Part shown: one piece after another, positions 1 to 64,000 of the stretch
Numbering within the stretch: position 1 is the stretch's first letter
How the letters are laid out: each line of letters opens with the position of its first letter
Assembly: GCA_030698395.1 (NCBI GenBank)
Contig: JAUYKW010000018.1
Coordinates: 44,726-108,725, forward strand
DNA from: a bacterium
GTDB lineage: Bacteria > Patescibacteriota > Patescibacteriia > UBA9570
Direction: 5' to 3'
Length of the DNA: 64,000 bases
Made by a program: the position numbers and the translations under genes
The notes under the pieces: generated by a model
Seen by the model: only the letters and a program-made list of their open reading frames with translations
What the model was told of the DNA's origin: nothing
Database searches by the model: none

Positions 1-311
1 TCGGTTACAGTACCAACAGTGGAACGAGGATTATGAGTAGTTGTTTTTTGATCTATAGAGATAGCAGGAGATAGTCCATCGATTCTGTCTACATCTGGTT
101 TATCCATTAAACCTAAAAATTGACGCGCATATGCTGATAAACTTTCTACATATCTACGTTGTCCTTCAGCATAAATTGTATCGAAAGCCAATGAAGATTT
201 ACCAGAACCTGATAAACCTGTAATTACAACTAATTTGTTTCGCGGAATGTCTATTGAGACATTTTTTAAGTTATGAACTCTCGCGTTTTTTATTGAAATC
301 GCATCTTCCAT
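1..311 (-). CDS. uvrA: Excinuclease ABC subunit A (UvrA), N-terminal part; the gene runs off the window start
   Basis: Reverse-strand translation from the ATG at 311 gives [67 protein letters not shown]. This is the canonical UvrA N-terminus with a Walker A motif and matches E. coli UvrA closely. An in-frame stop lies just upstream of the ATG. Confidence 0.9.
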
Positions 312-400
312 GATTTAGAAAAACATGTTTAACTAATTTGAACTCGAGTAGTATATATGAATATTTAATCTACGTCAAGGTGGTATACTAAGAGGAGCTT

Positions 401-1681
401 ATGACTAGCAAGGTAAAAAAACAATTAGCAACATTACCACAAAAGCCAGGAATTTATTTGTTTAAAAATTCTATTGGTAATGTACTTTATGTAGGTAAAG
501 CGAAGTCTTTAAGTAGCCGAGTTCGATCATACTTTAGACAGCATAATGATTTGAATGAAGCTAAACAAATTATGGTACGGCAAATTGTTGATGTAGATTG
601 GATAGAAACAAAAACTGAATCTGATGCCATAATTTTAGAAGATAAGTTGATCAAAGATTATCAACCTAGATTTAATGTATTAGCAAAGGATGATAAAAGT
701 TTTTTGTATATTCATATAACGGATGAGAAGTTTCCTCAGGTACTAGCAGTACGGAGACCAAATCTTCGTAAAGCTGGAATATTTTATGGACCATATCCAT
801 TTGCTCGTAGTATTAGAGAAGTTCTAAAATTATTACATAACATTTTTCCATATCGGACTTGTAAAAATTTACCAAAAAAGGCTTGTTTAGAATATTACAT
901 TTATAAATGTAAAGCACCGTGCATTAATAAGATTTCAGAATCAGATTATCAAGCATTGATATATGATGTGTTAGCTTTTTTTGAAGGTAGAAATACTTTA
1001 GAGCTAGAATCAAGATTGGAAGAAATGATGCAGGTAGCTTCTGAAGATAAAAAGTTCGAAGATGCAGCAAAGTATCGTGATCAGTTAAAAGCAATAAAAA
1101 AGCTGCGTTCATTTCAAAAAACTCCACGTGAGTATTTAACTGATTATTACCAATTTAAGGCTATCGATCCTGATTTAGGCCTTCAACAGCTACAGGATGC
1201 TCTGGTTTTGCCAGCTCAGCCAAAGAGGGTAGAAGTTTATGATATTTCAAATATCCAAGGAACATATGCGGTTGGATCGATGGTGGTGTTTATTGATGGA
1301 TTGCCAGCTAGGAGTGAATATCGGAGATTTAAAATTAAAACTGTCCAAGGTGCAGATGATTATAAAAGTTTGCAAGAAGTGGTTAGACGGCGATTAAAAA
1401 GAGATTGGCCAAAACCAGATTTAGCTATCATGGATGGAGGTAAGGGGCAATTAAATGCTGTAAAACATTTTTGGCAAGATCATGACGTATCAGTTGTTGC
1501 TTTAGCCAAGAAAAGAGAAGAGCTATTTCTACCTGATCAAGCGATACCAATTACAATGGAAGCTGGTAGTCAGGGATTATTTCTAATTCAAAGAATGCGT
1601 GATGAAGCGCATCGTTTTGCCATCACTTATTATCGTAAATTGCACTCTAAATCAATGCGAGCTAATACCACTAAAAGCTAG
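401..1681 (+). CDS. uvrC: Excinuclease ABC subunit C (UvrC), short form of 426 aa that lacks the C-terminal (HhH)2 domain
   Basis: It has an N-terminal GIY-YIG motif (GIYLFKN...LYVGKAKSLSSRVRSYF). A UVR motif follows (EDAAKYRDQLKAIKKL). The C-terminus is a UvrC RNase H-like endonuclease domain (VEVYDISNIQGTYAVGSMVVF...YRRFKIK). It sits divergent to uvrA. Confidence 0.85.
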   Translation: MTSKVKKQLATLPQKPGIYLFKNSIGNVLYVGKAKSLSSRVRSYFRQHNDLNEAKQIMVRQIVDVDWIETKTESDAIILEDKLIKDYQPRFNVLAKDDKSFLYIHITDEKFPQVLAVRRPNLRKAGIFYGPYPFARSIREVLKLLHNIFPYRTCKNLPKKACLEYYIYKCKAPCINKISESDYQALIYDVLAFFEGRNTLELESRLEEMMQVASEDKKFEDAAKYRDQLKAIKKLRSFQKTPREYLTDYYQFKAIDPDLGLQQLQDALVLPAQPKRVEVYDISNIQGTYAVGSMVVFIDGLPARSEYRRFKIKTVQGADDYKSLQEVVRRRLKRDWPKPDLAIMDGGKGQLNAVKHFWQDHDVSVVALAKKREELFLPDQAIPITMEAGSQGLFLIQRMRDEAHRFAITYYRKLHSKSMRANTTKS

Positions 1682-3083
1682 GGGGAGTAGCTGGTGGAGT
1701 ACCACTTGGTGTTGATGGAATTATTTCCGGAGAATTTGTTGGAGTAGGAGGAATTGGACCTGATGGGGGAATTCCCTGAGTAGGTGCTTGTGGTTGTTGT
1801 GGCAGTGTAGGTTCTAATATTTCAGGGGTAGTAGGAGGATTATCTTGAGTTGGTGGTATAGGTTGTTGAATTGTAGCTGTTTCATCAGCTAGAGTATTTG
1901 CAATCGATGGTTCAGCTTCGAAGGCTGGTGCCATTTCTAAGGAAGCTAAGTCGGTTGCATTAATACCGGTTTGGATTAGTTCAGCATCTGAAATATGAAT
2001 TGCATCTATACCAATTCCAATAACTATGCCATTTTTATCTTGAGAACGATATATTTTTGCATCCGAAGCTAACGAGGCGTTTAATTCTGGTTGTTCTAGA
2101 GTTTTTAATTTGTCTGTAATTGATGAGGGCTCAGTGGTGAGTGTAGATTTAACAGCTGGAGATTCAGTTTTTTGCGGTAGCATGTGCAAGTCTTCTGTTG
2201 TGATGTCAGCATCAGTTACTTCTGTCGGAGAAAAATGTACAGATCCAGTAGCATGTTCAATTAGTAATCCCATTTCGGGTGTGGCATATACTTGAGCACC
2301 GGAAACGACAGTGTTTGCAACTGCCGGATTAGTATCGGAGAATTTTTTATTAAGAATTTCTATAATTTGCTCTGGCGTTAATGACTCTCGCTCTTTCTCG
2401 AGTGGAGTAACAGGCGATTCGGGTGCTTCTTCAATTGGTGAAATAGCTGGTGTGTTCGAAGTTGCTGGAGGAATGGAACCAGATTTATCAATGGTAGGAG
2501 TTGGTTGTTCATCTGTTGAGTTGACTTCAACAGGATGAGGTTTAATAAATTCTAAATCTTTAAAGATGTCTTCACTTTTTTCTGGATCGGTTTTAATTTG
2601 TGTTCGAGCTTCTTGAATTTTCTTTATTTGGTTATTTAGTTTACCCTCATTACTTTCCATGAAGCCGGTTTGTTCAATGAGCTTCTTTAGTTTATCAATT
2701 AAGCCGGTTTGTTCAGAATTAATACTTTCTAATTCAGAGATTAGTTTTTCTTCTGCACTATCCAATTTAGCCAAATAATCGACAGTCGTATCGGATGGTA
2801 CATCTTGAAGGGGTATTACTTGTGGTTTTAGAGATTCTCCAGGATTTTCTACTGGTGTCGATGTTGTCATGGGTTCAGGAGATGTTGTATCAGATTCTGA
2901 AGTAGGTGTTACTGGATTAGTTGTAGCTGAAGCAGTATTCACAAAAGGAAGTGTGATAGCTGGTCCAGACGTTGGAGTAGTTGAATTATCGTTGGGTGTA
3001 CCCATTGGTTGAGGAGGTACTGGATTTGAGGTTGATTCATTCATAATTAATATAATAATAGCATTTTTTTTAAGAAAAATCAA
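1671..3083 (-). CDS. Hypothetical Pro/Thr/Ser-rich low-complexity protein with a central coiled coil and an N-terminal hydrophobic segment, possibly surface or secreted
   Basis: It is a 470-aa ORF. The N-terminus MIFLKKNAIIILIM is followed by long P/T/S-rich tracts (TPPATPPSF, PIPPTPTNSP). The middle has heptad-like segments (KLKKLIEQTGFMESNEGKLNNQIKKIQEARTQIK). I recognise no catalytic motif. Confidence 0.5.
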   Translation of the reverse strand: MIFLKKNAIIILIMNESTSNPVPPQPMGTPNDNSTTPTSGPAITLPFVNTASATTNPVTPTSESDTTSPEPMTTSTPVENPGESLKPQVIPLQDVPSDTTVDYLAKLDSAEEKLISELESINSEQTGLIDKLKKLIEQTGFMESNEGKLNNQIKKIQEARTQIKTDPEKSEDIFKDLEFIKPHPVEVNSTDEQPTPTIDKSGSIPPATSNTPAISPIEEAPESPVTPLEKERESLTPEQIIEILNKKFSDTNPAVANTVVSGAQVYATPEMGLLIEHATGSVHFSPTEVTDADITTEDLHMLPQKTESPAVKSTLTTEPSSITDKLKTLEQPELNASLASDAKIYRSQDKNGIVIGIGIDAIHISDAELIQTGINATDLASLEMAPAFEAEPSIANTLADETATIQQPIPPTQDNPPTTPEILEPTLPQQPQAPTQGIPPSGPIPPTPTNSPEIIPSTPSGTPPATPPSF

Positions 3084-3098
3084 GTTGAAATATTTTAG

Positions 3099-3133
3099 AA
3101 ATACAAAAAAGTGGAGCGTTAAACCCCACTTTT
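3099..3133 (-). terminator. Rho-independent terminator downstream of the 828-aa gene (minus strand)
   Basis: On the minus strand an 8-bp perfect stem (AAAAGTGG / CCACTTTT, 3107..3114 and 3126..3133) is followed by a TTTTTTGTATTT run. Confidence 0.7.
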
Positions 3134-3169
3134 ATAATTTGATTTAGTTATTTATTATTTTTTAATGCT

Positions 3170-5656
3170 TTAAACTGTAGCATTTGCATCAGGATGTTTA
3201 AGAGTTGGCAGTTCAGCTGATATTCTATCAACATTCTTTTCAGCTTCAGCATCTCTTGAGGCCTGAGCTATATCTCCGATTTTTCCAAAAGACATATATT
3301 CAGTAGGAAGTTCATCGTTTGCTACTGATTGCAGACCCTCTAAGGCTGTTTGGATATTTAACTGACCTGCATCTGCTAATGCCTCGGATAGTTGTGGTAA
3401 ATTGATATATTCAACCCCTGCATAATTACCTGGTTCGCCAGATAATATGTAAACACCCTGAGCATTTTGTGCAGTTGTGCCTTCTGGTAATCGAATATCA
3501 ATTAATCTTCCTTGTGCTGGCAAATCTACAAGCATGCGACGCAGATTGTCATTACTAGTTGCGAACTTTTTAGCTAAAGCATTTTTAATTTCGCTTACAT
3601 TATGTTCTCTCGTTTTTACTGCTTCAGTTTTTTCCGTTCCAGCTTCTGCATACGCTTTTTCTTCTGCTGCTTCAATCTGTTCAGACATGCGGGAATACTT
3701 ATTGTCTACACTTGGTGTTTGAACTGTTTCATTTCTGGCCGCTATGGAATCTTGAACGGATTTTGGTAAAGGTATACCAGATAAAGTAGCTTCTAGTTCC
3801 CAGGCATTTTCCATATTAGCATTTGCTTCATTACTAGCTTTTGTGGCTATTGATATTTTTTTATCAAGCGTAGCTAAAGCTTTGCGTAGTGCTCTGCCTT
3901 TTAGCGTTTCTGATTTTTCTAAGTTTGCTCTTTCAACAATTAAGTTACTTTCTATTTGTGAAGCTTTAATAAATGTGTTGGCAGCTTCCATAGATGCTTG
4001 AGATGCTTGTTCTATTGCTGCATTATCGGCATCTTCATTTGTTCTTGATAGTGTTTCAACGAGTTCTTGAGAGCCAGCAACATTGGCTTCAGCTTCTTTA
4101 ATACCAGCCTGAGTATCACGACTAATTTTTTCAAATAACTTGGCTCTTCCTTTTTCATCTGTTTTTCCTGCAAGGAAACGTTGATTTACTTCCCCAATCT
4201 TATCTGATCGTGCATCAAGTAAAGTTTTTAACTTCGCTTGTGCTTGTTCTAAACTTTGTTGAGCAGGCTCTAGAGCAGCGGATTTTTCTGCAGGCGTCAT
4301 TTGTTCCATTGGACGCATTGGTGTAATCATATCTTTAGCCAAAGCAGGGCTGTTTATTGTTACATCATATACGCTTTTGTCTGTTGTGAATCTAAAATCT
4401 TGTTTTTGTCTTGGCGAAAGTTTCGATGCACCTAGTGCTGTTTGTTCATATTCATCACGGAGTGCTCTCTGTTCATGTATATCCGATGGTGTTAGAGGAT
4501 TCATTGCCTCTCCATATTTAACTGGAGCTAGACCTTCTCCTTGTTTAAAAAATTCTTGTTCAACATCGTCACCAGCAAGTTCGCTAATGGCTTTTTCTGT
4601 TTGTTTATCTTCTACTTTTTGAATTTCAACTCCAAAATCACCTAAGTTAATAACTAGGCCACGAGCTCCATCAATTCTGCCATCATATTCTTCATTTATT
4701 TTTGCAATTGCCCGTTTAATCTCAGCGTCATTTAGTTTATCTGTATCAATTTCTGCAATTGCGATTGCCTTAGCATCCATAATTTGTTTGAGTTCTTCTT
4801 GAGCATTAGCAAGAGCTTTGGTTTTTTCTGCAGGTGTCATTTCTGGTTTATTAAAGTCCATGCGAGTTCTTGCTCCAGTACCGGATTCACCAACTTTTAT
4901 ACTATACGGGCTAGCTTGGCTTGATGTTGCAGTCTCTGTTCGTTGTAACTTAATACCACCACTAGCTGTGCGCATATAGAATTCATCTGCCATGTCATTG
5001 ACAATACTGGTCATGCCTGAATCTTGCATATGAGACATCTTCCACATGCTTTGGAATAACTTATTTTGATGTTCTGGGTCAGTAGAGGTTGCAATAGCTT
5101 CTCTTAATTTTCCTACAGCTTCTTGAATACGTTGTAGTTTAGTTTCTTGTCTGGTAAATAAACCAACACGTTCTGCTAGGCGTGTTACTTGAGCTCTTAG
5201 TACACTACGTTGCTCATCCATGGCTTCGTGTCGATTGCTAACAATCGTTTCTAATATTTTTAAGCTGTTAACCATGTGCTCTGCGCTAAGTAATCCTTCT
5301 GGTTTTTCAGCTGTAGCTTCTGCATCTTCATTAGGCAAATCTGAATAATCAACATCACTCATAGGTGTTTGGTAATTTCTAGCTTCAGGAATTCTATTAT
5401 AAGTTACCACTCCTTGGTCTTCTGGTTCTCCAATGTGTTGATCTAAATCTAACATTATGTCATCACTTGGGTCGTGGGAAATGTTTGGTAGTTGAGTTCT
5501 ATCTATTGGTGTTGTGGGGGCATTGTTATCTATATTGTCATCACCTGTATCTTCAAAACGTTCTGCGCCAGATAAAGGTAAGCCAGCATTATTTTCTATT
5601 TTTTTGGCTGGTAGATCTCTTTTATTTATTGGGTCTGTTCTTTCTCTTGCAACCAT
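3170..5656 (-). CDS. Large hypothetical coiled-coil protein of 828 aa with an acidic N-terminus
   Basis: It is a long uninterrupted ORF rich in A/E/K/Q with many heptad-like stretches (LEQAQAKLKTLLDARSDKIGE, AKAIAIAEIDTDKLNDAEIKRAIAKINEEYDGRIDG). It has no TM segments and I recognise no enzymatic motif. Confidence 0.5.
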   Translation of the reverse strand: MVARERTDPINKRDLPAKKIENNAGLPLSGAERFEDTGDDNIDNNAPTTPIDRTQLPNISHDPSDDIMLDLDQHIGEPEDQGVVTYNRIPEARNYQTPMSDVDYSDLPNEDAEATAEKPEGLLSAEHMVNSLKILETIVSNRHEAMDEQRSVLRAQVTRLAERVGLFTRQETKLQRIQEAVGKLREAIATSTDPEHQNKLFQSMWKMSHMQDSGMTSIVNDMADEFYMRTASGGIKLQRTETATSSQASPYSIKVGESGTGARTRMDFNKPEMTPAEKTKALANAQEELKQIMDAKAIAIAEIDTDKLNDAEIKRAIAKINEEYDGRIDGARGLVINLGDFGVEIQKVEDKQTEKAISELAGDDVEQEFFKQGEGLAPVKYGEAMNPLTPSDIHEQRALRDEYEQTALGASKLSPRQKQDFRFTTDKSVYDVTINSPALAKDMITPMRPMEQMTPAEKSAALEPAQQSLEQAQAKLKTLLDARSDKIGEVNQRFLAGKTDEKGRAKLFEKISRDTQAGIKEAEANVAGSQELVETLSRTNEDADNAAIEQASQASMEAANTFIKASQIESNLIVERANLEKSETLKGRALRKALATLDKKISIATKASNEANANMENAWELEATLSGIPLPKSVQDSIAARNETVQTPSVDNKYSRMSEQIEAAEEKAYAEAGTEKTEAVKTREHNVSEIKNALAKKFATSNDNLRRMLVDLPAQGRLIDIRLPEGTTAQNAQGVYILSGEPGNYAGVEYINLPQLSEALADAGQLNIQTALEGLQSVANDELPTEYMSFGKIGDIAQASRDAEAEKNVDRISAELPTLKHPDANATV

Positions 5657-5835
5657 ATATTTGATAGTTAAAGAATAGTGATTTTATTTGAATTTTTTAT
5701 TTTTGATTAATATAAGTATAGCAGAAATTTGAATTTTGTCAAGTAAAATAAGGCTTTTTGTATTATTTTTTATGGATTTTAAATGCTTATTACTTATATC
5801 AATTATTAGTAACATATTTGTATGATGATTAGACC

Positions 5836-5864
5836 TTGACAAATTGTAATATATCGGTGATAAT
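5836..5864 (+). promoter_or_regulatory. Sigma70-like promoter in front of the GC-rich island ORF
   Basis: TTGACA (5836..5841), a 17-nt spacer, then GATAAT (5859..5864). It lies in a very AT-rich intergenic region. The compositional shift to high GC begins a few nucleotides downstream, where a transcript would be expected to start. Confidence 0.5.
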
Positions 5865-6018
5865 GTTCTGTCCTCTTCGTTATGGAGGGGTCTGGTTCTT
5901 ACGGCACTCTATGTCGTTGGCGCCACGCTCTTTTTTACTAGACCGGTTTAGGATAATGCCCTATTCCAAATCGTCGTGCTTTTTCGACAAATCCTTAACT
6001 CACCACAAGGGAGATAAC

Positions 6019-6987
6019 ATGACTGCGCAAGTCATTCCTTTCCCTAGCGGTGGAAGCCGGTCAGGGAAACAAGATATCTATGCTGAGATTCGGCCAAGCC
6101 AATCTCGGCTACAACAACATCGTCAAACCACAATGCAGGTAATTACGGGGACTGAGTGGACGGAACAATACCTCCACCCCCAGAACGTACGCGTGGAGCT
6201 GCCCCAACGTGGGGATGCAGAGCTCTTCGTGACAGTACACGTTCACATCCCGGCAATTCGTGGCCGGCTCCAGATTGGAGCGCAGGCGCTTGAACCGGGT
6301 AGACGACCCAGTGGTTGGGTGATGGCACAGGTAGAGGTGAGCGATCTTCGGCACCACCTCGTGTATGGACCAAGATACAAGAAGGTTCAGTATACGGTGC
6401 GACATGCCTTGGATGGCACTCACATGACCTTCCGGGTCAAGGTGGATCAATTCCCCTTCGGTCAGGCACAGGTGGTGCTTTGGTGGGTAGGCAAGAACGC
6501 CAACACCGATGGCATTTTCGTGCAGGCCAGGGAGATACCAGCTCTGACCTTGTCGACGAACGACCCTACAAGAACGATCACGCCTACGGGAGCGGTCGAT
6601 CGAACGGGAAAGGTCGTCGATAGCAACGTTGTAGTCGAGACCCACAGGTACGCATCCGGGTTTTTAACCGACTTCATCATCAACCTCCCGCACATGGATG
6701 GACAACAACATCCTGGTGTACCGCGGGTTCTCCCACGGCTGGACAAGGTGAACGTGCAAAAGGTGAACGTGCAAGACGGCACGTTGACGGTGATTGACCA
6801 ACTCACTGGCTCTGCCAAGGTGTACGACCATATCGTCTTTACGTGCGAGCGTTCAGACGAGGCTACACACCTCCGGTTCAGAGTCGAGGGGATGGACGCA
6901 ATTCCTGTCGGGTCCGAAGAGCTGGTCCTAGAATGGAGATCGACGTCTCTGGGTGGTTACTACATCCAGGTGATCGTTGATCGCTGA
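6019..6987 (+). CDS. Orphan hypothetical protein of 323 aa encoded on a compositionally foreign high-GC island
   Basis: The ATG at 6019 is preceded by AGGGAGA at 6008..6014, a strong Shine-Dalgarno sequence. The ORF track extends the frame back to a TTG at 5836, which overlaps the promoter hexamers, so the extension is unlikely to be real. The open frame runs 969 bp through DNA far more GC-rich than the rest of the window, and codon choice differs from the neighbours. It has no TM segments and I recognise no motif (no RT, DDE or HNH signature). It is followed by a hairpin at 7011..7031. Confidence 0.55.
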   Translation: MTAQVIPFPSGGSRSGKQDIYAEIRPSQSRLQQHRQTTMQVITGTEWTEQYLHPQNVRVELPQRGDAELFVTVHVHIPAIRGRLQIGAQALEPGRRPSGWVMAQVEVSDLRHHLVYGPRYKKVQYTVRHALDGTHMTFRVKVDQFPFGQAQVVLWWVGKNANTDGIFVQAREIPALTLSTNDPTRTITPTGAVDRTGKVVDSNVVVETHRYASGFLTDFIINLPHMDGQQHPGVPRVLPRLDKVNVQKVNVQDGTLTVIDQLTGSAKVYDHIVFTCERSDEATHLRFRVEGMDAIPVGSEELVLEWRSTSLGGYYIQVIVDR

Positions 6988-7166
6988 AATGTCCAGCATG
7001 GAAGTGAGAGGTACTGCGTACAACGCAGGACTTGAAACGTCGTCGCACATCAACTGCTGACTACCTCTCCATCTTCCCCTTAATCTTATAAATTATGTTT
7101 TAGACTTTTTTGTTTGTAAGTAACACAAAAGTTGAAAGCAGAATTTGTTTCTTTTAGAATCGCTAA

Positions 7167-8093
7167 CTAAGTTATTTTTAAGAGCATTACGAATTGCTCG
7201 AATGCAGAAAAATATTTCTTCGGACGTAATGTTGTATTTTGGTATTCCAACATTACTTCTATCATATAATCATCATGTGTAAACAGAACTACTCGTGATG
7301 GAGAGCTGGTTGTTGTTTCTAACATTAATCCATTTCGTTGGGAGATTTCTGGAATTGATTCAAGAATGTTAGCATTAATATATTCTGGTCTGTATTTTTT
7401 AATCCAATCAAGTGTTGTAACAGTGTCATTTTCTGCTAGTGATATTGTAAGGCTAGCACTTTCTCGATCCTTTGTTTGTAATTTTATTTTGTCTGGACCG
7501 ACTGTATTTACTTCAAAATAGTCTTCATACTCAATCGATAACTCTCCAGCATTAGTATTGAATTGTCTTTCTTGCATTGCTACCGGGTGAGTTATTTTTC
7601 CGTAGGATATATTTTCATCATATGCAGACACCATATTAATATGAGAGCTATATACAACAACTAATACCATAAAACCAATTACAACTAACGCGCAAGCGCT
7701 AAAGAAATGTTCGCCAAAACTTAACTTATTAATTTTAGATTTTTCTTCAATAGTTATTACAGGTGTTTCATTGTCACTCTCAATAGATTCAATGGGTGCA
7801 ACAGAATCGATACTTTCTATCGGTGAAATTGGTTCTAATTCTAATTTTTCAACTATGGACTGTTTTTCTGGAACTGGTTTTGATTTCTTTTGTACTTTTT
7901 TCTTAGCAACAGGTTTCTTAACAACAGTCTTTTTTGTAGTAATTTTTTTAGGTGCTTTTTTAACGGCAATGCTTTTCTTCTTTTTATTAGCTGTAACCTT
8001 TGTTACTTTAGTCGGGGCTTTGGCTTTATTCTCTTTTGCCTTGCTGACTTTAGTATTTTTTGGTTTGCTTATTTTTTTTGTTATTTTTGCCAT
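7167..8093 (-). CDS. Membrane protein with an N-terminal lysine-rich histone-H1-like tail, one TM helix and a C-terminal extracytoplasmic domain
   Basis: The N-terminal roughly 75 aa are MAKITKKISKPKNTKVSKAKENKAKAPTKV...KKAPKKITTKKTVVKKPVAKKKVQKKSKP (KAPKK and KKPVAKK repeats). A short PIESI repeat follows. There is one hydrophobic helix, FSACALVVIGFMVLVVVY, and then a roughly 170-aa non-repetitive domain. Confidence 0.6.
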   Translation of the reverse strand: MAKITKKISKPKNTKVSKAKENKAKAPTKVTKVTANKKKKSIAVKKAPKKITTKKTVVKKPVAKKKVQKKSKPVPEKQSIVEKLELEPISPIESIDSVAPIESIESDNETPVITIEEKSKINKLSFGEHFFSACALVVIGFMVLVVVYSSHINMVSAYDENISYGKITHPVAMQERQFNTNAGELSIEYEDYFEVNTVGPDKIKLQTKDRESASLTISLAENDTVTTLDWIKKYRPEYINANILESIPEISQRNGLMLETTTSSPSRVVLFTHDDYMIEVMLEYQNTTLRPKKYFSAFEQFVMLLKIT

Positions 8094-8138
8094 GGTTTAA
8101 TATTATATTCCTCCAAATAAAAATATATTATAGCGAAG

Positions 8139-10208
8139 CTACATTTTTTCTACAAGTTTTTCTGGAATATCTGCAATAAATCTAGAAGCACTTACAATTT
8201 TTGTAGTACCAAACACAGTTCGCTGATTAGCATAAATAAGATATGCTCGTTCACGGGCGCGGGTTAATGCCACATAGCATAGACGACGCTCTTCCTCCAT
8301 TTCTAGTGGTTGGAATAAACTTCTGGCATGTGGAAATAGCCCTTCTTCCATACCTGCAACGAATACGTTATTGAATTCTAAACCTTTAGCAGCGTGTACA
8401 GTCATCATAGTGACTGCATTGGTGCTTTCGTCAACATCATCTTGATCTGAAATGAGAGCAACTTCTTCTAAGAAAGAGTTGATGCCAGCTTGACCAGGTA
8501 AATGATCGAATTTTTTGGTAACTGATTTTAATTCTTCAATATTTTCTATGCGACGTTGATCTTCTGATAGCTTTGGTGAGAATTGATCAGTGTAGCCGGT
8601 TTTGTCTGCAATCATAGTTAGTAAATCAGACGGAGTTTTTTCTGGAGCTGCCGCAATAATTTCTTGCATGGTTTTTTGAAAATTTAAAAAAGCTAGCCTT
8701 TGCTTTTCTCTTAAGGGTGGTAATTTGGTTTCAGATAATTCAACAAAGGTTGCTTCATTATCTCTGCAGGCTTGTTCTATTTTTAGCCAGCTATTTCTGC
8801 CTAATGATCTGGCAGGTATATTATAAATTCGTTCTAAACTTACCCAGTCAGCCGGATTAGCTACTACTTTCATATAAGCGATGAAATCCTTAATTTCTTT
8901 GCGCTCGTAAAATTTAATACCACCGATTAAACGATAAGGGATATTGTATTTCATGAAAGTTTCTTCTAGAGCACGTGATTGAGCATTGGTTCTATATAAA
9001 ATCACATACTCAGCAAGGTTGATATCTCGTTTTTGCCTTTTAATAACTTCTTCTAGAGCTAGATCCACTTTGTAATCTTTGAAAGTTTGACTTTTCATAA
9101 TTTTATCCAAAATGGACTCATCGGCTTCTGCTATTTGAATAGGGGTATATGAAATATCGTCATTGTCTTTTGGTTCGTTATTGTCCGAAAAATCAAATAT
9201 CTCTCTGATAATGAATTCTCCTTCGAGTTGTTCGTTTTCTACCTCTTTTACGACAATTTTATGTCCCCTGTCATTATCCGTCCAAAGAACCTTTTCCTTT
9301 TGAGAGGTATTATATTTAATAACTTCGTTGGCTGCTTCTAAAATACGTTTGGTGGATCGATAATTTTGTTCTAGTAGCACAACAACTGCATCTGGGTAAT
9401 CATCTTCGAAGTCTAGAATATTTTGTAAATTAGCTCCTCGCCATGAGTAGATGGACTGAAAGTCATCTCCTACTACACAGATATTATGATGCTTATCAGC
9501 TAATTGGTGGACTAATGTATATTGAGCATGATTAGTATCTTGATACTCATCAACCAAGATGTATTTAAATGCTGCTTGGTATTTTTTTAATACTTCTGGA
9601 TGTTCCTGAAAAAGTTTTACTGTTAATTGAATCAAATCATCAAAATCAAGTGCATTATTTCGTTGTAATTCCCCTTGATATTTACTATAAACATGAGCAG
9701 CAGTTTTTTCGATAGTTTCACTTGCCTCAGCTTCGTATGCACTAACATCCTTTAAATCATTTTTTGCACTCGATATCATGTATTTAATTATTTTAGGTGC
9801 GATTACTTTAGTATCGTATCCTAAATCTTTCATACATTTTTTAATCAAGGAATCACTATCCGATGCATCGTAGATGACATAATTAGTATCGTATCCTAAG
9901 ATTTCAATTTCTCGTCTTAAAATTTGTACACAAATTGAATGGAATGTACCTACTACCGGTAATTTTTTTACTTTGCCTTTAAGTAACTTTTGTAAGCGAT
10001 CTTTAATTTCTCCAGCAGCTTTGTTTGTGAATGTTACTGCTAAAATATTCCATGGCTTAACATCTTCCGTTGCAATAATGTAAGCAATCCGATGAATTAA
10101 GGTTTTGGTTTTTCCAGAACCAGCTCCAGCTAAAATTAAAAGGGGTCCATTAGTTTGTTGGACCGCTTTGCGTTGTCTATCGTTTAGAGGGGCTAGTAAT
10201 ATATGCAT
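8139..10208 (-). CDS. pcrA: ATP-dependent DNA helicase of the UvrD/PcrA family (superfamily 1)
   Basis: The N-terminus is LNDRQRKAVQQTNGPLLILAGAGSGKTKTLIHRIAYII (Walker A, helicase motif I). Motif II is DEYQDTN. The C-terminus is UvrD-like (VTMMTVHAAKGLEFNNVFVAGMEEGLFPH). The start is most likely the Met at 10208 (MHILLAPLN). The ORF track extends it 13 codons upstream to 10247. Confidence 0.85.
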   Translation of the reverse strand: MHILLAPLNDRQRKAVQQTNGPLLILAGAGSGKTKTLIHRIAYIIATEDVKPWNILAVTFTNKAAGEIKDRLQKLLKGKVKKLPVVGTFHSICVQILRREIEILGYDTNYVIYDASDSDSLIKKCMKDLGYDTKVIAPKIIKYMISSAKNDLKDVSAYEAEASETIEKTAAHVYSKYQGELQRNNALDFDDLIQLTVKLFQEHPEVLKKYQAAFKYILVDEYQDTNHAQYTLVHQLADKHHNICVVGDDFQSIYSWRGANLQNILDFEDDYPDAVVVLLEQNYRSTKRILEAANEVIKYNTSQKEKVLWTDNDRGHKIVVKEVENEQLEGEFIIREIFDFSDNNEPKDNDDISYTPIQIAEADESILDKIMKSQTFKDYKVDLALEEVIKRQKRDINLAEYVILYRTNAQSRALEETFMKYNIPYRLIGGIKFYERKEIKDFIAYMKVVANPADWVSLERIYNIPARSLGRNSWLKIEQACRDNEATFVELSETKLPPLREKQRLAFLNFQKTMQEIIAAAPEKTPSDLLTMIADKTGYTDQFSPKLSEDQRRIENIEELKSVTKKFDHLPGQAGINSFLEEVALISDQDDVDESTNAVTMMTVHAAKGLEFNNVFVAGMEEGLFPHARSLFQPLEMEEERRLCYVALTRARERAYLIYANQRTVFGTTKIVSASRFIADIPEKLVEKM

Positions 10209-10305
10209 AGCGGATGATAGAATACCACATTTTTTGCAGTGATACAATTTTTCTATATTTTACTAAATTTGTAACCAAGTTGTATTTTTGTGGTAACATT
10301 ATTCT

Positions 10306-11223
10306 ATGCAAGACTTTATAATAAAAACTTCAACCGGAGACGAAATTGAGGTTTATGCTGAACAGTTAGTTAAAAAAAGCAATCAAGGAACAATCGTTGC
10401 CGGTAAACATTTAGGAACCAATGAAGATGTGGTAGTAAAAATATCTCATCCTTTTTCTTTGATTAATGATACAGATCATACAGCTGGTGATAAGACTCAT
10501 GTATTAAGAGAATTAGAGATTTTACCACAGCTGTCTGGAGTTGATGGTATTCCAAAATTCATCGCATCTCATAAGCTGGTTGAGCCAGGAAAAAATGAAC
10601 GATATATTTTTGCAATGTCAAAAGTTAATGGGATTGATTTTGAAGAACGGCGGAAGCAAGATACGGAGCGAAGATTAACATGTGCGGAGGCGACAGATTT
10701 ATTAAAGCAAGTTGGATTAATTTTACAGCAAGCACATGAGCGGGATATTATTCATCGTGATTTAAAATTGAGTAACTTTATGATTTCACCGGATGGTAAG
10801 ATTTCGATAGTGGATTGGGGTACAGCTAAACATATTAGTCAGCCAAAAGATTCTTTTAGCGGTAGTACGCCAGATCATACTGTTATAGGAACGGTGCAAT
10901 TTGTTTCTTACGAACAGATAACTGGTCAGAAGCTAGATCAACGAACAGACATTTATTCACTTGGAGCAGTTACAGCATTGTTACGTTATGGGCCAAAAAT
11001 TAGTCAACGTTACGTGATTGATGAACAAGGTACGGTAACACAGCGCGAGAAAGGAAAGATAGCGAAAGCAGTTGCCGCTCGCGAAACTTTAAAATATGAA
11101 CTGTTTCCTAAGCCTGAAGATGACTGTGAACGTACTTTGCAGGCTGTACTTAAAAAAATGACAGATCCGGATAAGGAGAAGCGTTTTCAGTCAATGAGAG
11201 CAATGATTGAGGCAATTTCTTGA
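10306..11223 (+). CDS. Eukaryotic-like (Hanks-type) Ser/Thr protein kinase, cytoplasmic, 305 aa
   Basis: It has a VAIK-like lysine (VVVKISHP), the catalytic loop IIHRDLKLSNFMI, a DWG (DFG-like) motif in SIVDWGTAKH, and an APE-like region. It has no TM helix or PASTA domains. Confidence 0.8.
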   Translation: MQDFIIKTSTGDEIEVYAEQLVKKSNQGTIVAGKHLGTNEDVVVKISHPFSLINDTDHTAGDKTHVLRELEILPQLSGVDGIPKFIASHKLVEPGKNERYIFAMSKVNGIDFEERRKQDTERRLTCAEATDLLKQVGLILQQAHERDIIHRDLKLSNFMISPDGKISIVDWGTAKHISQPKDSFSGSTPDHTVIGTVQFVSYEQITGQKLDQRTDIYSLGAVTALLRYGPKISQRYVIDEQGTVTQREKGKIAKAVAARETLKYELFPKPEDDCERTLQAVLKKMTDPDKEKRFQSMRAMIEAIS

Positions 11224-11260
11224 TATATGTTGACGATGATAAAAGTGCATAATTTTAGAC

Positions 11261-11289
11261 GTTGACAATATATAACTAATATTGTAGTA
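11261..11289 (+). promoter_or_regulatory. Putative sigma70-like promoter for secG
   Basis: TTGACA (11261..11266), a 17-nt spacer, then TAGTAT, about 17 nt upstream of the secG ATG. Confidence 0.4.
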
Positions 11290-11305
11290 TCACTACGTTC
11301 AATTT

Positions 11306-11530
11306 ATGGATCTTAATATCGTAATTTTAATAGCACAGATCATAGTTTCCATTTTAATGGTTGTTGTGATATTGATGCAACAAAAAGGTGCAGGCTTGGG
11401 CTCGGCTTTTGGTGGTGGTGATGCAGTGTACACAACTCGGAGAGGACCAGAAAAGTTTATTTTCAATTCAACTATAATTTTAGCAGTATTATTCCTTGGT
11501 CTAAGTATAGTAGCCTTTTTTCTGCAGTAA
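11306..11530 (+). CDS. secG: Preprotein translocase subunit SecG
   Basis: A 74-aa protein with two TM helices flanking the conserved loop ILMQQKGAGLGSAFGGGDAVYTTRRGPEKF. Confidence 0.85.
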   Translation: MDLNIVILIAQIIVSILMVVVILMQQKGAGLGSAFGGGDAVYTTRRGPEKFIFNSTIILAVLFLGLSIVAFFLQ

Positions 11531-11538
11531 AGTAATTT

Positions 11539-13308
11539 ATGCCAAATAAGAATCGACGAGAGCGGGCAAGCCGACTTGTTGTGGGAGTATCTAAAAAGAA
11601 GATGCCTTCACTAGGACAGCTCCGCTACATTAATAATTTATTATCAGGTAAAGAAAGAATAATCATTGGATTGAGTTTTTTATTTTTTTTCCTGTCTATT
11701 ATTTTTATTGGGTCTTATCGTTATTTATCAACTACAGAAGTGCAACCAAAGATTGGTGGAGAATACATAGAAGCAGTGGTTGGACATCCGCAATATATTA
11801 ATCCAGTATTATCACAGACCAATGACGTTGATTTGGATATTTCTAAATTATTGTATTCTGGATTATTTATTCGGACCAAGGTTCAGCGTCTAGAACCTGA
11901 TTTAGTGAGCGATTATGAAATTTCAGAAGATCAACTAACATATACATTTTATTTACGAAGAGATGCATATTGGCATGATGGTGAGGCGTTAACTGCTAAT
12001 GACGTAATTTTTACAATACAATCAATTCAAGATCCAAATTATCAGAGTCCTTTAGAACCAAGTTTGCGTGGTGTAGAGGTAGTTAAAGTTGATGACTATA
12101 CATTAACTTTAACATTGAAAGAACCATTTGCTCCTTTCTTATCTAGCTTAACATTCGGTATTTTGCCGGAACATATTTGGTTTAATGCCTATAAAGGATC
12201 GGTACAAAATATTACATTGTCAGAATATAATGTGAAACCTATTGGATCCGGACCCTTCGTGTTTGATAAATTAGTAAAAGATAGTGCTGGAGTACTAAAA
12301 TCTTATACAGTAGTGCCATTTGAAAAATATTATGGAAAACATCCATATCTAGAAAGCGTTACTTTTGTTTTTACACCAGACTTAATAAGTGCTACAGAGT
12401 TATTGCGTCGGAAGGAAGTTGATGCTGTAGCTTTTATCTCACCAGATCAAAAGTTAGAGCTACAAAAACAACATAAACAATTACAATATTACAATTTGAA
12501 ATTGCCTCAGTATACAGCCTTATTTTTTAATCAGGAACATTCCGATATATTAGCTAGAGATGAGGTAAGACAAGCAATTGTGTGGGGTGTAGATCGTGAT
12601 TCAATGATAGAACAGGCATTGCAAGGAGATGGAGAGCCAATTTTCACACCAATTTTAAAAGGGTACATTGGACATAATGATGATATTGAAAAATATGGCT
12701 TTGATATTGCTAAGGGAATAGAAATATTGGAAGAAGGTGGCTGGATACTGGAGGATGGTACTGAATTTAGAACTCGTAAGGACGAAACTTTAGAATTTGG
12801 AATTGCTACGGTGAATCAAGATGAATTCTTAAAAACTTTAGAGATTTTAAAAGAGAATTGGACAAAAATGGGCATAAAGGTTACTGTAGATGTGTATGAG
12901 CCGGAGGATATTCATGAGCAAATCATAAAGCCACGTAAATACGAAGCATTACTATTTGGAGAGATTGTTGGTGTTGATCCAGATCCATACGCATTCTGGC
13001 ATTCAACTCAAATGGAGCATCCTGGGTTAGCATTATCTATTTTTTATCAAAAAAATATTGATGATTTGCTAGAAACTGCACGTAAAGAAAGTGATGAAGA
13101 AGAACGACGATTAAAATACTTACATTTCCAGAATATTTTAGCTGAAGAGTTACCGGCAATTTTCCTTTATAATCCATACTATACTTATGCAATCCATCGA
13201 GATGTGCAGGGTGTAGATCCACAATATATTACTACTCCGGCTGATAGATTTGCTGATATATCCAACTGGTATAGAAAAACTGAACGGGTAAAGAATACGG
13301 ACTCCTAA
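11539..13308 (+). CDS. ABC transporter substrate-binding protein, family 5 (oligopeptide/dipeptide/nickel type), TM-anchored
   Basis: It has an N-terminal signal-anchor helix (IIIGLSFLFFFLSIIFIGSY). Its length and sequence are typical of SBP_bac_5 (GGEYIEAVVGHPQYINPVL...KLLYSGLF...DGEALTANDVIFT). Confidence 0.75.
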   Translation: MPNKNRRERASRLVVGVSKKKMPSLGQLRYINNLLSGKERIIIGLSFLFFFLSIIFIGSYRYLSTTEVQPKIGGEYIEAVVGHPQYINPVLSQTNDVDLDISKLLYSGLFIRTKVQRLEPDLVSDYEISEDQLTYTFYLRRDAYWHDGEALTANDVIFTIQSIQDPNYQSPLEPSLRGVEVVKVDDYTLTLTLKEPFAPFLSSLTFGILPEHIWFNAYKGSVQNITLSEYNVKPIGSGPFVFDKLVKDSAGVLKSYTVVPFEKYYGKHPYLESVTFVFTPDLISATELLRRKEVDAVAFISPDQKLELQKQHKQLQYYNLKLPQYTALFFNQEHSDILARDEVRQAIVWGVDRDSMIEQALQGDGEPIFTPILKGYIGHNDDIEKYGFDIAKGIEILEEGGWILEDGTEFRTRKDETLEFGIATVNQDEFLKTLEILKENWTKMGIKVTVDVYEPEDIHEQIIKPRKYEALLFGEIVGVDPDPYAFWHSTQMEHPGLALSIFYQKNIDDLLETARKESDEEERRLKYLHFQNILAEELPAIFLYNPYYTYAIHRDVQGVDPQYITTPADRFADISNWYRKTERVKNTDS

Positions 13309-13409
13309 TAAATATAAAATATAACTTTGATAGCAGAGGGACTTCGCTAATGTCTCTGCTGTCGTAATTAATAAAGTACTAACAAATAATTGTTAGTTTA
13401 AGAATAAAT

Positions 13410-15218
13410 ATGATAAAAAAATCAGACAAAACATACAGATCAAATGAAGCAGATACAAGGAAGCGAAAAGCGCGAACACTGCAAAGAACGGTAAGTAAAA
13501 GATCCGGTGGTAGAAAAACATTAAGTATTAATGGTTACCAAGGACCAACAAATAAACGTTCAAAATTACGTGTTGCCATTGTAGGTGGCGCAGAAGAAGT
13601 AGGAAGAAACATGACCATGGTTGAATACGGTAATGATATCGTATTGATTGATTGTGGTTTACAGTTTCCAGAAGAAGATCAACCGGGTATTGATTACATC
13701 ATCCCAAATGTTTCTTATCTAAAGGGACGAGAAAAAGATGTAAAGGGTATTATAATTACTCACGGTCATTATGATCACATTGGTGGTATTCCACATATTT
13801 CACCAGTTCTTCACCATCCTCCAATTTATGGTACGAAATTAACTAATGGAATAATTAACAAGCGTCAGGATGATTTTCCTGATAAGGGTAAATTAGATTT
13901 ACGGGAAATTGATCCTGAGAAATCTATTCAACTTGGTATTTTTAACATCGAATTTTTTCGAGTGAATCATAACATCCCTGATTGCGTTGGTATTATTGTA
14001 CATACACCCGAAGGTACATTAGTTCATACTGGAGATTTTAAATTTGACCTTCAACCAATCATGGATGAAGTTACTGATTTTGCAAAGATTGCAAATATTG
14101 GTAAGCAAGGTGTATTAGCTTTGTTGTCCGATTCTACAAATGCTCCTTCACCAGGACATCAGTTATCTGAAAGTAAAATTGGCTTAACACTTGATGAAAT
14201 ATTTAGTAAGTCTACTGGACGAATTATAGTTGGAACATTTGCTTCGTTGTTAAATCGTTTACAGCAAGTAATCTGGATTTCTGAAAAATACGGTCGTAAA
14301 GTAGTTGTAGAAGGATATAGCATGAAGAGTAATATTGAAATATCTCATAAGTTGGGATATTTGAAAGTTAATCCAAAAACATTAATTTCACCAAAAGAAG
14401 CTTTGAAGTTACCAGATGATAAGGTAACTATCATGTGTACTGGTGCTCAAGGAGAGAGTAATGCTGCTTTGATGCGGATTGCAAATCGTGAGCATAGATT
14501 TTTCAAGATTGCTCAAGGAGATACAATAATCTTTTCTTCTTCAGTTATTCCTGGAAACGAAAGAACAGTACAGCGATTGAAAGATACTCTTTTAAAGGAA
14601 GGTGCACATGTAATTCATTATGAAATGATGGATGTTCATGCTGGTGGTCATGCTAAAGCTGAAGATTTGAAATTACTATTCAGATTGTTAAATCCAAAAT
14701 ACATTATCCCTGTGGAAGGAAATAGATTCTTATTAGAAGCTTCAAAAGGTATAGCGAAAGAGTTGGGTTGGACAGATGAGACCGCCTTAGTAACAACTAA
14801 CGGACAAATCATTCAATTTTCTGGTGGCGAAGGTAAGTTACTGAAAGAAAAAATTCCAACTGATTATGTAATGGTTGATGGATTAGGTGTTGGAGATGTA
14901 CAAGAAATTGTATTACGTGATCGACAGTTAATGAGTGAGGACGGAATGTTTGTGATTATCGTTACTATTAAGAAACAAACTGGAGAATTAATCGGTAGTC
15001 CAGATATTATTTCTCGTGGTTTCGTGTACATGAAAGATGCAAAGCATTTAATTGAGGATGCTCGTAGTCAAGTAAAGAAAATATGTGCTAAGAATAATCC
15101 AGAGAATGCATCAAATCCTATGTGGTTGAAGAATAAGTTGCGAGATGATATGGGTCAGTTCTTATTTCAAAGAATTCAAAGACGACCAATGATTCTGCCA
15201 GTTGTGGTAGAAGTTTAA
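13410..15218 (+). CDS. rnj: Ribonuclease J (metallo-beta-lactamase / beta-CASP RNase)
   Basis: Motifs: LRVAIVGGAEEVGRNMTMVEYGNDIVLIDCG; HxHxDH motif ITHGHYDHIGG; beta-CASP and C-terminal domains of RNase J. A basic N-terminal extension is present. Confidence 0.9.
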   Translation: MIKKSDKTYRSNEADTRKRKARTLQRTVSKRSGGRKTLSINGYQGPTNKRSKLRVAIVGGAEEVGRNMTMVEYGNDIVLIDCGLQFPEEDQPGIDYIIPNVSYLKGREKDVKGIIITHGHYDHIGGIPHISPVLHHPPIYGTKLTNGIINKRQDDFPDKGKLDLREIDPEKSIQLGIFNIEFFRVNHNIPDCVGIIVHTPEGTLVHTGDFKFDLQPIMDEVTDFAKIANIGKQGVLALLSDSTNAPSPGHQLSESKIGLTLDEIFSKSTGRIIVGTFASLLNRLQQVIWISEKYGRKVVVEGYSMKSNIEISHKLGYLKVNPKTLISPKEALKLPDDKVTIMCTGAQGESNAALMRIANREHRFFKIAQGDTIIFSSSVIPGNERTVQRLKDTLLKEGAHVIHYEMMDVHAGGHAKAEDLKLLFRLLNPKYIIPVEGNRFLLEASKGIAKELGWTDETALVTTNGQIIQFSGGEGKLLKEKIPTDYVMVDGLGVGDVQEIVLRDRQLMSEDGMFVIIVTIKKQTGELIGSPDIISRGFVYMKDAKHLIEDARSQVKKICAKNNPENASNPMWLKNKLRDDMGQFLFQRIQRRPMILPVVVEV

Positions 15219-15260
15219 GATCCTTTCCTGTCTGTAAAAATGTAGGGTCAGTATTTGAAA

Positions 15261-15299
15261 AGTAGAAACGTAGCATGCTACGTTTCTACTTTTTTATTT
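15261..15299 (+). terminator. Rho-independent terminator after rnj
   Basis: Stem AGTAGAAACGTAGC, loop ATG, stem GCTACGTTTCTACT (15261..15290), followed by TTTTTATTT. Confidence 0.8.
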
Positions 15300-15300
15300 A

Positions 15301-15309
15301 TGCTATAAT
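15301..15309 (+). promoter_or_regulatory. Extended -10 element (TGnTATAAT) directly in front of trpS, suggesting a leaderless transcript
   Basis: TGCTATAAT at 15301..15309, and the trpS ATG is at 15316. Only 6 nt separate the -10 from the ATG and there is no room for a Shine-Dalgarno sequence. Confidence 0.45.
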
Positions 15310-15315
15310 ACAAAT

Positions 15316-16296
15316 ATGAAAAAACGTATATTATCAGGAGTACAACCAACTGGAGCATTACATTTAGGTAATTATATTGGTGCTTTAAGACAATGGGTTG
15401 ATCTACAGCATGAAACAGATGCATATTTTTGTATCGTTGATTATCATGCTATTACCGTGAAACAGGATACTCAGGAATTGTATGATAATATTCATTCATT
15501 AGCAGCCATGTATGTGGCAGTAGGTTTAGATCCATCAAAAGTTACTTTATTCAAGCAATCTGATGTGTCGGCTCATACTGAGTTGGCATGGATTTTGAAT
15601 AATTTCACTCACATGGGAGAGCTACAGCGTATGACGCAGTATAAGGATAAAGCAAAGGGAAACGGTAAACAAACTGTTGGCCTGTTTACATATCCAGTAT
15701 TAATGGCAGCAGATATTTTGTTGTACCAACCGCACATGGTTCCAGTGGGTGAAGATCAAAAGCAACATGTTGAATTGACTAGGAATATAGCTCAGAGATT
15801 TAATAATAGATTTAGCGAAACTTTTCGTGTACCAGATGTAATGCATCCAAAAGACGGAGCAAGAATTATGAGTTTGGATGATCCTAATACCAAGATGAGC
15901 AAAACGGGATCTTCTCAGTGGGGATACATTGCTCTAAGTGATGCTCCAGATGTAGTGATGAAAAAAATTAAGAAGGCAGTAACTGATTCAGGTAGTACGA
16001 TAGAAGCATCTGCTGATAAACCAGCATTAACAAATTTATTAGTTATATATTCAGCAGTTTCCGGAAAAACAGTTGGTGAGTTAGAAGAATTGTATCATGG
16101 TCAGGGTTATGGAAAATTTAAGAAAGAATTAGGTGAAGCTATAGTTACTTGGTTAGAGCCGATTCAAGAACGATATCACGAGTTAATACAGAATTATGAT
16201 GAGTTACAGGCAATTCTTAAACAAGGTCAGGAACGAGCCTCAGTTGTAGCGCAGGTCACCTTGGATGATGTAAAAACAAAGATCGGAGTTATTTAG
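15316..16296 (+). CDS. trpS: Tryptophan--tRNA ligase
   Basis: Motifs: ILSGVQPTGALHLGNYIGAL (HIGH-type motif); KMSKTGS (KMSKS motif). Its 326-aa length is typical of class I TrpRS. Confidence 0.9.
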   Translation: MKKRILSGVQPTGALHLGNYIGALRQWVDLQHETDAYFCIVDYHAITVKQDTQELYDNIHSLAAMYVAVGLDPSKVTLFKQSDVSAHTELAWILNNFTHMGELQRMTQYKDKAKGNGKQTVGLFTYPVLMAADILLYQPHMVPVGEDQKQHVELTRNIAQRFNNRFSETFRVPDVMHPKDGARIMSLDDPNTKMSKTGSSQWGYIALSDAPDVVMKKIKKAVTDSGSTIEASADKPALTNLLVIYSAVSGKTVGELEELYHGQGYGKFKKELGEAIVTWLEPIQERYHELIQNYDELQAILKQGQERASVVAQVTLDDVKTKIGVI

Positions 16297-16297
16297 T

Positions 16298-17575
16298 ATG
16301 ATTTTAATTTTGGGATTAGGTAGCTATCCCCAAGGCAGTGGCACATCAGCTGCATTATTTTTAGCTAAACAAGGGCATGAACTTGTAGTGACTGACTTAA
16401 AAACAGCTAATCAACTTCATCAACCAACTTTACGTAAGTTGAAAGCATTTTCTAATGTTACATTAGTATTAAGAAAACATCGCAAGCAGGACATTAAGCG
16501 AGCAAAATTAATTGTCAGAAATCCTGGTGTACCAGATTGGTCACCTTTTATTGAATATGCTCATCAATTAAAGAAGCCTATTACAAATGATGTGGGATTA
16601 TTCCTGGATGCTTTACGAGAAAGGTACTCACATGCAGAGGTTCCTGTAATTGGTATAACTGGTACCAGAGGCAAGAGTACAACTACTGCGATTATGGGTG
16701 ATGTGTTTAAAACTCATTTTGGAGAGCAGACTATTCATGTTGGTGGAAATATTGGAAAATCCCCATTAACTTTTTTGCATCATATTAAGTCTAGACATAT
16801 TGTGATATTAGAATTATCTAGTTGGCTTTTACATGATTTGCACAAACCTAGATTTACGGTAACAGTGATGACAAATCTTTTGCGTGATCATATGAATTAT
16901 TATCCATCCATGACTTTGTATCGCAAAGATAAAGAAAGAATTTTTTTAGGCCAAACTGCTGATGAATATGCGATTGTTAATCAGGATGACGTGATAGTAC
17001 AAAAAATGGCCAAGCATACTAAAGCATCAGTAATAAGTTTTCAAAAGGAGCGAGTGGCTGGCATGAAGTTATTGGGAGAGCATAATCAATATAATATTGG
17101 CGCTGCAATTGAAGTAGCGAAACTATTTAATATTCCAACAACTACAATTGAGAGAGTTATTAAGAATTTTTCTGGAATAGCTAATCGGTTAGAACAAATC
17201 AGAGTATATAAAAAACGAGAATTCTATAATGATACGACTGCAACTACTCCAGATGCAACTATAGCGGCATTAAGATCGTTCAAGAAAAAGGTTATTCTAA
17301 TTGCGGGCGGTAACACCAAACGATTATCCTTGAAAGATTTAAATAAGGAGATCGTTGGCGGAGTAAAGAGTTTAATTTTACTTCCAGGAAATGCAACAAA
17401 TCAATTTCCAGCTGGTATTGAGGTAGCAACTATGAAACAAGCTGTACATACTGCGTGGAATTTATCAAAACAAGGAGATATTATTTTATTATCTCCGGGT
17501 GTAACTTGGTTACCAAAAATGAACGAGTTTGAGCGTGGCAAGCTATTCGTTCGTGAGGTTAAAAGATTAAAATAA
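16298..17575 (+). CDS. murD: UDP-N-acetylmuramoyl-L-alanine--D-glutamate ligase
   Basis: It has a MurD-type N-terminal Rossmann-like region, the Mur ligase P-loop GITGTRGKSTTTAIMGDVF, and central and C-terminal Mur ligase domains. Confidence 0.85.
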   Translation: MILILGLGSYPQGSGTSAALFLAKQGHELVVTDLKTANQLHQPTLRKLKAFSNVTLVLRKHRKQDIKRAKLIVRNPGVPDWSPFIEYAHQLKKPITNDVGLFLDALRERYSHAEVPVIGITGTRGKSTTTAIMGDVFKTHFGEQTIHVGGNIGKSPLTFLHHIKSRHIVILELSSWLLHDLHKPRFTVTVMTNLLRDHMNYYPSMTLYRKDKERIFLGQTADEYAIVNQDDVIVQKMAKHTKASVISFQKERVAGMKLLGEHNQYNIGAAIEVAKLFNIPTTTIERVIKNFSGIANRLEQIRVYKKREFYNDTTATTPDATIAALRSFKKKVILIAGGNTKRLSLKDLNKEIVGGVKSLILLPGNATNQFPAGIEVATMKQAVHTAWNLSKQGDIILLSPGVTWLPKMNEFERGKLFVREVKRLK

Positions 17576-17576
17576 T

Positions 17577-18320
17577 TTAGGCAACTGGTAGATGAGTGTG
17601 TTTTTCTACTTCACGTAGAAAAGATTTCTTATCGCCACTACATTCAAAAATGTATTTTGGTTCTGTTTGAGGATCTTCAAGTTTTTCTTTGCGCATTATT
17701 CGTAGTACATGCCTAGTCACAGCTTCATTGGAATCAAGAATGATGACGTCTGGTCCAAATTTATTTTGCAATTTTCCTTTTATTAAAGTGTAATGCGTGC
17801 AACCAAGAATTAATACATCTGCTGTTTTGGCATCTATAGTACATTTATTTAACAATTCATCTTGTTTCGCATCATCTCCGTACTCAACGGCGTCAGCTAA
17901 GCCACTGCAAGAAACTTTTATAATTTCGCAGTTTCCTGCAAAGCGACCAATTAGTTCTGAAATATATTTAGCTGATACTGTTGATGTTGTTGCTAGTAAA
18001 GCAATTTTTTTGGTTTGAGAAATATGAGCTGCTGTTTTAATAACTGGAACAACCGCGATAATTGGTATTTTAATATTTTCGCGATAATACGCTAGATCAT
18101 TTACCGAAGCAGTATTACAAGCGATCACTAGTAAGGAACATTTCTTTTCTAATTTTTTTAAACCAGCTAGAGTGATTTTTCTAATTTCTTCCATGCTACG
18201 ATCACCGAATGGAAAATATTTAGTATCACCAAAATAGAAGATACTTTCTTGAGGAAGTACTTGAATAATGGTATTAAATATACCTAGTCCGCCAATACCT
18301 GAATCGTAAATTCCTATCAT
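17577..18320 (-). CDS. murI: Glutamate racemase
   Basis: Motifs: IGIYDSGIGGLGIF; catalytic cysteine motifs VIACNTAS and LGCTHY. Confidence 0.9.
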   Translation of the reverse strand: MIGIYDSGIGGLGIFNTIIQVLPQESIFYFGDTKYFPFGDRSMEEIRKITLAGLKKLEKKCSLLVIACNTASVNDLAYYRENIKIPIIAVVPVIKTAAHISQTKKIALLATTSTVSAKYISELIGRFAGNCEIIKVSCSGLADAVEYGDDAKQDELLNKCTIDAKTADVLILGCTHYTLIKGKLQNKFGPDVIILDSNEAVTRHVLRIMRKEKLEDPQTEPKYIFECSGDKKSFLREVEKHTHLPVA

Positions 18321-18330
18321 GTGTTTATTA

Positions 18331-19167
18331 TTAGGGCACGCGATTGAATAAAATAGCTGATATTGTAATCAGTACTACGGAGAATATTACCAGAATTCCT
18401 ATATCTATCAATACTGTTGGATATATATTGAATACAGAGAACGATAATTTATTAATGGCATCTATGGGAATGTCTTGATTTATCAGTACTATTCTGCGCA
18501 TGCCATCAACTGCATAACTAGCAGGATTTAGCTTTACTAGCGGATTCATCCAAGCTGGAACTTGTCCTAATGGAAAAAGTGCGCCGGATAAGAAGAACAT
18601 GGGCATGTTTACGAAGTTTACTACATATTGAAAAGCTTCTTGATTATCGAAGAATGAAACCATTACCATACCAATTGATGTGAGAGCGAATGCTACTAGC
18701 CAAATCATCGGAATTAGCAGGACAACCATCGTAAGAGTAAGGTGAACGCCAATAAAGGGAGCAAGGATTAGAATTAGCGTACCTTGAATTGCTGAAGTTG
18801 AGGCTGCACCTAATGCTCTGCCAATTACTATTGTAGAACGGGGGACTGGAGCTACTAAAATTTCTTTTAGAAAACCAAATTCTTTATCTTTAACGGTGCT
18901 CAGGGCAGAAAAAATTGCATTGAAAATTAAACTCATAGCGATAACTCCAGGGAAGATGAATTGTATATAATCAACGCCACTACCATTTGTCATGCTTTGG
19001 CTAGATCCACTTAATGACGATGCCATGCCACCACCAAAAATGAACAGCCATAGCATGGGCATAGTTAAACCTACTAACGCTCTAATTCTATTACGCCAAT
19101 AATGTAACAAATCTCTTTTCCAAAGAATTAGCGCTACGTTGGTATATTTTTTAACAGTATTCATCAT
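18331..19167 (-). CDS. ABC-2 type transporter permease
   Basis: It has six predicted TM helices and an ABC-2 family signature. It is co-directional with, and 6 bp downstream of, the ATPase gene. Confidence 0.75.
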   Translation of the reverse strand: MMNTVKKYTNVALILWKRDLLHYWRNRIRALVGLTMPMLWLFIFGGGMASSLSGSSQSMTNGSGVDYIQFIFPGVIAMSLIFNAIFSALSTVKDKEFGFLKEILVAPVPRSTIVIGRALGAASTSAIQGTLILILAPFIGVHLTLTMVVLLIPMIWLVAFALTSIGMVMVSFFDNQEAFQYVVNFVNMPMFFLSGALFPLGQVPAWMNPLVKLNPASYAVDGMRRIVLINQDIPIDAINKLSFSVFNIYPTVLIDIGILVIFSVVLITISAILFNRVP

Positions 19168-19172
19168 ATTTT

Positions 19173-19985
19173 TTAGTGTGCAGGACCAGTTGGTCTTTGA
19201 GATCGTTGGCGGTTTTCTCCACTTAACTCATCATCTCGGATACCATGGCCGGTTGCTTCTAGAAACACCTGATTCATTGTTGGTACATTATATTTATCTT
19301 TTAGTTTAGCAGGAGTATCAAGATCAATTATTTTCCCTGAATCAATAATGGCAATGCGATCGCAATTTTCAACTTCATCAAGATAGTGAGTTGTAAGAAA
19401 AATTGTCATTTTATGTTCCCGCCGAACTTTATTAATATACTGCCAGATGTGTTCACGTGTTTGCGGATCTAGACCTAGAGTTGGTTCATCAAGAAATAAC
19501 ACTTCCGGAAAATGCATTAAACCGCGAGCGATCTCCAAGCGACGTTTCATACCTCCAGAAAATTGTTCAACAACAGAATGCGCCCTATCATCTAATTCAA
19601 CCATTTTGAGTAAGTGCGTTATTTGTTCTTTTCTTTGTTCTTTCGACATGCCATATAAAGTTCCGTGAAAATTCAAGTTTTCATATGCAGTGAGTTTTAT
19701 ATCTAATGTAGTATCTTGAAAAATGATACCAACCTTTTTTCTTACTTCATCTCTTTCTTTTATAATGTCATGGCCAGCAACTTTAGCACTTCCACCTGTA
19801 GGATTTAGCAAAGTTGTTAGCATCGAAATAGTTACACTTTTTCCAGCTCCGTTTGGACCAAGAAAGCCAAATAGTTCTCCAGGATTTACAGAAAATGAGA
19901 TACCATCTACTGCTTTTAGTATTTTGGCATTTTTCCCTTTAATCTTAAAAGTACGAGATAAATTCTCAACTTGTATAGTAGACAC
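19173..19985 (-). CDS. ABC transporter ATP-binding protein (ABC-2 exporter type)
   Basis: Motifs: Walker A GPNGAGKS; signature LSGGMKRRLEIARGL; Walker B LFLDEPTLGLD; H-loop. Confidence 0.9.
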   Translation of the reverse strand: MSTIQVENLSRTFKIKGKNAKILKAVDGISFSVNPGELFGFLGPNGAGKSVTISMLTTLLNPTGGSAKVAGHDIIKERDEVRKKVGIIFQDTTLDIKLTAYENLNFHGTLYGMSKEQRKEQITHLLKMVELDDRAHSVVEQFSGGMKRRLEIARGLMHFPEVLFLDEPTLGLDPQTREHIWQYINKVRREHKMTIFLTTHYLDEVENCDRIAIIDSGKIIDLDTPAKLKDKYNVPTMNQVFLEATGHGIRDDELSGENRQRSQRPTGPAH

Positions 19986-19989
19986 GATA

Positions 19990-21537
19990 CTATTGTTTAT
20001 CAGTGATAATTAAATTTTTCCCAGTCATTTCTACTGGTGGTTCTTCTCCTAACAGATAAAGTATAGTTGATGCACAATCTTGGAGTGTTCCATTGTCGCG
20101 TAATTTTGAATGTCTATTTTCTTCGTCTACCAAAATGAATGGAACAAACGAATCTGTATGGAAGGTATGTGGGCAATCCCATTCTTCATCCCACATAAGT
20201 TCGGCATCACCATGATCTGCTGTAATGATAATGACACCATTATGTTTGCGAATTTCAGTATATATTTCTGCTAGTGCCATATCAATTGCTTGTACGCCAA
20301 GGATAGCTGCATCTTTGTTTCCAGTATGTCCTAACATATCAGCATTTGGGAAGTTCATAAAGTAAGTATCAAAAGCCTGTGCTTGTAAATGCTTCACTGC
20401 TTCCTTCGCAATGTTAGCTGCTTGCATTTCTGGCTTTAAATCGTAAGTAGCAACTTTGTCGGATGGAATTAATATTCGTTCTTCACCAGCAAATGGATTT
20501 TCTCGCATAACATTGAATATTTTTGTCATGTATACCCACTTTTCTGTTTCGGTTAATCTTAATTGACTGTATTTACGATCACTTAACACTTCTCCCAAAA
20601 TATTTTTTACTTCTAGTTCAGTTCTTTCTAAGGCAGTAGGTGTTTTCATGTCTGCATAATATTTACTCATGCCAACATAATGTATCTTTGGCCAGTTGCG
20701 TCGTTCAAAATGTTCAAAATCATCTTCAATGAGAGCTTTGGTTATCTCAATTTCTCTATCAACACGAAAATTAAAATTAATAACTACATCATTTTCTTGA
20801 ATTGTGCCAGCTGGATCAATTAGTGTTGGTTGGATGAACTCATCAGTTTCACCTCGGCTATATGCATCGCTAATACCCATGTGAATATTTTGAGCTTCTT
20901 GCAATCCTTCACCTAAGACCAGTAGTTTGTAGGCAGCTTCTATTCTTTCCCAACGATTATCACGATCCATTACCCACCAACGTCCTTGGAGGGAAGCGAT
21001 GGTACCTACACCGGCTGTAGCTATTTTATTTTCTAGCTTGTGAGCAAATTTTGAAACTGATTTTGGTGGTACATCTCTACCATCACTAATTACATGTACA
21101 AAGACATTTGCGATATCATATTCCTTCGCGATGTCTAATAATTCATGACAAGCTCTATCATACGTGTGCACGCCACCATCCGATAATAATCCCATTAGAT
21201 GTAAACGGCCATTACCTTGAGAGGCTTTGGTCATAGCTTCTACGATTGCTGTATTTTTACGCAGACCTCCGCTTTCAATTGCACTCAATAGTTGCATTTG
21301 AGGTAATAGTAAATTTCGTCCAGCACCCATAATGAGGTGTCCCATTTCAGTTGAGCCCGGATGTCCATTTGGTAATCCAATATGTGGACCAGCTGCACCA
21401 ATTGGTTTATTAGGATAGTTTGCGAGGAAGAAATCAATTTGCGGTGTATCTGCTAAAAAAATTGCATTATGTGCATCATCAGTACCAATGCCCCAGCCAT
21501 CTAGGACAATAAACATTATTGGTCGCTTTGCTTTCAT
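19990..21537 (-). CDS. gpmI: 2,3-bisphosphoglycerate-independent phosphoglycerate mutase
   Basis: The N-terminus IMFIVLDGWGIG is followed by iPGM metal-binding motifs (TADHGD). A 515-aa length is typical. Confidence 0.9.
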   Translation of the reverse strand: MKAKRPIMFIVLDGWGIGTDDAHNAIFLADTPQIDFFLANYPNKPIGAAGPHIGLPNGHPGSTEMGHLIMGAGRNLLLPQMQLLSAIESGGLRKNTAIVEAMTKASQGNGRLHLMGLLSDGGVHTYDRACHELLDIAKEYDIANVFVHVISDGRDVPPKSVSKFAHKLENKIATAGVGTIASLQGRWWVMDRDNRWERIEAAYKLLVLGEGLQEAQNIHMGISDAYSRGETDEFIQPTLIDPAGTIQENDVVINFNFRVDREIEITKALIEDDFEHFERRNWPKIHYVGMSKYYADMKTPTALERTELEVKNILGEVLSDRKYSQLRLTETEKWVYMTKIFNVMRENPFAGEERILIPSDKVATYDLKPEMQAANIAKEAVKHLQAQAFDTYFMNFPNADMLGHTGNKDAAILGVQAIDMALAEIYTEIRKHNGVIIITADHGDAELMWDEEWDCPHTFHTDSFVPFILVDEENRHSKLRDNGTLQDCASTILYLLGEEPPVEMTGKNLIITDKQ

Positions 21538-22910
21538 GAATCTTTTCTAATGATTGCTAAAATTTCATCTGTTTTAGCTCGCATGGTTTCTTCGTTGATA
21601 GATTCTAAATTTAGTCGTAATACAGATTCGGTGTTAGATGGTCTAACGTTGAACCAATAATCTTCATATTCAACCGTGATGCCATCTAGTTTAGATATAC
21701 TTTTGGCATCTGCTTCATAAATTTCTAAAAGTTTATTCATTATGCCCTCTTTATCTTTAACTGCAGAATTAATCTCTCCAGAATGAGCATATTTTCTGTA
21801 TGGTCGAACCTGATCTGCTACTGATTCTTCTTTACGGCTAAAGAATTTAAGAAGCATCATTGCTACAATAACAGGTGTTTCAAATACACCGAGTTCTGTA
21901 CGCATAAAAAAGTGTCCAGATGATTCGCCAGCAAATGCAGCCCCTTCTTTAATGGCTTGATCTTTAATAAAAGAATGACCAACCTTTGTAACAGATGGCT
22001 TTCCTCCGGCTGCTTCTATCATATCGCGAGTGATACGACCGGGTCGGATATCATAACAAATAGTAGAATTTGGTTCGCGTTCTAGCACTAGTTTTGCAAC
22101 CAATCCTCGAATGATAGCTGGTTCAATCATATTCCCTTCATTATCGATAAAGAATATTCTATCACCGTCTCCATCTGTTGCAATTCCTAAATCTGCACCT
22201 TCCTCAACTACACGTTTCATTAAGTCTTGATTATTTTCTTCTTTGAATGGATCTGCTTCATGCGCCGGCATATTACCATCGAGCTCAAAATTCATTTCAA
22301 TAAGTTCACATGGTAGGTGAGAGAACATGGCTCGAACATATGTACTTCCCATTGCATTTGCACAATCAGCAACAATCTTAAATGGGCGAATTCCTTCAGT
22401 ACCAACCCAATCAACTTCGAATTTTGTATGTTCTTCTACAATGCCACTTTGTTCTTCAACGTTGCCACCAGCAGTTGGTGCAGCGAAGTTATCAGCAATT
22501 ACTGTATCTCTGATCTCAGCAATACCATTTTCCATGCTTACAGGCTTTACTCCGGCACGCACAAATTTTAAACCATTAAATTCTTTTGGATTATGTGATG
22601 CAGTTACCATGATGCCACCATCGTAGGCATACTTTGCCACAGCATAATAAAAAGCTGGCGTAGATACGATGCCAACGTGCATAACGTGTAAGCCCTCATC
22701 AGTAAGCCCAGCTATTACTTGATCTTTAAGTGACGGTGATGACAAACGCATATCTTCACCTACTGCAACTGTAAGTAGTTTACCTGCGTTTTCTTTTTTT
22801 AAAAGCTGCGCATATGCTCGAGCAGTTTTATATGTAACTTCTTCGGTTAGTTCAGATCCGTAAATTCCACGAATGTCGTATGCTTTATAAATGTTACTTG
22901 CTACTTCCAT
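21534..22910 (-). CDS. Phosphoglucomutase / phosphomannomutase family protein (alpha-D-phosphohexomutase)
   Basis: Motifs: active-site serine loop TASHNPKEFNGLKF; metal-binding loop DGDGDR; sugar-binding GESSGH. Its start overlaps the gpmI start region by 4 bp. Confidence 0.85.
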   Translation of the reverse strand: MEVASNIYKAYDIRGIYGSELTEEVTYKTARAYAQLLKKENAGKLLTVAVGEDMRLSSPSLKDQVIAGLTDEGLHVMHVGIVSTPAFYYAVAKYAYDGGIMVTASHNPKEFNGLKFVRAGVKPVSMENGIAEIRDTVIADNFAAPTAGGNVEEQSGIVEEHTKFEVDWVGTEGIRPFKIVADCANAMGSTYVRAMFSHLPCELIEMNFELDGNMPAHEADPFKEENNQDLMKRVVEEGADLGIATDGDGDRIFFIDNEGNMIEPAIIRGLVAKLVLEREPNSTICYDIRPGRITRDMIEAAGGKPSVTKVGHSFIKDQAIKEGAAFAGESSGHFFMRTELGVFETPVIVAMMLLKFFSRKEESVADQVRPYRKYAHSGEINSAVKDKEGIMNKLLEIYEADAKSISKLDGITVEYEDYWFNVRPSNTESVLRLNLESINEETMRAKTDEILAIIRKDS

Positions 22911-24204
22911 ATTTTGATTTTAAAAATAAGACGATTGCTCCCGTAGCCCAAATAATGCCAAGTGCATTAACAAAAGTGCCAATAAAATTGTAAGGAAACG
23001 GAATGCTACCAAGAATTGTAGTTATTAAATAAAAAATAGTTATACCTACAACCATGGATAAATAAATATTTTTTTGCTTTGGTAATATTATTTTTCCAAT
23101 AGCTAATCCAACATAAATTTTTGCTAGAAATACTGTTGTTCCAAATATCAATACGCCAAGAATACTGAGGGGAATTCCAATTAAGGAAAAAAGCAACATA
23201 GCAATTATTAAAGGAACTATAACCACGTAACCAAAGCCCCAGGCAAAACAGATTCCAGCTTTAGATAGCATTAGTTTTTTTACGGCTAGTGATTTTTCTT
23301 TCAGTACTACTAAAACAACTACACCTAACATTATGTAACCGAGCAAGCTAATTATTTTCCTAAGAAAAAACCACACGGTAAAACGAGATTTTTGTTCTTT
23401 CGGTTCTACTAAGGGAGGTGAATATGATTCTGTACCATTTATATGTGCCGCCGGATCAATTGTTGCATGGTTTGCAGATGAATAAAGTACGTCCCCACTA
23501 ATTTTTGCAGTTTCATTTATTATTAGATTGTTTACACTTTGAAAATATACATCGTTACCAATAGTACCGTTGATAGTTGCATTACCTATACTGCCCGATA
23601 GCTTTCCATTAATAACTCCATTTAATGTTAAGTCTCCAGCTTGTATTATGGCATCACGACTAATAACTGCACCTTTTTTTAGGGTGACTTTTCCTGCAGC
23701 CACAGTAAGGCTTCTATTTATATCTTCATTGATAATTACATTGTTACCACCAACTCTAAGATCCCCATCTACTGGAGCATTGATAGTTACGTTGGCTCCA
23801 ACAGCCATTAAATCTCCATCAACTATTCCATTAATGGTTACATTGTTGCCGATTACAATTACGTCACTTTTAAAATGACCAGTAACATCGATTGTTTCGC
23901 TAGCTACAAAATAAACGTCTTCATATATCTTTAAAGTAGATATATTTGGTGTTTCATCTAAAAATGATGTAGTGTCAATATTTTTCTCTAGTTCTGGAAA
24001 TCCTGAATTAATAACTTCTTCCGAGGCAGGCTTGGCAAGTTGTGCAGCTAGTTGACCAGTAGCAGTTTCTTGGTCTGCGGAAAAATCATCTGTCAGTAGC
24101 GCTGCATCAGCTTTAGAGAACGAAAAAAACAGTACGCTTACAACGAGTACTGCTCCAAAGGTGAATAATAATGGGAGTGCTTCTCGAAACTCTTTCATTT
24201 TCAT
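22894..24204 (-). CDS. Membrane-anchored protein with a bactofilin-like (DUF583) beta-helical repeat domain and a C-terminal bundle of 4-5 TM helices
   Basis: It has an N-terminal signal or anchor. Repeated ...VTINGIVDGDLMAVGANVTINAPVDGDLRVGGNNVIINEDI...GKVTLKKGAVISRDAIIQAGDLTLNGVINGKLSGSIGNATINGTIGNDV... windings follow. The C-terminal third is hydrophobic. Start is at the Met at 24204 or 24258. Confidence 0.55.
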   Translation of the reverse strand: MKMKEFREALPLLFTFGAVLVVSVLFFSFSKADAALLTDDFSADQETATGQLAAQLAKPASEEVINSGFPELEKNIDTTSFLDETPNISTLKIYEDVYFVASETIDVTGHFKSDVIVIGNNVTINGIVDGDLMAVGANVTINAPVDGDLRVGGNNVIINEDINRSLTVAAGKVTLKKGAVISRDAIIQAGDLTLNGVINGKLSGSIGNATINGTIGNDVYFQSVNNLIINETAKISGDVLYSSANHATIDPAAHINGTESYSPPLVEPKEQKSRFTVWFFLRKIISLLGYIMLGVVVLVVLKEKSLAVKKLMLSKAGICFAWGFGYVVIVPLIIAMLLFSLIGIPLSILGVLIFGTTVFLAKIYVGLAIGKIILPKQKNIYLSMVVGITIFYLITTILGSIPFPYNFIGTFVNALGIIWATGAIVLFLKSKYGSSK

Positions 24205-24300
24205 AACCGGTATACTATACAGAATTTGTTCGATTTTGGCAAGCACTAATAAGGCCATTTTTAGGGCTAAAAAAGCACCAATTCTAGCAATAAAATATGG

Positions 24301-24996
24301 TTATTTTTTCGCGATAGTGATGATGTTTCTACCTAACTTTTGATCAGTTTTTTCGTTATTTGTAGAGTAGAAGTTGTCAGCATTTTTCCATGATGCATCA
24401 TCTAGCAGTTCATTTAGTTCAGGAATTGTGAAACCATGATAATAACGTTCTGCTAACACTTCTCCTTGTTCGTTTTTCCAAGGAACGATTGCATCACCAT
24501 TTTCGAATTCATTTGGAACATTCGTAAAGTAGTCAGGTAATGCTGGTTGATATAAATTCCAGTTCATCATAAATAAAGAACCTCCCGGTTTAGTAACTCG
24601 GGACATTTCCTGTAAAGCTTGAAGACGATATTTTTTCGATGGAATGTGCTGTAAGCTTGCAATCGCGATAGTGACATTGAACTCCTCATTGGCAAAAGGA
24701 AGTTCCAGCATGGATCCTTGAACTAGTTTAATATCAGGGTATAATTTCTTACCTTCCGTGATTAGTTTTTTTGAGACATCAAGGCCAGTATAGTAACCCT
24801 TGATTTTTTCTATAATTTCCGCTAGTCTGCCATTGCCACAACCAACGTCCAATACTTGATCTTCCGGTTTTACTAACTTATGAAGTAGTTGAAATTCCGG
24901 CCAATCATGTTGACGAGTTTGAGAAAAGTGTGGCGCAATTAAATTATAATCACTTTCAACTTTTTTTATCAATTTTTGAGCAAATGAATCAAGCAT
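24301..24996 (-). CDS. Class I SAM-dependent methyltransferase
   Basis: Motif I is VLDVGCGNGR and the motif post I is acidic. The length is 231 aa. Its substrate is not inferable. Confidence 0.75.
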   Translation of the reverse strand: MLDSFAQKLIKKVESDYNLIAPHFSQTRQHDWPEFQLLHKLVKPEDQVLDVGCGNGRLAEIIEKIKGYYTGLDVSKKLITEGKKLYPDIKLVQGSMLELPFANEEFNVTIAIASLQHIPSKKYRLQALQEMSRVTKPGGSLFMMNWNLYQPALPDYFTNVPNEFENGDAIVPWKNEQGEVLAERYYHGFTIPELNELLDDASWKNADNFYSTNNEKTDQKLGRNIITIAKK

Positions 24997-26534
24997 TACG
25001 GGACATTATTAATAAATCTATAAATCGTAGCGTAAGTGACGTTTTAAGTTTGCGGAGTGTAAAAGCAGAGGTGGCAAAAGAGTATGGCATCCATATGCCT
25101 ACTAATGCTAACATATTGTCCGAATACAAAACAATGATAGAGCAGGGCGATGCAGAGGAGGATATGATATTTATGCAGGTATTGCAAGTGAGAAGTATTC
25201 GTACTCTTTCTGGAATTGCTCCTATTACAGTACTTACTAAGCCTTATGCGTGCCCAGGTAAATGCATATATTGTCCATCTGAAGCGAATATGCCCAAGAG
25301 CTATATTGATACTGAGCCAGGTGCTATGCGGGCGTTGGCTTTAAAATTTGATCCTTATGAACAAGTTAGCAAACGTTTAACTGCCTTAGAAAGAAATGGC
25401 CATATTCCAGAAAAGTGTGAGTTGTTAGTTTTGGGTGGCACTTGGTCATCTTATCCGCATGATTATCAAGAGTGGTTCATGAAACGTTGTTATGATGCTT
25501 TTAATGAGGAGGAGTCTGAGACTTTGGCAGAAGCGAAAATTAAAAATGAAACTGCTAAATACCGAGTTATCGGATGTACATTAGAAACTCGCCCGGATTT
25601 TATTACAGAGGAAGAAGTAAAACGCTTACGATGGTTTGGCGCAACTCGAATGCAGATAGGAGTTCAATCTTTAAATAAACATGTATTAGAGCTGAATCGG
25701 AGAGAACAAACGAATGAACAAGTCCAAGTAGCTACGAAGCTTTTAAAAGAGGCAGGAATAAAAATTTCGTATCATATGATGCAAAATTTACCAGGCTCTA
25801 CTCCAGAAGGTGATTTACAGGATATTAAAACAATTTTTTCTGATCCTGGATATCAGCCTGATCATATAAAAGTGTATCCATGTGTAGTGGTTAAGTCTGC
25901 TCCGTTGTATCGACATTGGAAAGCTGGAAGATATAAATCTTATTCCCGAGAAGTGCTTACTGATTTGCTGATCAAGATTAAAAATGAAGTTCCATATTAT
26001 TGTAGGATTGAGCGTTTAGTACGAGATATTCCAGAAAATTCTATTGAAGGTGGAAATACCGTTACAAATCTACGACAAATGATGCAAGATAAGGGCGCAC
26101 AGTGTAATTGCATTCGTTGTCGAGAACCGCGCGCTGATACAACAGGAATAGAAGATGCAAAAATGTATGTTGATGAATACGAATCTGCTGACGGTGTTGA
26201 ATATTTTATTTCATTAGAAAATGATGATCGGACAAAGTTATTTGGCTTCGTGCGATTACGTTTACAAGATCGAGAACAACATTGGCTGGAAGAGTTGCAA
26301 GATTGTGCAATTATTCGAGAGTTGCACGTGTATGGTCAGTTGGTTCCAGTGGCAGCAAAAGGTAAGGCAGTTCAACACAAGGGCTTCGGTCGTAAGTTGA
26401 TGGTTGCCGCAGAAAAGATTGCTCAAGAACAAGGTGCTAAAAAAATAGCAGTAATTGCCGGAGTTGGAGTGAGAAAGTATTATGAAAAATTGGGTTATCA
26501 GTTAGATCAGGAATACATGATAAAATCACTTTAG
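24984..26534 (+). CDS. Elp3-family radical-SAM / GNAT protein (bacterial homologue of the elongator catalytic subunit; putative tRNA wobble-uridine modifying enzyme)
   Basis: The N-terminal region has KAEVAKEYGIHMPTNANILSEY. A radical-SAM cysteine cluster is present (CPGKCIYCPS). The C-terminal GNAT has QHKGFGRKLMVAAEKIA, matching the Elp3 QHxGxG acetyl-CoA motif. The start is uncertain between 24930, 24984 and 25095. The earlier starts overlap the divergent methyltransferase 5' end. Confidence 0.75.
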   Translation: MNQALRDIINKSINRSVSDVLSLRSVKAEVAKEYGIHMPTNANILSEYKTMIEQGDAEEDMIFMQVLQVRSIRTLSGIAPITVLTKPYACPGKCIYCPSEANMPKSYIDTEPGAMRALALKFDPYEQVSKRLTALERNGHIPEKCELLVLGGTWSSYPHDYQEWFMKRCYDAFNEEESETLAEAKIKNETAKYRVIGCTLETRPDFITEEEVKRLRWFGATRMQIGVQSLNKHVLELNRREQTNEQVQVATKLLKEAGIKISYHMMQNLPGSTPEGDLQDIKTIFSDPGYQPDHIKVYPCVVVKSAPLYRHWKAGRYKSYSREVLTDLLIKIKNEVPYYCRIERLVRDIPENSIEGGNTVTNLRQMMQDKGAQCNCIRCREPRADTTGIEDAKMYVDEYESADGVEYFISLENDDRTKLFGFVRLRLQDREQHWLEELQDCAIIRELHVYGQLVPVAAKGKAVQHKGFGRKLMVAAEKIAQEQGAKKIAVIAGVGVRKYYEKLGYQLDQEYMIKSL

Positions 26535-26615
26535 ACCAAAAATTCATTAATTTGAGGACTATTATAGTATTTGGTAGGGGTGGAATTGCATAGCTAGTAA
26601 TAAGATATTTATCTG

Positions 26616-26624
26616 TGCTACAAT
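26616..26624 (+). promoter_or_regulatory. Extended -10 promoter element upstream of glyA
   Basis: TGCTACAAT (TGn-extended -10) sits 33 nt upstream of the glyA ATG. Confidence 0.4.
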
Positions 26625-26657
26625 AGGGATGAATTAATCATTTATTCATAAATTTTC

Positions 26658-27899
26658 ATGTTAGAACACCTCAAAAAACAGGATCCAGACTTAGCTGGAT
26701 ATATCGAAGGGGAGCTAGAGCGACAGCGAACTAATTTAGAGTTGATTCCTTCGGAAAATTTTGTATCTCCAGCAGTATTAGAAGCTTTAGGTAGTATTTG
26801 TACGAATAAATATTCGGAAGGTTATCCAGGAAAGCGTTATTATGGTGGTCAGGAATGGATCGATAAAATTGAACAGTTAGCAATTGATAGAGCAAAGGAC
26901 ATATTTCAAGCCGAACATGTGAACGTTCAGCCGTTATCTGGTGCACCAGCAAATTTGGCTGTATATACAGCGCTATTAGAACAAGGAGATACGGTATTAG
27001 GAATGGATCTTTCACATGGTGGTCATCTTACTCATGGTCATCCGGTTACATTCATGGCTAAGGTGTACAATTTTGTTCGTTATAAGACAGGTGCTGATGG
27101 CTTGATTGATTTTGATAATTTACGGGAGATGGCTTTAGAGCATAAACCAAAAATGATTCTAGCTGGTTTCTCTGCTTATTCTCGAGATTTAGATTATGCT
27201 AAGTTCAAGGAAATTGCTGATGAAGTAGGAGCTCTTACGATGGCTGATATTGCTCATATTTCTGGATTGATCGCTGCTGGAGAATTAAATAATCCAGTGC
27301 CACATTTTGATGTTGTATCTACCACCACTCATAAGACTTTGCGTGGTCCTCGGGGTGGCATGATTATGTGCAAAGCAAAACATGCCAAAGCGATTAATAA
27401 AGCAGTATTCCCAGGATTGCAGGGTGGCCCACATGAAAATCAGATTGCAGCTTTAGCAGTTGCTTTAGGTGAAGCTCAACAGCCAGAGTTTAAAGATTAT
27501 GCTGCTCAAATTCGGAAGAATGCAAAAGTATTGTGTAATAAATTGCAAGAAGCTGGATTGAAAATAATGTTTGGAACTACTGATAATCATCTTATTTTGG
27601 CAGATGTTACACCGCTTGGAATTACAGGTAAGATCGCGCAGACAGTTTTAGATGAAGCTCGCATGACACTTAATATGAATATGATTCCGGATGATCCACG
27701 ATCACCAATGGATCCATCTGGTATTAGGTTAGGTACACCCCCTGTCACAACCCGCGGAATGAAAGAACCGGAGATGGAGCAAATTGCTGAGATGATGATC
27801 CGTGTTTTAACTAATCATGAAGACGAGTCTGTAAAAGAGGAAGTTCGGCAGGAAGTGAAAGCTTTAACCGATAGATTTCCACTTTATCCAGGCATGTAA
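26658..27899 (+). CDS. glyA: Serine hydroxymethyltransferase
   Basis: Motifs: LELIPSENFVSPAVLEALGS; PLP-lysine region TTTHKTLRGPRGG. Length 413 aa. Confidence 0.95.
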   Translation: MLEHLKKQDPDLAGYIEGELERQRTNLELIPSENFVSPAVLEALGSICTNKYSEGYPGKRYYGGQEWIDKIEQLAIDRAKDIFQAEHVNVQPLSGAPANLAVYTALLEQGDTVLGMDLSHGGHLTHGHPVTFMAKVYNFVRYKTGADGLIDFDNLREMALEHKPKMILAGFSAYSRDLDYAKFKEIADEVGALTMADIAHISGLIAAGELNNPVPHFDVVSTTTHKTLRGPRGGMIMCKAKHAKAINKAVFPGLQGGPHENQIAALAVALGEAQQPEFKDYAAQIRKNAKVLCNKLQEAGLKIMFGTTDNHLILADVTPLGITGKIAQTVLDEARMTLNMNMIPDDPRSPMDPSGIRLGTPPVTTRGMKEPEMEQIAEMMIRVLTNHEDESVKEEVRQEVKALTDRFPLYPGM

Positions 27900-27905
27900 A
27901 ATATA

Positions 27906-28958
27906 ATGGCATTACAGTTAGGAATTGTTGGTCTACCAAATGTTGGAAAATCTACATTATTCAAAGCACTTACCAAGCAACAAGTTGAAGCTAGCAACTA
28001 TCCTTTTTGTACTATCGATCCAAATGTAGGGTGCGTTTCTGTTCCTGATGAACGTTTAGAAAAATTACGGAATCTTTCTCAATCAGAAAATATTATTCCG
28101 GCTGCTATTGAATTTGTGGATATTGCCGGACTAGTTGCAGGCGCACATAAAGGTGAGGGCTTAGGAAATAAGTTTTTAGCAAATATTCGAGAGGTAGATG
28201 CAGTTGTGCAAGTAGTGAGAAATTTTACTGATGAAAATGTTACGCATGTACATAACGATGTGAATCCAAAAAATGATATTGAAGTGATTAATTTAGAATT
28301 AATCATGGCTGACGTTCAGTTATTGCAAAGCCATTATCAAAAAGTAGAAAAAAAAGCAAAGGGGCAAGATAAAGAAGCGATGCAAGAAAAAGCTGTAATA
28401 GAGAAGGTACTACCAATTTTAGAGGGTGGCGTGATGGCAAACACAATTGTATTAGATCCAGAAACTGAAGAACCATTTATTAAACATTTAAATTTACTCA
28501 CCCGCAAACCATTTCTATATGTAGTGAATGTTGATGAAGGAGAAACTGTTACACCCATTGAAGGGGCAGTGGTAATATCTGCAAAGATTGAAGCCGAGCT
28601 TACGGAATTATCAGACACTGAAGCAAAAGAGATGATGGATGCTTTGGGAATGGAATCTACTGGTTTGAATAAACTCATTCAAGCAGGGTATAAACTTCTT
28701 AATTTGATATCATATTTCACAACTGGAGAAAAAGAAACCAGAGCTTGGACCGTTGAACGTGGTGCTTTGGCGCCTGAAGCAGCTGGAGTTATTCATTCTG
28801 ATTTTGAGGAAAAGTTTATTAGAGCGGAGGTTATTGGTTGGGAGAAGTTGTTAGAGGCTGGAAGTTGGAGCTCTGCAAGAGATAAGGGTTGGCTGAGAAT
28901 GGAAGGCAAGGAATATGAGACTCAGGATGGAGATGTGATGGTATTTCATCATTCTTAA
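27906..28958 (+). CDS. ychF: Ribosome-binding ATPase YchF (Obg-family)
   Basis: It has the G1 motif GIVGLPNVGKSTLF and the TGS/YchF C-terminal domain. Length 350 aa. Confidence 0.9.
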   Translation: MALQLGIVGLPNVGKSTLFKALTKQQVEASNYPFCTIDPNVGCVSVPDERLEKLRNLSQSENIIPAAIEFVDIAGLVAGAHKGEGLGNKFLANIREVDAVVQVVRNFTDENVTHVHNDVNPKNDIEVINLELIMADVQLLQSHYQKVEKKAKGQDKEAMQEKAVIEKVLPILEGGVMANTIVLDPETEEPFIKHLNLLTRKPFLYVVNVDEGETVTPIEGAVVISAKIEAELTELSDTEAKEMMDALGMESTGLNKLIQAGYKLLNLISYFTTGEKETRAWTVERGALAPEAAGVIHSDFEEKFIRAEVIGWEKLLEAGSWSSARDKGWLRMEGKEYETQDGDVMVFHHS

Positions 28959-28961
28959 AAA

Positions 28962-30827
28962 ATGAATAAAAAAAAATATCAAGCTAAATTTGATGCTTTC
29001 ATAAAAAGGCATCCATTATTGTTACCAGTTATTGTTTCAGTTTTATGTGGATTGGTGTTATTAATTATTGCATTAAAATCTAGTGGTTCAGATTGGTTTT
29101 TTTCGGAGGTGTTAGCGGAGACAATCTATTCAGCAATTGTCTATCATCATGAGTTTCCATTTTTTTCTTACTTTCTAAATGGTGGAACACCTTTTATTCA
29201 AGATCCACAAGGGCCATTATTATCTATTAGTACGTTATGGATTTTGATATTTGGGCCTTGGGGTGGCTTAAGATTTGCCGCATTTTTTTGGGGATTTATC
29301 GGTACCTTTTCCTGCTGGGGGTGGCTAAGACCTAAATTAGGAAGTGGGCCAGCGTTAGTTTCTGCTACTGCCTGGATTTTGAGCATGGGTTTCTTTTGGC
29401 GTTTAGTAGTTGGTCACGATATGTTCTTGTGGCACTTAGCATTACCATTATTTTTAATAGTTATTGAAAAGTTAATATTTAAACCAACATGGAAGAATAG
29501 TATATTACTTGGATTGCTAACTGGATTATTTATCCTCGGACCATCATTACATTCACTTTTATATTTTATTATCCCAGCTGTAGTAATCTGGTACGTGGTG
29601 TTGTTGGTTGGTAATCACAAAAGAATAGCTATTAAGAATATATTTCTATTTTCAGCAATGGCTATTGTTATAGCATTAGCAATTGCATCACCAAAAGTTG
29701 CTGCATGGTCACGGCTAGATATGGTGAGAGAGACACAGAGTGAAAGTGCAATGTATTTAAAGGATGCTTTAATATCAATTGTTGACACTCAAGTTAGATC
29801 TGATCGTGGGTATTTGCTGGACGAGAAGTATGAGCGGGAAAGTTGGGGTATTTGGGAAAGTAATGTTGCCGCAACACCAATAATTCTTACATTAGCAATA
29901 TTAGCGCTTTTCATAGTAGCTTTCAAAAAAGAAAAACCAAATAGTTTGTTCATTTTTTCTATTACACTGTTTTTTGTAGGATTATTTATTGCGACAAACT
30001 CTTGGTTTTGGCAAGTATTTAGAGAATTATCGAATGGTAGTTTTAGGGTATCAGGCAGATTTTTAGGATTAGCTAATTTTTCAATAATTATCTTAGCGGG
30101 TATCGCAACAAAGTATTTGACAGGAATTGTCTCAAAAAAAATTCCTCATTTATCTGCAATTTTTATATTATCAACATTTGTTTTTAGTGCATTACTGATC
30201 TATCAAGCGAGCGTGACATTATCACCATATGTAAGTTCTGGAGGTAATATCCTTAAGCCAATCACAGCTATCTGGAATCATTCAAAAAAGAAAACTGACT
30301 CACCCATGTTAACAGGAGTAAATCATTATTATTATGATCAGGAGATAGAAGCAAATCAAATTAGTTCTGGTAACCTATATTTATTATATGGTCATAAAAT
30401 AATTGGAGATTCTGTTTCTGAAATACCTCTTGATGATTTTATGAAGATATTACCGAATAAAGATATAGAAATTCCAGTCTCACCAGAATTATCACCAGAT
30501 CGTTTAGAAGTATTTCATACTAAATTAGTGATTAGTAATTTACAGCCATTGGAAGAAGTAAACATCAGATTAAAGGTTGCACCATTAGGACAGGAAATTA
30601 TCACAGAACCTAGCGGGGCTAATATCACATTAGAGGAAAATGCAGGCACAATGACATTAATTAATAATGAGAATTACTTAATAGAAAAAATTACGATAAA
30701 ACCAAAGTCTCCTGTACCAGTAATAGCATGGATAGTGTCAATATTAACGTTAATAGCCTCTATAGGCTATCTAGTGGCCAAATCTGGAATTAGTGCTAGA
30801 ATAAGGTTTCAAAAAAATAAGGCATAA
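28962..30827 (+). CDS. Polytopic membrane protein (at least 10 TM) with a C-terminal extracytoplasmic domain; putative GT-C-fold glycosyltransferase
   Basis: It is 621 aa. The N-terminal two-thirds are multi-TM and a soluble C-terminal domain of about 180 aa ends in a final TM. It sits immediately upstream of a Dpm1-like GT2. It could not be assigned to a named family by eye. Confidence 0.45.
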   Translation: MNKKKYQAKFDAFIKRHPLLLPVIVSVLCGLVLLIIALKSSGSDWFFSEVLAETIYSAIVYHHEFPFFSYFLNGGTPFIQDPQGPLLSISTLWILIFGPWGGLRFAAFFWGFIGTFSCWGWLRPKLGSGPALVSATAWILSMGFFWRLVVGHDMFLWHLALPLFLIVIEKLIFKPTWKNSILLGLLTGLFILGPSLHSLLYFIIPAVVIWYVVLLVGNHKRIAIKNIFLFSAMAIVIALAIASPKVAAWSRLDMVRETQSESAMYLKDALISIVDTQVRSDRGYLLDEKYERESWGIWESNVAATPIILTLAILALFIVAFKKEKPNSLFIFSITLFFVGLFIATNSWFWQVFRELSNGSFRVSGRFLGLANFSIIILAGIATKYLTGIVSKKIPHLSAIFILSTFVFSALLIYQASVTLSPYVSSGGNILKPITAIWNHSKKKTDSPMLTGVNHYYYDQEIEANQISSGNLYLLYGHKIIGDSVSEIPLDDFMKILPNKDIEIPVSPELSPDRLEVFHTKLVISNLQPLEEVNIRLKVAPLGQEIITEPSGANITLEENAGTMTLINNENYLIEKITIKPKSPVPVIAWIVSILTLIASIGYLVAKSGISARIRFQKNKA

Positions 30828-30830
30828 TCT

Positions 30831-31592
30831 ATGGATATAAAAGTATCAGTAATACTTCCAACTTATAATGAAAAGGATAATATTGGAGATTTAGTATTGG
30901 CCATTGATAAGGAAGTTCAAGCTAGTAAAGAAATTATTGTGGTTGACGACGATTCTCCAGATGGGACGTCTCAAATAATTCAAAAGATGATCGATCAGCA
31001 TCAGGTGCTTAATTTAAGATTGATTACAAGAAAACAAGATAAGGGATTAACCAATAGTATTTGGGAAGGAATTCAGCAAGCACATGGTGAGATTGTGCTA
31101 TGGATGGATTGTGATTTTTCAATGCCTCCAAAAGATATACCTCGTTTATTAAAGAAAATTGATGAAGGTAATGATGTTGCAGTTGGTTCTCGTTTTGTGA
31201 AGGGTGGAAGCTTTAAAGAAGATACGTCAGATTCAGAAGATTCTTGGTTGGCAGTTGTGCTTAGTAGATTGATGAATGTATTTATTCGCATGATGTTAGG
31301 TAGAGATTTTAAGGATTATACGAGTGGTTTTATTGCTATTAAACGAAGCATCTTTGATAAGATAACTCTTACTGGAGATTATGGAGAATATTTTATAGAT
31401 TTGATTGTGCGAGCTAAATTATTCAATTTTAAAATTATTGAAATTCCATATACATGCTTACCCCGTGAAAAAGGTGAGTCTAAGACTGGTAGTAATTTAT
31501 CTGATTATATTAAGCGTGGCAGTAAATACGTTTGGGTGACTTTAAAGCTTTTTAAATTAAGGATGAAGTATAAGTTTTTTAGAATTGTGTAG
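30831..31592 (+). CDS. GT2 polyprenyl-phosphate glycosyltransferase (Dpm1/GtrB/ArnC-like)
   Basis: Motifs: VSVILPTYNEKDNI; VVDDDSPDGT (DxD region); LWMDCDFSMPP; VGSRF. Its 253-aa length is typical of dolichyl/undecaprenyl-phosphate sugar synthases. Confidence 0.8.
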   Translation: MDIKVSVILPTYNEKDNIGDLVLAIDKEVQASKEIIVVDDDSPDGTSQIIQKMIDQHQVLNLRLITRKQDKGLTNSIWEGIQQAHGEIVLWMDCDFSMPPKDIPRLLKKIDEGNDVAVGSRFVKGGSFKEDTSDSEDSWLAVVLSRLMNVFIRMMLGRDFKDYTSGFIAIKRSIFDKITLTGDYGEYFIDLIVRAKLFNFKIIEIPYTCLPREKGESKTGSNLSDYIKRGSKYVWVTLKLFKLRMKYKFFRIV

Positions 31593-31596
31593 GACT

Positions 31597-32181
31597 ATGG
31601 TTTTACCATTAAAAAAAGAAAGTATTTCAAAAGTAGTAGATCTTCATAAGCAAGTATTGGGACACACTCTAAACGCTAGAATAGGTTCATGGTTTTTAGA
31701 GAAATTATATGAAGAGACTATGCTAGCAAAAGAAAATGGTAGGTGCTTTGTCTCGTTTGAGGATGAAAAAGTTGTTGGCTTTGTTAGTATTTGTTTAGAT
31801 TATGAAGCTCTCAGTTCACGAATTATGAGTTCATTAACATTGGTACAAAAAATTAAGGTAAGCATTTTTATGGGAAGTCATTTTTGGTTAATACCAGATT
31901 TTTTCAAGAAGCAATTGTTCTCTAGATACATAAAAGCAAATATGCCACAGCCATATCCTATGGTATTAACAATTGGTGTAGATTCTAACCAACAGGGTAA
32001 TGGGATTGGTAAACAATTGATGCATGAGGTAAAAACTAGCTTTCGTAAGCATAATTTAACAGAATTTTATCTAGATACAGAAGAAACAAACGAACAGGCT
32101 ATCGGATTTTATAAGAAAATTGGTTTTGATGAGATTGCCAGGAAATACGGCAACGTAGTTTTGCAATATAAATTGAACTGA
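31597..32181 (+). CDS. GNAT-family N-acetyltransferase
   Basis: It has the acetyl-CoA binding motif QQGNGIGKQLMHEV in a GNAT fold. The C-terminus has EETNEQAIGFYKKIGF. Start is probably the Met at 31597. Confidence 0.7.
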   Translation: MVLPLKKESISKVVDLHKQVLGHTLNARIGSWFLEKLYEETMLAKENGRCFVSFEDEKVVGFVSICLDYEALSSRIMSSLTLVQKIKVSIFMGSHFWLIPDFFKKQLFSRYIKANMPQPYPMVLTIGVDSNQQGNGIGKQLMHEVKTSFRKHNLTEFYLDTEETNEQAIGFYKKIGFDEIARKYGNVVLQYKLN

Positions 32182-33440
32182 TGAGCATTGGTAAGAGAGA
32201 AATTAAAAAGGAGCATCTTCCGATTATAGTATTGGTTGCATTTAGTATCTTGGTGCAGTTAGCAATCTTGCCAAATTTTGGTTCTTTAGATACTAATGCA
32301 TTTATTAGAGTTGTTGATACAGTGGAGGCTTTTGGATTAAAACAAGGGTATGCAATTTATAATTTAGTGTATCCGCCACTAAGCTCCATCTTTGCATATG
32401 GTATTCATTTGATAATTCCGCTTTATTCTTTTATGCCTAAGCATCTACAGGTATTGGCTATAAAAGTGGGTTTGGCAATATTTCATTATGGTTTCCTAGC
32501 TTGTATATTATTGTTTCATAGAAAAAATAAAAAGTTATCTTGGTTCGCAGCAACAAAAGAAACAATTCCTATTTTATTGAACATTGCATTGATTGAGTCT
32601 ACGTTTATTATAGGATCATTTGATATTCTTTTGGCCATTCCGTTATTTTTTGCTTTTTATTTTGTATATAAGAAAAAGTTTTTTTGGTCTGGTTTTTTTC
32701 TCGCCACCGCTTTTTGTACTAAATTATTGCCGATTCTTTTAATTCCAGCTTTTTTAGTTTTCTTTTCATCGAAATTGTCGAAGGAAAAAATTACCCTTAA
32801 TTGGAGAGCGGTAAATTTATTTTTTCTGGGTATGTTAGTTGTAGTTGTACCTTTAGTGGCGTATTTTGGTTATCCGGAGATTAGAGAAATATTTGTAAAA
32901 TCATCAGTTCATAGTGATAAGTTGTCAGCGGCTTTTAATTTTAATAGAATAGTTCGTGAATTATTTATGCCGGAGAATATAACTACGCCGGCTATTTACT
33001 ATTTTGGTCGAGGAGTATTCTTTCTAACCTCAGCATTTTTACTAATAAGATTATGGATGAGTCCAAAGAATATTCAAAATCTACTATATACTAGCATTGG
33101 AATAATCATAACTTATTTTACTTTTCTTGCTGGCGTGCATCAGAATCATATTTTTCCGGCACTAATCTTTGCTATCCTCTTGGTGATGTATAACAAAAAT
33201 AGCATAAATATGTTTATTTATTATTCTATCACTGCAATAGCCTTTATAAATTGGTTCGCACCTTATGGGTTTGGATATTTTGAAACTGTTGAATATACCG
33301 GAATTAGATATTTGTGGCAGCTTCCAGTTACTACCATTGGTTTGATATATGCTTTGTTAAGCTTGCTTACTGTTTTCTTTTTTGGGGGATATATGTGGTT
33401 GGTGTTACGACCAAAATTCTTCAGGCAGACTGAGAAATAA
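32181..33440 (+). CDS. Polytopic membrane protein, putative GT-C-like mannosyltransferase family (DUF2029/GT87-like)
   Basis: It has about 11 TM helices across 419 aa and hydrophobic loops rich in aromatic residues. It lies in a glycosylation context. The family assignment is tentative. Confidence 0.4.
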   Translation: MSIGKREIKKEHLPIIVLVAFSILVQLAILPNFGSLDTNAFIRVVDTVEAFGLKQGYAIYNLVYPPLSSIFAYGIHLIIPLYSFMPKHLQVLAIKVGLAIFHYGFLACILLFHRKNKKLSWFAATKETIPILLNIALIESTFIIGSFDILLAIPLFFAFYFVYKKKFFWSGFFLATAFCTKLLPILLIPAFLVFFSSKLSKEKITLNWRAVNLFFLGMLVVVVPLVAYFGYPEIREIFVKSSVHSDKLSAAFNFNRIVRELFMPENITTPAIYYFGRGVFFLTSAFLLIRLWMSPKNIQNLLYTSIGIIITYFTFLAGVHQNHIFPALIFAILLVMYNKNSINMFIYYSITAIAFINWFAPYGFGYFETVEYTGIRYLWQLPVTTIGLIYALLSLLTVFFFGGYMWLVLRPKFFRQTEK

Positions 33441-34530
33441 GTTTCATTTGTTCACAAACATAATCAATCTGTTCATCTGTGATTGCTAGACCAGAAGGTA
33501 AATATAGGCCATGTTTTGCTATGTAATCCGTGTTGGGGTAGGATCCAATATCCCCGTAAGTATTTATTAGTACTGGCTGATCTGTTGGCGAGTAAAAGAA
33601 ATCTCTAGTATCAATATCTACTTCTTTTAGCTGTGTTCGGACTTCGTCTTTAGTTTTGCCAAATTCCTCTTCAATTAAAATTGCATACATCCAAAAAACA
33701 TTTTTATTTTTCGGAAGTGTGGTTGGCAACTTAATACCTGGAATATCTTTTAGTACGCTATTATACCTTTCTGCCATCTGATTCTTCTTTTCAATATATT
33801 CATCAATATGCTGAAGTTCCCCGCATCCTATTGCAGCTTGCATATTAGTCATTCTATAGTTATAGCCAACGTGTTCATGGATGAATCTTGTATCAGAGTG
33901 ATAGAGATCTTTTAATTTTCTAGCTTTTTCAGCAATTGCATCGTCATTTGTTACTACCATACCGCCTTCTCCAGTAGTGATTATTTTATTTCCATAAAAA
34001 CTAAAACATGCAATGTCGGACATGCTTCCACAAATTCTTCCTTTGTAGGTTGCACCATGAGCTTCAGCAGCATCTTCAATTACGATCAAATTATGTTTCT
34101 GGGCAATTTCTAATATTGGATCCATATCGCAGGAATGGCCATAGATATGAACGGGCATTATTGCTTTGGTATTTTTGGTAATTTTTTCTTCAAGTTTAGC
34201 TGGATCTAAATTATATGTTTCTAATTCACAATCTACAAAAACTGGTTTAGCCCCAGTGTACATTACTGCAAATATTGTTGCGATCATTGTAAACGCAGGT
34301 ACGATTACTTCATCTCCAGGTCCAATATTCATTGTGAGTAAGGCAGTGTGTAATGCTGTTGTTCCATTATTTGTAGTAATGGCGTGCTTAACACCAAGAT
34401 AAGATGCGAACTTGTTTTCGAATTCTTCTACAAATTTTCCAGCAGATGAGATCCAACCTGTTTCTACTGCTTCTAATATATTTTTTTTTGCTTCTTCTGA
34501 TATCAGCGGTTCATTAACGGGTACACGCAT
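33421..34530 (-). CDS. DegT/DnrJ/EryC1/StrS-family PLP-dependent sugar aminotransferase
   Basis: The N-terminal VNEPLISEEAKKNILEAVETGWIS is typical of this family. Further motifs are NNGTTALHTAL and the conserved lysine region SFYGNKIITTGEGG. Length 369 aa. It is compatible with a perosamine-synthase-like C4-aminotransferase or an FdtB-like C3-aminotransferase. Confidence 0.85.
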   Translation of the reverse strand: MRVPVNEPLISEEAKKNILEAVETGWISSAGKFVEEFENKFASYLGVKHAITTNNGTTALHTALLTMNIGPGDEVIVPAFTMIATIFAVMYTGAKPVFVDCELETYNLDPAKLEEKITKNTKAIMPVHIYGHSCDMDPILEIAQKHNLIVIEDAAEAHGATYKGRICGSMSDIACFSFYGNKIITTGEGGMVVTNDDAIAEKARKLKDLYHSDTRFIHEHVGYNYRMTNMQAAIGCGELQHIDEYIEKKNQMAERYNSVLKDIPGIKLPTTLPKNKNVFWMYAILIEEEFGKTKDEVRTQLKEVDIDTRDFFYSPTDQPVLINTYGDIGSYPNTDYIAKHGLYLPSGLAITDEQIDYVCEQMKLISQSA

Positions 34531-34533
34531 ATA

Positions 34534-34950
34534 TTAATCCATAAATATTTTAGCTTTCTTATCTCCAGGATATGGGCCTTGTTTGATTTCAATGATTCTA
34601 CATTTACTTAACATTTTAAATGAATGACCGCCAGCAACGAATAGTGCAAAATCTCCTTTATTTAGTTTAACTTTTTTTAGTACGGTCCAATCATTGCGGT
34701 AAATAGTAGCTTCAACACTGCCCTTTTCAATGTAGAGAAATTCTTGAGTAGTGGATACATTGTATTTTAAGCTTGGATGTCGATGAGGTTTTACTTTGTG
34801 ACCTTTAGGATGTTCTAATAGACCAACTTGAAGCGGGTAATTTTGTGGAGTTAAAAAACGCACTCCATCAGCCTTCATGTCTGCGGAATAAATTAAGGCG
34901 TAGACTTTTTTCCCCTCTGTAATTTCGTTTACTGCTTTCATTTGATGCAA
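34534..34950 (-). CDS. Cupin-fold WxcM/FdtA-like sugar 3,4-ketoisomerase (putative)
   Basis: It is a 138-aa single cupin with a paired-His motif (KPHRHP) positioned like the catalytic HxH of FdtA. It lies directly downstream of, and is co-oriented with, the DegT aminotransferase. Confidence 0.5.
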   Translation of the reverse strand: MHQMKAVNEITEGKKVYALIYSADMKADGVRFLTPQNYPLQVGLLEHPKGHKVKPHRHPSLKYNVSTTQEFLYIEKGSVEATIYRNDWTVLKKVKLNKGDFALFVAGGHSFKMLSKCRIIEIKQGPYPGDKKAKIFMD

Positions 34951-35073
34951 GTATTAATTGAAAATCAGATTATATTATAGGTTCAAAGTACGGGGGAGTC
35001 AATTATTGAAGAATTTCATTATCATTGTTTTTTTTAACCTTTGTCTATATAATAAAGCCTCATTGAAATAATT

Positions 35074-35496
35074 ATGAAACAGTTTATTAGTCAGTTTGTA
35101 AAATTTTGTATTACGGGAACAATCAATGCTGGCATTGATTTCTTAGTATATTTAGGGTTAACGCGCTACTTTGATTTTTGGGAAAATCGTTTAGTCATGG
35201 CCACCGGAGTTGCGTTTGTGATAGCAAATATCAATAGTTATATCATGAATAAATACTGGACATTTCGAGATCCTAACGGTAGGCACAAAATACAATATCC
35301 AAAATTCTTTGCAGTTTCATTGGTTGGTTTAGCAATAAACTTAGCTGTCTTTTATTATCTAGTTCATGTATTAATGATAGACGACATTCTTAGCAAGGTA
35401 ATAGTTGCAGCAATTGTATTAGTATGGAATTTTTTCGCGAATAAATTTTGGACTTTTATTAAGCCAAAAAAAGATTTATTGGAATCTAAAAGTTAA
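35074..35496 (+). CDS. GtrA-family small membrane protein (polyprenyl-phosphate sugar handling / flippase-like)
   Basis: It is 140 aa with four TM helices and the GtrA signature FVKFCITGTINAGIDFLVY...NKYWTF...NKFWTF. Confidence 0.8.
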   Translation: MKQFISQFVKFCITGTINAGIDFLVYLGLTRYFDFWENRLVMATGVAFVIANINSYIMNKYWTFRDPNGRHKIQYPKFFAVSLVGLAINLAVFYYLVHVLMIDDILSKVIVAAIVLVWNFFANKFWTFIKPKKDLLESKS

Positions 35497-36615
35497 TTAG
35501 CCTTGATAGGTTAGAAATAGTATTTTACGTACTACTCGTGCTTCTGGTCGGGAGTAAAAAATTGGTTCATGAAATTGTGAGTAGTTTAGTTTTGTATAAT
35601 ATTTTGCCAGCGGTAATGTCAAAGTATCATCATGTCTGCGCCATGCTGGTACAGCCAATACTATTCTGGCTTGAGGAGCAAGAATATCTGTAAGTGCTAG
35701 AAATGTTTCTTCATATAACTTGATCATTTGGCGATGAACTTTATCTGTTTTCTTTGGTCGCAGCGGTCCCAGATATCCTTCAGCGACAACTCTATTTATT
35801 GACTCTTTTCCTAAAATATTTTTAATATCCTTAACATCACTAACATGTAATGGAATTTTTGGTAGGTTTAACCATGCCAGATTATCTGTTGTGTCTAAAA
35901 TACTTTTCTTCGAAATGTCGGAACCTATTACATTTTTGTAGCCTGATAATAGAGCTTCCTGCAATATAGTGCCTGATCCGCAAAAGGGATCTAGAATAGT
36001 ATCATCTAAATTTGGTTGTGAAATATTTATCATCATTCTAGCGATTTTTGGTGGGAGCATTCCAGAATGATGATCTCTTTGTGGTCTGCCGTAATCTCGT
36101 TTTGAAAAATCTCTGAATGGTTGTACTGAGGTGGTGCGAGCTAATAAAATACTCTTATTATAAAGCACTAAACAAAAATCTGTTTGGTTATCTAACAAAT
36201 GTTCTTTTTGTACAATTACAGAAGACAGCGCTGGTTCTTTACTACTAACATATCTAATTGATTTACCGGTAGCTCTGACTTCTTTTTTCCAGTCTATCCC
36301 TATGCGTTCTAATTTTTTTGCGTAATGCTTTACTATATTATCGGTCATGGCATTTTCTCCTGCATAAACACTAAAACCAAACCTAATTTTATTTTCTCCT
36401 GTTAAGTATTTTTTAAAAATATCCAAGCCCGCTAAATCACGGGATATTTCATCAACGACTGTACATATTTTTATGGTACCTCCTAAGATATTAATGTCTA
36501 CATCATTAGAAAGTTCTGCTATATTTCCGCCAGACCATTTTTTCAAAACATTAAGTGATTCTAATTCTAATGCTGAGAGATCTGGTGTAGTACCAAGAAT
36601 TGCTATTTGTTTCAT
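35497..36615 (-). CDS. Putative SAM-dependent methyltransferase with a Trm11/RlmL-like (UPF0020) catalytic domain and an N-terminal non-catalytic domain
   Basis: Motif I is ILDPFCGSGTILQEALLSGY, preceded by HSGMLPPKIARMMINI, a pattern seen in N2-guanine RNA methyltransferases. I could not find a clear DPPY motif IV. Start is at the Met at 36615 (MKQIAILG) or 36636. Confidence 0.45.
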   Translation of the reverse strand: MKQIAILGTTPDLSALELESLNVLKKWSGGNIAELSNDVDINILGGTIKICTVVDEISRDLAGLDIFKKYLTGENKIRFGFSVYAGENAMTDNIVKHYAKKLERIGIDWKKEVRATGKSIRYVSSKEPALSSVIVQKEHLLDNQTDFCLVLYNKSILLARTTSVQPFRDFSKRDYGRPQRDHHSGMLPPKIARMMINISQPNLDDTILDPFCGSGTILQEALLSGYKNVIGSDISKKSILDTTDNLAWLNLPKIPLHVSDVKDIKNILGKESINRVVAEGYLGPLRPKKTDKVHRQMIKLYEETFLALTDILAPQARIVLAVPAWRRHDDTLTLPLAKYYTKLNYSQFHEPIFYSRPEARVVRKILFLTYQG

Positions 36616-37550
36616 ATACGATTGTTTTGATACCATGAGGCAAATTTATTTAAACCTTCTTCTAGACTTGTAGTTGGTTTAAAGTTTAAAAGTTTTTTTG
36701 CTTTATCTATATTAGCGTATGTTTGATGAACGTCACCTGGTTGCATGCCAACCTGTTTAATGATTGCAGTTTTACCAGTAACTTTTTCTACAGTAGCAAT
36801 GAAATCATTTAACGAGATTGGTTCATTATTTCCTAGGTTGATAATTTCATAAGGAAATGGATTTTCTACGGCAGCTTTTACACCCTGTACTATGTCTGCT
36901 ATGTAAGTATAATCTCTACTAGTATTTCCATCACCAAATTTTATAATTTCCTTTTCTTTTAGAATTTTTTCTGTAAATAGATATGGAGCCATGTCTGGCC
37001 TACCACGTTCACCATATACTGTGAAGAATCGTAGGATGGTAGTTTGAATGTTGTGCAAATGATGATTGGTATAAAGCATTAGTTCAGCTGCTCGTTTTGT
37101 AGCTGCATATGGAGAAATCGGCTCATTAACATTTACATCTTCTGAAAAAGGCACTGTCGTAGTATCTCCGTAAACCGCGGAAGTTGATCCGAAGATAAAA
37201 CGATTTACATTATATTCCATCGCTAACTTTGCTAAATTTGTTGTGCCTAGTAAATTTACTTTCGCATATAAATCTGGTTCTAGCAAAGATGATCGGACAC
37301 CTGCACGAGCTGCCAAATGAATTATCAGATCAAATTTATGATCTTTAAATATTTCAGTTAGAGCTGTAGAATCTGTAACATCAACTTGATAAAATTTTTC
37401 TGGTCGTAATAATGCTAAATTTTCTTTTTTGAATTCTGGATTATAGTAATCATTAATATTATCAATAATTACAACGTTATGATCAGCTTGTAGAGCTTCT
37501 ACTATATGAGAGCCAATGAAACCAGCGCCTCCGGTTACTAATATATTCAT
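36612..37550 (-). CDS. NAD-dependent nucleotide-sugar epimerase (extended SDR; UDP-hexose/hexuronate 4-epimerase-like)
   Basis: Motifs: ILVTGGAGFIGSHIVEAL; catalytic YAATK. Length 312 aa. Confidence 0.8.
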   Translation of the reverse strand: MNILVTGGAGFIGSHIVEALQADHNVVIIDNINDYYNPEFKKENLALLRPEKFYQVDVTDSTALTEIFKDHKFDLIIHLAARAGVRSSLLEPDLYAKVNLLGTTNLAKLAMEYNVNRFIFGSTSAVYGDTTTVPFSEDVNVNEPISPYAATKRAAELMLYTNHHLHNIQTTILRFFTVYGERGRPDMAPYLFTEKILKEKEIIKFGDGNTSRDYTYIADIVQGVKAAVENPFPYEIINLGNNEPISLNDFIATVEKVTGKTAIIKQVGMQPGDVHQTYANIDKAKKLLNFKPTTSLEEGLNKFASWYQNNRI

Positions 37551-37582
37551 ATTAAATTTTTATCCATTACTTCCATATTCTA

Positions 37583-37831
37583 TCACCTTTTCTTAATAAC
37601 GAGCATCATAATACCAGCTATCATCGATAAAGCAATACTAAACCATGTAAATGCCCATGCAGCAAAAGCTCTTTGGTGAGCTAAAATTTGATCTTCATAA
37701 TATGGATCTCCTAATAGAGTGGTATCTTGCAAGGTGGCTAAATAGATAATATAAATAGCAGTTAGCGCAATTAGTGCAGTGATTACCCACATAATAGATG
37801 AAAAAATCTTATTTTTAAGGTTTGAGGTCAT
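37583..37831 (-). CDS. Small two-TM membrane protein, hypothetical
   Basis: It is 82 aa with two hydrophobic helices. It overlaps the start of the upstream GT-C-like gene by 17 bp and is co-oriented with it. Confidence 0.4.
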   Translation of the reverse strand: MTSNLKNKIFSSIMWVITALIALTAIYIIYLATLQDTTLLGDPYYEDQILAHQRAFAAWAFTWFSIALSMIAGIMMLVIKKR

Positions 37832-39383
37832 AAATAACGTATGATGTATTTTCGTAAATAACAGGATAATATTCTGATTTGTTTGTACTCCAGATACTTT
37901 TATAAACCGGTGAATCTTTACTAATAATGAAGTAACTAATACCTAGCTCAGCAATATTGGATGTATTTCTTTCGTTTTTTGGTTTAGCAATAATAGTATA
38001 CATTGCATGAAGTCTTTGATAAGTTGGGTTTTCTGGTTGATTGATAATTTCGGAAAATGGAGAAGATGGATTAAGAACATTAAATTTTTGTATATCACGA
38101 TGATTTAAACTGTACCATGGGTAATAAATAGTATGGCCAGAGTACCATAATGGAGCATGGAGAATTTCTTGATTAGTTGCGCTTTGGACACCTAATAACC
38201 TGCCAGTATGATTCGTATCATCTAGCCATTCAAGCGCTTCAGCAAAACCATCATGTGGTCGATAGCGGAAAGACCACCCTTCGATATCATCTTTCATAAA
38301 CACTACGGCATGAGTTGCTTGTGCACCTACAATTAAAACTGCAAACAAGACAAATACAATAGGTGTAAATTTTAAATACTTTCGTAATTCTACTAAGCCG
38401 AAACTTGCAAAAATAGCCAGACTTATCCAAGCAAAAGGAATGAATCTGTTAGGTAGGATGCCAATTCCAAACAATGGTAGGTGGCCTAGAATTATAGGTA
38501 CTAGCAACATGATTAGAAGTAACCATTTTATTTGTTTAGTTATTTTTGATAAACCAAAAACTAAACCAACTCCTGCTAGCATTGTAATTAAGTATCCCCA
38601 AATTGCTGGATGATCCCAAATTGGATGATAAAAACCAGGCAGACTATTATTTATGAAGTAGCCGATCATACCTTTGATAGACACAGGAAATATAGCTAAT
38701 GTAAAATCAAGCACTAAAACAATAATTCCAGTAGTAATTAGACCAATTTTTATTTTCCATGATTTTATATAAAAAAGAACAAACCATGAGGAAAATACAA
38801 TTGCCGCAATGCCGAAAGATAAATCATGAACGAGAGCTAGTAGGCTAAATGGTGACAAAGCAAAAGCGATCCATCGATGTTGCTGTTTAGTGATGGCCAA
38901 AATAGCAAAAATAATACAAAAAATAATTAGCATATAACCAAATAGATTTTGCGGAGTCAAAACTAATGACCTTATTAGAGCAGGAGACAAAGCAGAAAAT
39001 AATCCAGCAAATAGAGCAATGGTTGGAGATTTACTTAATAACCAGCCTATTAACCAAACTCCTACAACGCATGCCAAAAAAGCTAGACCACCTGTTAATA
39101 ATAATAGATGATGACTTTGGATGGGCAATATTTTTAATAATCCTGCATGGATGATTTGTAGAACAGGATAGGTAGATGGTCGCCAACACATTTCATAACT
39201 ATTTCCGGTTAATGAATAAGTACTGAACTCACCGGTTTCGGCTAATACTTTGGCTCCGCAGGCTAATCCACTAGCATCTGGCGTGATGGCAAAATCATTC
39301 CAATATAGTGATATGAAAACTAAAAATATAGCCACTATTGCTACAATACTTAAGCTGAGGGTGATTTTTAATTTTTTATTCAT
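37815..39383 (-). CDS. Polytopic membrane protein, putative GT-C-fold glycosyltransferase (PMT/ArnT/YfhO-like architecture)
   Basis: It is 522 aa with about 12 TM helices. The first extracytoplasmic loop carries acidic residues (TPDASGLACGAKVLAETGEF). The C-terminal soluble domain is about 150 aa. It sits divergent from a polyprenyl-P GT2 plus DUF2304 pair. Confidence 0.45.
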   Translation of the reverse strand: MNKKLKITLSLSIVAIVAIFLVFISLYWNDFAITPDASGLACGAKVLAETGEFSTYSLTGNSYEMCWRPSTYPVLQIIHAGLLKILPIQSHHLLLLTGGLAFLACVVGVWLIGWLLSKSPTIALFAGLFSALSPALIRSLVLTPQNLFGYMLIIFCIIFAILAITKQQHRWIAFALSPFSLLALVHDLSFGIAAIVFSSWFVLFYIKSWKIKIGLITTGIIVLVLDFTLAIFPVSIKGMIGYFINNSLPGFYHPIWDHPAIWGYLITMLAGVGLVFGLSKITKQIKWLLLIMLLVPIILGHLPLFGIGILPNRFIPFAWISLAIFASFGLVELRKYLKFTPIVFVLFAVLIVGAQATHAVVFMKDDIEGWSFRYRPHDGFAEALEWLDDTNHTGRLLGVQSATNQEILHAPLWYSGHTIYYPWYSLNHRDIQKFNVLNPSSPFSEIINQPENPTYQRLHAMYTIIAKPKNERNTSNIAELGISYFIISKDSPVYKSIWSTNKSEYYPVIYENTSYVIYDLKP

Positions 39384-39643
39384 GCGAAACAGACTGTGTT
39401 ATTTTACGTATATAATTAAGTCTTGAATATTAGCACTATAGCGCACGTTGGTCGATATTGCCTTATATTGTTATCCTTCTATTAGATTTGAGATGATTGA
39501 GATCTATAAATATGACAATAATGACAATTAATTATAACATGATCAATTAAGCTGGTTTAGTATAATATAATATCATTATCTCTTGCAAATATTGAGAAAA
39601 TGTGGTTTTCTTAACGATACATTAGTAAAAATTAAGTAAATTC

Positions 39644-40306
39644 ATGAAATCAATAGCAGTAATACCGGCATATAATGAAGAGATTCATTTACAAGAAGTG
39701 TTAGATAAAGTTAGGTCATATGTATCTCAAGTTATTGTGATTGATGATGGTTCATCAGATAGTAGTTTTGAGATCGCAGATAGTATGGGTGGCCAGGTAA
39801 TCGCTCTTCAGCATGAAATAAATTTAGGAAAGGGAGCAGCTCTAAAGACTGGATGTGACGCTGCCAAAAAGTTGGGTGCAGATTATATAATATGTATGGA
39901 TGCGGATAATCAGCACAAGCCAGAGAGTATACCAAAATTTCTAGATGCATTAGTAGATGAAGATATTGATATAGTATTCGGAGCAAGACAGTTTAATAAA
40001 GATATGCCATTTATGATGTTTATGGGAAATAGAGTTTTATCGGTAATTATTAATAAACTTTTTCATATTTTTGTTCACGACACTCAATCTGGCTATCGGG
40101 CGTTTACAGTTGATGCTTATGATAAGTTGAAATGGGAGAGTAGTGGATATGAGGCAGAAACCGAAATGATTGTTCGAGCCAGTGAGTATCATTTAAAATA
40201 TGCAGAGGTAGATATTGATACTATTTATCATGATGACTATAAAGGGACTACAGCAATAGACGGGATCAAGATATTACTTCAAATAATTAAGTGGAAACTT
40301 CTATGA
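39644..40306 (+). CDS. GT2 polyprenyl-phosphate glycosyltransferase (GtrB/CsbB/ArnC-like)
   Basis: Motifs: IAVIPAYNEEIHL; VIVIDDGSSDSS; ICMDADNQH; FGARQ. Length 220 aa. Confidence 0.8.
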   Translation: MKSIAVIPAYNEEIHLQEVLDKVRSYVSQVIVIDDGSSDSSFEIADSMGGQVIALQHEINLGKGAALKTGCDAAKKLGADYIICMDADNQHKPESIPKFLDALVDEDIDIVFGARQFNKDMPFMMFMGNRVLSVIINKLFHIFVHDTQSGYRAFTVDAYDKLKWESSGYEAETEMIVRASEYHLKYAEVDIDTIYHDDYKGTTAIDGIKILLQIIKWKLL

Positions 40307-40650
40307 CAAATATTCAAATAGTAGCATCAATTTTTGGCTTAGCTATGATATATATGACGTTTTTGCAGTATAAACGAGGAGCGTTCAATAGATATCAATT
40401 TGTTATTTGGGTAGTATTATTTCTTAGTTTTGTAATTGTAATTTGGTTGCCGGATAAGTTTAATTTTATAACGGAACGTTTAGGTATTTCACGCGCATTT
40501 GATTTATTTTCTATCATTGCTTTTGTTATCATATTGTTTCTTACATTTCATAATTATTTATTAATAACGAGGATAGAAAAGAGATTAGAAACTAAAGTTC
40601 GAGAAAAAACTTTAACGAAAGTAGATTCATTTAAGGATAAACAACAATAA
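40291..40650 (+). CDS. DUF2304-family small membrane protein (frequent partner of polyprenyl-P GT2 enzymes)
   Basis: It is 119 aa with three or four TM helices and overlaps the 3' end of the preceding GT2 gene. The GT2-plus-small-membrane-protein pair is typical of this family. Confidence 0.6.
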
Positions 40651-40660
40651 TAAAATTTTT

Positions 40661-41710
40661 ATGAAAAAAGCATTACTAATTGGAATCACAGGACAAGACG
40701 GATCTTACTTAGCAGAACTATTATTAGACAAAGGCTATGAAGTTCATGGTACAATGCGGAGATCTAGCCAATTTAATACTGGACGAATTGATCACTTGTA
40801 TAAGGATCCACATTTAAATGGAGTAAGACTTTTTTTACATTATAGTGATTTAACTGATGGAAGTAATTTAGCTAGATTAATTAGAGAAATTAAACCAGAC
40901 GAAATTTATAATTTAGGTGCTCAAAGTCATGTGCGGGTTAGTTTTGATATTCCGGAATATACAGCTATGGTGACTGGATTAGGAACGCTTAAAATTTTAG
41001 ATGCGATTCGCGATGTAAAAAAGGATACAAAGTTTTATCAAGCATCAAGTTCAGAGATGTTTGGTTTAGTACAGGAAGTACCACAAAAAGAAGATACGCC
41101 TTTTTATCCAAGATCACCATATGCAGTGGCTAAAGTTTATTCATACTGGATTACTAGAAATTACCGGGAAGGATATGATCTTTTTGCTAGTAATGGTATT
41201 TTGTTTAATCATGAATCACCCCGACGTGGAGAAACATTCGTAACTAGAAAGATAACCAGAGCTTTATCTAAGATAAAATTGGGCATCGATAAAAAATTGT
41301 ATTTGGGCAACATGGATGCAAAACGTGATTGGGGATATGCTCCTGATTATGTTGAAGCTATGTGGATGATGATGCAACAAGATAAACCAGATGATTATGT
41401 AATAGCAACTGGGGAAACTCATTCAGTGCGAGAGTTTGTAGAAGTTGCTGCAAAATGTTTGGATATTGATGTTATTTGGGAGGGTAAGGGAGTTGATGAG
41501 AAAGGCTATAATAAAAAAACGGGAGAGGAAATTGTTAATATAGATCCTAAATATTTTCGACCAACTGAGGTTGATTTATTAATTGGTGATTATTCCAAAG
41601 CTAAGAAAGATTTAGGTTGGGAACCGAAAGTTACTTTTAAAGAGCTAACTCAAATCATGATAGATGCGGATTACGATTATTATGTACGCGAGAAAGGACA
41701 TATAAAATAG
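40661..41710 (+). CDS. gmd: GDP-mannose 4,6-dehydratase
   Basis: Motifs: [29 protein letters not shown]; [19 protein letters not shown] (catalytic YxxxK); [10 protein letters not shown]. Length 349 aa. Confidence 0.9.
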
Positions 41711-41711
41711 T

Positions 41712-42641
41712 ATGGATAAAAATGATAAAATATATATTGCTGGACACCGAGGATTAGTTGGTAGTGCGATAGTACGAAAGTTGGAAGCAGAGGGTTTTAC
41801 TAACATTATTAAGCGTACTAGAAAAGAATTAGATTTAGTAAATCAAGCAGCCGTTACAGAATTTTTTGCTACTGAAAAACCAGATTATGTATTTTTAGCT
41901 GCAGCTAAAGTAGGTGGCATTAATGCTAACGATATTTATCCTGGTGATTTTATTTATCAGAATTTACAGATTCAGAATAACATTATTAGTAATGCTAAAG
42001 AAGTTGGAGTTAAGAAATTATTGTTTTTAGGCAGTAGCTGTATTTATCCTAAATTGTCTAAGCAGCCAATGAAAGAAGAGTATCTTTTAACAGGAACTTT
42101 AGAGCCAACAAATGAACCGTATGCTATAGCAAAGATTGCTGGTATAAAAATGTGTCAATCATACAATAAACAATATGGGACGAATTTTATCTCTGTGATG
42201 CCGACAAATTTATTTGGTTTTAATGATAACTTTGATTTAGAAAAATCACATGTACTACCAGCATTATTACGAAAAATTTATGAAGCAAAAAAAAATAATC
42301 AATCCACTGTTACGGTTTGGGGAACAGGAAAGCCACGTCGTGAATTTTTGTTTGTTGACGATTTAGCTGATGCAGTTTATTTTTTGATGCAGAACTATGA
42401 TGAGGATGAAATAGTAAATATTGGCACTGGTGAAGATATTATGATTTCAGAGTTAGCAGAATTGATTAAGAAGGTAATAGGTTTTGAAGGCGAAATTGTA
42501 TATGACGCAAGTAAACCTGATGGAACTCCGCGAAAATTATTAGATGTAAGTAAATTAAATGGACTTGGTTGGAAAGCAGATACTTCGCTTGAGGACGGTA
42601 TTAGAAAAACTTTTGAATGGTTTCAGGCTAACTTGCCTTAA
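41712..42641 (+). CDS. fcl: GDP-L-fucose synthase (GDP-4-keto-6-deoxy-D-mannose 3,5-epimerase/4-reductase)
   Basis: The N-terminus [19 protein letters not shown] is typical of this family. Further motifs are catalytic YAIAKIAG and [23 protein letters not shown]. It is immediately downstream of gmd. Confidence 0.9.
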
Positions 42642-42643
42642 AT

Positions 42644-43414
42644 ATGAAGGTATCTATAATTACACCTTCATATAATCAGAAAAATTTTATTGCCCAAACA
42701 ATAGAAAGCGTTATTAATCAGCGTGGTGATTTTGAGTTGGAGTATATTATTATTGATGGTTCATCTACTGATGGATCAATTGATATTATTAAAAAGTATG
42801 CAGCAATGGATGCTAGAATAAAATGGCTTTCTGAAGAGGATCGTGGGCAATCACATGCAATCAATAAAGGATTAAAAATGGCTACTGGTGATATAGTTGC
42901 TTATTTGAATTCGGATGATGTTTATCTAAAAGATGCTTTAAAAAAATTAGTGGCAGAATTTTCCAAACAGAAAGACTTAAAATGGTTATATGGTGGTTGT
43001 AATATCATAGATGAATCTGGAGATGAAACACGAGGCATAATAACAAAATATAAAGAGTGGCTAGGAAAAAAATATTCGTATAACAAACTATTAGTAGTGA
43101 ATTTTATTAGCCAGCCAGCAGTTTTTTGGCGACGGGATTTATTAGATGAAATTGGATTTATCAATGAAGATGAGCACTTAGTTATGGATTATGAATATTG
43201 GTGCAGACTTGGCAAGAAGTACCAACCTTATAAGCTAACAGATAACATAGCTGCGTTTCGTTCGTATACTGATAATAAAAGTAGCCAAGGTTTTGTAAAG
43301 CAATTTAAGCGAGAAGCACAAATAGCTAAAAAATATTCCAATAGTTTTATATTAAACATTTTGCATTTGATACACGTAGGAGGAATAATTATGATTTATA
43401 AAATAATTTCTTAG
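42644..43414 (+). CDS. GT2 family glycosyltransferase
   Basis: Motifs: VSIITPSYNQKNFI; IIIDGSSTDGS; YLNSDD (DxD). Confidence 0.8.
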   Translation: MKVSIITPSYNQKNFIAQTIESVINQRGDFELEYIIIDGSSTDGSIDIIKKYAAMDARIKWLSEEDRGQSHAINKGLKMATGDIVAYLNSDDVYLKDALKKLVAEFSKQKDLKWLYGGCNIIDESGDETRGIITKYKEWLGKKYSYNKLLVVNFISQPAVFWRRDLLDEIGFINEDEHLVMDYEYWCRLGKKYQPYKLTDNIAAFRSYTDNKSSQGFVKQFKREAQIAKKYSNSFILNILHLIHVGGIIMIYKIIS

Positions 43415-44578
43415 ATGAAAATTCTTCAGGTTATTCCATATTTTGTGCCGGCCTTTAGTTATGGCGGTCCTATCCAGACATGTTTAGTTATATCTCAGCA
43501 CATGGTTAATAATGGCCATGAGGTAACTGTTGCTACAACAGATACTCTTGATGGTAAAGAGAGAATATATTTTCTAAATGAGGATATCGATGGAATTAGA
43601 GTTGTGAGGTTTCGGAATGTAAGTAATTCAATTGCAAAAAAAACTAATTTATTTTTGCCGATAGGTTTTAGAAAATGGTGTAAAGATAATATAAAACAAT
43701 TTGATATTATTCATTGTCATGATTTTTTTACGTACCAAAATATTGTAGTTAGGTACTATGCAAAGAAATATCACATTCCTTTCATAATTCAACCACATGG
43801 ATCTTTAGAGGATGTGCGATTACAGGCTAGGTTTGGTTTTATAAAAAGATTTTTTATTCGAAAAGTTCTTTTTTTATTATTAGAAGCTAAATATGTTATT
43901 GCTCTAACTAAAGCAGAACAACTGACAATAAATAAGATTGATTCAAATGCAAATGTTTCAATTGTACCAAATGGCATTAATTTGGATCAGTATTATGATG
44001 TTCAAGAAATTAATTTGCATGCGAAATATAATTTACCTGCAGATACAAAGTTAATTTGTTTCTTAGGAAGAGTACAATACATCAAGGGATTAGATCATTC
44101 CTTATTAACACTTAAGCATCTAGTTGGTAAGGTGGCATTTCATTTTTTTATTATCGGACCCAACGAAGGTGATGAACAACAACGATTAGAGAATATAATT
44201 AAAGAAGATAATTTAGAAAAATTTGTTACTTTTGTAGGATTATTATCTGGAATGGAAAAGAAGCAATTTATTAAATCATGTGATTCATTTTTAATGTTAT
44301 CACGCAGTGAAGGATTGCCAATATCTATTTTAGAAGCTGCGGCCGTTGGTTTACCGACTATGATTTCATATGAGTGTCATGTTCCAGAATTAGCAGTTTT
44401 AAATGCTGGGTACGAAGTTGATAAGATTGATTATGTTAATAATGCAAAAATACTCAAGAATTTTTTTGATTCTTCTGATATTTCAGATAACATGCGGATG
44501 CAAGCAAGGGCAGTAGTTGCGGATAAATTTTCCGTCCCAAAGATGGTAACCAAAATAAAGTCTTTATATCAGGATTAG
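43415..44578 (+). CDS. GT4 (group 1) glycosyltransferase
   Basis: The N-terminus KILQVIPYFVPAFSYGGP is typical of GT4. The C-terminal half has the EGLPISILEAAAVGLP (E-x7-E) motif. Confidence 0.8.
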   Translation: MKILQVIPYFVPAFSYGGPIQTCLVISQHMVNNGHEVTVATTDTLDGKERIYFLNEDIDGIRVVRFRNVSNSIAKKTNLFLPIGFRKWCKDNIKQFDIIHCHDFFTYQNIVVRYYAKKYHIPFIIQPHGSLEDVRLQARFGFIKRFFIRKVLFLLLEAKYVIALTKAEQLTINKIDSNANVSIVPNGINLDQYYDVQEINLHAKYNLPADTKLICFLGRVQYIKGLDHSLLTLKHLVGKVAFHFFIIGPNEGDEQQRLENIIKEDNLEKFVTFVGLLSGMEKKQFIKSCDSFLMLSRSEGLPISILEAAAVGLPTMISYECHVPELAVLNAGYEVDKIDYVNNAKILKNFFDSSDISDNMRMQARAVVADKFSVPKMVTKIKSLYQD

Positions 44579-46554
44579 CTATCTGGCGTATTTATTTTTT
44601 TGGTACCGTATATTGTACGGTATTTTTTGTGATTGAATTTGTAGAGCATCCATTGTGTTCGGTTGCCAATTCTCTGTTCATCTACTTTGGTAAATGCTAA
44701 AGGGTATTTATCTAATACCTTGTAAAATTCTTGGAGATCTTTTTGATTATTACTATTATTTAGGATCCAGTAATAATTAATTCCATTTTTACGTAACTTA
44801 TTTGTGAGTAGTTCATTTGGTTTGATGGTGAAATATCTTTGTTGGTAATTTGTGTCGAATGTTCTAATAAGGGCTACAGCGTGATTATTACGAATTTGTA
44901 TATCTGAGGAATAGTATTGAGTTTCATAGAAATGAGCATTACTAGCTATTAAACCATTATTAGATGCATTTTTTAATGAGTCTGTAGCGGTAGGTGCGCC
45001 ATAATCATATCCGTAAGTTGCTAAGGACAACTTGTTATTAAAATAAAAAGGAGCCATTTTTAAACAGAGTAAGGTAATTATTATTAATCCGAGGATGGGG
45101 TATTTCTGTTTGAGTTTTATCTTTGGGAATAATATGACTCCTATTAAGAGAATCACAAAAAGTGCAATAAAAATTATCGGTTTATAAGTTAATAGAGTTG
45201 CAAGAAATGAGGCATTTGCTAGTGCACTACCATATACAAGATCTTTGATATCAAACCAATACAAAATTACAAAAAATATAAATACTGATGAAAATATAAT
45301 TGATTGTCGTTTGGAGAATTTTGTTAGTATTTGGCGAGCGGCGAGAAATGTAAAGTAAATAATACAAACTAATATTGGCAATGTAACTCGGAAACCAATA
45401 ATGCTTTCAGCCTCATGATAATTCAGATAAACGAATACGAGGAGTAATGTCATCATTACAATGTCTGGTCGTATTTTACTATAATGTTTTTTAAAATTGT
45501 TAAATATTCGCTTTGCACTTATCCAAATCCCTAGAGATGTTAAAGGTAAAATAAAAATATTTAAATCTTGCTCGGAAAAATTATAAGAATAAATCAACCA
45601 AAGTTTTTGAAAGAAGTTAGCAGGTGCGCGTTGAATTTGAGATTCAACTAATCCTGTTGGAATTTCTCTTGAGTATTCCGCAATAGCAATTTTAGATTGG
45701 CTTAATTCACTTATTAGTGGAGTATCAGATGGGCTAAGAGAAAGAATTTGATCCAGCACAGAAAAAATAAGTTTGTTGATGAAAATGTATATATCACCAA
45801 ATACAAAACGAAGAAGATTTTCATATAAGCGGGGATATGGCAACATGTTAAAATCTAGTAATAGTATCGTTGCAATAAAAGTAGGGAAGGCAATTATTAA
45901 AGATTCTTTTATGATATATAATATTTTATATGATATTTCTTTATTTATTTTCCAAGAGTCTAGTATAGTAATTGTAAAAATCATTGGAGCAGCCAGCAAC
46001 AAATAGTAATCTTTTATCAACATTAGCAACAATAGGCCAAGACCAATTTGATATGCTTTGGCTTTTTTTGCCAGTAAGTAGACTAGGAAAGTAAATGCAA
46101 AAGTTGCTGGAATGTCTAGCATTAAACGAACCGAGAATATCCAAAAACCTGGAATTAGTAATAAGATAAAAAGAAACCACTTGCGTCTTTCCTTTTTAAT
46201 GTCTAAATGATTAGTAAGTAAATAAAGGGATATTATAAATCCAGCAGCGAAGATAAAAATTGGAATTCTATATTCAGTTAGAGTCTGAGGATTTGTGATT
46301 AGATTGTATAAAAATGCTACAAACGCCACTAAAAATGTATGCTCTGTATTAATGTTATACCAGGAAATTTCTCCATTAAATGCACCTTTGAAAGCGTTAA
46401 CAATGTTTGCATAGATATACTCATCAGGTGTGGGCCATATCCAGTTATTTAAAAGGGCAAGAAATATTAAGGAAAATAATAAAAAAAATATCAAGGTAGA
46501 ATGTTGTTTGAGGAATTTTACTAGTTGTTGTATTATCTTCATTTTATATCTCAC
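44575..46554 (-). CDS. GT-C-fold membrane glycosyltransferase (PMT/ArnT, GT39/GT83-like)
   Basis: It is 659 aa with about 12 TM helices. The first loop carries WPTPDEYIYANIV, matching the DE-x-Y catalytic motif of PMT/ArnT-type polyprenyl-phosphate-sugar-dependent transferases. The C-terminal soluble domain is about 160 aa. Confidence 0.6.
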   Translation of the reverse strand: MRYKMKIIQQLVKFLKQHSTLIFFLLFSLIFLALLNNWIWPTPDEYIYANIVNAFKGAFNGEISWYNINTEHTFLVAFVAFLYNLITNPQTLTEYRIPIFIFAAGFIISLYLLTNHLDIKKERRKWFLFILLLIPGFWIFSVRLMLDIPATFAFTFLVYLLAKKAKAYQIGLGLLLLMLIKDYYLLLAAPMIFTITILDSWKINKEISYKILYIIKESLIIAFPTFIATILLLDFNMLPYPRLYENLLRFVFGDIYIFINKLIFSVLDQILSLSPSDTPLISELSQSKIAIAEYSREIPTGLVESQIQRAPANFFQKLWLIYSYNFSEQDLNIFILPLTSLGIWISAKRIFNNFKKHYSKIRPDIVMMTLLLVFVYLNYHEAESIIGFRVTLPILVCIIYFTFLAARQILTKFSKRQSIIFSSVFIFFVILYWFDIKDLVYGSALANASFLATLLTYKPIIFIALFVILLIGVILFPKIKLKQKYPILGLIIITLLCLKMAPFYFNNKLSLATYGYDYGAPTATDSLKNASNNGLIASNAHFYETQYYSSDIQIRNNHAVALIRTFDTNYQQRYFTIKPNELLTNKLRKNGINYYWILNNSNNQKDLQEFYKVLDKYPLAFTKVDEQRIGNRTQWMLYKFNHKKYRTIYGTKKINTPDS

Positions 46555-46586
46555 TAGAAGCAGGCTTTATTATATAAAAAAGTCTA

Positions 46587-47450
46587 TTATCTCACCAATT
46601 TGAACGGGGATAGAATAGCTACTTTTGTAATTTTTATAGCATGAAATCCAATAAGTAGGACAATATGCTTTATTTTGTAGTATTGGTTGGGACAATTCTT
46701 TAATAAATATTTAATCATATAAATCATATTGCTGTGTGATTTTATATGAAAGGCATCATCAAAAGCTTGTTTGAGAGTTGGGTTTTTTATCCTAGATTCA
46801 ATTCCTGATTTAATCCCAGTATCGTGAGAAACAGCATCATAAGATACCACCATTTTAAAACCAGCCCTTTTTACTTGCAGAAAAAAATCATAATCTGATA
46901 GATAATGGGGAAAGCGTTTATAATCAAAGGCAACTTTAGAAAAAACTTCTATCGGTAGGAGCGTGAATCTGCCTGTCATTACATCAATCTGTCCATCATA
47001 AACACCATTTTCTTGAATTGGTATCAGAGGATATGTTCTGGTTTTCCATTTAGCTACATGCCCGCCACTAATTATTTTTCCCGTGGAATTTTTTATTGCT
47101 GCAGCAACGACAGCTCTATTATACTTCAAGCTAGTTTGATAGCAGATTTCTAAAGCATCTTTTTCTGGAAAGTGATCATTGTTAGCAAACAGAATGAAAT
47201 CTTCCGGTTGAGCTTCTTTTTTTATATACTCAACCCCCATAGCCATGGTTCTTGTCCAGAAAACGTCACCCTTAGTAGATAGTATTTTTACTTTTGGAAA
47301 ATGTTTTTTTATTGCTTCAACCGAACCATCTGTTGAAGCATCATCAACTACCACAATTTCAAAATCTTGCATTGTTTGGCTATAAATTTTTTCTATAAAC
47401 TTGAGCGTAGTGTCTCGACGATTATAAATGGCTGTTAATACATAAATCAT
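46587..47450 (-). CDS. GT2 family glycosyltransferase
   Basis: Motifs: YVLTAIYNRRDTTLKFI; VVVDDASTDGS; FANNDH. Confidence 0.75.
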   Translation of the reverse strand: MIYVLTAIYNRRDTTLKFIEKIYSQTMQDFEIVVVDDASTDGSVEAIKKHFPKVKILSTKGDVFWTRTMAMGVEYIKKEAQPEDFILFANNDHFPEKDALEICYQTSLKYNRAVVAAAIKNSTGKIISGGHVAKWKTRTYPLIPIQENGVYDGQIDVMTGRFTLLPIEVFSKVAFDYKRFPHYLSDYDFFLQVKRAGFKMVVSYDAVSHDTGIKSGIESRIKNPTLKQAFDDAFHIKSHSNMIYMIKYLLKNCPNQYYKIKHIVLLIGFHAIKITKVAILSPFKLVR

Positions 47451-47462
47451 AATTGATACAAT

Positions 47463-48635
47463 CTATTCAGAAAGTTCTAATAAATTATCAGCAAAGGCTT
47501 TGATGGTGAATTTCTGTTGGGAGCGTAGATAGTTACTTTCCAAAATTTTTGTTCGTTCAGTATCATCAAGATTTAAACAGAAAAGTATTTTTTCTATCAT
47601 GGATTGTTGATTTCCTTGCTGAAAGATAAATCTATCATCTCCTACAACTTCAGGGATTGCTCCATTGTTACTTCCAAGAATTAATGTTTTCGTCATCATA
47701 GCTTCAACCAAAACTCTTCCAAATAATTCATAGAAGTCTCTCTTTCCTTTATTAGTAGGCAAAATAAGTAAATCAATTATATTATATAGATATACTAGAC
47801 GATCGTAATCTTGGGCACCTAACATAAAGCAACGTTTTTCTAATTTATGTTCTGTAATGTATTTTTTACATTTCATAATATATTCTTCATTCCCATCACC
47901 AGCCACTACAAATGAAACATGTTCTGGTAAATCAGCTAATGCTTGAATTATATTCAATACTCCTTTTTCAGGAACAACTCGGCCAACAAAGCCGAGAATA
48001 TATTTTTGATCAAAAATAATTTCCTGCTTTAACTTTTTTACGAGTTTTGCACTTGATAAGTTAAGAGGTTTAAATTGAGCGGGGTCACTACTCCAGTAAA
48101 CAGTTTTAACTTTATTGCCGATTGGTAAAGCTTTCTTAATTCTTTCTTCTTGGCCATGGTTACGGGCTACAAATCTATGGGCAAATAACTTATTAAATTT
48201 TAAAAGTATTCTAACAGGCCATGGTAGGTAGCTGGAATCTTCAAAATATTTTGCCTGACTCCAGGTAACAATACGATATCGTTTAAAGAAGAGTAATTTG
48301 TAAAGAACTACAAAGAACGTATCGAATGTAAAGGTTTCATCGGTTACAATTATTATATCTGGATTATGTTGCATGATAGCCAAAGGTAAGGCTGGGAAGT
48401 ATCCAGATAATAGATACGTTTTTTTTCTGAATAATTTTCCCGGAATGTACTCAACATTATTAATCGTTTTACGTTCCAGAAAATATTGTGGCTGATATCC
48501 ATTGGTATATTGCACTTCTTTTGGTAAAACTACTTTTACCTCAAATCCAGGTCGATTTCCTATTTCACTAAAAAAATCTTGAAATTGGTGATTTGCCCCG
48601 TAATGGCTTAAGAATAGAATTTTTGTGATATCCAT
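47463..48635 (-). CDS. GT4 (group 1) glycosyltransferase
   Basis: It has the C-terminal GT4 Rossmann domain with ...GRVVPEKG... and ELFGRVLVEAMMTKTLILGSNNGAIPEVV. Start is at the Met at 48635 or 48683. Confidence 0.75.
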   Translation of the reverse strand: MDITKILFLSHYGANHQFQDFFSEIGNRPGFEVKVVLPKEVQYTNGYQPQYFLERKTINNVEYIPGKLFRKKTYLLSGYFPALPLAIMQHNPDIIIVTDETFTFDTFFVVLYKLLFFKRYRIVTWSQAKYFEDSSYLPWPVRILLKFNKLFAHRFVARNHGQEERIKKALPIGNKVKTVYWSSDPAQFKPLNLSSAKLVKKLKQEIIFDQKYILGFVGRVVPEKGVLNIIQALADLPEHVSFVVAGDGNEEYIMKCKKYITEHKLEKRCFMLGAQDYDRLVYLYNIIDLLILPTNKGKRDFYELFGRVLVEAMMTKTLILGSNNGAIPEVVGDDRFIFQQGNQQSMIEKILFCLNLDDTERTKILESNYLRSQQKFTIKAFADNLLELSE

Positions 48636-48721
48636 AAATTGCCTACTATTTTCATTGTAGCTTTGTGTATGGTAACAGAACAATGATATGAGGACAATAT
48701 CATGGATACATTATCATTGCC

Positions 48722-49573
48722 TTGTCACACAGCTATATTTTCAGTATAATATCGACAACTTTATATAACTCCAAATTCAACTGCATGAGCCTCATTTCGC
48801 ATCTAGCAACAGTTGCAAAGCCAAGTAATGTTTTGGAAAGCATTAAGAGTATCAAGTTATCGTCCCAATATTCGATTAAGGGGGACTATAAACGGATATA
48901 TCTATATCATATTCGAAAAACTGGTGGAACAAGCTTAAACCACATGTTTTTATCTCTAGGTGGTAGAGATGGCAGAGATGTTTATCGAGAGATGATGCAA
49001 AAGCCTAATCATCGAATAATTAGTAGCAATAAGGTATTTGCTGGTTTTAACCACAGTATAATTAAAAGGGGTAATTATTATTATGCTTTTTCTCATGAGC
49101 CAATGCATGAAGTTGTGATTCCTGATAAAACCTTTACTGTTACTTGTGTACGAGATCCCTTAGAAAGAGTTGTGTCTCATTATAAAATGTTGATTGAAAT
49201 GAAACAGGATAATGCAAAACATCCGGGAATGCAAAAACAAAGTAAATGGCTAGGAAATAGTTTTGAAGATTTTTTAAAGAATATTCCAAAAAAGTTTTTA
49301 TTAAATCAGTTATACATGTTTTCAAAGGAATATAGTATAGACGAAGCTACTACTAATATTGTATCTTGTTCACATTTTTTCTTCACAGAAAATTTTTCGC
49401 AAGGTGTTGCTGGGTTATCCGATAAGTTAGGAATTCAACTGCAAGCTCTTCATACTCGTAAGACCCCAAGTAGCATTATGGTTACAGAAAAAGAGCAAGA
49501 TCAGCTACGAGAAATGTTGGAACCTGAATATATTTTATATAAAAAATTATCACAAATAAAAGAATCAGCTTAA
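48722..49573 (+). CDS. Sulfotransferase (carbohydrate-sulfotransferase-like, Sulfotransfer_2-type)
   Basis: A 5'-phosphosulfate-binding loop is present (YLYHIRKTGGTSLNHMF). A 3'-phosphate-binding motif is present (TCVRDPLERVVSHYKML, RDPxxRxxS). The true start may be an internal Met. Confidence 0.6.
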   Translation: MSHSYIFSIISTTLYNSKFNCMSLISHLATVAKPSNVLESIKSIKLSSQYSIKGDYKRIYLYHIRKTGGTSLNHMFLSLGGRDGRDVYREMMQKPNHRIISSNKVFAGFNHSIIKRGNYYYAFSHEPMHEVVIPDKTFTVTCVRDPLERVVSHYKMLIEMKQDNAKHPGMQKQSKWLGNSFEDFLKNIPKKFLLNQLYMFSKEYSIDEATTNIVSCSHFFFTENFSQGVAGLSDKLGIQLQALHTRKTPSSIMVTEKEQDQLREMLEPEYILYKKLSQIKESA

Positions 49574-49575
49574 TT

Positions 49576-50316
49576 ATGAATGTTTTTAATATACCCTCAG
49601 TTATTTGGAAGAGAGTTAATAACAAAGTATATGGTTTACTAGGTAAAGATCCATTAACCAAGGAGAAAATTTATCAAGTTAAGACTGAACGAATCGGTAC
49701 AAATTATGGTGGCTGGGTGATTCCAGCAAATTATCTAACTAAAGATTCAGTTTGTTATTGTGCAGGCGTTGGTGAAGATGTTAGTTTTGATTTGGGTATA
49801 ATTAAAAAATATGTTTGTAAAGTTTATGCTTTTGATCCTACGCCACGCGCGCAAGAATACATAGAGAAAAATGTTGAGCCAGATCCAAATTTTGTTTTTG
49901 TGGACGTTGGTTTATGGGATGAAGACACCACCATGAAGTTTTATTCTCCAAAAAATCCAGATCATGTCTCACATTCGATTGTGAATCTACAGAAAACTGA
50001 TACTTATTTTGAAGCAAAGGTAAAAAGATTATCGACTATTATGAGAGAGTTACAGCATGATAAATTATCTTTATTAAAGTTAGACATTGAAGGTGCTGAG
50101 TATAAAGTGTTAGATTCTTTAGTAGATGATAAGGTTGATATTGATATATTATGTATCGAATTTGATGAGGGGCATACTAAAATGGACAATGATTATAAAT
50201 CTCGAATCAAAGGATCGTTAGAAAAACTTTTTGCCATGGGTTACGTGATGATAGATGTTGATCAGAGTTGTAATTACACCTTGATTAAAGAGAATATGTT
50301 AAGAGAATTGGCTTAG
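49576..50316 (+). CDS. FkbM-family methyltransferase
   Basis: The signature SLLKLDIEGAEYKVLDS is typical of FkbM. The SAM-binding region is CYCAGVGEDVSFDLG. Length 246 aa. Confidence 0.75.
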   Translation: MNVFNIPSVIWKRVNNKVYGLLGKDPLTKEKIYQVKTERIGTNYGGWVIPANYLTKDSVCYCAGVGEDVSFDLGIIKKYVCKVYAFDPTPRAQEYIEKNVEPDPNFVFVDVGLWDEDTTMKFYSPKNPDHVSHSIVNLQKTDTYFEAKVKRLSTIMRELQHDKLSLLKLDIEGAEYKVLDSLVDDKVDIDILCIEFDEGHTKMDNDYKSRIKGSLEKLFAMGYVMIDVDQSCNYTLIKENMLRELA

Positions 50317-50319
50317 AGC

Positions 50320-51570
50320 ATGAAAGTTGCACAGTTGAGTACAATGGATATCAAAGGAGGTGGCGGTTCTATGGCCGCCTATCGCTTGCATACTGCTTTG
50401 CGTGCTAACAATGTAGATTCTTCACTATTGGTAAAATTCAAATATAGTGATGATAAAAATGTAATCGGTAAACATCCGACTAACGAGTTAGTAAGAAAAA
50501 TTAGTTCGTTCAGTTCATTTATGGATGAAATTCCTGGTAAATTTTCTAACTCGCCTGATACGGTGTATCGTTCGAGTGCATGGTATCCGGATGGTGTGGC
50601 ACGAAAGTTAAAAGAGTTGAATCCTGACGTAATAAATCTACATTGGATTAATGGTGGCTTTGTGCGATTGGAATCTCTTGCTAAGTGGCAAGGGTCAATT
50701 GTATGGACGATGCATGATATGTGGGCATTTTGTGGCACAGAGCATTACACTAGTGATCAACGTTATCAAGAGGGATATTTAAAAACAAATCGACCAGCTG
50801 GAGAATCTGGATTTGATGTAAATCGTTGGACGTGGCAACGAAAACAAAAGGCATGGTCTACACTAACTGATCTAGTTGTAGTAACACCTAGTAAGTGGTT
50901 AGCAAGTTGTGTTCGAAAAAGTGTATTGTTCAAGAATTATCGAATTGAAGTAATTCCAAATAGTGTTAACCAAGAAATTTTTAAACCACAAGAAAAGATT
51001 GTGTTACGAAAGAAACATAATATAAATCCACAGAGTAAACTTATTTTGTTTGGCGCTGGAAATACTGCTAGTCCAAGAAAGGGAGTGGATTTACTAAAAA
51101 AAGCATTAAAAAAATTAAGTGTTAATGCTACACATAATTATATTGAGTTAGTAGTTTTTGGTAAGTATCAGCCAGAGGATTACAGTGATATTAATTTACC
51201 AATTAAGCATTTAGGTCATGTTGCTGGAGAGTCTGAGATTGCAGAAATATATTCTATGGCCGATGTATTTGTTGCTCCGTCCCGCCAAGATAATCTACCA
51301 AATACAATTGTAGAGGCTTTAGCTTGTGGAACACCATGTGTGGCATTTAATATTGGCGGCATGCCAGATATGATTGATCATCAAAATAATGGGTATTTAG
51401 CTAAAGCATTTGATGTGGATGAATTAGCTGCTGGAATTGTTTGGGTATTGGAAGATAAAGAACGATGGCAGAAGCTTTCTAGTCAATCTAGAATTAAGGC
51501 TGAAAATAATTATACATATTCAGAGCAAGCAAAAAAATATAGTGAACTTTATCAAAGCATCACTGTTTAA
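50320..51570 (+). CDS. GT4 (group 1) glycosyltransferase
   Basis: Motifs: VAQLSTMDIKGGGGS; C-terminal RQDNLPNTIVEALACGTPCVAFNIGGMPDMI (E-x7-E). Confidence 0.8.
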   Translation: MKVAQLSTMDIKGGGGSMAAYRLHTALRANNVDSSLLVKFKYSDDKNVIGKHPTNELVRKISSFSSFMDEIPGKFSNSPDTVYRSSAWYPDGVARKLKELNPDVINLHWINGGFVRLESLAKWQGSIVWTMHDMWAFCGTEHYTSDQRYQEGYLKTNRPAGESGFDVNRWTWQRKQKAWSTLTDLVVVTPSKWLASCVRKSVLFKNYRIEVIPNSVNQEIFKPQEKIVLRKKHNINPQSKLILFGAGNTASPRKGVDLLKKALKKLSVNATHNYIELVVFGKYQPEDYSDINLPIKHLGHVAGESEIAEIYSMADVFVAPSRQDNLPNTIVEALACGTPCVAFNIGGMPDMIDHQNNGYLAKAFDVDELAAGIVWVLEDKERWQKLSSQSRIKAENNYTYSEQAKKYSELYQSITV

Positions 51571-51582
51571 GGAGTTGTCTTT

Positions 51583-52479
51583 TTATTGACCTGCCTTATA
51601 TATAGCGTATCGATCAGCTAACCAATTTTGGGGAGATTGTTTTTTTGGTTGGAGTTTAGCTAGCTCGGATAAGATAGATTCAATATTATATCCAAGGAGG
51701 GATAATTTTTCTGAGTCTAATGAACGTAGATATTTTTTTGCGTACTGTATACGTAAATTTGTATTGAATGTAGTTTTCCATTTTTCTAATGACTTATTCT
51801 GTACCTGTTTTTCTTTAGCTATATAGGGATCTCCCATGGTGCCATGAAGTTTTTCTTTTTGAATATTTTGGATCATATTTGAATTGAATGGTATTTCTAG
51901 ATAGTTACAAATCTTCTCTGTAACTTCGCTTGATTTTTCTACTAACTCTTCATATTTAATTAATATACTTTTTTCTTTCAGCAATTCATATCCATCACTC
52001 AGGAGATGTGGACCTTCATACAGATCTGTATTTGAAGGTTTTACATTTAATTTACCAAAGTTCCATGTTTCAATCACTGAAGCTAATGTTGCCAAAGGAT
52101 TTCTGCCTAAAAAAATAAATTTTGCCTCAGGAAATAATTTTGCTATTTCTGGAATAATAAAATAGTAACGAGGAGTTTTATCAAGAAAATATTTTTCATT
52201 GTCACAAGCTGAACTATATATGTCAGTGACAAATTCTTTTAATGACTTATCATAAGAAAACATTTTTTTTGGAAGTTCTGAAAAAAAATCTTGTAGCGCT
52301 TGACGACAAACTTCCTTATCGTAATCTACTGTTAGATCATTTTGTTTTTTTGGATATAGGAGTGGTAACAATATCCATGGTTCAGATACAGAACAAATTT
52401 CTGGATGAGACATTAATATTTTCTGCAGTAAAGTTGAACCAGAACGAGGTGTGGAAAAGAGGAAGATTAAATTATCCAT
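51583..52479 (-). CDS. Sulfotransferase (Sulfotransfer_3-type, PAPS-dependent)
   Basis: Motifs: 5'-PSB loop FLFSTPRSGSTLLQKIL; 3'-PB region FIFLGRNPLATLASV. Length 298 aa. Confidence 0.7.
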   Translation of the reverse strand: MDNLIFLFSTPRSGSTLLQKILMSHPEICSVSEPWILLPLLYPKKQNDLTVDYDKEVCRQALQDFFSELPKKMFSYDKSLKEFVTDIYSSACDNEKYFLDKTPRYYFIIPEIAKLFPEAKFIFLGRNPLATLASVIETWNFGKLNVKPSNTDLYEGPHLLSDGYELLKEKSILIKYEELVEKSSEVTEKICNYLEIPFNSNMIQNIQKEKLHGTMGDPYIAKEKQVQNKSLEKWKTTFNTNLRIQYAKKYLRSLDSEKLSLLGYNIESILSELAKLQPKKQSPQNWLADRYAIYKAGQ

Positions 52480-53491
52480 TTTTTCTAATTAATTTGCTAT
52501 AAGCTAGAGCTAACATATCTTGAAGTTGAGTTTTTTTACAAGAAATTATTCTTCGACGTAAATCATTTGGTATTACTTGCTGAATATCATCTTGCTCATT
52601 TAATTCTTGTATTTCAGCAACATAATCTTTATTTTTTTCGTAGAGTATATCAGCGTATTCTGTTCTATCAGATAGCTTTGGATTATTATGTTCCTCAGGC
52701 CACTTTAAAAGTTGTTCTTGCAATTTAAAATAAAGTTTAACTTTTTCACTAGTTCGTAAACCATTAGTCCCAATTGGATGCCATGGGTGTGCCGTGTATG
52801 TGTCTGTAAGTACAGCTCCTTTGCTGTTAGCGGCCATTTCCAATCTGATACTGACATCTTCTCCAATTTTGGATAGAGAAGTACTCCAAAGAGGATTAGT
52901 GTCATATCCTTCTATTATATCCCAATACTTTCTTGCCGCGGATATCATTGGTCCAAAATTTCGGCGGGGTGGAAATAATTCAGGTTGTCTATATTTTGTT
53001 GGGCAAGTTGCTAGCACAGATGCTAGATCGTTGTTAGCATTTTGCCATTCCTTAAAGGATGCCCCAGCTGGGTATTGAGCCATTCTACGAAACGCATTAA
53101 ATACTTTGTACTTTCCTTGTTGATGATGCTTTGTTAGCACAGTTAGAAAGTCTTTAGGTAGAAGTTGATCTCCATCCATTACTGAAATTATATCGCCTTG
53201 AGATGCCGCTATGCCAGCATTATTACATTTTGATAAGTGATAAGCTTCAGTATTAACATTCTCGTCCAAATAAATTATCTTGATATTCATTTGGTCTTTA
53301 ACTTCTTTATGGCGATCGAACAGCGATTTTAATCCCTTTTTGTGATTATACTTATCGGCAAATTCACGGCTTCTTTGTTCAACATAAATAAGTTCAAAAT
53401 TATTCCTAGGGAAATCTTGATTTAGTAGACCATTAATTAGATGAAAAAAATTACGATAACTCGAGTCCCAACTAATGATAGAGTGTAACAT
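52472..53491 (-). CDS. GT-A-fold glycosyltransferase-like protein (GT2-related)
   Basis: It has ISVMDGDQLLP (DxD-like) after a Rossmann-like N-terminus. Length 339 aa. No close named family was recognised. Confidence 0.5.
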   Translation of the reverse strand: MLHSIISWDSSYRNFFHLINGLLNQDFPRNNFELIYVEQRSREFADKYNHKKGLKSLFDRHKEVKDQMNIKIIYLDENVNTEAYHLSKCNNAGIAASQGDIISVMDGDQLLPKDFLTVLTKHHQQGKYKVFNAFRRMAQYPAGASFKEWQNANNDLASVLATCPTKYRQPELFPPRRNFGPMISAARKYWDIIEGYDTNPLWSTSLSKIGEDVSIRLEMAANSKGAVLTDTYTAHPWHPIGTNGLRTSEKVKLYFKLQEQLLKWPEEHNNPKLSDRTEYADILYEKNKDYVAEIQELNEQDDIQQVIPNDLRRRIISCKKTQLQDMLALAYSKLIRKNG

Positions 53492-53495
53492 ATAG

Positions 53496-54467
53496 TTATT
53501 TTATATCAGTCAACCAAGCTCTTACAAGTTTGATTTCGTCGTTGGATACAAATCCATTTTTATGAAGAGCAGTGTAAACAATTTCTAAGTTTTTCAATAA
53601 ATCTTTACCTAGTTTTATATTTTGAAGTAATTCAATGATTGGTTTAGTGTTTTGATATACTTCAACTTCATCAGCAAAATCTTTCATTAAGTTGTGAGCA
53701 TTTCTTTCTTGGTAAACAGTTGCCTCAGTAAAACCTAAATGCATGCCATGTAGCCACATAATATGTTGTGCCAGATAACCTCTTAGAATATCAGTAAATC
53801 TAAAACTAACAGTTGCGGGGAGATATAATAATGGAAATGCTTTTTTTTGCCAGAAAGTATTTTGCGAATTAAACGGACAGTAACACTTTTTTGGTAAATG
53901 AATACTTTTTTTTCGATCGAATTTGGTAGTGTCGTTAAAGACTAAGCGATAAATGGCATCAACATCTGGATCTGTATCAGCTAAACCTTGCCATGCTCCA
54001 ATACTAGTTAATTTAGAATGTTGTTTTAACTTGCTCTTATTTTTTGTTTGAATGAGGTCTAACGGGTATCCTCGTGGCCAAATTAATTTCTTTGAAAAGT
54101 AATTGTATACATTATAATATTTGTCTTTTGTCTCTATACTTCTTTTGCTAGTAAAATCTGGACACTTCCAATGTTTGTATGGCAGATTGTCGTCATCTGT
54201 ATCATAGATAATATCTGCTCCTTGACGCATTGCATAAATATACCCGATGTTTTTTCTAGTATAGTGGTTATAAGGACTGTAGCGAACAAATTCGTAGCCT
54301 AGTTTTTTTTGATCTTGAACTGAAAGGAAGGTTAAGTTTTTTGAACTTTTAATTTGTGGAGTTTTTTTATCTCCAACAAGAACAACGTGCCAATCTGGAA
54401 TTTTTTCAAAAGCTTTTACCGCTTTAGTTCTGTCGTTAATGCTAGTTATGACTATGAATTTTTTCAT
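53496..54467 (-). CDS. GT75/RGP-like (DUF288/STELLO-like) protein; possible nucleotide-sugar mutase or glycosyltransferase
   Basis: It has KFIVITSINDRT...WHVVLVGDKKTPQI...RKNIGYIYAMRQGADIIYDTDDDNLPY. This parallels the RGP/UDP-arabinopyranose-mutase pattern (IV.T.R......W......H.I.V.DGD....I...........R..GY........YI...DDDC.P). Confidence 0.45.
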   Translation of the reverse strand: MKKFIVITSINDRTKAVKAFEKIPDWHVVLVGDKKTPQIKSSKNLTFLSVQDQKKLGYEFVRYSPYNHYTRKNIGYIYAMRQGADIIYDTDDDNLPYKHWKCPDFTSKRSIETKDKYYNVYNYFSKKLIWPRGYPLDLIQTKNKSKLKQHSKLTSIGAWQGLADTDPDVDAIYRLVFNDTTKFDRKKSIHLPKKCYCPFNSQNTFWQKKAFPLLYLPATVSFRFTDILRGYLAQHIMWLHGMHLGFTEATVYQERNAHNLMKDFADEVEVYQNTKPIIELLQNIKLGKDLLKNLEIVYTALHKNGFVSNDEIKLVRAWLTDIK

Positions 54468-55675
54468 GATAGTTGCGTAATTTTATAATCAGTTGGAGGA
54501 CAAGATCCTAAGACATCTCTGCGCGACACAATAAAAGGATCAATTACACTAGTTGGTTGCATTTCAAAGAATAATAATTGTGGACGGTAAAAAATTCCTG
54601 TATCAAGCAGTCCCAGCCCTAAGCTAATGCTGTAATTTCCGGGTGGAAGATTTGTATCTTCAGCAGAAATTTCAAGTTTATGTTTTCCTTTAGGAATGGC
54701 ATCTATTTTTGCTGTAACTGTCATGATGCGTGCTAACTGACTGTTAAATATTTGGATACCAACTCTAATATTATTGAGTTCTTTATCGGTGTTATTAGTT
54801 ACTAGCAACTCTGTAATCAGAGGCTTGCTGTACTGCATTTGGGACAATCTAATTTGTTCAATAGTAAAGTTTTTGATTTTTGTATCAAACGGACCAGTTC
54901 CTGATTCTTGAGAATTTGTCAGGCGTAGATATTCTTGAACAGCTTTGTCTGTATCTGCGATCGTTACAATTTTTCCTTGATTCAGCACAACGCATGATTT
55001 ACATAAGCTTTGAATTGCTCCCATATTGTGGCTAACAAAAATGATAGTGCGACCATCTTCTTTTGTTACTTCATCCATTTTGCCAAGGCACTTTTTTTGA
55101 AACTGGGTATCACCAACAGCTAGTACTTCATCTACTAAAAGAATCTCTGGTTCTAGATGGGCAGCTACAGCAAATGCTAAACGCACGCGCATCCCACTAG
55201 AATATCTTTTTACTGGGGTGTCTAAGAATTTTTCTACTTCTGCGAATTCAACAATTTCATCAAACTTTTTTGAGATTTCTCTTTTTGTCATGCCCAATAC
55301 AGCTCCATTTAGAAATACATTTTCTCGGCCAGTTAATTCTGGATGAAATCCAGTGCCAACTTCCAATAAGCTAGCAACTCTGCCACGTAAAGTTATTTTA
55401 CCAGTGGTTGGTGATGTGATGCGGGACAATACTTTTAATAGGGTACTTTTACCAGCTCCGTTACTACCGATTAATCCTATTACTTCACCTTTCTCTATAG
55501 AAAAATTTATATCTTTAAGTGCCCAGAATGTTTCTCGATGGGATTCTTTGTTTGTGAACCATTTTTTTGGATTTAAAGATTTAGCAATTACATCACGTAA
55601 AGCTACATAGGGTTCCATTTCCCCTAGTTGATATTGTTTTGAAATATTTTCAGCTAGAATTACAGGTTTGGACAT
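54464..55675 (-). CDS. wzt: ABC exporter ATP-binding protein, Wzt/TagH type, with a C-terminal substrate-binding beta-domain
   Basis: Motifs: Walker A GSNGAGKST; signature SSGMRVRLAFAVA; Walker B LLVDEVLAVGD. An extra non-ATPase domain of about 150 aa follows, as in O-antigen Wzt proteins. Confidence 0.85.
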   Translation of the reverse strand: MSKPVILAENISKQYQLGEMEPYVALRDVIAKSLNPKKWFTNKESHRETFWALKDINFSIEKGEVIGLIGSNGAGKSTLLKVLSRITSPTTGKITLRGRVASLLEVGTGFHPELTGRENVFLNGAVLGMTKREISKKFDEIVEFAEVEKFLDTPVKRYSSGMRVRLAFAVAAHLEPEILLVDEVLAVGDTQFQKKCLGKMDEVTKEDGRTIIFVSHNMGAIQSLCKSCVVLNQGKIVTIADTDKAVQEYLRLTNSQESGTGPFDTKIKNFTIEQIRLSQMQYSKPLITELLVTNNTDKELNNIRVGIQIFNSQLARIMTVTAKIDAIPKGKHKLEISAEDTNLPPGNYSISLGLGLLDTGIFYRPQLLFFEMQPTSVIDPFIVSRRDVLGSCPPTDYKITQLS

Positions 55676-55679
55676 AATT

Positions 55680-56501
55680 TTATACTACATCTGCGAACTT
55701 TTGTTCGGTTTTACGGAAATAAAATAAGCCTACAATAAATAACAATATTGAAATACCTATAGACATGGCTAGACTTTCTAGATTAATTGGCGTATTTCCA
55801 ATAATGATGGCACGAGCGTTTTCAATTACACCAGACATTGGATTAAGATTTAGAATCCATTGGTATTTCTCGCCAGCAATTTTTGCGGGATAAATTACGG
55901 GTGTTAAAAAAAGTAGCATTTGAATAAAAAACGGAATAATATATCGGACATCACGATATTTTACATTTACTGCTGATAGAAATAATCCCATACCTAAACT
56001 AGTGAAGTAGGTAATGAGAATCAATATTGGAATAAGAAATAGACTAATTGGTTTAGGGACGAATTGATAATAAAACATCATGGCACAGAGGATGGAGCTG
56101 GCAATTAAGAAATCAATAAAAGCAACAATTACTGTTGATGATGGTAATATTAATCTTGGAAAATAGATTTTTTTGATCATCTCTTGATCAGATACTAAGC
56201 TACCGCTAGCACTTGATAGTGCTTGTGAGAAAAAGAGCCAGAAAACTAAACCAACATAAACAAATATTGGATATGGAGCACCGCTAGAATCTATTTGAGC
56301 TAGGTTTCCAAAAAAGACTGTAAAAATTACCATACTTATGATAGGTACAAAAAAAGCCCACAATATTCCAATGGCTGTTTGTTTGTATCTTACTTTTACA
56401 TCTCTAAGTGCAAGAAAGTAAAAGAGATCTTTATATTGGAGCATTTCCCGGAAGTCTATCCGTAGCCAGCTACGTTTTGGTAGGATAATTGTTTCTTTCA
56501 T
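55680..56501 (-). CDS. wzm: ABC-2 exporter permease, Wzm/TagG type
   Basis: It is 273 aa with six TM helices. The N-terminus (ETIILPKRSWLRIDFREMLQYKDLFYFLALRDVKVRYKQTAIGILWAF) is typical of polysaccharide ABC-2 permeases. It is immediately upstream of wzt. Confidence 0.85.
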   Translation of the reverse strand: MKETIILPKRSWLRIDFREMLQYKDLFYFLALRDVKVRYKQTAIGILWAFFVPIISMVIFTVFFGNLAQIDSSGAPYPIFVYVGLVFWLFFSQALSSASGSLVSDQEMIKKIYFPRLILPSSTVIVAFIDFLIASSILCAMMFYYQFVPKPISLFLIPILILITYFTSLGMGLFLSAVNVKYRDVRYIIPFFIQMLLFLTPVIYPAKIAGEKYQWILNLNPMSGVIENARAIIIGNTPINLESLAMSIGISILLFIVGLFYFRKTEQKFADVV

Positions 56502-56575
56502 TTACGAAGAATATTTATAATTGAGCAGGCATACTCTACTATTTTTAAGGGTATAAGTCAACAAGTTTTATTAGT

Positions 56576-57586
56576 CTATGCTTTTTCCAGAAATACAATA
56601 AAGCTCTCTCCTTTGCCGGCTTTATCGCGTATCCGCCATGCTGGAATGGTGAAGTAACTATTCAATAATGCTAGAACTCTCAAACTGAATTCTTTGAAAC
56701 TTAAGTATTTAATATATTCTAATGTATTCATGTTCTTAGGACGCGGTTGCCAGATGGTTTCTTTGTTTCCCAGTGATACTCGTTCTTTTTTATTGGTAAG
56801 ATATTGTAATGCAACCCAACCCATTGGAGTGGTAGTTTCGGATTTAAGAACTTTGAATCCAGTTTCTTTAGCCAGAACATTTATACTTTTTTGTGAAAAA
56901 AAATTTACGTGATATGGAATGTGCCAGTTAATCCATTTTTTTTCGGTTCGCTTTGCATTTGCACTTTCTATATTTGGTGTACTAAGAATTATTTTACCAC
57001 CAACCTTTAATTTTTTTGATATTTTGATTAAAAAATCTTTAGGATCAGGTATATGTTCTATTAACTGACTCATTGTGATGAAATCAAAGAAATCATCAGG
57101 GTAAGGCATTGTGTCTATGTCGCCAAAATGTATTTCTAAATTTAGTTCGTCTGCAATTGGTTTTATATTTTTATCTAGTTCTGTTCCGTATGCATCACCA
57201 CCAAGTTTAGTAATTTCTAAAAGAGATACTCCGTTTCCGCAACCTATATCCAAAACTTTGCTACCAGCAGTTATATAACTATGACATTTATTTTTTTCTC
57301 CTTGTAGATTGTTTTTGTCGCTATTTGGTTTTCTAGAGAAATTATCAGCAGTTGCTTTTACATCATCAGCAGTCATTGCTTTTCTGGGATAATAATCTGT
57401 ATAAATACTTTCTAATACTTCACTAGATGGAATTGGGTTAATTTCAGCAAAGTTACATGATGAACATTTATTCACTGAGTATTGTTCAGGGTATCCATAA
57501 CGATCATCATGCATTTCATTGTACAGGAGTGTCGTCGGAGATTTGCATATTTTGCAGTATAATACTGCATTTTCTTCACTTAGCAT
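56576..57586 (-). CDS. Class I SAM-dependent methyltransferase with an N-terminal Cys4 zinc-ribbon
   Basis: The N-terminus has CKICKS...CSSCNF. Motif I is VLDIGCGNGVSLLEI. Length 336 aa. It is co-oriented with wzm-wzt. Confidence 0.7.
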   Translation of the reverse strand: MLSEENAVLYCKICKSPTTLLYNEMHDDRYGYPEQYSVNKCSSCNFAEINPIPSSEVLESIYTDYYPRKAMTADDVKATADNFSRKPNSDKNNLQGEKNKCHSYITAGSKVLDIGCGNGVSLLEITKLGGDAYGTELDKNIKPIADELNLEIHFGDIDTMPYPDDFFDFITMSQLIEHIPDPKDFLIKISKKLKVGGKIILSTPNIESANAKRTEKKWINWHIPYHVNFFSQKSINVLAKETGFKVLKSETTTPMGWVALQYLTNKKERVSLGNKETIWQPRPKNMNTLEYIKYLSFKEFSLRVLALLNSYFTIPAWRIRDKAGKGESFIVFLEKA

Positions 57587-57816
57587 GCTTTATTGGGTTG
57601 AAAAGATTCAATAGTTATCATGTATAGATCGCTTGTAACTAGATTAGTCTACAATTTTCATTATCTAGCGTCAATTGCCAGCTCTTGACTGAAAATATCC
57701 TTTTTGTTACTGTTTGTTCACTAAATAAATAATACTTCTACTCTTTAATCCATATTATAGGAGCGAGATCATATCGCGACGCTATAATGGGTAGTTGTTA
57801 AGAACAATACAATACA

Positions 57817-58470
57817 ATGATACAACACTATGAACTTATGTTCATTATACCTGGTTCTATTGATGCGGCTGCAGTTAAGCCCGTTCAGGAGCGAGTATTT
57901 GAACTAATCAAGCAAGCTAACGCTACTATGTCTAGTCAGTATGACATGGGACGGCGAAAATTAGCATACAAAATTAAACAGCAAACATATGGCCATTACT
58001 ATGTGTTGCAGTTTGATGCAGAAGCAGAAGTAATAAAAGATTTGGATACTAAATTACGACTCGATCACGAGATTTTGCGTTATATGTTAGTTAAGGGAAA
58101 GCCTTTGACTAATGAACAATTGAAAGCGATGATTGAGGAGCCAGAAAAGGAAGAAGTGGAACCGGCAGAGGAAATGAGCGACATATCAGGCGCACTCCCT
58201 GCGGAGCCACAGGTGCAAGTACAACCAGTTGTAAAATCTGCAACAGAGGTTAAGGTTGAAGCAGAGCCTGTTACAGAAGTAGCAGAGCCAGAAACTGTAA
58301 CAACTGAAGTTGTGGAAGAATCTATTGTTACAGAGGTTGCTGAACCAGAAGTAGCGGAATCAACTCCAACTCCAGAATCAGAGGTTATGAAATCAAAATT
58401 AACTATGGAAGAACTGGATAAAAAATTGGAAGATATTCTAGGTGATACTGATTTAGAATCACAATTATAA
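57817..58470 (+). CDS. rpsF: 30S ribosomal protein S6 with a long acidic C-terminal extension
   Basis: The N-terminus MIQHYELMFIIPGS...GRRKLAYKI is S6. The C-terminal roughly 110 aa are E/P/V/T-rich repeats (EVAEPE..., VTEVAEPE). Confidence 0.85.
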   Translation: MIQHYELMFIIPGSIDAAAVKPVQERVFELIKQANATMSSQYDMGRRKLAYKIKQQTYGHYYVLQFDAEAEVIKDLDTKLRLDHEILRYMLVKGKPLTNEQLKAMIEEPEKEEVEPAEEMSDISGALPAEPQVQVQPVVKSATEVKVEAEPVTEVAEPETVTTEVVEESIVTEVAEPEVAESTPTPESEVMKSKLTMEELDKKLEDILGDTDLESQL

Positions 58471-58506
58471 CTTAGTAACAAAACATAACTACTAAATTAC
58501 AAATAT

Positions 58507-58944
58507 ATGGATCTTAATAAAGTAATGATAATTGGTAGAATTACCAAAGATCCAGAAGTGCGTACAATTACTTCTGGACAAACTGTTGCATCGTTCTCTA
58601 TTGCAACAAATCGACAGTGGAAAGACCAATCTGGCCAAAAACAAGAAAAAGCAGAATTTCATAATGTTGTTGCTTGGAGAAAATTGGCTGAGATAATCCA
58701 ACAATATGTAAAAAAAGGATCAAAAATTTACATAGAAGGTAGATTAGAAACTCGTTCTTGGGATGATCCTCAGGGAGTGAAAAAATATCGTACAGAAATT
58801 GTTGCTGATAATATGATCATGCTTGATTCAAAAGGATCAGTAGCCAATACAGGTGGAGGATCTGTTCCTGCACCATCTATTGCCCCAGAGCCAGCTGTTG
58901 AAGATCCTGGAGAAGAAATCACAGTTGAGGATATTCCATTCTAG
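58507..58944 (+). CDS. ssb: Single-stranded DNA-binding protein
   Basis: It has an OB-fold N-terminus (MDLNKVMIIGRITKDPEVRT...FHNVVAWRKLAE), a Gly-rich linker, and the acidic tail ending DIPF. Confidence 0.9.
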   Translation: MDLNKVMIIGRITKDPEVRTITSGQTVASFSIATNRQWKDQSGQKQEKAEFHNVVAWRKLAEIIQQYVKKGSKIYIEGRLETRSWDDPQGVKKYRTEIVADNMIMLDSKGSVANTGGGSVPAPSIAPEPAVEDPGEEITVEDIPF

Positions 58945-58962
58945 AAATTAATATATATAACA

Positions 58963-59196
58963 ATGAGACCACAAAAAAGAAAAAATAGAAAAAAGCGAGA
59001 TCCACTAGATATTAGTATCGATGATATTGATTACAAAAATGTTGCAGTACTAAGAAAAGTTGTATCAAATTACTCAAAAATTTTACCAGCAAAACGTACG
59101 GGTGCAAGTTCTAAGATGCAACGTAAATTTGCTAAGGAAATTAAGCGAGCTCGCACCATGGGTTTATTGCCATTTATTCCATTCATTAAGAAGTAG
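58963..59196 (+). CDS. rpsR: 30S ribosomal protein S18
   Basis: The core IDYKNVAVLRKVVSNYSKILPAKRTGASSKMQRKFAKEIKRARTMGLLPF matches S18. It completes the rpsF-ssb-rpsR arrangement. Confidence 0.9.
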   Translation: MRPQKRKNRKKRDPLDISIDDIDYKNVAVLRKVVSNYSKILPAKRTGASSKMQRKFAKEIKRARTMGLLPFIPFIKK

Positions 59197-59208
59197 GGTA
59201 TGTTAAAC

Positions 59209-59757
59209 ATGAGTGACATCAAAATGGGGAAGGTTGTCGATATGGATGGCGCTCCCTTTCAGGTGATGAATACCGATCATTTGCAAATGGGCCGAGGTAG
59301 TGCAGTATTGCGTACAAAATTACGTAATTTAATTGATGGTTCTGTTCGTGAGCATACATTTAAATCTGGAGATAAAATTGAGGAAGCTGATTTATCACGG
59401 ATGCGAGCGAGCTTTCTTTATCGAGAGGATGATCAATTTCATTTTATGAATAATGAAAATTACGAGCAGTTCGCATTTGATCTTGAACAGATTGGAGAAA
59501 TCTCTAATTTTGTAAAGGAAGGTGAGGATGTTGATGTAATGAGTTTTAATGGTAATCCAGTAACTATTACAATACCTACAAAGGTAGAGCTTAAAGTAGT
59601 TGAATCTCCTCCGGGAATAAAAGGTGATTCTGCAGCTAATGTTACTAAACGAGTAAAGTTAGAAACAGGTTATGAAATTCCAGTACCATTATTTGTAAAA
59701 CAAGATGATATAATCAGAGTGAATACTGAGACTGGAGAATACGTAGAGCGAGTGTAA
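59209..59757 (+). CDS. efp: Elongation factor P
   Basis: The protein reads SDIKMGKVVDMDGAPFQVMNTDHLQMGRGSAVLRTKLRNLIDGS. The modification-site loop has GRGSA, and KOW/OB domains are present. Start is at the Met at 59209 or 59200. Confidence 0.9.
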   Translation: MSDIKMGKVVDMDGAPFQVMNTDHLQMGRGSAVLRTKLRNLIDGSVREHTFKSGDKIEEADLSRMRASFLYREDDQFHFMNNENYEQFAFDLEQIGEISNFVKEGEDVDVMSFNGNPVTITIPTKVELKVVESPPGIKGDSAANVTKRVKLETGYEIPVPLFVKQDDIIRVNTETGEYVERV

Positions 59758-59785
59758 TTTATATCCGAGCATAGAAAAATATAAT

Positions 59786-59820
59786 AAAGGCGCTAATATT
59801 TGCGCCTTTATTACTTTATA
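59786..59820 (+). terminator. Rho-independent terminator after efp
   Basis: Stem AAAGGCGC, loop TAATATTT, stem GCGCCTTT (59786..59809), followed by a T-rich run, ATTACTTTATATTT. Confidence 0.6.
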
Positions 59821-59846
59821 TTTCATATTATGCTAAAATTATTGAT

Positions 59847-61271
59847 ATGAAAAAAACAAAAATTGTCTGTACAATCGGACCAGCATCAGAGAATAAAATA
59901 GTATTAGAAAAAATGGCGCGAGCCGGAATGAATGTTGCTCGGCTTAATTTTTCGCACGGTACATATGATAATCATAGACTGTTGATTAAGAATATTCGGG
60001 ATATGGCAAAAAAAGTTGGGACACCAATTGCAATTATGCAAGATTTGCAAGGGCCTCGCATTAGGGTTGGTGATGTACATAAAGATGGTATTGATATATT
60101 AAGAGGAGAAAAAGTAGTATTGGTTCCTGAGAAACTGATTAACTATAAATTATTAGTTACTGGTGATGATAAAATTATTCCGATTGGATATCAAGATTTA
60201 CATAAGTATGTAAAAGTTGGTGGACACGTTCTAATTAGTGATGGTCTGATAGATATTAAAGTAAATAAGGTTAAAGATGGATTTATTCATGGTAAAGTTA
60301 TCAAACCTGGTATTATTTTGTCTCATAAAGGAATTAATTTACCAGGTACGTTAATTGAAGCTGAGGTAATCACAGCTAAAGATAAAAAGGATTTAATATT
60401 TGGTCTATCACAAGGAATTGATTTTGTTGCCCTTTCATTTGTGAAGGATGCAGCAAACGTAATAGCATTGAGAAAATTATTAGGTAATAAAGATGTTCAA
60501 ATAATATCAAAGATAGAACGCAAAGAAGCATTGAATAATTTCGATGAAATTTTAGAAGTTACAGATGGTGTGATGGTTGCTCGGGGAGATTTAGGTATTG
60601 AGATTCCACCAGCTGATGTACCATTAGCTCAAAAAGATATGATTCAGAGATGTATGCTAGTTGGTAAGCCTGTTATTGTAGCAACACAAATGTTGGAATC
60701 AATGATGTTAAATCCACGACCAACCAGAGCTGAAGTTTCAGATGTTGCTAACGCAGTAATTGATCATACAGATGCAGTGATGCTTTCTGGTGAGTCTGCT
60801 TATGGTAAATATCCGGTAGAGTCCGTGCAGATGATGGCGGATGTTATTAAAAAAACAGAAGCTTCTAGATTTGACGATTTACCTGGACATTACTTAAAAA
60901 TTACTCATCCTAATATTCAAGATTCAATATCTATTGTAGCCTATGATTTAGCATTGCAAGAAGATGTGAAAGCTATTGTGGTAAATTCTCTTTCTGGTAG
61001 AGCTGCGCGCATGGTTGTTCGGCATCGTCCGGAAACAACTATTGCAGTATTGACTAATAACCAGAGAACTCAAAATAAACTTGCTTTGTCTTGGGGGATT
61101 CAAGCATTACTATTACCTAAGTGCAAAACTTTGGATGAGTTGATTCGTAAATCGGTTACTTTAATGAAAAATAGTAAATTAGTTAAAGCGGGAGATAATA
61201 TTGTATTGGTATCCGGACATCCAGTAGGAACATCTGAAGGGGTTAACATGGTAAAACTTCATTCAATATAA
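59847..61271 (+). CDS. pyk: Pyruvate kinase
   Basis: Motifs: KIVCTIGPASENKIVLEKMARAGMNVARLNFSHG; MVARGDLGIEIP; sugar-phosphate binding region. Length 474 aa. Confidence 0.95.
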   Translation: MKKTKIVCTIGPASENKIVLEKMARAGMNVARLNFSHGTYDNHRLLIKNIRDMAKKVGTPIAIMQDLQGPRIRVGDVHKDGIDILRGEKVVLVPEKLINYKLLVTGDDKIIPIGYQDLHKYVKVGGHVLISDGLIDIKVNKVKDGFIHGKVIKPGIILSHKGINLPGTLIEAEVITAKDKKDLIFGLSQGIDFVALSFVKDAANVIALRKLLGNKDVQIISKIERKEALNNFDEILEVTDGVMVARGDLGIEIPPADVPLAQKDMIQRCMLVGKPVIVATQMLESMMLNPRPTRAEVSDVANAVIDHTDAVMLSGESAYGKYPVESVQMMADVIKKTEASRFDDLPGHYLKITHPNIQDSISIVAYDLALQEDVKAIVVNSLSGRAARMVVRHRPETTIAVLTNNQRTQNKLALSWGIQALLLPKCKTLDELIRKSVTLMKNSKLVKAGDNIVLVSGHPVGTSEGVNMVKLHSI

Positions 61272-61432
61272 AAAAACAGCTAGAAGCTAGATATTAAAAT
61301 TCATTATCTATTGGGTGATTTTTTTATGTTCTACGGAGAACAATCAATAATTTATTTATTTTCTGATTAAGGATAAAAAACTACTAAGATTAGTACATAA
61401 TAGATTCTATCCACCGTTGTTGTGTATATAAG

Positions 61433-61461
61433 TAGACAATAGTACGCGGTTTTTATATAAT
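61433..61461 (+). promoter_or_regulatory. Sigma70-like promoter upstream of ppsA
   Basis: TAGACA (61433..61438), a 17-nt spacer, then TATAAT (61456..61461). Confidence 0.45.
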
Positions 61462-61528
61462 ACGCCTTAGTGTGTCCATATCGAAAATGGACTTTTATTT
61501 ATCTCGAATAGTAAACAGAATAAAGATT

Positions 61529-63967
61529 ATGGCAGACAATAAGCAAACAGATTACATTCTATGGTTTAAAGATCTTGGTATTGAAGATGTACCTTTAGTA
61601 GGCGGAAAAAATGCATCCTTGGGTGAGATGTATCAAAACATGGCTGAAAAAGGAGTTGCAGTACCAAATGGCTTTGCTATTACTGCATATGCATATGAGC
61701 ATTTCTTAGAAGAAACAGGTGTGAAACAGCAAATTGTTGATATTTTGGCTACGTTAGATACTGCGGATTTAAGAAACTTGCAGGAGCATGGCCTAAAAGT
61801 AAGAGAAGCTATATTACGAGCAGAATTACCAGATGATTTGAAAACAGCAATTGAGAAAGCTTATAAAGAAATGACTGAGTTAGAAGGAAATGGTGAGAAT
61901 ATGGATGTAGCAGTGCGGAGCTCTGCAACAGCAGAAGATATGCCAGATGCTTCATTTGCAGGACAACAAGAAACATTCTTAAATATTCGTGGTGGTTTTG
62001 AGGTTATTGAAGCTACAAAAAAATGTATGGCATCACTTTTTACAAATCGAGCAATTTCTTATCGGCATGATAAGGGATATGATCAGTTTAATGTTTCTTT
62101 ATCTGTTGGTGTACAAAAGATGGTGCGAGCTGATGAAGCTGGTTCTGGTGTAATGTTTACAATTGATACAGAATCTGGTTTTCAAAACGCTGTGTTGATA
62201 AATGCATCGTGGGGATTAGGTGAAATGGTTGTACAAGGTAAAGTTGAGCCAGATGAGTACTATGTTTATAAACCAACATTAAAAGAAGGATCTACCAGAA
62301 ATGATGATGACACGCTAAATTTTAAGTATCGTCCAATAGTTGCGAAGAGCCTTGGTAATAAAGAAGAAAAAATGATTTACAGCTTAGAAGGTAACGATCC
62401 TGTGAGAGAGGTGCCAGTAGCAGAGGAAGATAGAAAGAAATTTGTTCTAACTGATGACGAAGTATTGCAATTGGCATACTGGGCATGTTTAATCGAGGAT
62501 CATTATGGCAAACCAATGGATATTGAGTGGGCCAAGGATGGTATCACTGAAAAGTTATATATCGTACAAGCCAGACCAGAGACTGTACATGCACAGGTTG
62601 AAGGAAATATATTGGAAGAGTACGAAATCCATGGTAAAGGTGAAATATTAACTGAAGGTGTATCAGTGGGATCAAAGATTGGTCAAGGTAAAGTACATGT
62701 GTTAAAAGATGCATCAGAAATTCATGATTTTAAAGAAGGTGAAGTATTAGTAACAGAAATTACTGATCCGGATTGGGAGCCAATCATGAAAATCGCATCT
62801 GCCATTGTTACAAATTCAGGTGGTAGAACTTCTCATGCAGCAATTGTGTCTCGTGAGTTAGGTATTCCAGCAGTTGTAGGAACTAAAGATGCAACCATGG
62901 TATTAAAGACTGGCCAAGAAGTAACAGTCTCTTGTGCTGAAGGTGAGAAGGGATTTATTTACGATGGTAATGTTCCTTATGATATAAAGAAAACAGATTT
63001 GGGAGATCTAAGGCCACCGAAAACTGACATTATGCAAATTGTGGGAGATCCATCACGGGTGTTTGATTTTTCCATGATTCCAAATCGTGGCGTTGGTTTG
63101 GCTCGTTTAGAAATGATTATCCTTAATGCTATTAAAGTTCATCCATTAGCATTACTTAAATTTGATGAGCTAGAAGAGGAAGAAGTAAAAAAAGAAATAA
63201 CTGAGCTAACTCGTAACTACGAAAAGAAGGAAGATTTCTTTATTGATCAATTAGCATTAGGAGTGGGAAGAATTGCTGCGGCTTATGCTCCACATCAGGT
63301 GATTGTGCGTATGTCGGATTTTAAATCTAATGAATATGCAAATTTGATTGGTGGAAAGCAATTTGAACCACATGAAGAAAATCCTATGCTAGGTTGGAGA
63401 GGAGCTTCTCGTTATTACTCTGAAGAATATAAAGATGCTTACATCTTAGAGTGTAAAGCGATGAAGATTGTGCGTGAAGAAATGGGATTAACTAACATGA
63501 AATTGATGATTCCTTTTGTGCGCACTCCAGAAGAGGGCCAAAAAGTTATTGATATTCTGGCTGAAAATGGTTTGAAGCAAGGAGATGGTGGGCTAGAAAT
63601 TTACATGATGTGCGAGATACCATCAAATGTACTTTTAGCTGAAGAGTTTATTAAAATCTTTGATGGTTTCTCAATCGGATCAAATGATCTTACTCAACTT
63701 ACATTAGGCTTAGATCGTGATTCTGGATTAGTAGCTCATATCTATGATGAGCGTAATGAGGCTGTAAAGAAGTTGTTAGGACAAGCTATCGATGTAGTTC
63801 ACGCTGCTGGTAAGAAGATTGGTATTTGCGGGCAAGCACCATCTGATTTTCCAGAAATTGCTGAGTTTTTAGTTGATAAGGGAATCGATACTATATCTGT
63901 CACTCCTGATACTGGATTAAAGACATGGCTTAACGTAGCAGCTTACGAAGAAAAAGTCGGCAAATAA
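61529..63967 (+). CDS. ppsA: Phosphoenolpyruvate synthase (pyruvate, water dikinase)
   Basis: It has the N-terminal ATP-grasp region ILWFKDLGIEDVPLVGGKNASLGEMY. The phospho-His domain has GGRTSHAAIVSRELGIPAVVG. The C-terminal PEP-utilising domain has GICGQAPSD. Start is most likely the Met at 61529 (MADNKQ). The ORF track extends it to 61472. Confidence 0.9.
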   Translation: MADNKQTDYILWFKDLGIEDVPLVGGKNASLGEMYQNMAEKGVAVPNGFAITAYAYEHFLEETGVKQQIVDILATLDTADLRNLQEHGLKVREAILRAELPDDLKTAIEKAYKEMTELEGNGENMDVAVRSSATAEDMPDASFAGQQETFLNIRGGFEVIEATKKCMASLFTNRAISYRHDKGYDQFNVSLSVGVQKMVRADEAGSGVMFTIDTESGFQNAVLINASWGLGEMVVQGKVEPDEYYVYKPTLKEGSTRNDDDTLNFKYRPIVAKSLGNKEEKMIYSLEGNDPVREVPVAEEDRKKFVLTDDEVLQLAYWACLIEDHYGKPMDIEWAKDGITEKLYIVQARPETVHAQVEGNILEEYEIHGKGEILTEGVSVGSKIGQGKVHVLKDASEIHDFKEGEVLVTEITDPDWEPIMKIASAIVTNSGGRTSHAAIVSRELGIPAVVGTKDATMVLKTGQEVTVSCAEGEKGFIYDGNVPYDIKKTDLGDLRPPKTDIMQIVGDPSRVFDFSMIPNRGVGLARLEMIILNAIKVHPLALLKFDELEEEEVKKEITELTRNYEKKEDFFIDQLALGVGRIAAAYAPHQVIVRMSDFKSNEYANLIGGKQFEPHEENPMLGWRGASRYYSEEYKDAYILECKAMKIVREEMGLTNMKLMIPFVRTPEEGQKVIDILAENGLKQGDGGLEIYMMCEIPSNVLLAEEFIKIFDGFSIGSNDLTQLTLGLDRDSGLVAHIYDERNEAVKKLLGQAIDVVHAAGKKIGICGQAPSDFPEIAEFLVDKGIDTISVTPDTGLKTWLNVAAYEEKVGK

Positions 63968-64000
63968 AATTACAAATAACGGATAGAAAAGTAGCGACAT

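What the first reader, a model, noticed from the sequence alone, without database searches (positions are those of the whole stretch)
1671..8093. Accessory block wedged between nucleotide-excision-repair genes (uvrA/uvrC and pcrA)
uvrA and uvrC sit on one side and pcrA/uvrD on the other. Between them lie four genes without recognisable enzymatic domains. These are a 470-aa Pro/Thr-rich protein with an N-terminal anchor and a central coiled coil, and an 828-aa acidic coiled-coil protein. The other two are the GC-rich orphan and a membrane protein with a lysine-rich tail. The two minus-strand low-complexity genes are separated by their own terminator (3099..3133), so they may be separate transcripts. 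Large, fast-evolving coiled-coil and P/T-rich proteins in reduced genomes are typical of surface, host-interaction or pilus-associated functions. The block looks like a variable 'hot spot'.
Basis: partly seen in the sequence, partly recalled or inferred. Interest (0 to 1): 0.5.

Follow-up and report, generated by a model that had tools for sequence, protein, structure and literature searches.

The report
Conserved gene block hiding GC-rich gene
The four unannotatable genes between the DNA-repair genes uvrC and pcrA are a conserved, fast-evolving neighbourhood of one group of tiny candidate-phyla (Kerfeldbacteria-like) bacteria rather than a variable accessory island, and one of them is a self-contained GC-rich gene that has kept a foreign-looking composition and an invariant 10-base leader signal in eight related lineages.

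Summary
Window 1671-8093 holds four ORFs (470 aa, 828 aa, a 55% GC ORF, 308 aa) between uvrA/uvrC and pcrA, and none matches Pfam, NCBIfam, PHROGs, PADLOC or PDB sequences. The "accessory hot spot" reading is mostly wrong. In eight related Kerfeldbacteria-like lineages (PcrA 64-69% identical) the order is kept: pcrA, Lys-rich membrane protein, opposite-strand GC-rich unit, 470-family gene, convergent uvrC, uvrA. Only the slot holding the 828-aa protein varies. The 470-aa protein has no N-terminal anchor.

The unusual part is the GC-rich unit (~5868-7087, + strand). It is protein-coding, shown by ORF length, codon-position GC and an internal duplication (E 4e-7). It stays at 52-59% GC (GC3 ~0.6) in genomes of 35-45% GC. 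Its codon adaptation lies 11 SD below host genes. It has its own promoter, a 5' hairpin, the exact 10-mer GCCCTATTCC in otherwise unalignable leaders, and usually an occluded ribosome-binding site. Its protein diverges erratically (83% identity where PcrA is 97%; 35% where PcrA is 89%) while its UTR ends stay conserved.

I read it as a tightly controlled, diversifying gene whose alleles recombine between lineages. Function is unknown.

The parts
1..311 (-). 5' part of uvrA (944 aa in full), running off the window's left edge. It is divergent from uvrC.
   Evidence: Gene table of Logan contig L046. L046 1..9659 equals window 9659..1 at 100% identity.
401..1681 (+). uvrC, a short form of 426 aa with GIY-YIG, UVR and RNase H-like domains. 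No C-terminal HhH domain was detected.
   Evidence: Pfam and NCBIfam.
1671..3083 (-). Gene of the '470 family'. It is Pro/Thr-rich and acidic, with a coiled-coil segment and two small repeats ending in the motif SDAELIQ. The likely true start is the ATG at 3044 (457 aa). Its 3' end overlaps the 3' end of uvrC by 11 nt, convergently.
   Evidence: ORF list. Homologues at the same position in 8 lineages. Composition and hydropathy. Only coiled-coil hits in PDB.
3107..3133 (-). Terminator-like hairpin (11 bp plus a T-run) between the 828-aa and 470-aa genes.
   Evidence: This is a consensus scan only.
3170..5656 (-). 828-aa acidic protein, predicted mainly as long helices after a disordered N-terminus of about 120 residues. 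It occupies a slot that varies between lineages. Residues ~116-256 are homologous to the L047 386-aa protein. It shows weak similarity to the coiled-coil module of the 470 family.
   Evidence: Only a self hit among 5.8e9 proteins. L047 match E 1e-10. 470/828 similarity E 0.001 and 0.018. Single-sequence AlphaFold2 model.
5715..5742 (-). Promoter-like site (TTGACA-16-TATACT, TG-extended, 11 of 12 matches) upstream of the 828-aa gene.
   Evidence: This is a consensus scan only.
5836..5864 (+). Promoter-like site (TTGACA-17-GATAAT, 11 of 12 matches) of the GC-rich unit. The -35 context TTGACAaatt/tttt recurs in all eight lineages.
5872..5890 (+). GC-rich hairpin at the predicted 5' end of the transcript (CCTCTTCGTTATGGAGGGG). 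Every lineage has one or two such hairpins with different sequences. In the L048/L058 pair the promoter plus hairpin are about 90% identical.
5958..5967 (+). Invariant leader 10-mer GCCCTATTCC. It occurs once in the window. It is exact in 5 independent lineage groups, and L058 has 9 of 10. It is the only k-mer of 9 or more bases shared by 4 or more lineage groups.
6000..6053 (+). Local hairpin pairing the Shine-Dalgarno sequence (GGGAG, 6009-6013) with a pyrimidine run in codons 6-10 (6036-6046). It is predicted to occlude the ribosome-binding site.
   Evidence: The SD is paired locally in 6 of 8 lineages, with z-scores of -1.0 to -3.3 in those six.
6019..6987 (+). GC-rich ORF of 322 aa from the SD-preceded ATG (the frame is open from 5836). 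The protein is soluble, predicted all-beta, and is an internal tandem duplication.
   Evidence: No stop-free run as long as the observed one in any of 5000 simulations (observed 373 codons, simulated maximum 322), and GC1/GC2/GC3 of 0.64/0.41/0.62. The two halves match at E 4e-7. Codon adaptation z = -11. Only a self hit in two exhaustive protein searches.
7006..7087 (+). 3' element. An 8-bp stem (GAGAGGTA / TACCTCTC) encloses about 48 nt and is followed by a C/U-rich tail (CATCTTCCCCTTAATCTT). Analogous purine-arm/pyrimidine-arm stems and CCUCC-like tails follow the stop codon in the other lineages.
   Evidence: Sequence reading. The equivalent element is 45 of 48 nt identical between L048 and L058 and 95% identical between L050 and L054. 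On its own the stem is not significant against shuffles.
7167..8093 (-). Gene of the '308 family'. It has a Lys-rich N-terminal segment (34% Lys), one transmembrane span and a ~150-aa C-terminal domain. It lies 45 nt downstream of pcrA and is probably co-transcribed with it.
   Evidence: The gap to pcrA is 19-71 nt in seven of eight lineages.
8139..10247 (-). pcrA. The likely start is at 10208, since homologues and the NCBI record begin MH(E/I)LLAPLN.

Best explanation
The block is a vertically inherited, lineage-specific and fast-evolving gene neighbourhood of a Kerfeldbacteria-like Patescibacteria clade. It is not an accessory island.

Shown: it has three conserved components.
(i) A Lys-rich single-pass membrane protein sits directly downstream of pcrA. 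Co-transcription with pcrA is inferred from the short gap, not shown.
(ii) A cytoplasmic Pro/Thr-rich coiled-coil protein family lies convergent with uvrC. The 828-aa protein sits in a variable slot next to it and may be a paralogous expansion.
(iii) A self-contained GC-rich transcription unit lies on the opposite strand.

Inferred, for the GC-rich unit: it encodes a small beta-rich cytoplasmic protein (duplicated in this genome) and is kept translationally quiet. The basis is host-rare codons, a ribosome-binding site paired with the first codons, and a hairpin at the 5' end that would stabilise the RNA. An unknown trans-acting factor recognising the invariant single-stranded GCCCUAUUCC is proposed to release or tune expression. 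The coding part diversifies rapidly. Alleles are occasionally exchanged between lineages by homologous recombination through the conserved ends (promoter plus 5' hairpin, and the 3' stem-loop). Such recombination, through GC-biased repair or selection on RNA structure, would maintain the high GC content. This behaviour is typical of conflict genes such as toxin, immunity or anti-phage genes. That functional class is a guess.
For: Synteny and homology:
- Eight lineages keep the same order and orientation.
- Family homology is significant.

The GC unit is coding:
- No stop-free run as long as the observed one in any of 5000 simulations (observed 373 codons, simulated maximum 322).
- GC1-GC2 and GC3-GC2 lie more than 5 SD above stop-free random sequence.
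- The same GC1>GC3>GC2 pattern holds in seven of the eight lineages; L048 is near flat.
- An SD plus start codon is present in each lineage.
- The window protein has an internal duplication, E 4e-7.
- Amino-acid similarity among the relatives' ORFs reaches E 1e-5 to 1e-3.
- pN is below pS.

Persistent composition:
- GC is 0.52-0.59 and GC3 0.58-0.64, against host GC3 of 0.2-0.38.
- The CAI-like index is 0.39 against 0.70 +/- 0.03 for host genes.

Conserved control elements:
- Promoter, 5' hairpins, the exact 10-mer, and SD pairing in 6 of 8 lineages.

Decoupled evolution:
- L050/L054: PcrA is 97% identical. The GC ORF is 83% identical with pS 0.19, against 0.51-0.70 in neighbouring genes. The 3' trailer is 95% identical, the best-conserved DNA in the locus.
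- L048/L058: PcrA is 89% identical but the GC ORF only 35%, with pS 0.65. The promoter plus hairpin stay about 90% identical and the 3' stem-loop 45 of 48 nt.

Not an artefact:
- An independent assembly is identical.
Against: - No function is shown for any of the four proteins.
- The window's GC ORF cannot be linked to the relatives' family by sequence alone (hmmsearch E 0.036, hhalign E 0.25). The link rests on position, strand, composition, promoter, leader motif and a C-terminal 'VVLxW' pattern.
- RNAalifold finds no consensus structure around the 10-mer.
- The 8-11-bp 3' stems are common in shuffled sequence.
- The RBS hairpin z-scores are modest, and two lineages fold differently.
- Promoters and terminators are consensus matches only.
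- Recombination and GC-biased repair are inferred from two close pairs only.
- No trans-acting partner for the motif was found.
- Structure prediction failed (pLDDT 36).
Confidence: 0.55

Rival explanations
1. First reader's view. The whole block is an accessory, variable hot spot holding surface, host-interaction or pilus-associated proteins that come and go between related genomes.
For: - The proteins diverge fast, at 21-41% identity where PcrA is 64-72%.
- The slot of the 828-aa protein differs between lineages.
- L048/L049 gained an extra GC-rich gene next to pcrA.
- The 308-aa protein is membrane-anchored with an outward-facing domain.
- One relative has a prepilin-like gene nearby.
Against: - Three of the four components are present in the same order and orientation in all eight lineages. 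Two of them are also in the more distant L057.
- The region has no mobility genes, tRNA genes or flanking repeats.
- The 470- and 828-aa proteins have no signal peptide or membrane span.
- The PilN and IcmG/DotF hits are far below threshold.
Confidence: 0.12
2. The GC-rich unit is foreign DNA, a moron-like cassette acquired or repeatedly replaced by horizontal transfer from higher-GC donors. Its composition simply reflects the donor.
For: - GC3 is 0.62 against 0.20-0.25 for the neighbouring genes, and codon adaptation is 11 SD below host genes.
- It has its own promoter and terminator-like end.
- A second, unrelated GC-rich ORF (Tat-signal lipoprotein-like, GC3 0.82) sits at the same locus in L048/L049 only.
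- The L050/L054 unit is less diverged than its flanks.
Against: - The unit sits at the same place, on the same strand, with the same promoter context and the same 10-mer in eight lineages whose synonymous sites are saturated.
- The ORFs of seven lineages form one family.
- In L048/L058 the ORF has diverged at synonymous sites as much as its neighbours.
- No donor-like sequence exists in 5.8e9 proteins, 1.84e9 representatives, plasmids, phages or viral contigs.
Confidence: 0.2
3. The GC-rich unit is chiefly a structured non-coding RNA. A GC-rich segment in an AT-rich genome is the classic signature. On this view the ORF is incidental or secondary.
For: - The best-conserved parts are the untranslated ends and a 10-nt leader motif, not the protein.
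- The GC enrichment begins at the predicted transcription start and ends at the 3' tail.
- The protein has no homologues outside the clade.
Against: - The ORF length is significant, and codon-position periodicity holds in seven of the eight lineages.
- An SD plus start codon is conserved.
- There is an amino-acid-level internal duplication and family similarity.
- pN is below pS.
- There is no Rfam match at gathering or E<=10.
- There is no consensus structure around the motif.
Confidence: 0.1
4. The GC-rich segment is an assembly chimera or contamination.
For: It is a single 1.2-kb segment with a composition 20 points above a metagenome-assembled genome.
Against: - An independent Logan assembly of run SRR13727534 is identical over 9659 bp across both junctions.
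- Equivalent GC-rich units occur at the same position in seven other lineages from different samples.
Confidence: 0.02

Closest known systems
Prophage 'morons' (autonomous promoter-gene-terminator units of deviant base composition inserted between conserved genes)
   Same: The unit is a single gene with its own promoter-like site and a structured 3' end. Its composition differs sharply from its neighbours, and it sits between conserved genes.
   Different: It is not in a prophage. It is present at the same site in eight lineages rather than sporadically. It belongs to one protein family. Its untranslated ends are conserved.
Integration hot spots or genomic islets between core genes
   Same: The region lies between core repair genes. 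One slot (the 828-aa protein) and one lineage-specific insertion (L048 island 1) do vary.
   Different: There is no integrase, tRNA gene or direct repeats. Most of the content is conserved in order and orientation.
Translationally silent, highly structured mRNAs of type I toxin-antitoxin loci (hok-like)
   Same: The predicted mRNA is stable and GC-rich, with a 5' hairpin, an occluded Shine-Dalgarno sequence and a structured 3' end.
   Different: The product is a 137-322-aa soluble beta-rich protein, not a small hydrophobic peptide. No antisense RNA was identified, and no 5'-3' pairing was predicted.
Diversifying loci exchanged by recombination through conserved flanks (for example antigenic or immunity gene alleles)
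   Same: Conserved flanks enclose a hypervariable coding core. Divergence between lineage pairs is not clock-like.
   Different: There is no evidence of surface exposure, silent copies or a dedicated recombinase. Only two close pairs were examined.
Coiled-coil scaffold proteins with Pro-rich linkers (the weak hits were to SMC, the seryl-tRNA synthetase arm, PilN and IcmG/DotF)
   Same: The 470 and 828 proteins have long predicted helices or coiled coil, acidic composition and disordered Pro/Thr-rich segments.
   Different: All matches are below family thresholds and confined to the coiled coil. The small 'SDAELIQ' repeats have no known relative.

Membership tests
Accessory genomic island / integration hot spot | Presence/absence polymorphism of the content among related genomes | tested here: not met
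   The 308 family, the GC unit and the 470 family are present in the same order in 8 lineages. Only the 828 slot and L048 island 1 vary.
Accessory genomic island / integration hot spot | Mobility signatures: integrase or transposase, adjacent tRNA gene, flanking direct repeats | tested here: not met
   No tRNA gene in 64 kb. No flanking repeats round the GC unit. No recombinase domain in the gene tables within +/-10 kb.
Accessory genomic island / integration hot spot | Atypical base composition | tested here: inconclusive
   Met only by the GC unit (53% against 35%). The 470, 828 and 308 genes have host-like GC3 of 0.20-0.23.
Moron-like autonomous unit | Own promoter and terminator flanking a single gene of deviant composition | tested here: inconclusive
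   The promoter consensus matches 11 of 12. The 3' end is a stem plus a C/U-rich tail, which is not a canonical terminator and is not significant alone. Composition is deviant. No transcript data.
Moron-like autonomous unit | Location inside a prophage | tested here: not met
   The neighbours are pcrA, uvrC, uvrA, SecG and RNase J. No PHROGs hits.
Known structured RNA family (Rfam 15) | Covariance-model match at or above the gathering score | tested here: not met
   No match in the window or in L047/L048/L050 at gathering score. Nothing relevant at E<=10 in 5650-7200.
Cis-regulatory structured leader (riboswitch-like) | Conserved secondary structure with covariation | tested here: not met
   RNAalifold predicts 0 consensus pairs round the invariant 10-mer in 8 sequences. 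Only the primary sequence is conserved.
Type I toxin-antitoxin (hok-like) | Small (<60 aa) hydrophobic toxin peptide | tested here: not met
   The ORFs are 137-322 aa with no hydrophobic span.
Type I toxin-antitoxin (hok-like) | Antisense RNA antitoxin | not tested
   No transcript data. Antisense promoters were not analysed.
Diversity-generating retroelement target | Nearby reverse transcriptase and a template/variable repeat pair | tested here: not met
   No RT domain in the gene tables within +/-10 kb. No ~100-bp near-repeat in 5650-7250.
Type IV pilus / type IVB secretion components (PilN, IcmG/DotF) | Profile match above the family cut-off | tested here: not met
   IcmG/DotF scores 16.8 bits against a cut-off of 200. 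PilN E 0.62, confined to the coiled coil.
GC-ORF family of the relatives (alignment A6) | Significant sequence similarity of the window's 322-aa protein to the family profile | tested here: inconclusive
   hmmsearch E 0.036 (Z=1), with both 'VVLxW' sites hit. hhalign gives a colinear 87-column alignment at 28% identity, E 0.25. Position, strand, composition, promoter and the 10-mer agree.

The most novel reading that the evidence does not exclude
The GC-rich unit represents an undescribed class of expression cassette in candidate-phyla bacteria. It would be a hypervariable, host-rare-codon gene embedded in conserved RNA-level control elements: a 5' hairpin, an invariant GCCCUAUUCC recognition site, an occluded ribosome-binding site and a 3' stem-loop. 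Its alleles, and occasionally unrelated passenger ORFs such as the Tat-lipoprotein gene of L048, would be swapped between lineages through the conserved ends. Its high GC content would be actively maintained, by recombination-associated GC bias or by selection on RNA, rather than inherited from a donor.
Probability: 0.25. Interest if true: 0.7.

Novelty: new variant of a known kind. Interest (0 to 1): 0.5.

Why it matters
For the finding as written, the result is corrective. A block that looks accessory in one genome is a conserved, clade-specific neighbourhood. Its unannotatable proteins are therefore candidates for core biology of an uncultivated lineage. One example is a membrane protein with a Lys-rich tail that is always coupled to the PcrA helicase.

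The GC-rich unit is the part worth following up. A gene that stays 15-20 GC points above its genome across deep divergence, with saturated neighbours, an invariant 10-base leader signal and erratic protein divergence, is hard to explain by ordinary amelioration. It offers a compact natural test case for two open questions: what maintains local base composition in bacteria (selection on RNA, biased repair or gene flow), and how reduced symbionts regulate conflict-type genes.

Tried and rejected
- Word-indexed search of 5.8e9 proteins for the GC ORF and the 828-aa protein returned only self hits.
- An exhaustive phmmer search of 1.84e9 representatives with the GC ORF returned only itself.
- A scan of GTDB species genomes with PcrA found only distant genomes, at 48% identity or less. 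It was useless for synteny.
- A JGI metagenome scan with the 470-family alignment failed twice. Alignment A1 was too divergent, and A5 found no relative.
- A viral-contig scan and plasmid and phage blastn with the GC unit found nothing.
- Rfam found nothing on the window or on three relatives.
- AlphaFold2 on the GC ORF without an alignment gave pLDDT 36 and is unusable, so no fold search was run.
- Profile searches of PDB with the 470 and 308 families gave only coiled-coil or noise hits.
- The idea that the 3' C/U-rich tail pairs with the Shine-Dalgarno sequence was rejected. Full-length folds pair the SD locally instead.
- The idea that the 3' stem is significant on its own was rejected. Shuffles reach the same length in 5-98% of trials.
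- A search for an intramolecular partner of the 10-mer was inconclusive and partly mis-anchored.
- Recent HGT of the whole unit as the sole explanation was rejected, because of L048/L058.
- Assembly chimera was rejected.
- Literature searches (Kerfeldbacteria; Patescibacteria + GC-rich + orphan) found nothing relevant.

Full report
**1. What is in the window**

The ORF list confirms the four genes of the finding:
- 1671..3083 (-), 470 aa
- 3170..5656 (-), 828 aa
- 5836..6987 (+), the GC-rich ORF
- 7167..8093 (-), 308 aa

The flanks are as described. uvrC is at 401..1681 (+), with GIY-YIG, UVR and RNase H-like domains (TIGR00194, E 2e-122). pcrA is at 8139..10247 (-) (TIGR01073, E 6e-242). uvrA starts at window 311 on the minus strand and runs off the edge. 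This is seen in the Logan contig L046, an independent assembly of run SRR13727534 that is 100% identical to window 9659..1.

The best PcrA matches carry the names Candidatus Kerfeldbacteria or Patescibacteria group. The organism is therefore a candidate-phyla-radiation bacterium. The NCBI record is an unclassified MAG with a contig of 112,874 bp.

**2. The four proteins**

None of the four matches Pfam, NCBIfam, PHROGs or PADLOC at meaningful scores.

*The 470-aa protein.* It is 13% Pro and 12% Thr, with pI 4.3, and has no hydrophobic span. The 13 N-terminal residues that suggested an "anchor" come from a TTG start and are absent from all seven homologues. The ATG at 3044 is the likely start. 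A profile of the family hits only coiled-coil segments in PDB.

*The 828-aa protein.* It is acidic (pI 4.8) and has no hydrophobic span. A single-sequence AlphaFold2 model has low overall confidence (pLDDT 48). It gives a disordered N-terminus of about 120 residues followed by helices of 40-66 residues at pLDDT 58-78.

*The 308-aa protein.* It has a Lys-rich N-terminal segment (34% Lys in the first 95 residues), one membrane span and a ~150-aa C-terminal domain.

*Transcription signals.* A terminator-like hairpin at 3133..3107 separates the 828 and 470 genes. Two strong divergent promoter-like sites (11 of 12 matches each) lie at 5742..5715 (-) and 5836..5864 (+). All of these are consensus matches only.

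**3. Accessory or conserved?**

A scan of GTDB species genomes found no close relative. A protein search with PcrA found many at 57-68% identity, and their contigs were fetched.

In eight lineages (window, L047, L048/L049, L058, L050/L052, L054, L055, L056) the order and orientation are the same:
- pcrA
- a ~290-316-aa Lys-rich membrane protein
- a GC-rich unit on the opposite strand
- a 367-437-aa homologue of the 470-aa protein
- convergent uvrC, overlapping or abutting in most lineages
- divergent uvrA

Homology is significant:
- 470 family: E 3e-51 (L047) and 7e-28 (L050)
- 308 family: E 6e-21, 2e-17 and 3e-7
- Both families align over eight sequences

The more distant L057 keeps the 308 and 470 homologues but has no GC unit.

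What is variable is the slot between the GC unit and the 470-family gene:
- an 828-aa protein here
- a 386-aa protein in L047, homologous over about 140 residues (E 1e-10)
- an unrelated 865-aa protein in L056
- nothing in five lineages

The 828-aa protein shares a weakly similar coiled-coil module with the 470 family (E 0.001 and 0.018). This could be paralogy or coiled-coil bias.

The proteins do evolve fast, at 21-41% identity where PcrA is 64-72%.

**4. The GC-rich unit is real and coding**

It is the only segment of the 64-kb window above 46% GC (5851-7100, 53% against 35%). It is present in the independent assembly.

Evidence that the ORF is coding:
- The stop-free run of 373 codons was not reached in 5000 simulated sequences of the same composition (maximum 322).
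- GC at codon positions 1/2/3 is 0.64/0.41/0.62. These differences lie more than 5 SD beyond stop-free random sequence.
- An SD (GGGAG) precedes the ATG at 6019.
- The two halves of the 322-aa protein match each other at E 4e-7. The protein is an internal tandem duplication.

The ORF has no homologue among 5.8e9 proteins, nor in an exhaustive phmmer search of 1.84e9 representatives. It has no relative in viral contigs, plasmids or phages. There is no Rfam match.

**5. The unit is conserved, and so is its odd composition**

Every one of the other seven lineages has a GC-rich segment at the same place and on the same strand. Each holds an ORF of 137-192 aa with 0.52-0.59 GC. GC3 is 0.58-0.64, against 0.20-0.38 for host genes. 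Seven of the eight lineages show the coding-type position pattern; L048 is near flat.

These ORFs form one family. Pairwise phmmer E-values reach 1e-5 to 1e-3, and the alignment A6 is coherent.

The window's larger protein cannot be joined to the family by sequence alone (E 0.036 and 0.25). The profile does hit the "VVLxW" site at the end of each of its two repeats.

In the window the ORF's codon adaptation to host usage is 0.39, against 0.70 +/- 0.03 for 42 host ORFs (z = -11).

**6. Control elements**

All lineages share the following:
- the promoter context TTGACA(a/t)(a/t)tt
- one or two GC-rich hairpins at the predicted 5' end
- an SD plus start codon
- a purine-arm/pyrimidine-arm stem after the stop codon, followed by a C/U-rich tail

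The leaders are otherwise unalignable, yet the exact 10-mer GCCCTATTCC occurs once in each of five independent lineage groups. L058 has TCCCTATTCC and L048 has a CCATTCC variant. It is the only k-mer of 9 or more bases shared by 4 or more lineage groups.

RNAalifold finds no consensus structure round the 10-mer. In single-sequence folds the motif lies fully in a hairpin loop in three lineages and is partly paired in the other three that carry the exact 10-mer. I therefore treat it as a linear recognition site with an unknown partner.

The SD is paired with a pyrimidine run in the first ~10 codons in six of eight lineages (z -1.0 to -3.3 in those six). This probably also explains the vaguely similar N-terminal peptides.

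The 3' stems are not significant on their own against shuffles.

**7. Mode of evolution**

*L050 against L054 (PcrA 97% identical).*
- Synonymous divergence pS is 0.51-0.70 in pcrA, uvrC and the 308 and 470 genes.
- pS is 0.19 in the GC ORF, with dN/dS 0.47.
- The 150 nt after the stop codon are 95% identical, the best-conserved DNA of the locus.

*L048 against L058 (PcrA 89% identical).*
- The GC ORF is only 35% identical, with pN 0.46 and pS 0.65.
- The 308 and 470 proteins are 58-62% identical.
- The promoter plus 5' hairpin stay about 90% identical, and 45 of 48 nt of the 3' stem-loop are identical.

The coding core thus diverges erratically while the ends are held. The simplest reading is diversifying or relaxed evolution of the protein plus occasional allele exchange through the conserved ends. 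Two pairs are a thin basis for this.

L048/L049 also carry a second GC-rich unit between pcrA and the membrane-protein gene. It encodes a Tat-signal lipoprotein-like ORF (GC3 0.82), with CCCATTCC about 35 nt upstream of its SD and a C/U-rich tail. It is absent from the sister lineage L058. Insertion of GC-rich genes at this locus does therefore happen.

**8. Interpretation**

*Shown.*
- Synteny is conserved.
- The GC unit is coding.
- Its deviant composition is persistent.
- The 10-mer is invariant.
- Divergence is decoupled between the coding core and the ends.

*Inferred.*
- The unit is an autonomous transcript kept translationally quiet, by rare codons and an occluded RBS, and stabilised by a 5' hairpin.
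- A trans-acting factor reads the 10-mer.
- Recombination-associated GC bias, or selection on RNA, maintains the GC content.
- The product belongs to a conflict-type function.

*Rivals.*
- Recent foreign acquisition is weakened by conservation in eight lineages and by L048/L058.
- A mainly non-coding RNA is weakened by all the coding signals and the lack of consensus structure.
- An assembly artefact is excluded.

Nothing relevant was found in the literature library.

**9. Verdict**

The block as described is ordinary in kind: clade-specific hypothetical proteins in a conserved neighbourhood. The accessory reading is largely refuted. The embedded GC-rich unit is unusual and unexplained, and it deserves a dedicated follow-up.

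Noticed in passing
window 401-1681; also L047, L048, L050, L054-L058: UvrC in this clade is short (393-462 aa). It has GIY-YIG, UVR and RNase H-like domains, but no C-terminal helix-hairpin-helix domain is detected.
   Followed up: partly
L048 12300-12900 (and L049 5951-6550): A second GC-rich unit is inserted between pcrA and the membrane-protein gene. It has a 122-aa ORF with a twin-arginine signal and lipobox (GC3 0.82). CCCATTCC lies about 35 nt upstream of its SD, and it has a C/U-rich tail. It is absent from the sister lineage L058.
   Followed up: partly
Proteins P0021, P0025, P0087, P0090-P0092, P0103: Several related Patescibacteria PcrA homologues are 900-1100 aa and carry intein/Hint domains (PF14890, PF01079). 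The window's PcrA has none.
   Followed up: no
Upstream of pcrA: window 10306-11223; L047 3897-4485; L054 9380-9968; L057 8974-9919; L056 8783-9964: The slot upstream of pcrA is the truly variable one. Different lineages have a Ser/Thr kinase, PhdYeFM-PemK or RelB-YafQ toxin-antitoxin pairs, a GDSL lipase or an AAA/DUF4143 protein there.
   Followed up: no
L057 9602-9919 (-): A GC-rich (51%) 105-aa ORF that looks like a ribbon-helix-helix protein sits next to a RelB-YafQ pair. It is preceded by the same TTGACAaatt promoter context as the GC units.
   Followed up: no
L055 14510-17344: uvrA is called as two ORFs (400 + 539 aa) in this relative. This could be a frameshift, a pseudogene or an assembly error.
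   Followed up: no
L050 13112-13339 (-) and L054 equivalent: The ~290-nt region downstream of the GC ORF is 93-98% identical between L050 and L054. It contains a 75-codon ORF with weak coding signal (GC 0.50/0.47/0.37). It could be a conserved RNA element or a small gene.
   Followed up: partly
window 8139-10247 and 1671-3083: The mechanical ORF starts (TTG at 10247 and at 3083) are probably too far upstream. Homologues indicate starts at 10208 (MHILLAPLN) and 3044 (MNESTSNP).
   Followed up: yes
L046 12199-13119; L047 15022-15972; L050 19667-20578 and others: A ~300-316-aa protein with no Pfam match always follows uvrA. It is another clade-conserved unknown lying just outside the window's left edge.
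   Followed up: no
window 6109-6645 (-): A 178-codon antisense ORF lies inside the GC unit. Its codon-position GC mirrors the sense frame, so it is most likely a shadow ORF of GC-rich coding DNA.
   Followed up: partly

What the first reader, a model, noticed from the sequence alone, without database searches (positions are those of the whole stretch)
5836..7085. Sharply bounded high-GC island carrying one orphan gene with its own promoter and Shine-Dalgarno, inside a low-GC genome
About 1.2 kb, from roughly 5866 to 7085, are far more GC-rich than everything else in the window. By eye the island is well above 50 % GC, against mid-30s for the flanks and under 25 % for the adjacent intergenic DNA. 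The shift begins a few nucleotides after a textbook sigma70-like promoter (TTGACA-17-GATAAT at 5836..5864). A GC-moderate leader of about 150 nt follows, then a strong Shine-Dalgarno (AGGGAGA) and a 323-codon ORF (6019..6987). Codon usage is unlike the neighbouring genes, and I recognise no motif (no TM, RT, DDE or HNH). A hairpin follows at 7011..7031, and the composition drops back to AT-rich near 7085. This pattern, a single gene of foreign composition in an accessory slot between uvrC and pcrA but driven by a host-like promoter, suggests a recent horizontal acquisition. Candidates include a mobile cargo gene, a toxin, immunity or phage-derived gene. The unexplained 5' leader could be a structured regulatory RNA. 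Chimeric assembly or contamination is the trivial alternative.
Basis: seen in the sequence. Interest (0 to 1): 0.85.

Follow-up and report, generated by a model that had tools for sequence, protein, structure and literature searches.

The report
Conserved GC-rich structured coding RNA cassette
The GC-rich island is real, but it is not a recently imported foreign gene: it is a transcription unit conserved at the same chromosomal spot across a clade of tiny CPR/Patescibacteria bacteria, it probably encodes an orphan beta-sandwich protein, and its whole RNA, coding region included, appears to be under selection to stay tightly base-paired.

Summary
Window 5870-7081 is 0.54 GC against a 0.35 background and is the only such outlier in 64 kb. 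An independent Logan assembly reproduces both junctions exactly.

The interpretation (recent horizontal acquisition) is not supported. Seven other lineages near Candidatus Kerfeldbacteria (PcrA 52-68% identical) carry a GC-rich unit in the same slot and orientation. They share a TTGACA promoter 28-29 nt before a GTCC 5'-terminal hairpin, a leader motif GCCCTATTCC, a 138-195-aa ORFan, and a multi-hairpin clamp next to the stop codon. One relative lacks the unit. GC change-points coincide with the predicted transcript ends.

All seven tested ORFs fold far better than synonymous-codon permutations (z -4.0 to -6.9; 34 control genes mostly -2 to +1). In the one subfamily with several sequences, dS is 0.22-0.38 against 0.86-2.9 in neighbours, and 28 base pairs show compensatory changes.

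The ORF looks translated: it has a coding codon-position signature, a frame-specific internal duplication, and dN/dS of 0.33-0.54 in relatives. It has no homologue among 1.84 billion representative proteins. Its function is unknown. Best guess: a long-lived, structure-gated mRNA, or an RNA with a role of its own.

The parts
5836..5864 (+). Sigma-70-type promoter: TTGACA (5836-5841), 17-nt spacer, GATAAT (5859-5864)
   Evidence: The consensus scan gives 11 of 12 matches. TTGAC[AT] lies 28-29 nt before GTCC in six lineages, and this signature occurs exactly once per locus. A profile built from relatives only finds 5836-5878 as the sole significant hit in the window (E = 0.007; next best E = 1.5).
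5870..5892 (+). Predicted transcript start (GTCC) inside a 5'-terminal hairpin, GUCCUC-UUCGUUAUG-GAGGGGUC
   Evidence: The stem at 5872-5890 was found by the scan and by folding. Equivalent GTCC or GTTCC hairpins at +1 occur in all relatives. The left GC change-point lies 5 nt away. The transcription start itself is inferred, not measured.
5870..6018 (+). 5' leader of 149 nt, GC-moderate
   Evidence: Its fold z-score is -1.4 to -1.7 in the window copy (not significant) and -2.3 to -4.7 in relatives. No Rfam match.
5958..5967 (+). Conserved leader motif GCCCTATTCC
   Evidence: An exact copy occurs once per locus, always in the slot leader, in five lineages (window, L049, L052, L054, L055) and also in L107/L108. 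L050b has a variant. The motif is unpaired in the consensus fold of the L052 subfamily.
5976..5988 (+). 13-mer GTGCTTTTTCGAC, shared exactly with the L049 leader
   Evidence: Seen. It lies on the other side of the motif in L049. Its significance is unexplained.
6008..6014 (+). Shine-Dalgarno AGGGAGA, 4 nt before the ATG
   Evidence: Read from the sequence. GGAG-type SD sequences occur at the same position in all relatives.
6019..6987 (+). ORF of 322 aa plus stop: an orphan all-beta protein made of two diverged ~135-aa repeats (repeat 1 at about nt 6136-6540, repeat 2 at about nt 6574-6984)
   Evidence: Coding signature: GC1 0.63, GC2 0.41, GC3 0.62, G1 0.35, T1 0.12. The open frame of 373 codons exceeds the maximum of 279 in 2000 shuffles. 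The internal repeat scores 73 against a shuffle maximum of 50 (z = 9.2), is seen only in this frame (29-39 in the other five), and is not seen at the DNA level. The only database hit is itself, MDP3970694.1. The RNA fold compared with synonymous permutations gives z = -5.3.
6472..6486 (+). VVLWW, the [VLFI][VLFI]L.W motif of repeat 1
6922..6936 (+). LVLEW, the same motif 21 residues from the C-terminus
   Evidence: The motif lies 21-27 residues from the C-terminus in five independent lineages. Joint chance is about 2e-12 by shuffling, and the empirical background is 4 of 130 ORFs. The pattern was chosen post hoc.
7000..7081 (+). 3' clamp. Outer stem GGAAG (7000-7004) with CUUCC (7073-7077). 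Closing stem GAGAGGUA (7006-7013) with UACCUCUC (7062-7069). The closing stem encloses three hairpins (7014-7028, 7029-7041, 7042-7061). The pyrimidine tract ends at 7081.
   Evidence: Fold z = -3.4, with 0 of 200 shuffles as stable. The same architecture occurs in L049, L050b, L052/L054 and L107, with a reduced form in L055: an SD-like 5' strand at or near the stop codon, a CCUCC-like 3' strand, and internal hairpins. Five different closing-stem sequences are seen, four fully complementary and L049 with six of eight positions paired. The right GC change-point lies 1 nt from 7081.
5715..5742 (-). Divergent promoter-like site (TTGACA-16-TATACT with a TG extension) facing the 828-aa gene; context only, not part of the unit

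Best explanation
Window 5870-7081, together with its promoter at 5836-5864, is one copy of a clade-specific, vertically inherited transcription unit. It is found in a group of Patescibacteria (CPR) near Candidatus Kerfeldbacteria.

The unit is transcribed from a near-consensus sigma-70 promoter. Its RNA begins in a stable 5'-terminal hairpin. The leader carries a conserved motif (GCCCUAUUCC), which is single-stranded in the consensus fold of the L052 subfamily, and an SD. The RNA encodes a soluble protein with a disordered N-terminus and a beta-sandwich domain; that domain is tandemly duplicated in this genome. The RNA ends in a multi-hairpin clamp whose SD-like strand lies next to the stop codon (directly in L052, L054, L055 and L107; 12-18 nt downstream in the window).

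The high GC content is not a trace of foreign origin. It is maintained by selection on the RNA: the whole transcript, synonymous sites included, is constrained to form extensive secondary structure.

Most likely mechanism (inferred, not shown). The structure makes the mRNA long-lived. The 5' hairpin would block 5'-end-dependent RNase J, which is encoded in this window at 13410-15218, and the 3' clamp would block 3' exonucleases. The structure would also gate translation of the mRNA. Alternatively, the folded RNA has a function of its own alongside the protein.

Shown by computation here: conservation, transcript-delimited composition, structure selection and the coding signature. Inferred: the transcription start and end, RNA stability, translation gating, and any function of the protein.
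For: (1) Real and correctly assembled. The Logan contig from SRR13727534 is 100% identical over 9,659 nt across both junctions.

(2) Conserved slot. The order pcrA, ~300-aa gene, [unit on the opposite strand], (828/386-aa gene), ~400-470-aa gene, uvrC, uvrA holds in L049, L050/L051, L052, L054, L055, L057 and L107. In each of the six loci profiled for GC (L049, L050/L051, L052, L054, L055, L057) the unit is a sharp local GC peak, and in all but L057 it is the highest-GC segment of the locus. The flanking genes are orthologous, E = 1e-5 to 1e-43.

(3) Shared non-coding architecture. A head profile built without the window finds 5836-5878 as the only significant hit.

(4) GC change-points lie within 5 nt of both predicted transcript ends in 4 of 7 lineages, the window included.

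(5) Structure selection inside the CDS. z = -4.0 to -6.9 for all 7 ORFs against synonymous-codon permutations. 15 AT-rich control genes give -2.2 to +1.3, with one at -3.7. 19 GC-matched control segments give a mean of -0.74 and a minimum of -3.5.

(6) In the L052/L054/L107 subfamily, slot dS is 0.22-0.38 against 0.86-2.9 in the four flanking genes. Non-coding tail DNA is 97% identical where neutral intergenic DNA is about 47%.

(7) Covariation. 98% of cells are paired against 37-43% for slid partners. 28 pairs change on both sides against 1-5. 0 of 500 shuffles reach the observed values.

(8) Translation. Codon-position signature in every lineage, frame-specific internal repeat, dN/dS of 0.33-0.54, the SD, start and stop in fixed relation to leader and clamp, and the C-terminal motif.

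(9) AF2 model of a relative: pTM 0.60, with a beta-sandwich core at pLDDT 62-82.
Against: The window's own lineage has no close relative; its nearest PcrA is 68% identical. The dS and covariation evidence therefore comes from one other subfamily with only three effective sequences, and the consensus structure was derived from those same sequences.

For the window copy, the RNA-level evidence is limited to the permutation z (-5.3), the tail z (-3.4) and the change-points. Its leader fold is not significant (z about -1.5).

Homology of the window ORF to the relatives' ORFs is not supported by alignment statistics: jackhmmer found nothing at E <= 1 and hhalign gave a probability of 0.4%. It rests on synteny, shared flanks and short motifs chosen post hoc.

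Low dS could partly reflect exchange of the unit between relatives. Slot dS does not scale cleanly with backbone divergence.

No expression data were available. The transcription start, the 3' end, RNA stability and translation are all unmeasured.

One relative (L056) lacks the unit, so it is dispensable. No function is established for the protein or the RNA.
Confidence: 0.6

Rival explanations
1. Recent horizontal acquisition of a single foreign gene from a GC-richer donor (bacterium, phage or plasmid), placed behind a host-like promoter.
For: Composition and codon usage are strongly atypical and the boundaries are sharp. The gene is an ORFan. It lies among lineage-specific genes with no family assignment.
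Against: The same kind of unit, with the same promoter spacing, 5' hairpin, leader motif and 3' clamp, occupies the same slot in seven other lineages that diverged to 52-68% PcrA identity. There are no flanking repeats, tRNA or mobility genes. No donor homologue appears among 1.84 billion representatives or in the viral and metagenome scans. There are no phage or plasmid DNA matches. The internal duplication has decayed to 23% identity with no DNA similarity, yet GC3 is still 0.62, so the composition has been held for a long time.
Confidence: 0.04
2. Chimeric assembly or contamination: a 1.2-kb piece of another genome spliced into the contig.
For: Metagenome-assembled genome. The composition jumps at both ends.
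Against: An independent assembler (Logan) gives an identical sequence across both junctions, although from what is probably the same read set. Homologous architecture occurs at the same locus in several unrelated samples and assemblies from NCBI, ENA and Logan. The promoter on the AT-rich side and the GTCC hairpin on the GC-rich side keep a fixed 28-29 nt spacing across lineages, so the junction itself is conserved.
Confidence: 0.01
3. A large structured non-coding RNA. On this reading the ORF is a by-product of GC-richness and no protein is made.
For: Strong RNA-level constraint. The ORFs of different subfamilies cannot be aligned. The protein has no homologues or known fold beyond a generic beta-sandwich. 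GC-rich islands in AT-rich genomes are classically structured RNAs (my own knowledge of the GC-content-based ncRNA searches of the Breaker laboratory).
Against: The open frame is longer than in any of 2000 shuffles. The same coding-type codon-position composition appears in all seven lineages. The internal repeat is detectable only at the protein level and only in this frame. A GGAG-type SD and a start codon sit in a fixed position, and the stop codon adjoins the clamp, in every lineage. dN/dS is 0.33-0.54, below 1. The [VLFI][VLFI]L.W motif lies at a fixed distance from the C-terminus. The AF2 model of a relative has a confident beta core.
Confidence: 0.1
4. An ordinary lineage-specific protein gene. 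Its high GC and low dS come from frequent recombination or exchange among related cells (GC-biased gene conversion or cassette swapping), and the RNA structure is incidental.
For: Slot dS (0.22-0.38) does not scale cleanly with backbone divergence. The unit is absent in L056, so there is gain or loss. ORFs are unalignable between subfamilies while the flanks are conserved.
Against: Divergence within the unit is heterogeneous (0.73-0.97), not uniformly low. Compensatory pair changes and one-sided G-C to G-U changes dominate the variation. Folding is far beyond that of GC-matched genes and of codon-permuted versions of the ORFs themselves. GC boundaries coincide with transcript ends rather than with recombination-type flanks. 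There are no repeats or recombinase genes nearby. The neighbouring proteins are themselves only 16-27% identical between subfamilies, so unalignable 110-aa domains are expected under vertical descent.
Confidence: 0.15

Closest known systems
Dual-function (coding) bacterial RNAs such as RNAIII/hld, SgrS/SgrT and SR1/SR1P (from my own knowledge; not tested here)
   Same: A single transcript that carries both a translated ORF and conserved RNA structure under selection.
   Different: Those ORFs have about 26-60 codons inside RNAs shorter than about 500 nt, and the RNA function is base-pairing regulation. Here the ORF has 138-322 codons and the structural constraint covers the whole 0.6-1.2 kb transcript. 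No target or regulatory role is known. There is no sequence or Rfam relationship.
Genomes of single-stranded RNA phages (Leviviricetes) and Obelisk-type RNAs (from my own knowledge)
   Same: Coding regions embedded in pervasive, selected secondary structure. A stable 5'-terminal hairpin. A multi-hairpin 3' domain closed by a long-range stem. GC content above that of the host. A protein of about 130-200 aa rich in beta structure.
   Different: This unit is chromosomal DNA with a sigma-70 promoter, in a fixed syntenic position, and it has no replicase. It has no similarity to viral contigs or viral protein structures.
Large GC-rich structured ncRNAs found as GC outliers in AT-rich genomes (OLE, GOLLD, ROOL, raiA and others in Rfam)
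   Same: Found as a GC-rich, sharply bounded block in an AT-rich genome. Conserved structure with covariation.
   Different: Those RNAs are non-coding. This one has a well-supported ORF. There is no Rfam match at E <= 10 in the window or E <= 0.1 in three relatives.
Stabilised mRNAs with 5'-terminal stem-loops (for example the ompA and aprE leaders, and protection from RNase J1 in Bacillus; from my own knowledge)
   Same: A hairpin at the very 5' end, a strong promoter, and 3' structure. An RNase J gene is present in this genome.
   Different: In those cases the structure is confined to the UTRs. Here synonymous sites throughout the CDS are constrained as well.
Genomic islands or single-gene horizontal acquisitions
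   Same: Atypical composition and codon usage, and an ORFan in a variable region.
   Different: Present in relatives at the same locus. No mobility hallmarks and no donor. The composition has been maintained over deep divergence.

Membership tests
Recently acquired genomic island (HGT) | Composition and codon usage deviate from the host genome | tested here: met
   0.54 GC against 0.35; GC3 0.62 against about 0.22.
Recently acquired genomic island (HGT) | Absent from the orthologous site in related genomes | tested here: not met
   Present in the same slot in L049, L050/L051, L052, L054, L055, L057 and L107. Absent only in L056.
Recently acquired genomic island (HGT) | Mobility hallmarks: flanking direct or inverted repeats, an adjacent tRNA, an integrase or transposase | tested here: not met
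   No tRNA in the 64-kb window. No convincing repeats at the junctions. No such genes among the neighbours.
Recently acquired genomic island (HGT) | Homologues in a plausible donor lineage | tested here: not met
   The only hit is the protein itself, in both the 5.8-billion-cluster and the 1.84-billion-representative searches. Nothing was found in viral or metagenome contigs, phage records or plasmids.
Any described RNA family (Rfam 15), including riboswitches and large ncRNAs | Match to a covariance model | tested here: not met
   No meaningful hit at E <= 10 over 5000-8000. No hit at E <= 0.1 in L049, L052 or L055.
Cassette family defined here (Kerfeldbacteria-like GC-rich structured coding unit) | TTGAC[AT] promoter with 28-29 nt between the -35 box and a GTCC 5'-terminal hairpin | tested here: met
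   Window 5836-5873. The signature is unique in each locus. A profile built without the window finds it at E = 0.007.
Cassette family defined here (Kerfeldbacteria-like GC-rich structured coding unit) | Leader motif GCCCTATTCC, 42-56 nt before the start codon | tested here: met
   Window 5958-5967, 51 nt before the ATG.
Cassette family defined here (Kerfeldbacteria-like GC-rich structured coding unit) | Syntenic position and orientation: between the ~300-aa gene downstream of pcrA and the ~400-470-aa gene next to uvrC, on the opposite strand | tested here: met
Cassette family defined here (Kerfeldbacteria-like GC-rich structured coding unit) | 3' clamp: an SD-like strand near the stop codon paired to a CCUCC-like strand, enclosing hairpins, followed by a pyrimidine tract | tested here: met
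   Window 7000-7081, z = -3.4. In the window the clamp starts 12 nt after the stop codon rather than directly at it.
Cassette family defined here (Kerfeldbacteria-like GC-rich structured coding unit) | CDS folds far better than synonymous-codon permutations | tested here: met
   Window z = -5.3. The family range is -4.0 to -6.9.
Cassette family defined here (Kerfeldbacteria-like GC-rich structured coding unit) | Protein homologous to the other slot proteins | tested here: inconclusive
   jackhmmer and hhalign are not significant. The shared [VLFI][VLFI]L.W motif lies 21-27 residues from the C-terminus (joint p about 2e-12, post hoc), and an h-x-h-x-h-P motif is seen by eye.
Dual-function sRNA | A short ORF (fewer than about 60 codons) within a regulatory base-pairing RNA | tested here: not met
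   The ORF has 322 codons, and 138-195 in relatives.
Dual-function sRNA | A demonstrated RNA function independent of translation | not testable with these tools
   This needs genetics or biochemistry.
Type I toxin-antitoxin (hok-like structured mRNA) | A small hydrophobic membrane toxin | tested here: not met
   No TM segment (maximum Kyte-Doolittle 19-residue score is 0.86 in the window protein). The protein is a 322-aa soluble beta protein.
Diversity-generating retroelement target gene | A template repeat nearly identical to a variable region, and a nearby reverse transcriptase | tested here: not met
   No part of the island recurs elsewhere in the window at the DNA or protein level. No RT was identified among the neighbours examined.

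The most novel reading that the evidence does not exclude
The unit may be a chromosomally encoded, virus-like RNA-protein module. On this reading the heavily folded, nuclease-resistant transcript is itself the functional cargo. It would be bound or encapsidated by the protein it encodes, which has a disordered N-terminal arm and a beta-sandwich domain, as in small RNA-virus coat proteins. In an episymbiotic CPR bacterium this could serve RNA export or delivery to the host cell, or it could be a domesticated remnant of an RNA replicon. A weaker form of the same idea is that this is the first cellular example of an mRNA of this length whose entire coding region is under RNA-structure selection comparable to that of an RNA-virus genome.
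Probability: 0.08. Interest if true: 0.95.

Novelty: new variant of a known kind. Interest (0 to 1): 0.72.

Why it matters
Atypical GC content is routinely read as evidence of horizontal transfer. Here a striking GC island turns out to be an old, vertically conserved unit whose composition is apparently held in place by selection on RNA structure. That is a cautionary case for island detection in AT-rich genomes.

If the computational signals hold up, the unit is a 0.6-1.2 kb bacterial mRNA with several unusual properties. Its synonymous sites evolve 4-12 times more slowly than those of its neighbours. It folds 4-7 SD better than recoded versions of itself. It has conserved 5' and 3' structural modules around an orphan protein. 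Pervasive structure over a whole coding region is familiar from RNA-virus genomes but not, to my knowledge, from cellular genes of this size.

It also offers a defined, experimentally tractable element in the poorly understood CPR/Patescibacteria. Recoding, half-life and structure-probing experiments can all be done in a heterologous host. It could reveal a new mode of post-transcriptional control or an RNA-protein particle.

Tried and rejected
(1) Single-sequence AF2 of the window protein gave pLDDT 36 and was unusable. No alignment could be built, because the protein has no homologues.

(2) A profile of the two internal repeats searched against PDB gave nothing.

(3) Scanning genome contigs with PcrA found only distant genomes (44% identity or less, apart from one 48% best segment) and not the MAG itself, so it gave no empty-site information. 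The useful relatives came instead from the protein search plus contig look-ups.

(4) Exact look-ups of the flanking 308-aa and 828-aa proteins found only the same sample.

(5) The alignment of the ~300-aa neighbour family was too divergent for pattern scanning.

(6) A metagenome scan with TTGACA-N28/29-GTCC-N76-106-GCCCTATTCC gave 49 hits. About 30 are a conserved ClpB/ClpA coding stretch that fits the pattern by accident. The rest look like chance matches, one of them a tRNA-Leu gene. No true cassette was recovered. The viral scan gave no hits.

(7) My first impression that the slot ORFs share an obvious motif was not borne out by pairwise alignment (z from -1 to 2.2), jackhmmer or hhalign. 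Only the short positional motif test was significant.

(8) My interim idea that the slot protein evolves exceptionally fast was rejected. Within the L052 subfamily it is better conserved (78-83%) than its neighbours (59-77%).

(10) The tail resembles a cloverleaf, but ARAGORN finds no tRNA or tmRNA and the arm and loop sizes are not tRNA-like.

(11) Literature searches found no description of such an element.
Full report

Yes. In 200-nt windows GC rises from 0.22-0.26 (5600-5900) to 0.52-0.58 (6000-6900) and falls back to 0.30 by 7100. Over 5866-7085 it is 0.539. The window mean is 0.350 with an SD of 0.032 for 1-kb windows, and the highest 1-kb window elsewhere in the 64 kb is 0.41.

The promoter-like site TTGACA-17-GATAAT at 5836-5864 matches 11 of 12 consensus positions. 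AGGGAGA lies at 6008-6014, the ATG at 6019 and the TGA at 6985-6987, giving 322 aa. It is one arm of a larger closed structure at 7000-7077 that folds better than all 200 shuffles (z = -3.4). The leader of this copy is not significantly structured on its own (z = -1.4).

**2. Is it an assembly artefact?**

No. The protein's cluster has a second member from an independent Logan assembly of run SRR13727534. That 14.3-kb contig is 100% identical to the window over 9,659 nt and spans both junctions. The junction is also conserved in other genomes (section 4).

**3. Is the ORF a gene?**

The evidence says yes.

- The open frame (373 codons) exceeds the longest open frame in any of 2000 shuffles of the island (maximum 279).
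- Codon-position composition is of coding type: GC1 0.63, GC2 0.41, GC3 0.62, G1 0.35, T1 0.12. It differs sharply from the neighbours, whose GC3 is 0.20-0.25.
- The protein contains two diverged copies of a ~135-aa unit. The local score is 73, against a shuffle mean of 29 and maximum of 50 (z = 9.2).
- This repeat is seen only in the annotated frame (29-39 in the other five frames) and not at the DNA level. It is therefore an old duplication preserved by selection on the protein.

The protein is a complete ORFan. In a word-indexed search of 5.8 billion clusters and in an exhaustive phmmer search of 1.84 billion representatives, the only hit is the protein itself, deposited as MDP3970694.1 from a MAG labelled 'bacterium' and annotated from a later start. 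Pfam, PHROGs, PADLOC, NCBIfam and PDB sequences give nothing. It has no TM segment and no signal peptide. Arg far outnumbers Lys (25 against 9), the reverse of the native K-rich proteins.

**4. Context, and the turning point**

The window is an ordinary chromosomal region: uvrA and uvrC upstream, then pcrA, a Ser/Thr kinase, RNase J, a class-I aaRS, MurD and iPGM. It comes from a Patescibacteria/CPR organism. Its closest PcrA relatives are 62-68% identical, and several of them are labelled Candidatus Kerfeldbacteria.

I pulled the contigs that encode the closest PcrA orthologues. Synteny is conserved:

pcrA → ~300-aa gene → a small gene on the opposite strand → one or two large genes → uvrC → uvrA

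In each of the six loci profiled for GC, the small opposite-strand gene is a sharp local GC peak (0.55-0.67 against backgrounds of 0.39-0.45). In all but L057, which has a second GC-rich block elsewhere, it is the highest-GC segment of the 16-22 kb locus.

The flanking genes are clear orthologues of the window's 308-aa and 470-aa genes (E = 1e-5 to 1e-43). One relative, L056 (PcrA 63% identical), has the two flanking genes adjacent to each other, with no such unit and no GC peak.

So the GC island is a conserved but dispensable feature of the clade, not a one-off insertion.

**5. What is conserved is mostly non-coding**

With all copies oriented alike, each has the following parts.

(a) TTGAC[AT], then a 17-18-nt spacer, then a TAnnnT-type -10 box.

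(b) 28-29 nt after the -35 box, the sequence GTCC (GTTCC in L050b) opens a hairpin at the predicted +1. This signature occurs exactly once per locus and nowhere else in about 200 kb of both strands.

(c) A leader of 67-169 nt. In the window, L049, L052, L054, L055 and L107/L108 it carries the exact 10-mer GCCCTATTCC, 42-56 nt before the start codon. It occurs once per locus, and there is only one unrelated hit in about 1 Mb of held sequence. L050b has a variant. L057 has a shorter leader without it.

(d) A GGAG-type SD and a start codon.

(e) An ORF of 138-195 aa (322 aa in the window).

(f) Directly at the stop codon, or within about 20 nt of it, an SD-like purine strand (GAGAGGUA, GGAGGGUAG, GGAGGUGG, GAGGCAGG, GGGGA) pairs with a CCUCC-like strand. 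The pairing encloses one to three hairpins and is followed by a pyrimidine tract. Four of the five closing-stem sequences are fully complementary; L049 has six of eight positions paired.

A sequence profile of the cassette head, built from the seven relatives without the window, finds window 5836-5878 as the single significant hit in the 64 kb (13 bits, E = 0.007; the next best is 5.7 bits, E = 1.5). Rfam has no match for any copy.

**6. The GC block is the transcript**

Two-change-point maximum-likelihood segmentation places the GC boundaries within 5 nt of both the GTCC start and the end of the 3' element in four of seven lineages: the window (-5/-1), L050b (+3/-5), L054 (0/+5) and L055 (-1/-4). 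In L052 one side coincides. For the window this defines the unit as 5870-7081.

**7. RNA-level selection**

(i) I compared the minimum free energy of each native CDS with 40 versions in which synonymous codons were permuted among identical amino acids. This keeps the protein, codon usage and GC content unchanged.

| Set | z-score |
|---|---|
| 7 cassette ORFs (window -5.3) | -4.0 to -6.9; no permutation reached the native energy |
| 15 neighbouring AT-rich genes | -2.2 to +1.3, with one at -3.7 |
| 19 GC-matched coding segments from unrelated contigs | mean -0.74, minimum -3.5 |

(ii) In the one subfamily with several DNA sequences (L052, L054, L107/L108), the flanking genes are at or near synonymous saturation while the slot ORF is not.

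| Gene | dS | dN | dN/dS |
|---|---|---|---|
| Flanking genes (pcrA, 300-aa, 400-aa; also uvrC and uvrA for the L052/L054 pair) | 0.86-2.9 | 0.02-0.32 | 0.01-0.18 |
| Slot ORF | 0.22-0.38 | 0.09-0.13 | 0.33-0.54 |

(iii) The nucleotide identity profile between L052 and L054 is heterogeneous.

| Region | Identity |
|---|---|
| Unconstrained intergenic DNA | about 0.47 |
| Flanking coding DNA | 0.75-0.87 |
| 3' clamp and about 150 nt beyond it | 0.97 |
| Cassette ORF | 0.79-0.97 |
| Promoter and 5' hairpins | 0.89 |
| Mid-leader | 0.73 |

(iv) The RNAalifold consensus over the 858-column alignment has 239 pairs. 98.1% of cells are paired, against 37-43% when the partners are slid by 1-3 columns. 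28 pairs change on both sides, against 1-5 for slid partners. None of 500 shuffles reaches the observed values. A long hairpin 3' of the clamp accounts for 14 of the compensatory pairs. Inside the CDS, most variation consists of one-sided G-C to G-U changes.

Caveats: there are only three effective lineages, and the structure was derived from those same sequences.

**8. Are the slot proteins one family?**

Standard statistics say they cannot be shown to be. jackhmmer against a database of only 112 ORFs from these loci finds no cross-subfamily hit at E <= 1. The only link is L050b to L054 at E = 5e-4, and those two align at 25% identity over their full length. hhalign of the window's two repeats against that subfamily picks out the region I had noticed by eye, but at a probability of 0.4%.

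Three things support a common origin.

- All the ORFs have the same codon-position signature.
- All are ORFans.
- [VLFI][VLFI]L.W lies 21-27 residues from the C-terminus in five independent lineages, and at the equivalent position of the window's first repeat. Joint chance is about 2e-12 by shuffling, and the empirical background is 4 of 130 ORFs. The pattern was chosen post hoc.

The neighbouring ~300-aa proteins are themselves only 16-27% identical between subfamilies. A ~110-aa domain falling below the detection limit is therefore what vertical descent predicts. Within the L052 subfamily the slot protein is better conserved (78-83%) than its neighbours (59-77%). My interim idea of exceptionally fast protein evolution was wrong.

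**9. Interpretation**

The best-supported reading is a clade-specific, vertically inherited transcription unit. Its RNA is selected for extensive base pairing along its whole length, and it also encodes a protein. The high GC is a consequence of that RNA-level selection, and it has even pushed the protein's composition towards Arg.

How it works is inference. A hairpin at the extreme 5' end and a clamp at the 3' end are the classical features of nuclease-resistant transcripts, and RNase J is encoded in this window. In most copies the clamp's SD-like strand lies directly at the stop codon, so terminating ribosomes would have to open the clamp. The conserved GCCCUAUUCC motif is unpaired in the consensus fold of the L052 subfamily and looks like a binding site for a protein or an RNA. 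I therefore favour a long-lived, structure-gated mRNA. The alternative is that the folded RNA has a function of its own.

Rivals and their weights:

| Rival | Weight | Main reason against it |
|---|---|---|
| Recent HGT | 0.04 | Excluded by conservation in relatives |
| Assembly chimera | 0.01 | Independent assembly; junction conserved across genomes |
| Pure ncRNA with a fortuitous ORF | 0.10 | Contradicted by the coding evidence |
| Ordinary gene kept GC-rich by recombination or exchange | 0.15 | Does not explain the folding excess, compensatory changes or transcript-delimited boundaries; some exchange cannot be excluded |

**10. Novelty and limits**

No Rfam or Pfam family, and no paper I could find, describes this element. 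The general kind, a transcript with both coding and structural constraints, is known from dual-function sRNAs and from RNA-virus genomes. A cellular mRNA of this size, constrained throughout and conserved with dedicated 5' and 3' modules, would be a new variant of that kind.

The main weaknesses are these.

- There are no expression or structure-probing data.
- The dS and covariation evidence comes from one subfamily, not from the window's own lineage, which has no close relatives in public data.
- Protein homology across subfamilies is not statistically demonstrable.
- The function is unknown.

Noticed in passing
L052 13139-13256, L054 about 13020-13140, L107 about 2010-2130 (alignment A6, columns 722-839): In the L052 subfamily the conserved region continues about 120 nt beyond the 3' clamp into a long hairpin. 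14 of its 33 pairs are maintained by changes on both sides, and it is 97% identical between L052 and L054. The window has no room for an equivalent: its tail ends at 7081 and the convergent 308-aa gene stops at 7167.
   Followed up: partly
L050 12238-12891 (same in L051 5857-6510): A second GC-rich segment (0.59-0.67) lies directly after pcrA and lacks the TTGACA-N28/29-GTCC head. The gene call there contains in-frame stops, so the caller used a stop-reassigning genetic code. Its nature is unknown.
   Followed up: no
L057 21200-22100: Another GC-rich block (0.64-0.67 against a 0.45 background) lies elsewhere in the Kerfeldbacteria-like contig. At least some genomes of the clade may therefore have more than one such island.
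   Followed up: no
L056 12982-13725: In the relative that lacks the cassette, the 247-aa homologue of the uvrC-proximal gene is the only AT-rich control gene with a strongly negative synonymous-permutation z-score (-3.7).
   Followed up: no
window 5976-5988 and the L049 leader: The exact 13-mer GTGCTTTTTCGAC is shared by the window and L049 leaders. It lies downstream of the GCCCTATTCC motif in the window and upstream of it in L049.
   Followed up: no
window 1671-3083, 3170-5656 and 7167-8093 (all on the minus strand): The three native-composition genes around the island have no Pfam or NCBIfam family. They are Pro/Thr-rich, coiled-coil or Lys-rich proteins, probably associated with the cell envelope. 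The 470-aa and 308-aa genes are conserved across the clade. The 828-aa gene has a homologue only in L049.
   Followed up: partly
L049 3897-4485, L054 9380-9968, L056 8974-9509: Toxin-antitoxin pairs (PhdYeFM/PemK, RelB/YafQ) sit immediately upstream of pcrA in several relatives but not in the window. That side of pcrA is therefore a variable spot.
   Followed up: no
PcrA orthologues P0021, P0025, P0087, P0090-P0092 and P0103: Several PcrA proteins of this clade are 900-1100 aa long and carry intein/Hint domains (PF14890, PF01079).
   Followed up: no
window 6019-6987, compared with database entries P0001 and P0002: Three different start codons have been called for this gene: PGAP gives 221 aa from M102, Logan gives 374 aa from the ATG at 5863 inside the promoter and leader, and the SD-supported ATG at 6019 gives 322 aa. 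The frame also stays open through the whole leader, back to 5836.
   Followed up: partly
loci L058-L106: The composite search pattern happens to match a conserved ClpB/ClpA AAA+ coding stretch in about 30 unrelated GC-rich contigs. This shows that even 20 specified bases with gaps can hit conserved coding DNA.
   Followed up: yes

Follow-up and report, generated by a model that had tools for sequence, protein, structure and literature searches.

Of the systems described so far, the one closest in its probable way of working to the protein considered here is that of the membrane-anchored nucleoid-associated proteins, exemplified by Rv3852 of Mycobacterium tuberculosis, for which DNA binding has been shown experimentally (PMC8233713). 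In Rv3852 a basic cytoplasmic N-terminal region, credited with the DNA binding, is combined with a single transmembrane (TM) anchor located at the C-terminus; there is no outer domain, and proteins of this type are restricted to mycobacteria, within the Actinobacteria. A second group is that of the soluble H1-like proteins, where the histone H1 C-tails, Hc2 and the N-terminal domain of DdbA are all disordered polycations of 60–130 residues, rich in K, A, P and T and free of aromatic residues. In Hc2 there are pentamer repeats, which can also be recognised as repeats at the DNA level (PMC2848022), while in the Streptomyces protein DdbA the H1-like N-terminal domain is fused to another functional module (PMC3643593). 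Two further comparisons concern architecture more than composition: the regulators ToxR and CadC have a cytoplasmic N-terminal DNA-binding part (a folded, sequence-specific winged helix), one TM segment and an outer sensor-like domain, while TolA and TonB are single-pass inner-membrane proteins in which a long K-/P-rich low-complexity segment follows an N-terminal TM segment, and so is periplasmic, and a small globular domain forms the C-terminus.

The protein analysed here, which will be called X, has something in common with each of these. It shares with Rv3852 a basic N-terminal region to which DNA binding may be attributed, and a single TM anchor, the region being placed in the cytoplasm purely through the positive-inside rule; however, the TM helix of X is central, it is followed by a 160-residue ectodomain, and the protein comes from the Candidate Phyla Radiation (CPR), so that it would not be classed as a protein of the Rv3852 type. 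Its tail resembles the H1-like polycations in composition, but it is membrane-bound, and it has none of the repeat structure of Hc2. The topological logic is that of ToxR and CadC (the DNA-binding part being putative in X), whereas there is no winged helix: residues 1–125 of X contain no Pfam or NCBIfam domain, Trans_reg_C included, and are disordered in the AlphaFold model. Finally, in contrast to TolA and TonB, the low-complexity segment of X lies before the TM helix and would be cytoplasmic. In the literature and domain libraries searched there was no description of a protein in which an H1-like tail is linked through a TM helix to a PsbP-like ectodomain, nor was a paper found on the X family or on lysine-rich tails in Patescibacteria.

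Sequence, predicted structure and topology of X

Gene X occupies 7167..8093 on the minus strand of the stretch of DNA analysed (the window, which comprises the 64,000 nucleotides of GCA_030698395.1 JAUYKW010000018.1:44726-108725), and was defined from the list of open reading frames (ORFs) together with its homologue family. It begins with ATG and encodes a bitopic membrane protein of 308 residues, entered in the NCBI metagenome-assembled genome (MAG) as locus Q8P90_03270, ‘hypothetical protein’. The start codon can be regarded as sound, since no other start codon lies between an in-frame TAA and the ATG at 8093, there is a GGAGG 16 nt upstream, and the resulting N-terminus, M-[PEA]-E-[GE]-K-K, is common to the homologues. 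Searches with X gave no meaningful Pfam, NCBIfam or PDB sequence match.

A sequence-only reading of this DNA had picked out an N-terminal stretch of roughly 75 residues rich in K, A, P, T and V, a short PIESI repeat and a single TM helix, and all of these features are readily recognised. Residues 1–78 (7860..8093, minus strand) form the polycationic tail, with 39.7% K, 11.5% V, 10.3% A, 10.3% T and 7.7% P, a net charge of +29, and neither arginine nor any aromatic residue. Against a background of 7.7% K, calculated from window ORFs of at least 200 residues, the probability of finding 31 or more lysines in 78 residues is 4e-15. When all window ORFs are compared by their best 50-residue segment, X reaches 44% K+R, the next ORF 34%, and the others at most 26%; no other ORF of the window thus has a comparable lysine-rich segment. 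Second in this ranking is the N-terminal part of a 602-residue ORF at 13410–15218 on the plus strand, which comes after the gene at 11539–13308, whose slot, following SecG, is that of an SBP_bac_5 gene in related loci. A repeat scan of the DNA encoding the tail of X revealed just two micro-repeats of about two copies each, implying that the tail is not a recent expansion by tandem repetition or slippage.

Next comes a linker (residues 79–125; 7719..7859, minus strand), which is acidic (net –7) and contains the two PIESI repeats, SPIESIDS (90–97) and APIESIES (99–106), encoded at nt 7776–7826, as well as the nearly invariant Pro100. The sole hydrophobic segment of the protein, with a mean Kyte-Doolittle hydropathy of 2.7, corresponds to residues 130–148 (7650..7706, minus strand), and hydropathy, the AlphaFold model and the family alignment all identify it as a single TM helix. 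A possible signal-peptidase site immediately after this helix (‘VSA|Y’) was considered and rejected, as it is not conserved in the family and an n-region of 129 residues is not signal-peptide-like; for these reasons the helix is treated as a signal anchor. The remainder (residues 149–308; 7170..7649, minus strand) has a net charge of –8 and would be extracytoplasmic. The sequence-only reading had put this outer part at roughly 170 residues; a domain is indeed present, while the size needs correcting to 160 residues, of which 170–308 are folded in the model.

The structure of X was predicted using AlphaFold2 with an alignment of 23 sequences. The pLDDT is below 50 for residues 1–120 (i.e. disordered), about 90 for a single long helix spanning residues 126–161, and above 90 for a compact alpha/beta domain made up of residues 170–308. 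The model of this ectodomain superposes significantly on several unrelated members of the Mog1p/PsbP-like fold, in which helices flank an antiparallel sheet and with which its sequence identity is only 6–12%. Relatives by fold include PsbP, Mog1, LpqN, Apa, MTC28, DcrB and the periplasmic type VI secretion (T6SS) immunity proteins Tsi3/TplEi, and those that have been solved are mostly extracytoplasmic modules binding proteins or lipids. In contrast, the Pfam family PsbP (PF01789) is not matched by X at E ≤ 1, and by only one of the 23 family members, at E = 0.059. The outer domain of X is thus predicted to belong to the Mog1/PsbP-like superfamily in the structural sense, but not to the Pfam PsbP family in the sense of sequence. 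None of the fold relatives just listed is known to have a polycationic cytoplasmic tail.

The topology can be judged from the distribution of charge. In all 23 members of the family, the net charge of the whole region on the N-terminal side of the TM helix is positive (+16 to +41) and that on the C-terminal side negative (–2 to –13), and if just the 15 residues flanking the helix are counted, there are more K and R on the N-terminal side in 21 of the 23. By the positive-inside rule, X would be a single-pass signal anchor protein of type II (N-in/C-out), and the fact that its fold relatives are mostly extracytoplasmic modules is consistent with an outer location for the C-terminal domain. Both lines of argument place the tail inside, in agreement with the cytoplasmic position on which the sequence-only reading had relied, and we regard this architecture and topology as very probable. 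It should be added that the charge goes well beyond what topology would call for: the net charge preceding the TM segment lies between –4 and +9 in the other membrane proteins of the window, as compared to +21 overall, and +29 in the tail, for X.

If the topology were inverted, as the sequence-only reading had offered as an alternative, the K-rich tail would lie outside the cell, binding anionic wall polymers, and the Mog1-like domain would be cytoplasmic. Some proteins of the Mog1/PsbP fold are indeed cytoplasmic (Mog1 itself, and chaperones of the PA0094/EagR type), but such an arrangement would violate the positive-inside rule by 20–40 charges in every member of the family, the tail is not preceded by a signal peptide, and the C-terminal domain lacks the motif by which proteins interact with the PcrA helicase. 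Given also the mostly extracytoplasmic fold relatives, this arrangement, and with it the idea of cell-wall polymer binding, is very unlikely. The motif just mentioned, [VIL]DxxTGE[VIL][VILT], forms a beta-hairpin in RpoB and UvrB that is recognised by the Tudor domain of PcrA (PMC8318588). A regular-expression search for its strict form found it in none of the 23 members; some have a T-x-A-G-E-L-T or ‘AGE[LI]T’ hairpin in the outer domain, in which the Glu varies (E/H/R/P/K/N/Q). A role for X as a Tudor-motif partner of PcrA was rejected on these grounds, namely that there is no strict match, that the Glu is variable and that the hairpin belongs to the outer domain.

The X family and its genomic setting

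Homologues of X are not easily found. A word-indexed search returned just the identical protein, while an exhaustive phmmer search using residues 120–308 as the query against 1.84 billion cluster representatives yielded 14 true relatives (247–327 residues; E-values 1e-15 to 4e-4) along with one spurious repeat protein. A profile search added eight more, one of which is annotated as Candidatus Kerfeldbacteria, giving a family of 23 members (X and about 22 distant homologues, at 18–26% identity), all of them nameless and in singleton or near-singleton clusters. On this evidence the family is very small and appears restricted to one uncultivated lineage of ultra-small groundwater bacteria, the host of the window being a Kerfeldbacteria-like CPR bacterium.

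The plan of X is retained in all 23 members: a basic N-terminal region of 40–130 residues, a linker, one TM helix (which aligns throughout the family) and an acidic C-terminal domain of about 150–170 residues. When the tails are pooled, their composition is 26% K, 12% T, 9% P, 9% A, 9% V, 8% S and 8% R, with less than 1% aromatic and few acidic residues. Their sequences cannot be aligned between homologues, though the charge is kept, and the basic tail is present also in members from contigs of 42–47% GC. In members from higher-GC contigs lysine is partly replaced by arginine, as in P0011 (8 K, 12 R) and P0014 (14 K, 15 R), with the net charge retained. That charge should persist where sequence does not points to selection acting on the polyelectrolyte rather than to drift. 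A linker of 35–50 residues often separates tail from TM helix, and in 19 of the 23 members it contains a motif of the form hydrophobic-P-x-P-hydrophobic-x-hydrophobic, which in X is degenerate, retaining Pro100; a conserved juxtamembrane motif, [WF]-x-L-x-H, precedes the helix. When tail and linker are segmented in the same way for the whole family, the net charge of the linker is –8 in X, whereas the other members range from –4 to +7, so that an acidic linker is specific to the protein of the window.

The genomic setting was compared across eleven distinct loci (the window, with L001 representing the same organism, and L002, L003, L004, L005, L008, L009, L010, L011, L013 and L014); a scan of a genome collection using a subfamily alignment contributed three loci. 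Immediately upstream of X on the same strand lies a UvrD/PcrA-type SF1 helicase (pcrA, 702 residues; 8139..10247, minus strand; Pfam UvrD-helicase 1.8e-91, UvrD_C 2.4e-69), which shares 62–65% identity with its counterparts in the related loci. The helicase neighbour noticed in the sequence-only reading is therefore real, and it is also constant: in each of the nine loci that take in the upstream side, X comes after pcrA and is read in the same direction. In the window the helicase stop and the X start are separated by 45 nt (8094..8138, minus strand), within which there is a GGAGG at 8110–8114, and a promoter/terminator scan found nothing on the minus strand of this spacer. The spacer is 19–26 nt in seven other loci (in L013 counting from an internal Met that is the family-typical start) and about 98 nt in L008; L003 alone has an inserted ORF of 123 residues. 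A short, same-strand spacer without a terminator supports the view that X is probably co-transcribed with pcrA.

It must be remembered, though, that the gene order is shared well beyond this pair. X sits within a pcrA ... uvrC-uvrA block, the common order being SBP <- SecG <- ... pcrA -> X -> Y <- Z -> uvrC <- uvrA ->, and in the genomes compared collinearity extends all the way from RNase J to uvrA. Because of this collinearity, the adjacency to pcrA argues more for co-transcription than for a common function, and the proximity of X to DNA-repair genes may represent inherited gene order, not functional linkage. Between the window and the other loci PcrA and UvrC are 62–72% identical, whereas X reaches only 18–26%; X thus evolves rapidly, although its place in the gene order is conserved.

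Several other features of these loci may be recorded here. Divergent from the pcrA-X pair, at 10306–11223 on the plus strand, is a gene for a Hanks-type Ser/Thr kinase of 305 residues that has no TM segment; L010 and L014 show the same layout. The PcrA/UvrD orthologue is enlarged in L002 (6801–9974, 1057 residues) and in L005 (1–2613), and in L002 it has Hint and Intein_splicing Pfam matches corresponding to an inserted intein, which the 702-residue PcrA of the window lacks. In L010 uvrA (12606–15440) is split into parts of 400 and 539 residues, likely through a frameshift or an assembly error, while the other loci that hold the whole of uvrA have a single gene for 943–944 residues. Toxin-antitoxin pairs (BrnT/CopG, YafQ/RelB, PemK/PhdYeFM and HEPN/nucleotidyltransferase types) occur at varied sites in or beside the block: between SecG and pcrA in L002 (2977–4339) and L014 (3897–4485), beyond RNase J in L013 (342–1033), and never between pcrA and X. 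Two contigs, CAZSXL010000045.1 (L006/L004) and CAYMXY010000003.1 (L008), are titled ‘uncultured Gammaproteobacteria bacterium’, yet their gene order is of the CPR type and the UvrC of L004 shares 93% identity with the one encoded in a Candidatus Kerfeldbacteria MAG, so that these titles are probably due to mislabelling or mis-binning.

Directly 3′ of X, and convergent to it, is gene Y (5836..6987, plus strand; likely start 6019), which stands out by its base composition: 53.5% GC in a window of 35% GC, within an island extending from about 5950 to 7050 in which 200-nt windows reach 57.5%, and with a GC3 of 0.60 as compared to 0.23–0.25 for X and PcrA. An ORF of about 145–190 residues occupies the same position in nine of ten related loci (all but L008), and in the six loci measured the GC content of this slot exceeds the locus average by 8–19 points, so that Y, though it evolves fast, retains its unusual base composition in diverged AT-rich genomes; the copy in the window looks like a tandem duplication. 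There is no Pfam match for Y, a word-indexed homologue search returned just the protein itself, and a single-sequence AlphaFold model has a pLDDT of 36. The possibility that the island might encode a structured RNA was rejected, as there was no Rfam match at the gathering threshold or at E ≤ 1; there were likewise no tRNA or tmRNA genes, and the corresponding islands of distant loci showed no resemblance at the nucleotide level. On the other hand, the substitutions that separate two close loci follow a codon pattern (11/4/19 for the three codon positions) and the family alignment has an invariant L..W near the C-terminus, and given these findings together with the lack of an RNA match Y is treated as protein-coding.

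The other conserved neighbour is gene Z (1671..3083, minus strand), encoding a coiled-coil protein of 470 residues that is rich in P, T and Q and carries one or two repeats of the form ‘S.DGNGIVI...H.SDAELI...I....L’. Homologues of Z occupy the same slot in all related loci (BLASTP E-values 2e-27 to 9e-33), and its 3′ end overlaps that of the convergent uvrC (401–1681, plus strand) by 11–17 nt in the window, L002, L003 and L004. Beside Z, at 3170–5656 on the minus strand, the window has in addition a specific gene for a coiled-coil protein of 828 residues with a faint similarity to Z (E = 0.01); neither protein matches a Pfam family.

What the tail may bind

That the tail of X binds DNA or RNA is something we infer purely from its composition. 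A disordered, lysine-rich segment of about 80 residues could act as a clamp for polyanions irrespective of their sequence, and its likeliest ligand would be nucleic acid, in particular chromosomal DNA, by analogy with the C-tails of histone H1, with chlamydial Hc2 and with Rv3852. DNA is ranked first because the composition is of the H1 type, because the hydrophobic residues typical of lipid binders are lacking, because a linker often keeps the tail 35–50 residues away from the membrane, and because there are bacterial precedents. In that case X would keep DNA next to the membrane on its inner side, in physical connection with the ligand of the outer domain, the Mog1/PsbP-like fold being one that is used elsewhere in cell envelopes as a scaffold for binding proteins or other ligands; more speculatively, the tail of X might be modulated by its acidic PIESI linker, if this were to fold back onto it. 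The Pfam family HC2 (PF07382) is matched by the tails of four of the 23 homologues (best E = 1e-4) and not by that of X, these matches reflecting composition and being no evidence of homology. Taken in full, this reading, in which an N-in/C-out X is co-transcribed with pcrA and binds DNA through its tail, is tentative, and we would give it rather less than an even chance of being correct. A more elaborate version would make X a trans-envelope coupler specific to Kerfeldbacteria-like CPR, in which a membrane-bound, H1-like DNA clamp expressed from the pcrA transcript holds the chromosome, or incoming or damaged DNA, while the ectodomain senses or binds a ligand of the envelope or host; that version is improbable. 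Within it, the Hanks-type kinase might tune the tail in the way that phosphorylation tunes H1 tails (to propose the Thr/Ser-rich tail as a conceivable substrate of this neighbouring kinase is speculation), and the conserved neighbours Y and Z might be further components of the module.

Anionic lipids, RNA and polyphosphate would, of course, be just as good ligands for a coil of polylysine, and the principal alternatives to DNA binding turn on this point. The functional part of X might be its outer domain, acting for example in contacts of an episymbiont with envelope or host, with the tail lying on the anionic inner leaflet or forming an oversized topogenic anchor or spacer and no nucleic acid being involved. 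Anionic lipids are classic ligands of polybasic segments, the tail is tethered closely enough to touch the membrane, and the fold relatives of the outer domain are envelope binding proteins; moreover, X evolves fast, a pattern seen more often in proteins that are exposed at the surface or interact with a host than in the core machinery of the chromosome. What makes this picture unlikely on balance, though it must be taken seriously, is that net charges of +16 to +41 are far above those used for topology by the other membrane proteins of the window, that the tails are without the aromatic and hydrophobic residues usual in lipid-binding polybasic motifs, and that a linker of the length described above, acidic in the case of X, often parts tail from TM helix. 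A rather different possibility is that the tail binds RNA or ribosomes, in the manner of the basic C-tails of YidC/Oxa1-type insertases or of membrane-anchored ribosome binders, and so tethers translation or RNA turnover to the membrane. For lysine-rich disordered tails, rRNA is as good a ligand as DNA. In several loci RNase J lies in the same collinear block, and the lysine-rich disordered regions of snoRNPs offer a parallel (PMC11528048), but X contains no insertase or ribosome-associated domain and is coupled to pcrA and not to translation genes, and we consider a role of this kind decidedly improbable.

There is also the question of whether the tail has any function at all, since A-rich DNA in an AT-rich genome might, through AAA and AAG codons, give rise to a low-complexity lysine-rich segment of no significance. 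The GC content of the window (35%), the strongly A-rich coding strand of the tail and the impossibility of aligning the tails of different homologues are all as one would expect on that basis. However, no other ORF of the window has a comparable segment; a tail is found in every homologue, including those from contigs of 42–47% GC, with some of the K exchanged for R; the tails are poor in acidic and aromatic residues; the M-x-E-G-K-K start and the Pro-rich linker motif are conserved; and the DNA bears no signature of recent tandem repetition. An origin by drift is accordingly disfavoured and, in our view, highly improbable, and a tail not conserved among homologues, by which the sequence-only reading would have been refuted, is not what is seen: every homologue has one that is polycationic, aromatic-free and rich in T, P, A and V.

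Significance

The reach of these findings is limited, as they concern about two dozen sequences among billions, from one uncultivated lineage. Within the CPR almost nothing is known of chromosome organisation, DNA uptake or repair, and in such tiny cells membrane and nucleoid are in constant contact. If the tail of X does bind DNA, the protein would represent a simple and genetically compact tether between DNA and membrane in this group. Among bacteria it would, moreover, be one of the rare examples of a disordered, H1-type tail joined across the membrane to an outer binding domain, and would suggest that the outside of the cell can be coupled to the nucleoid without a folded DNA-binding domain.
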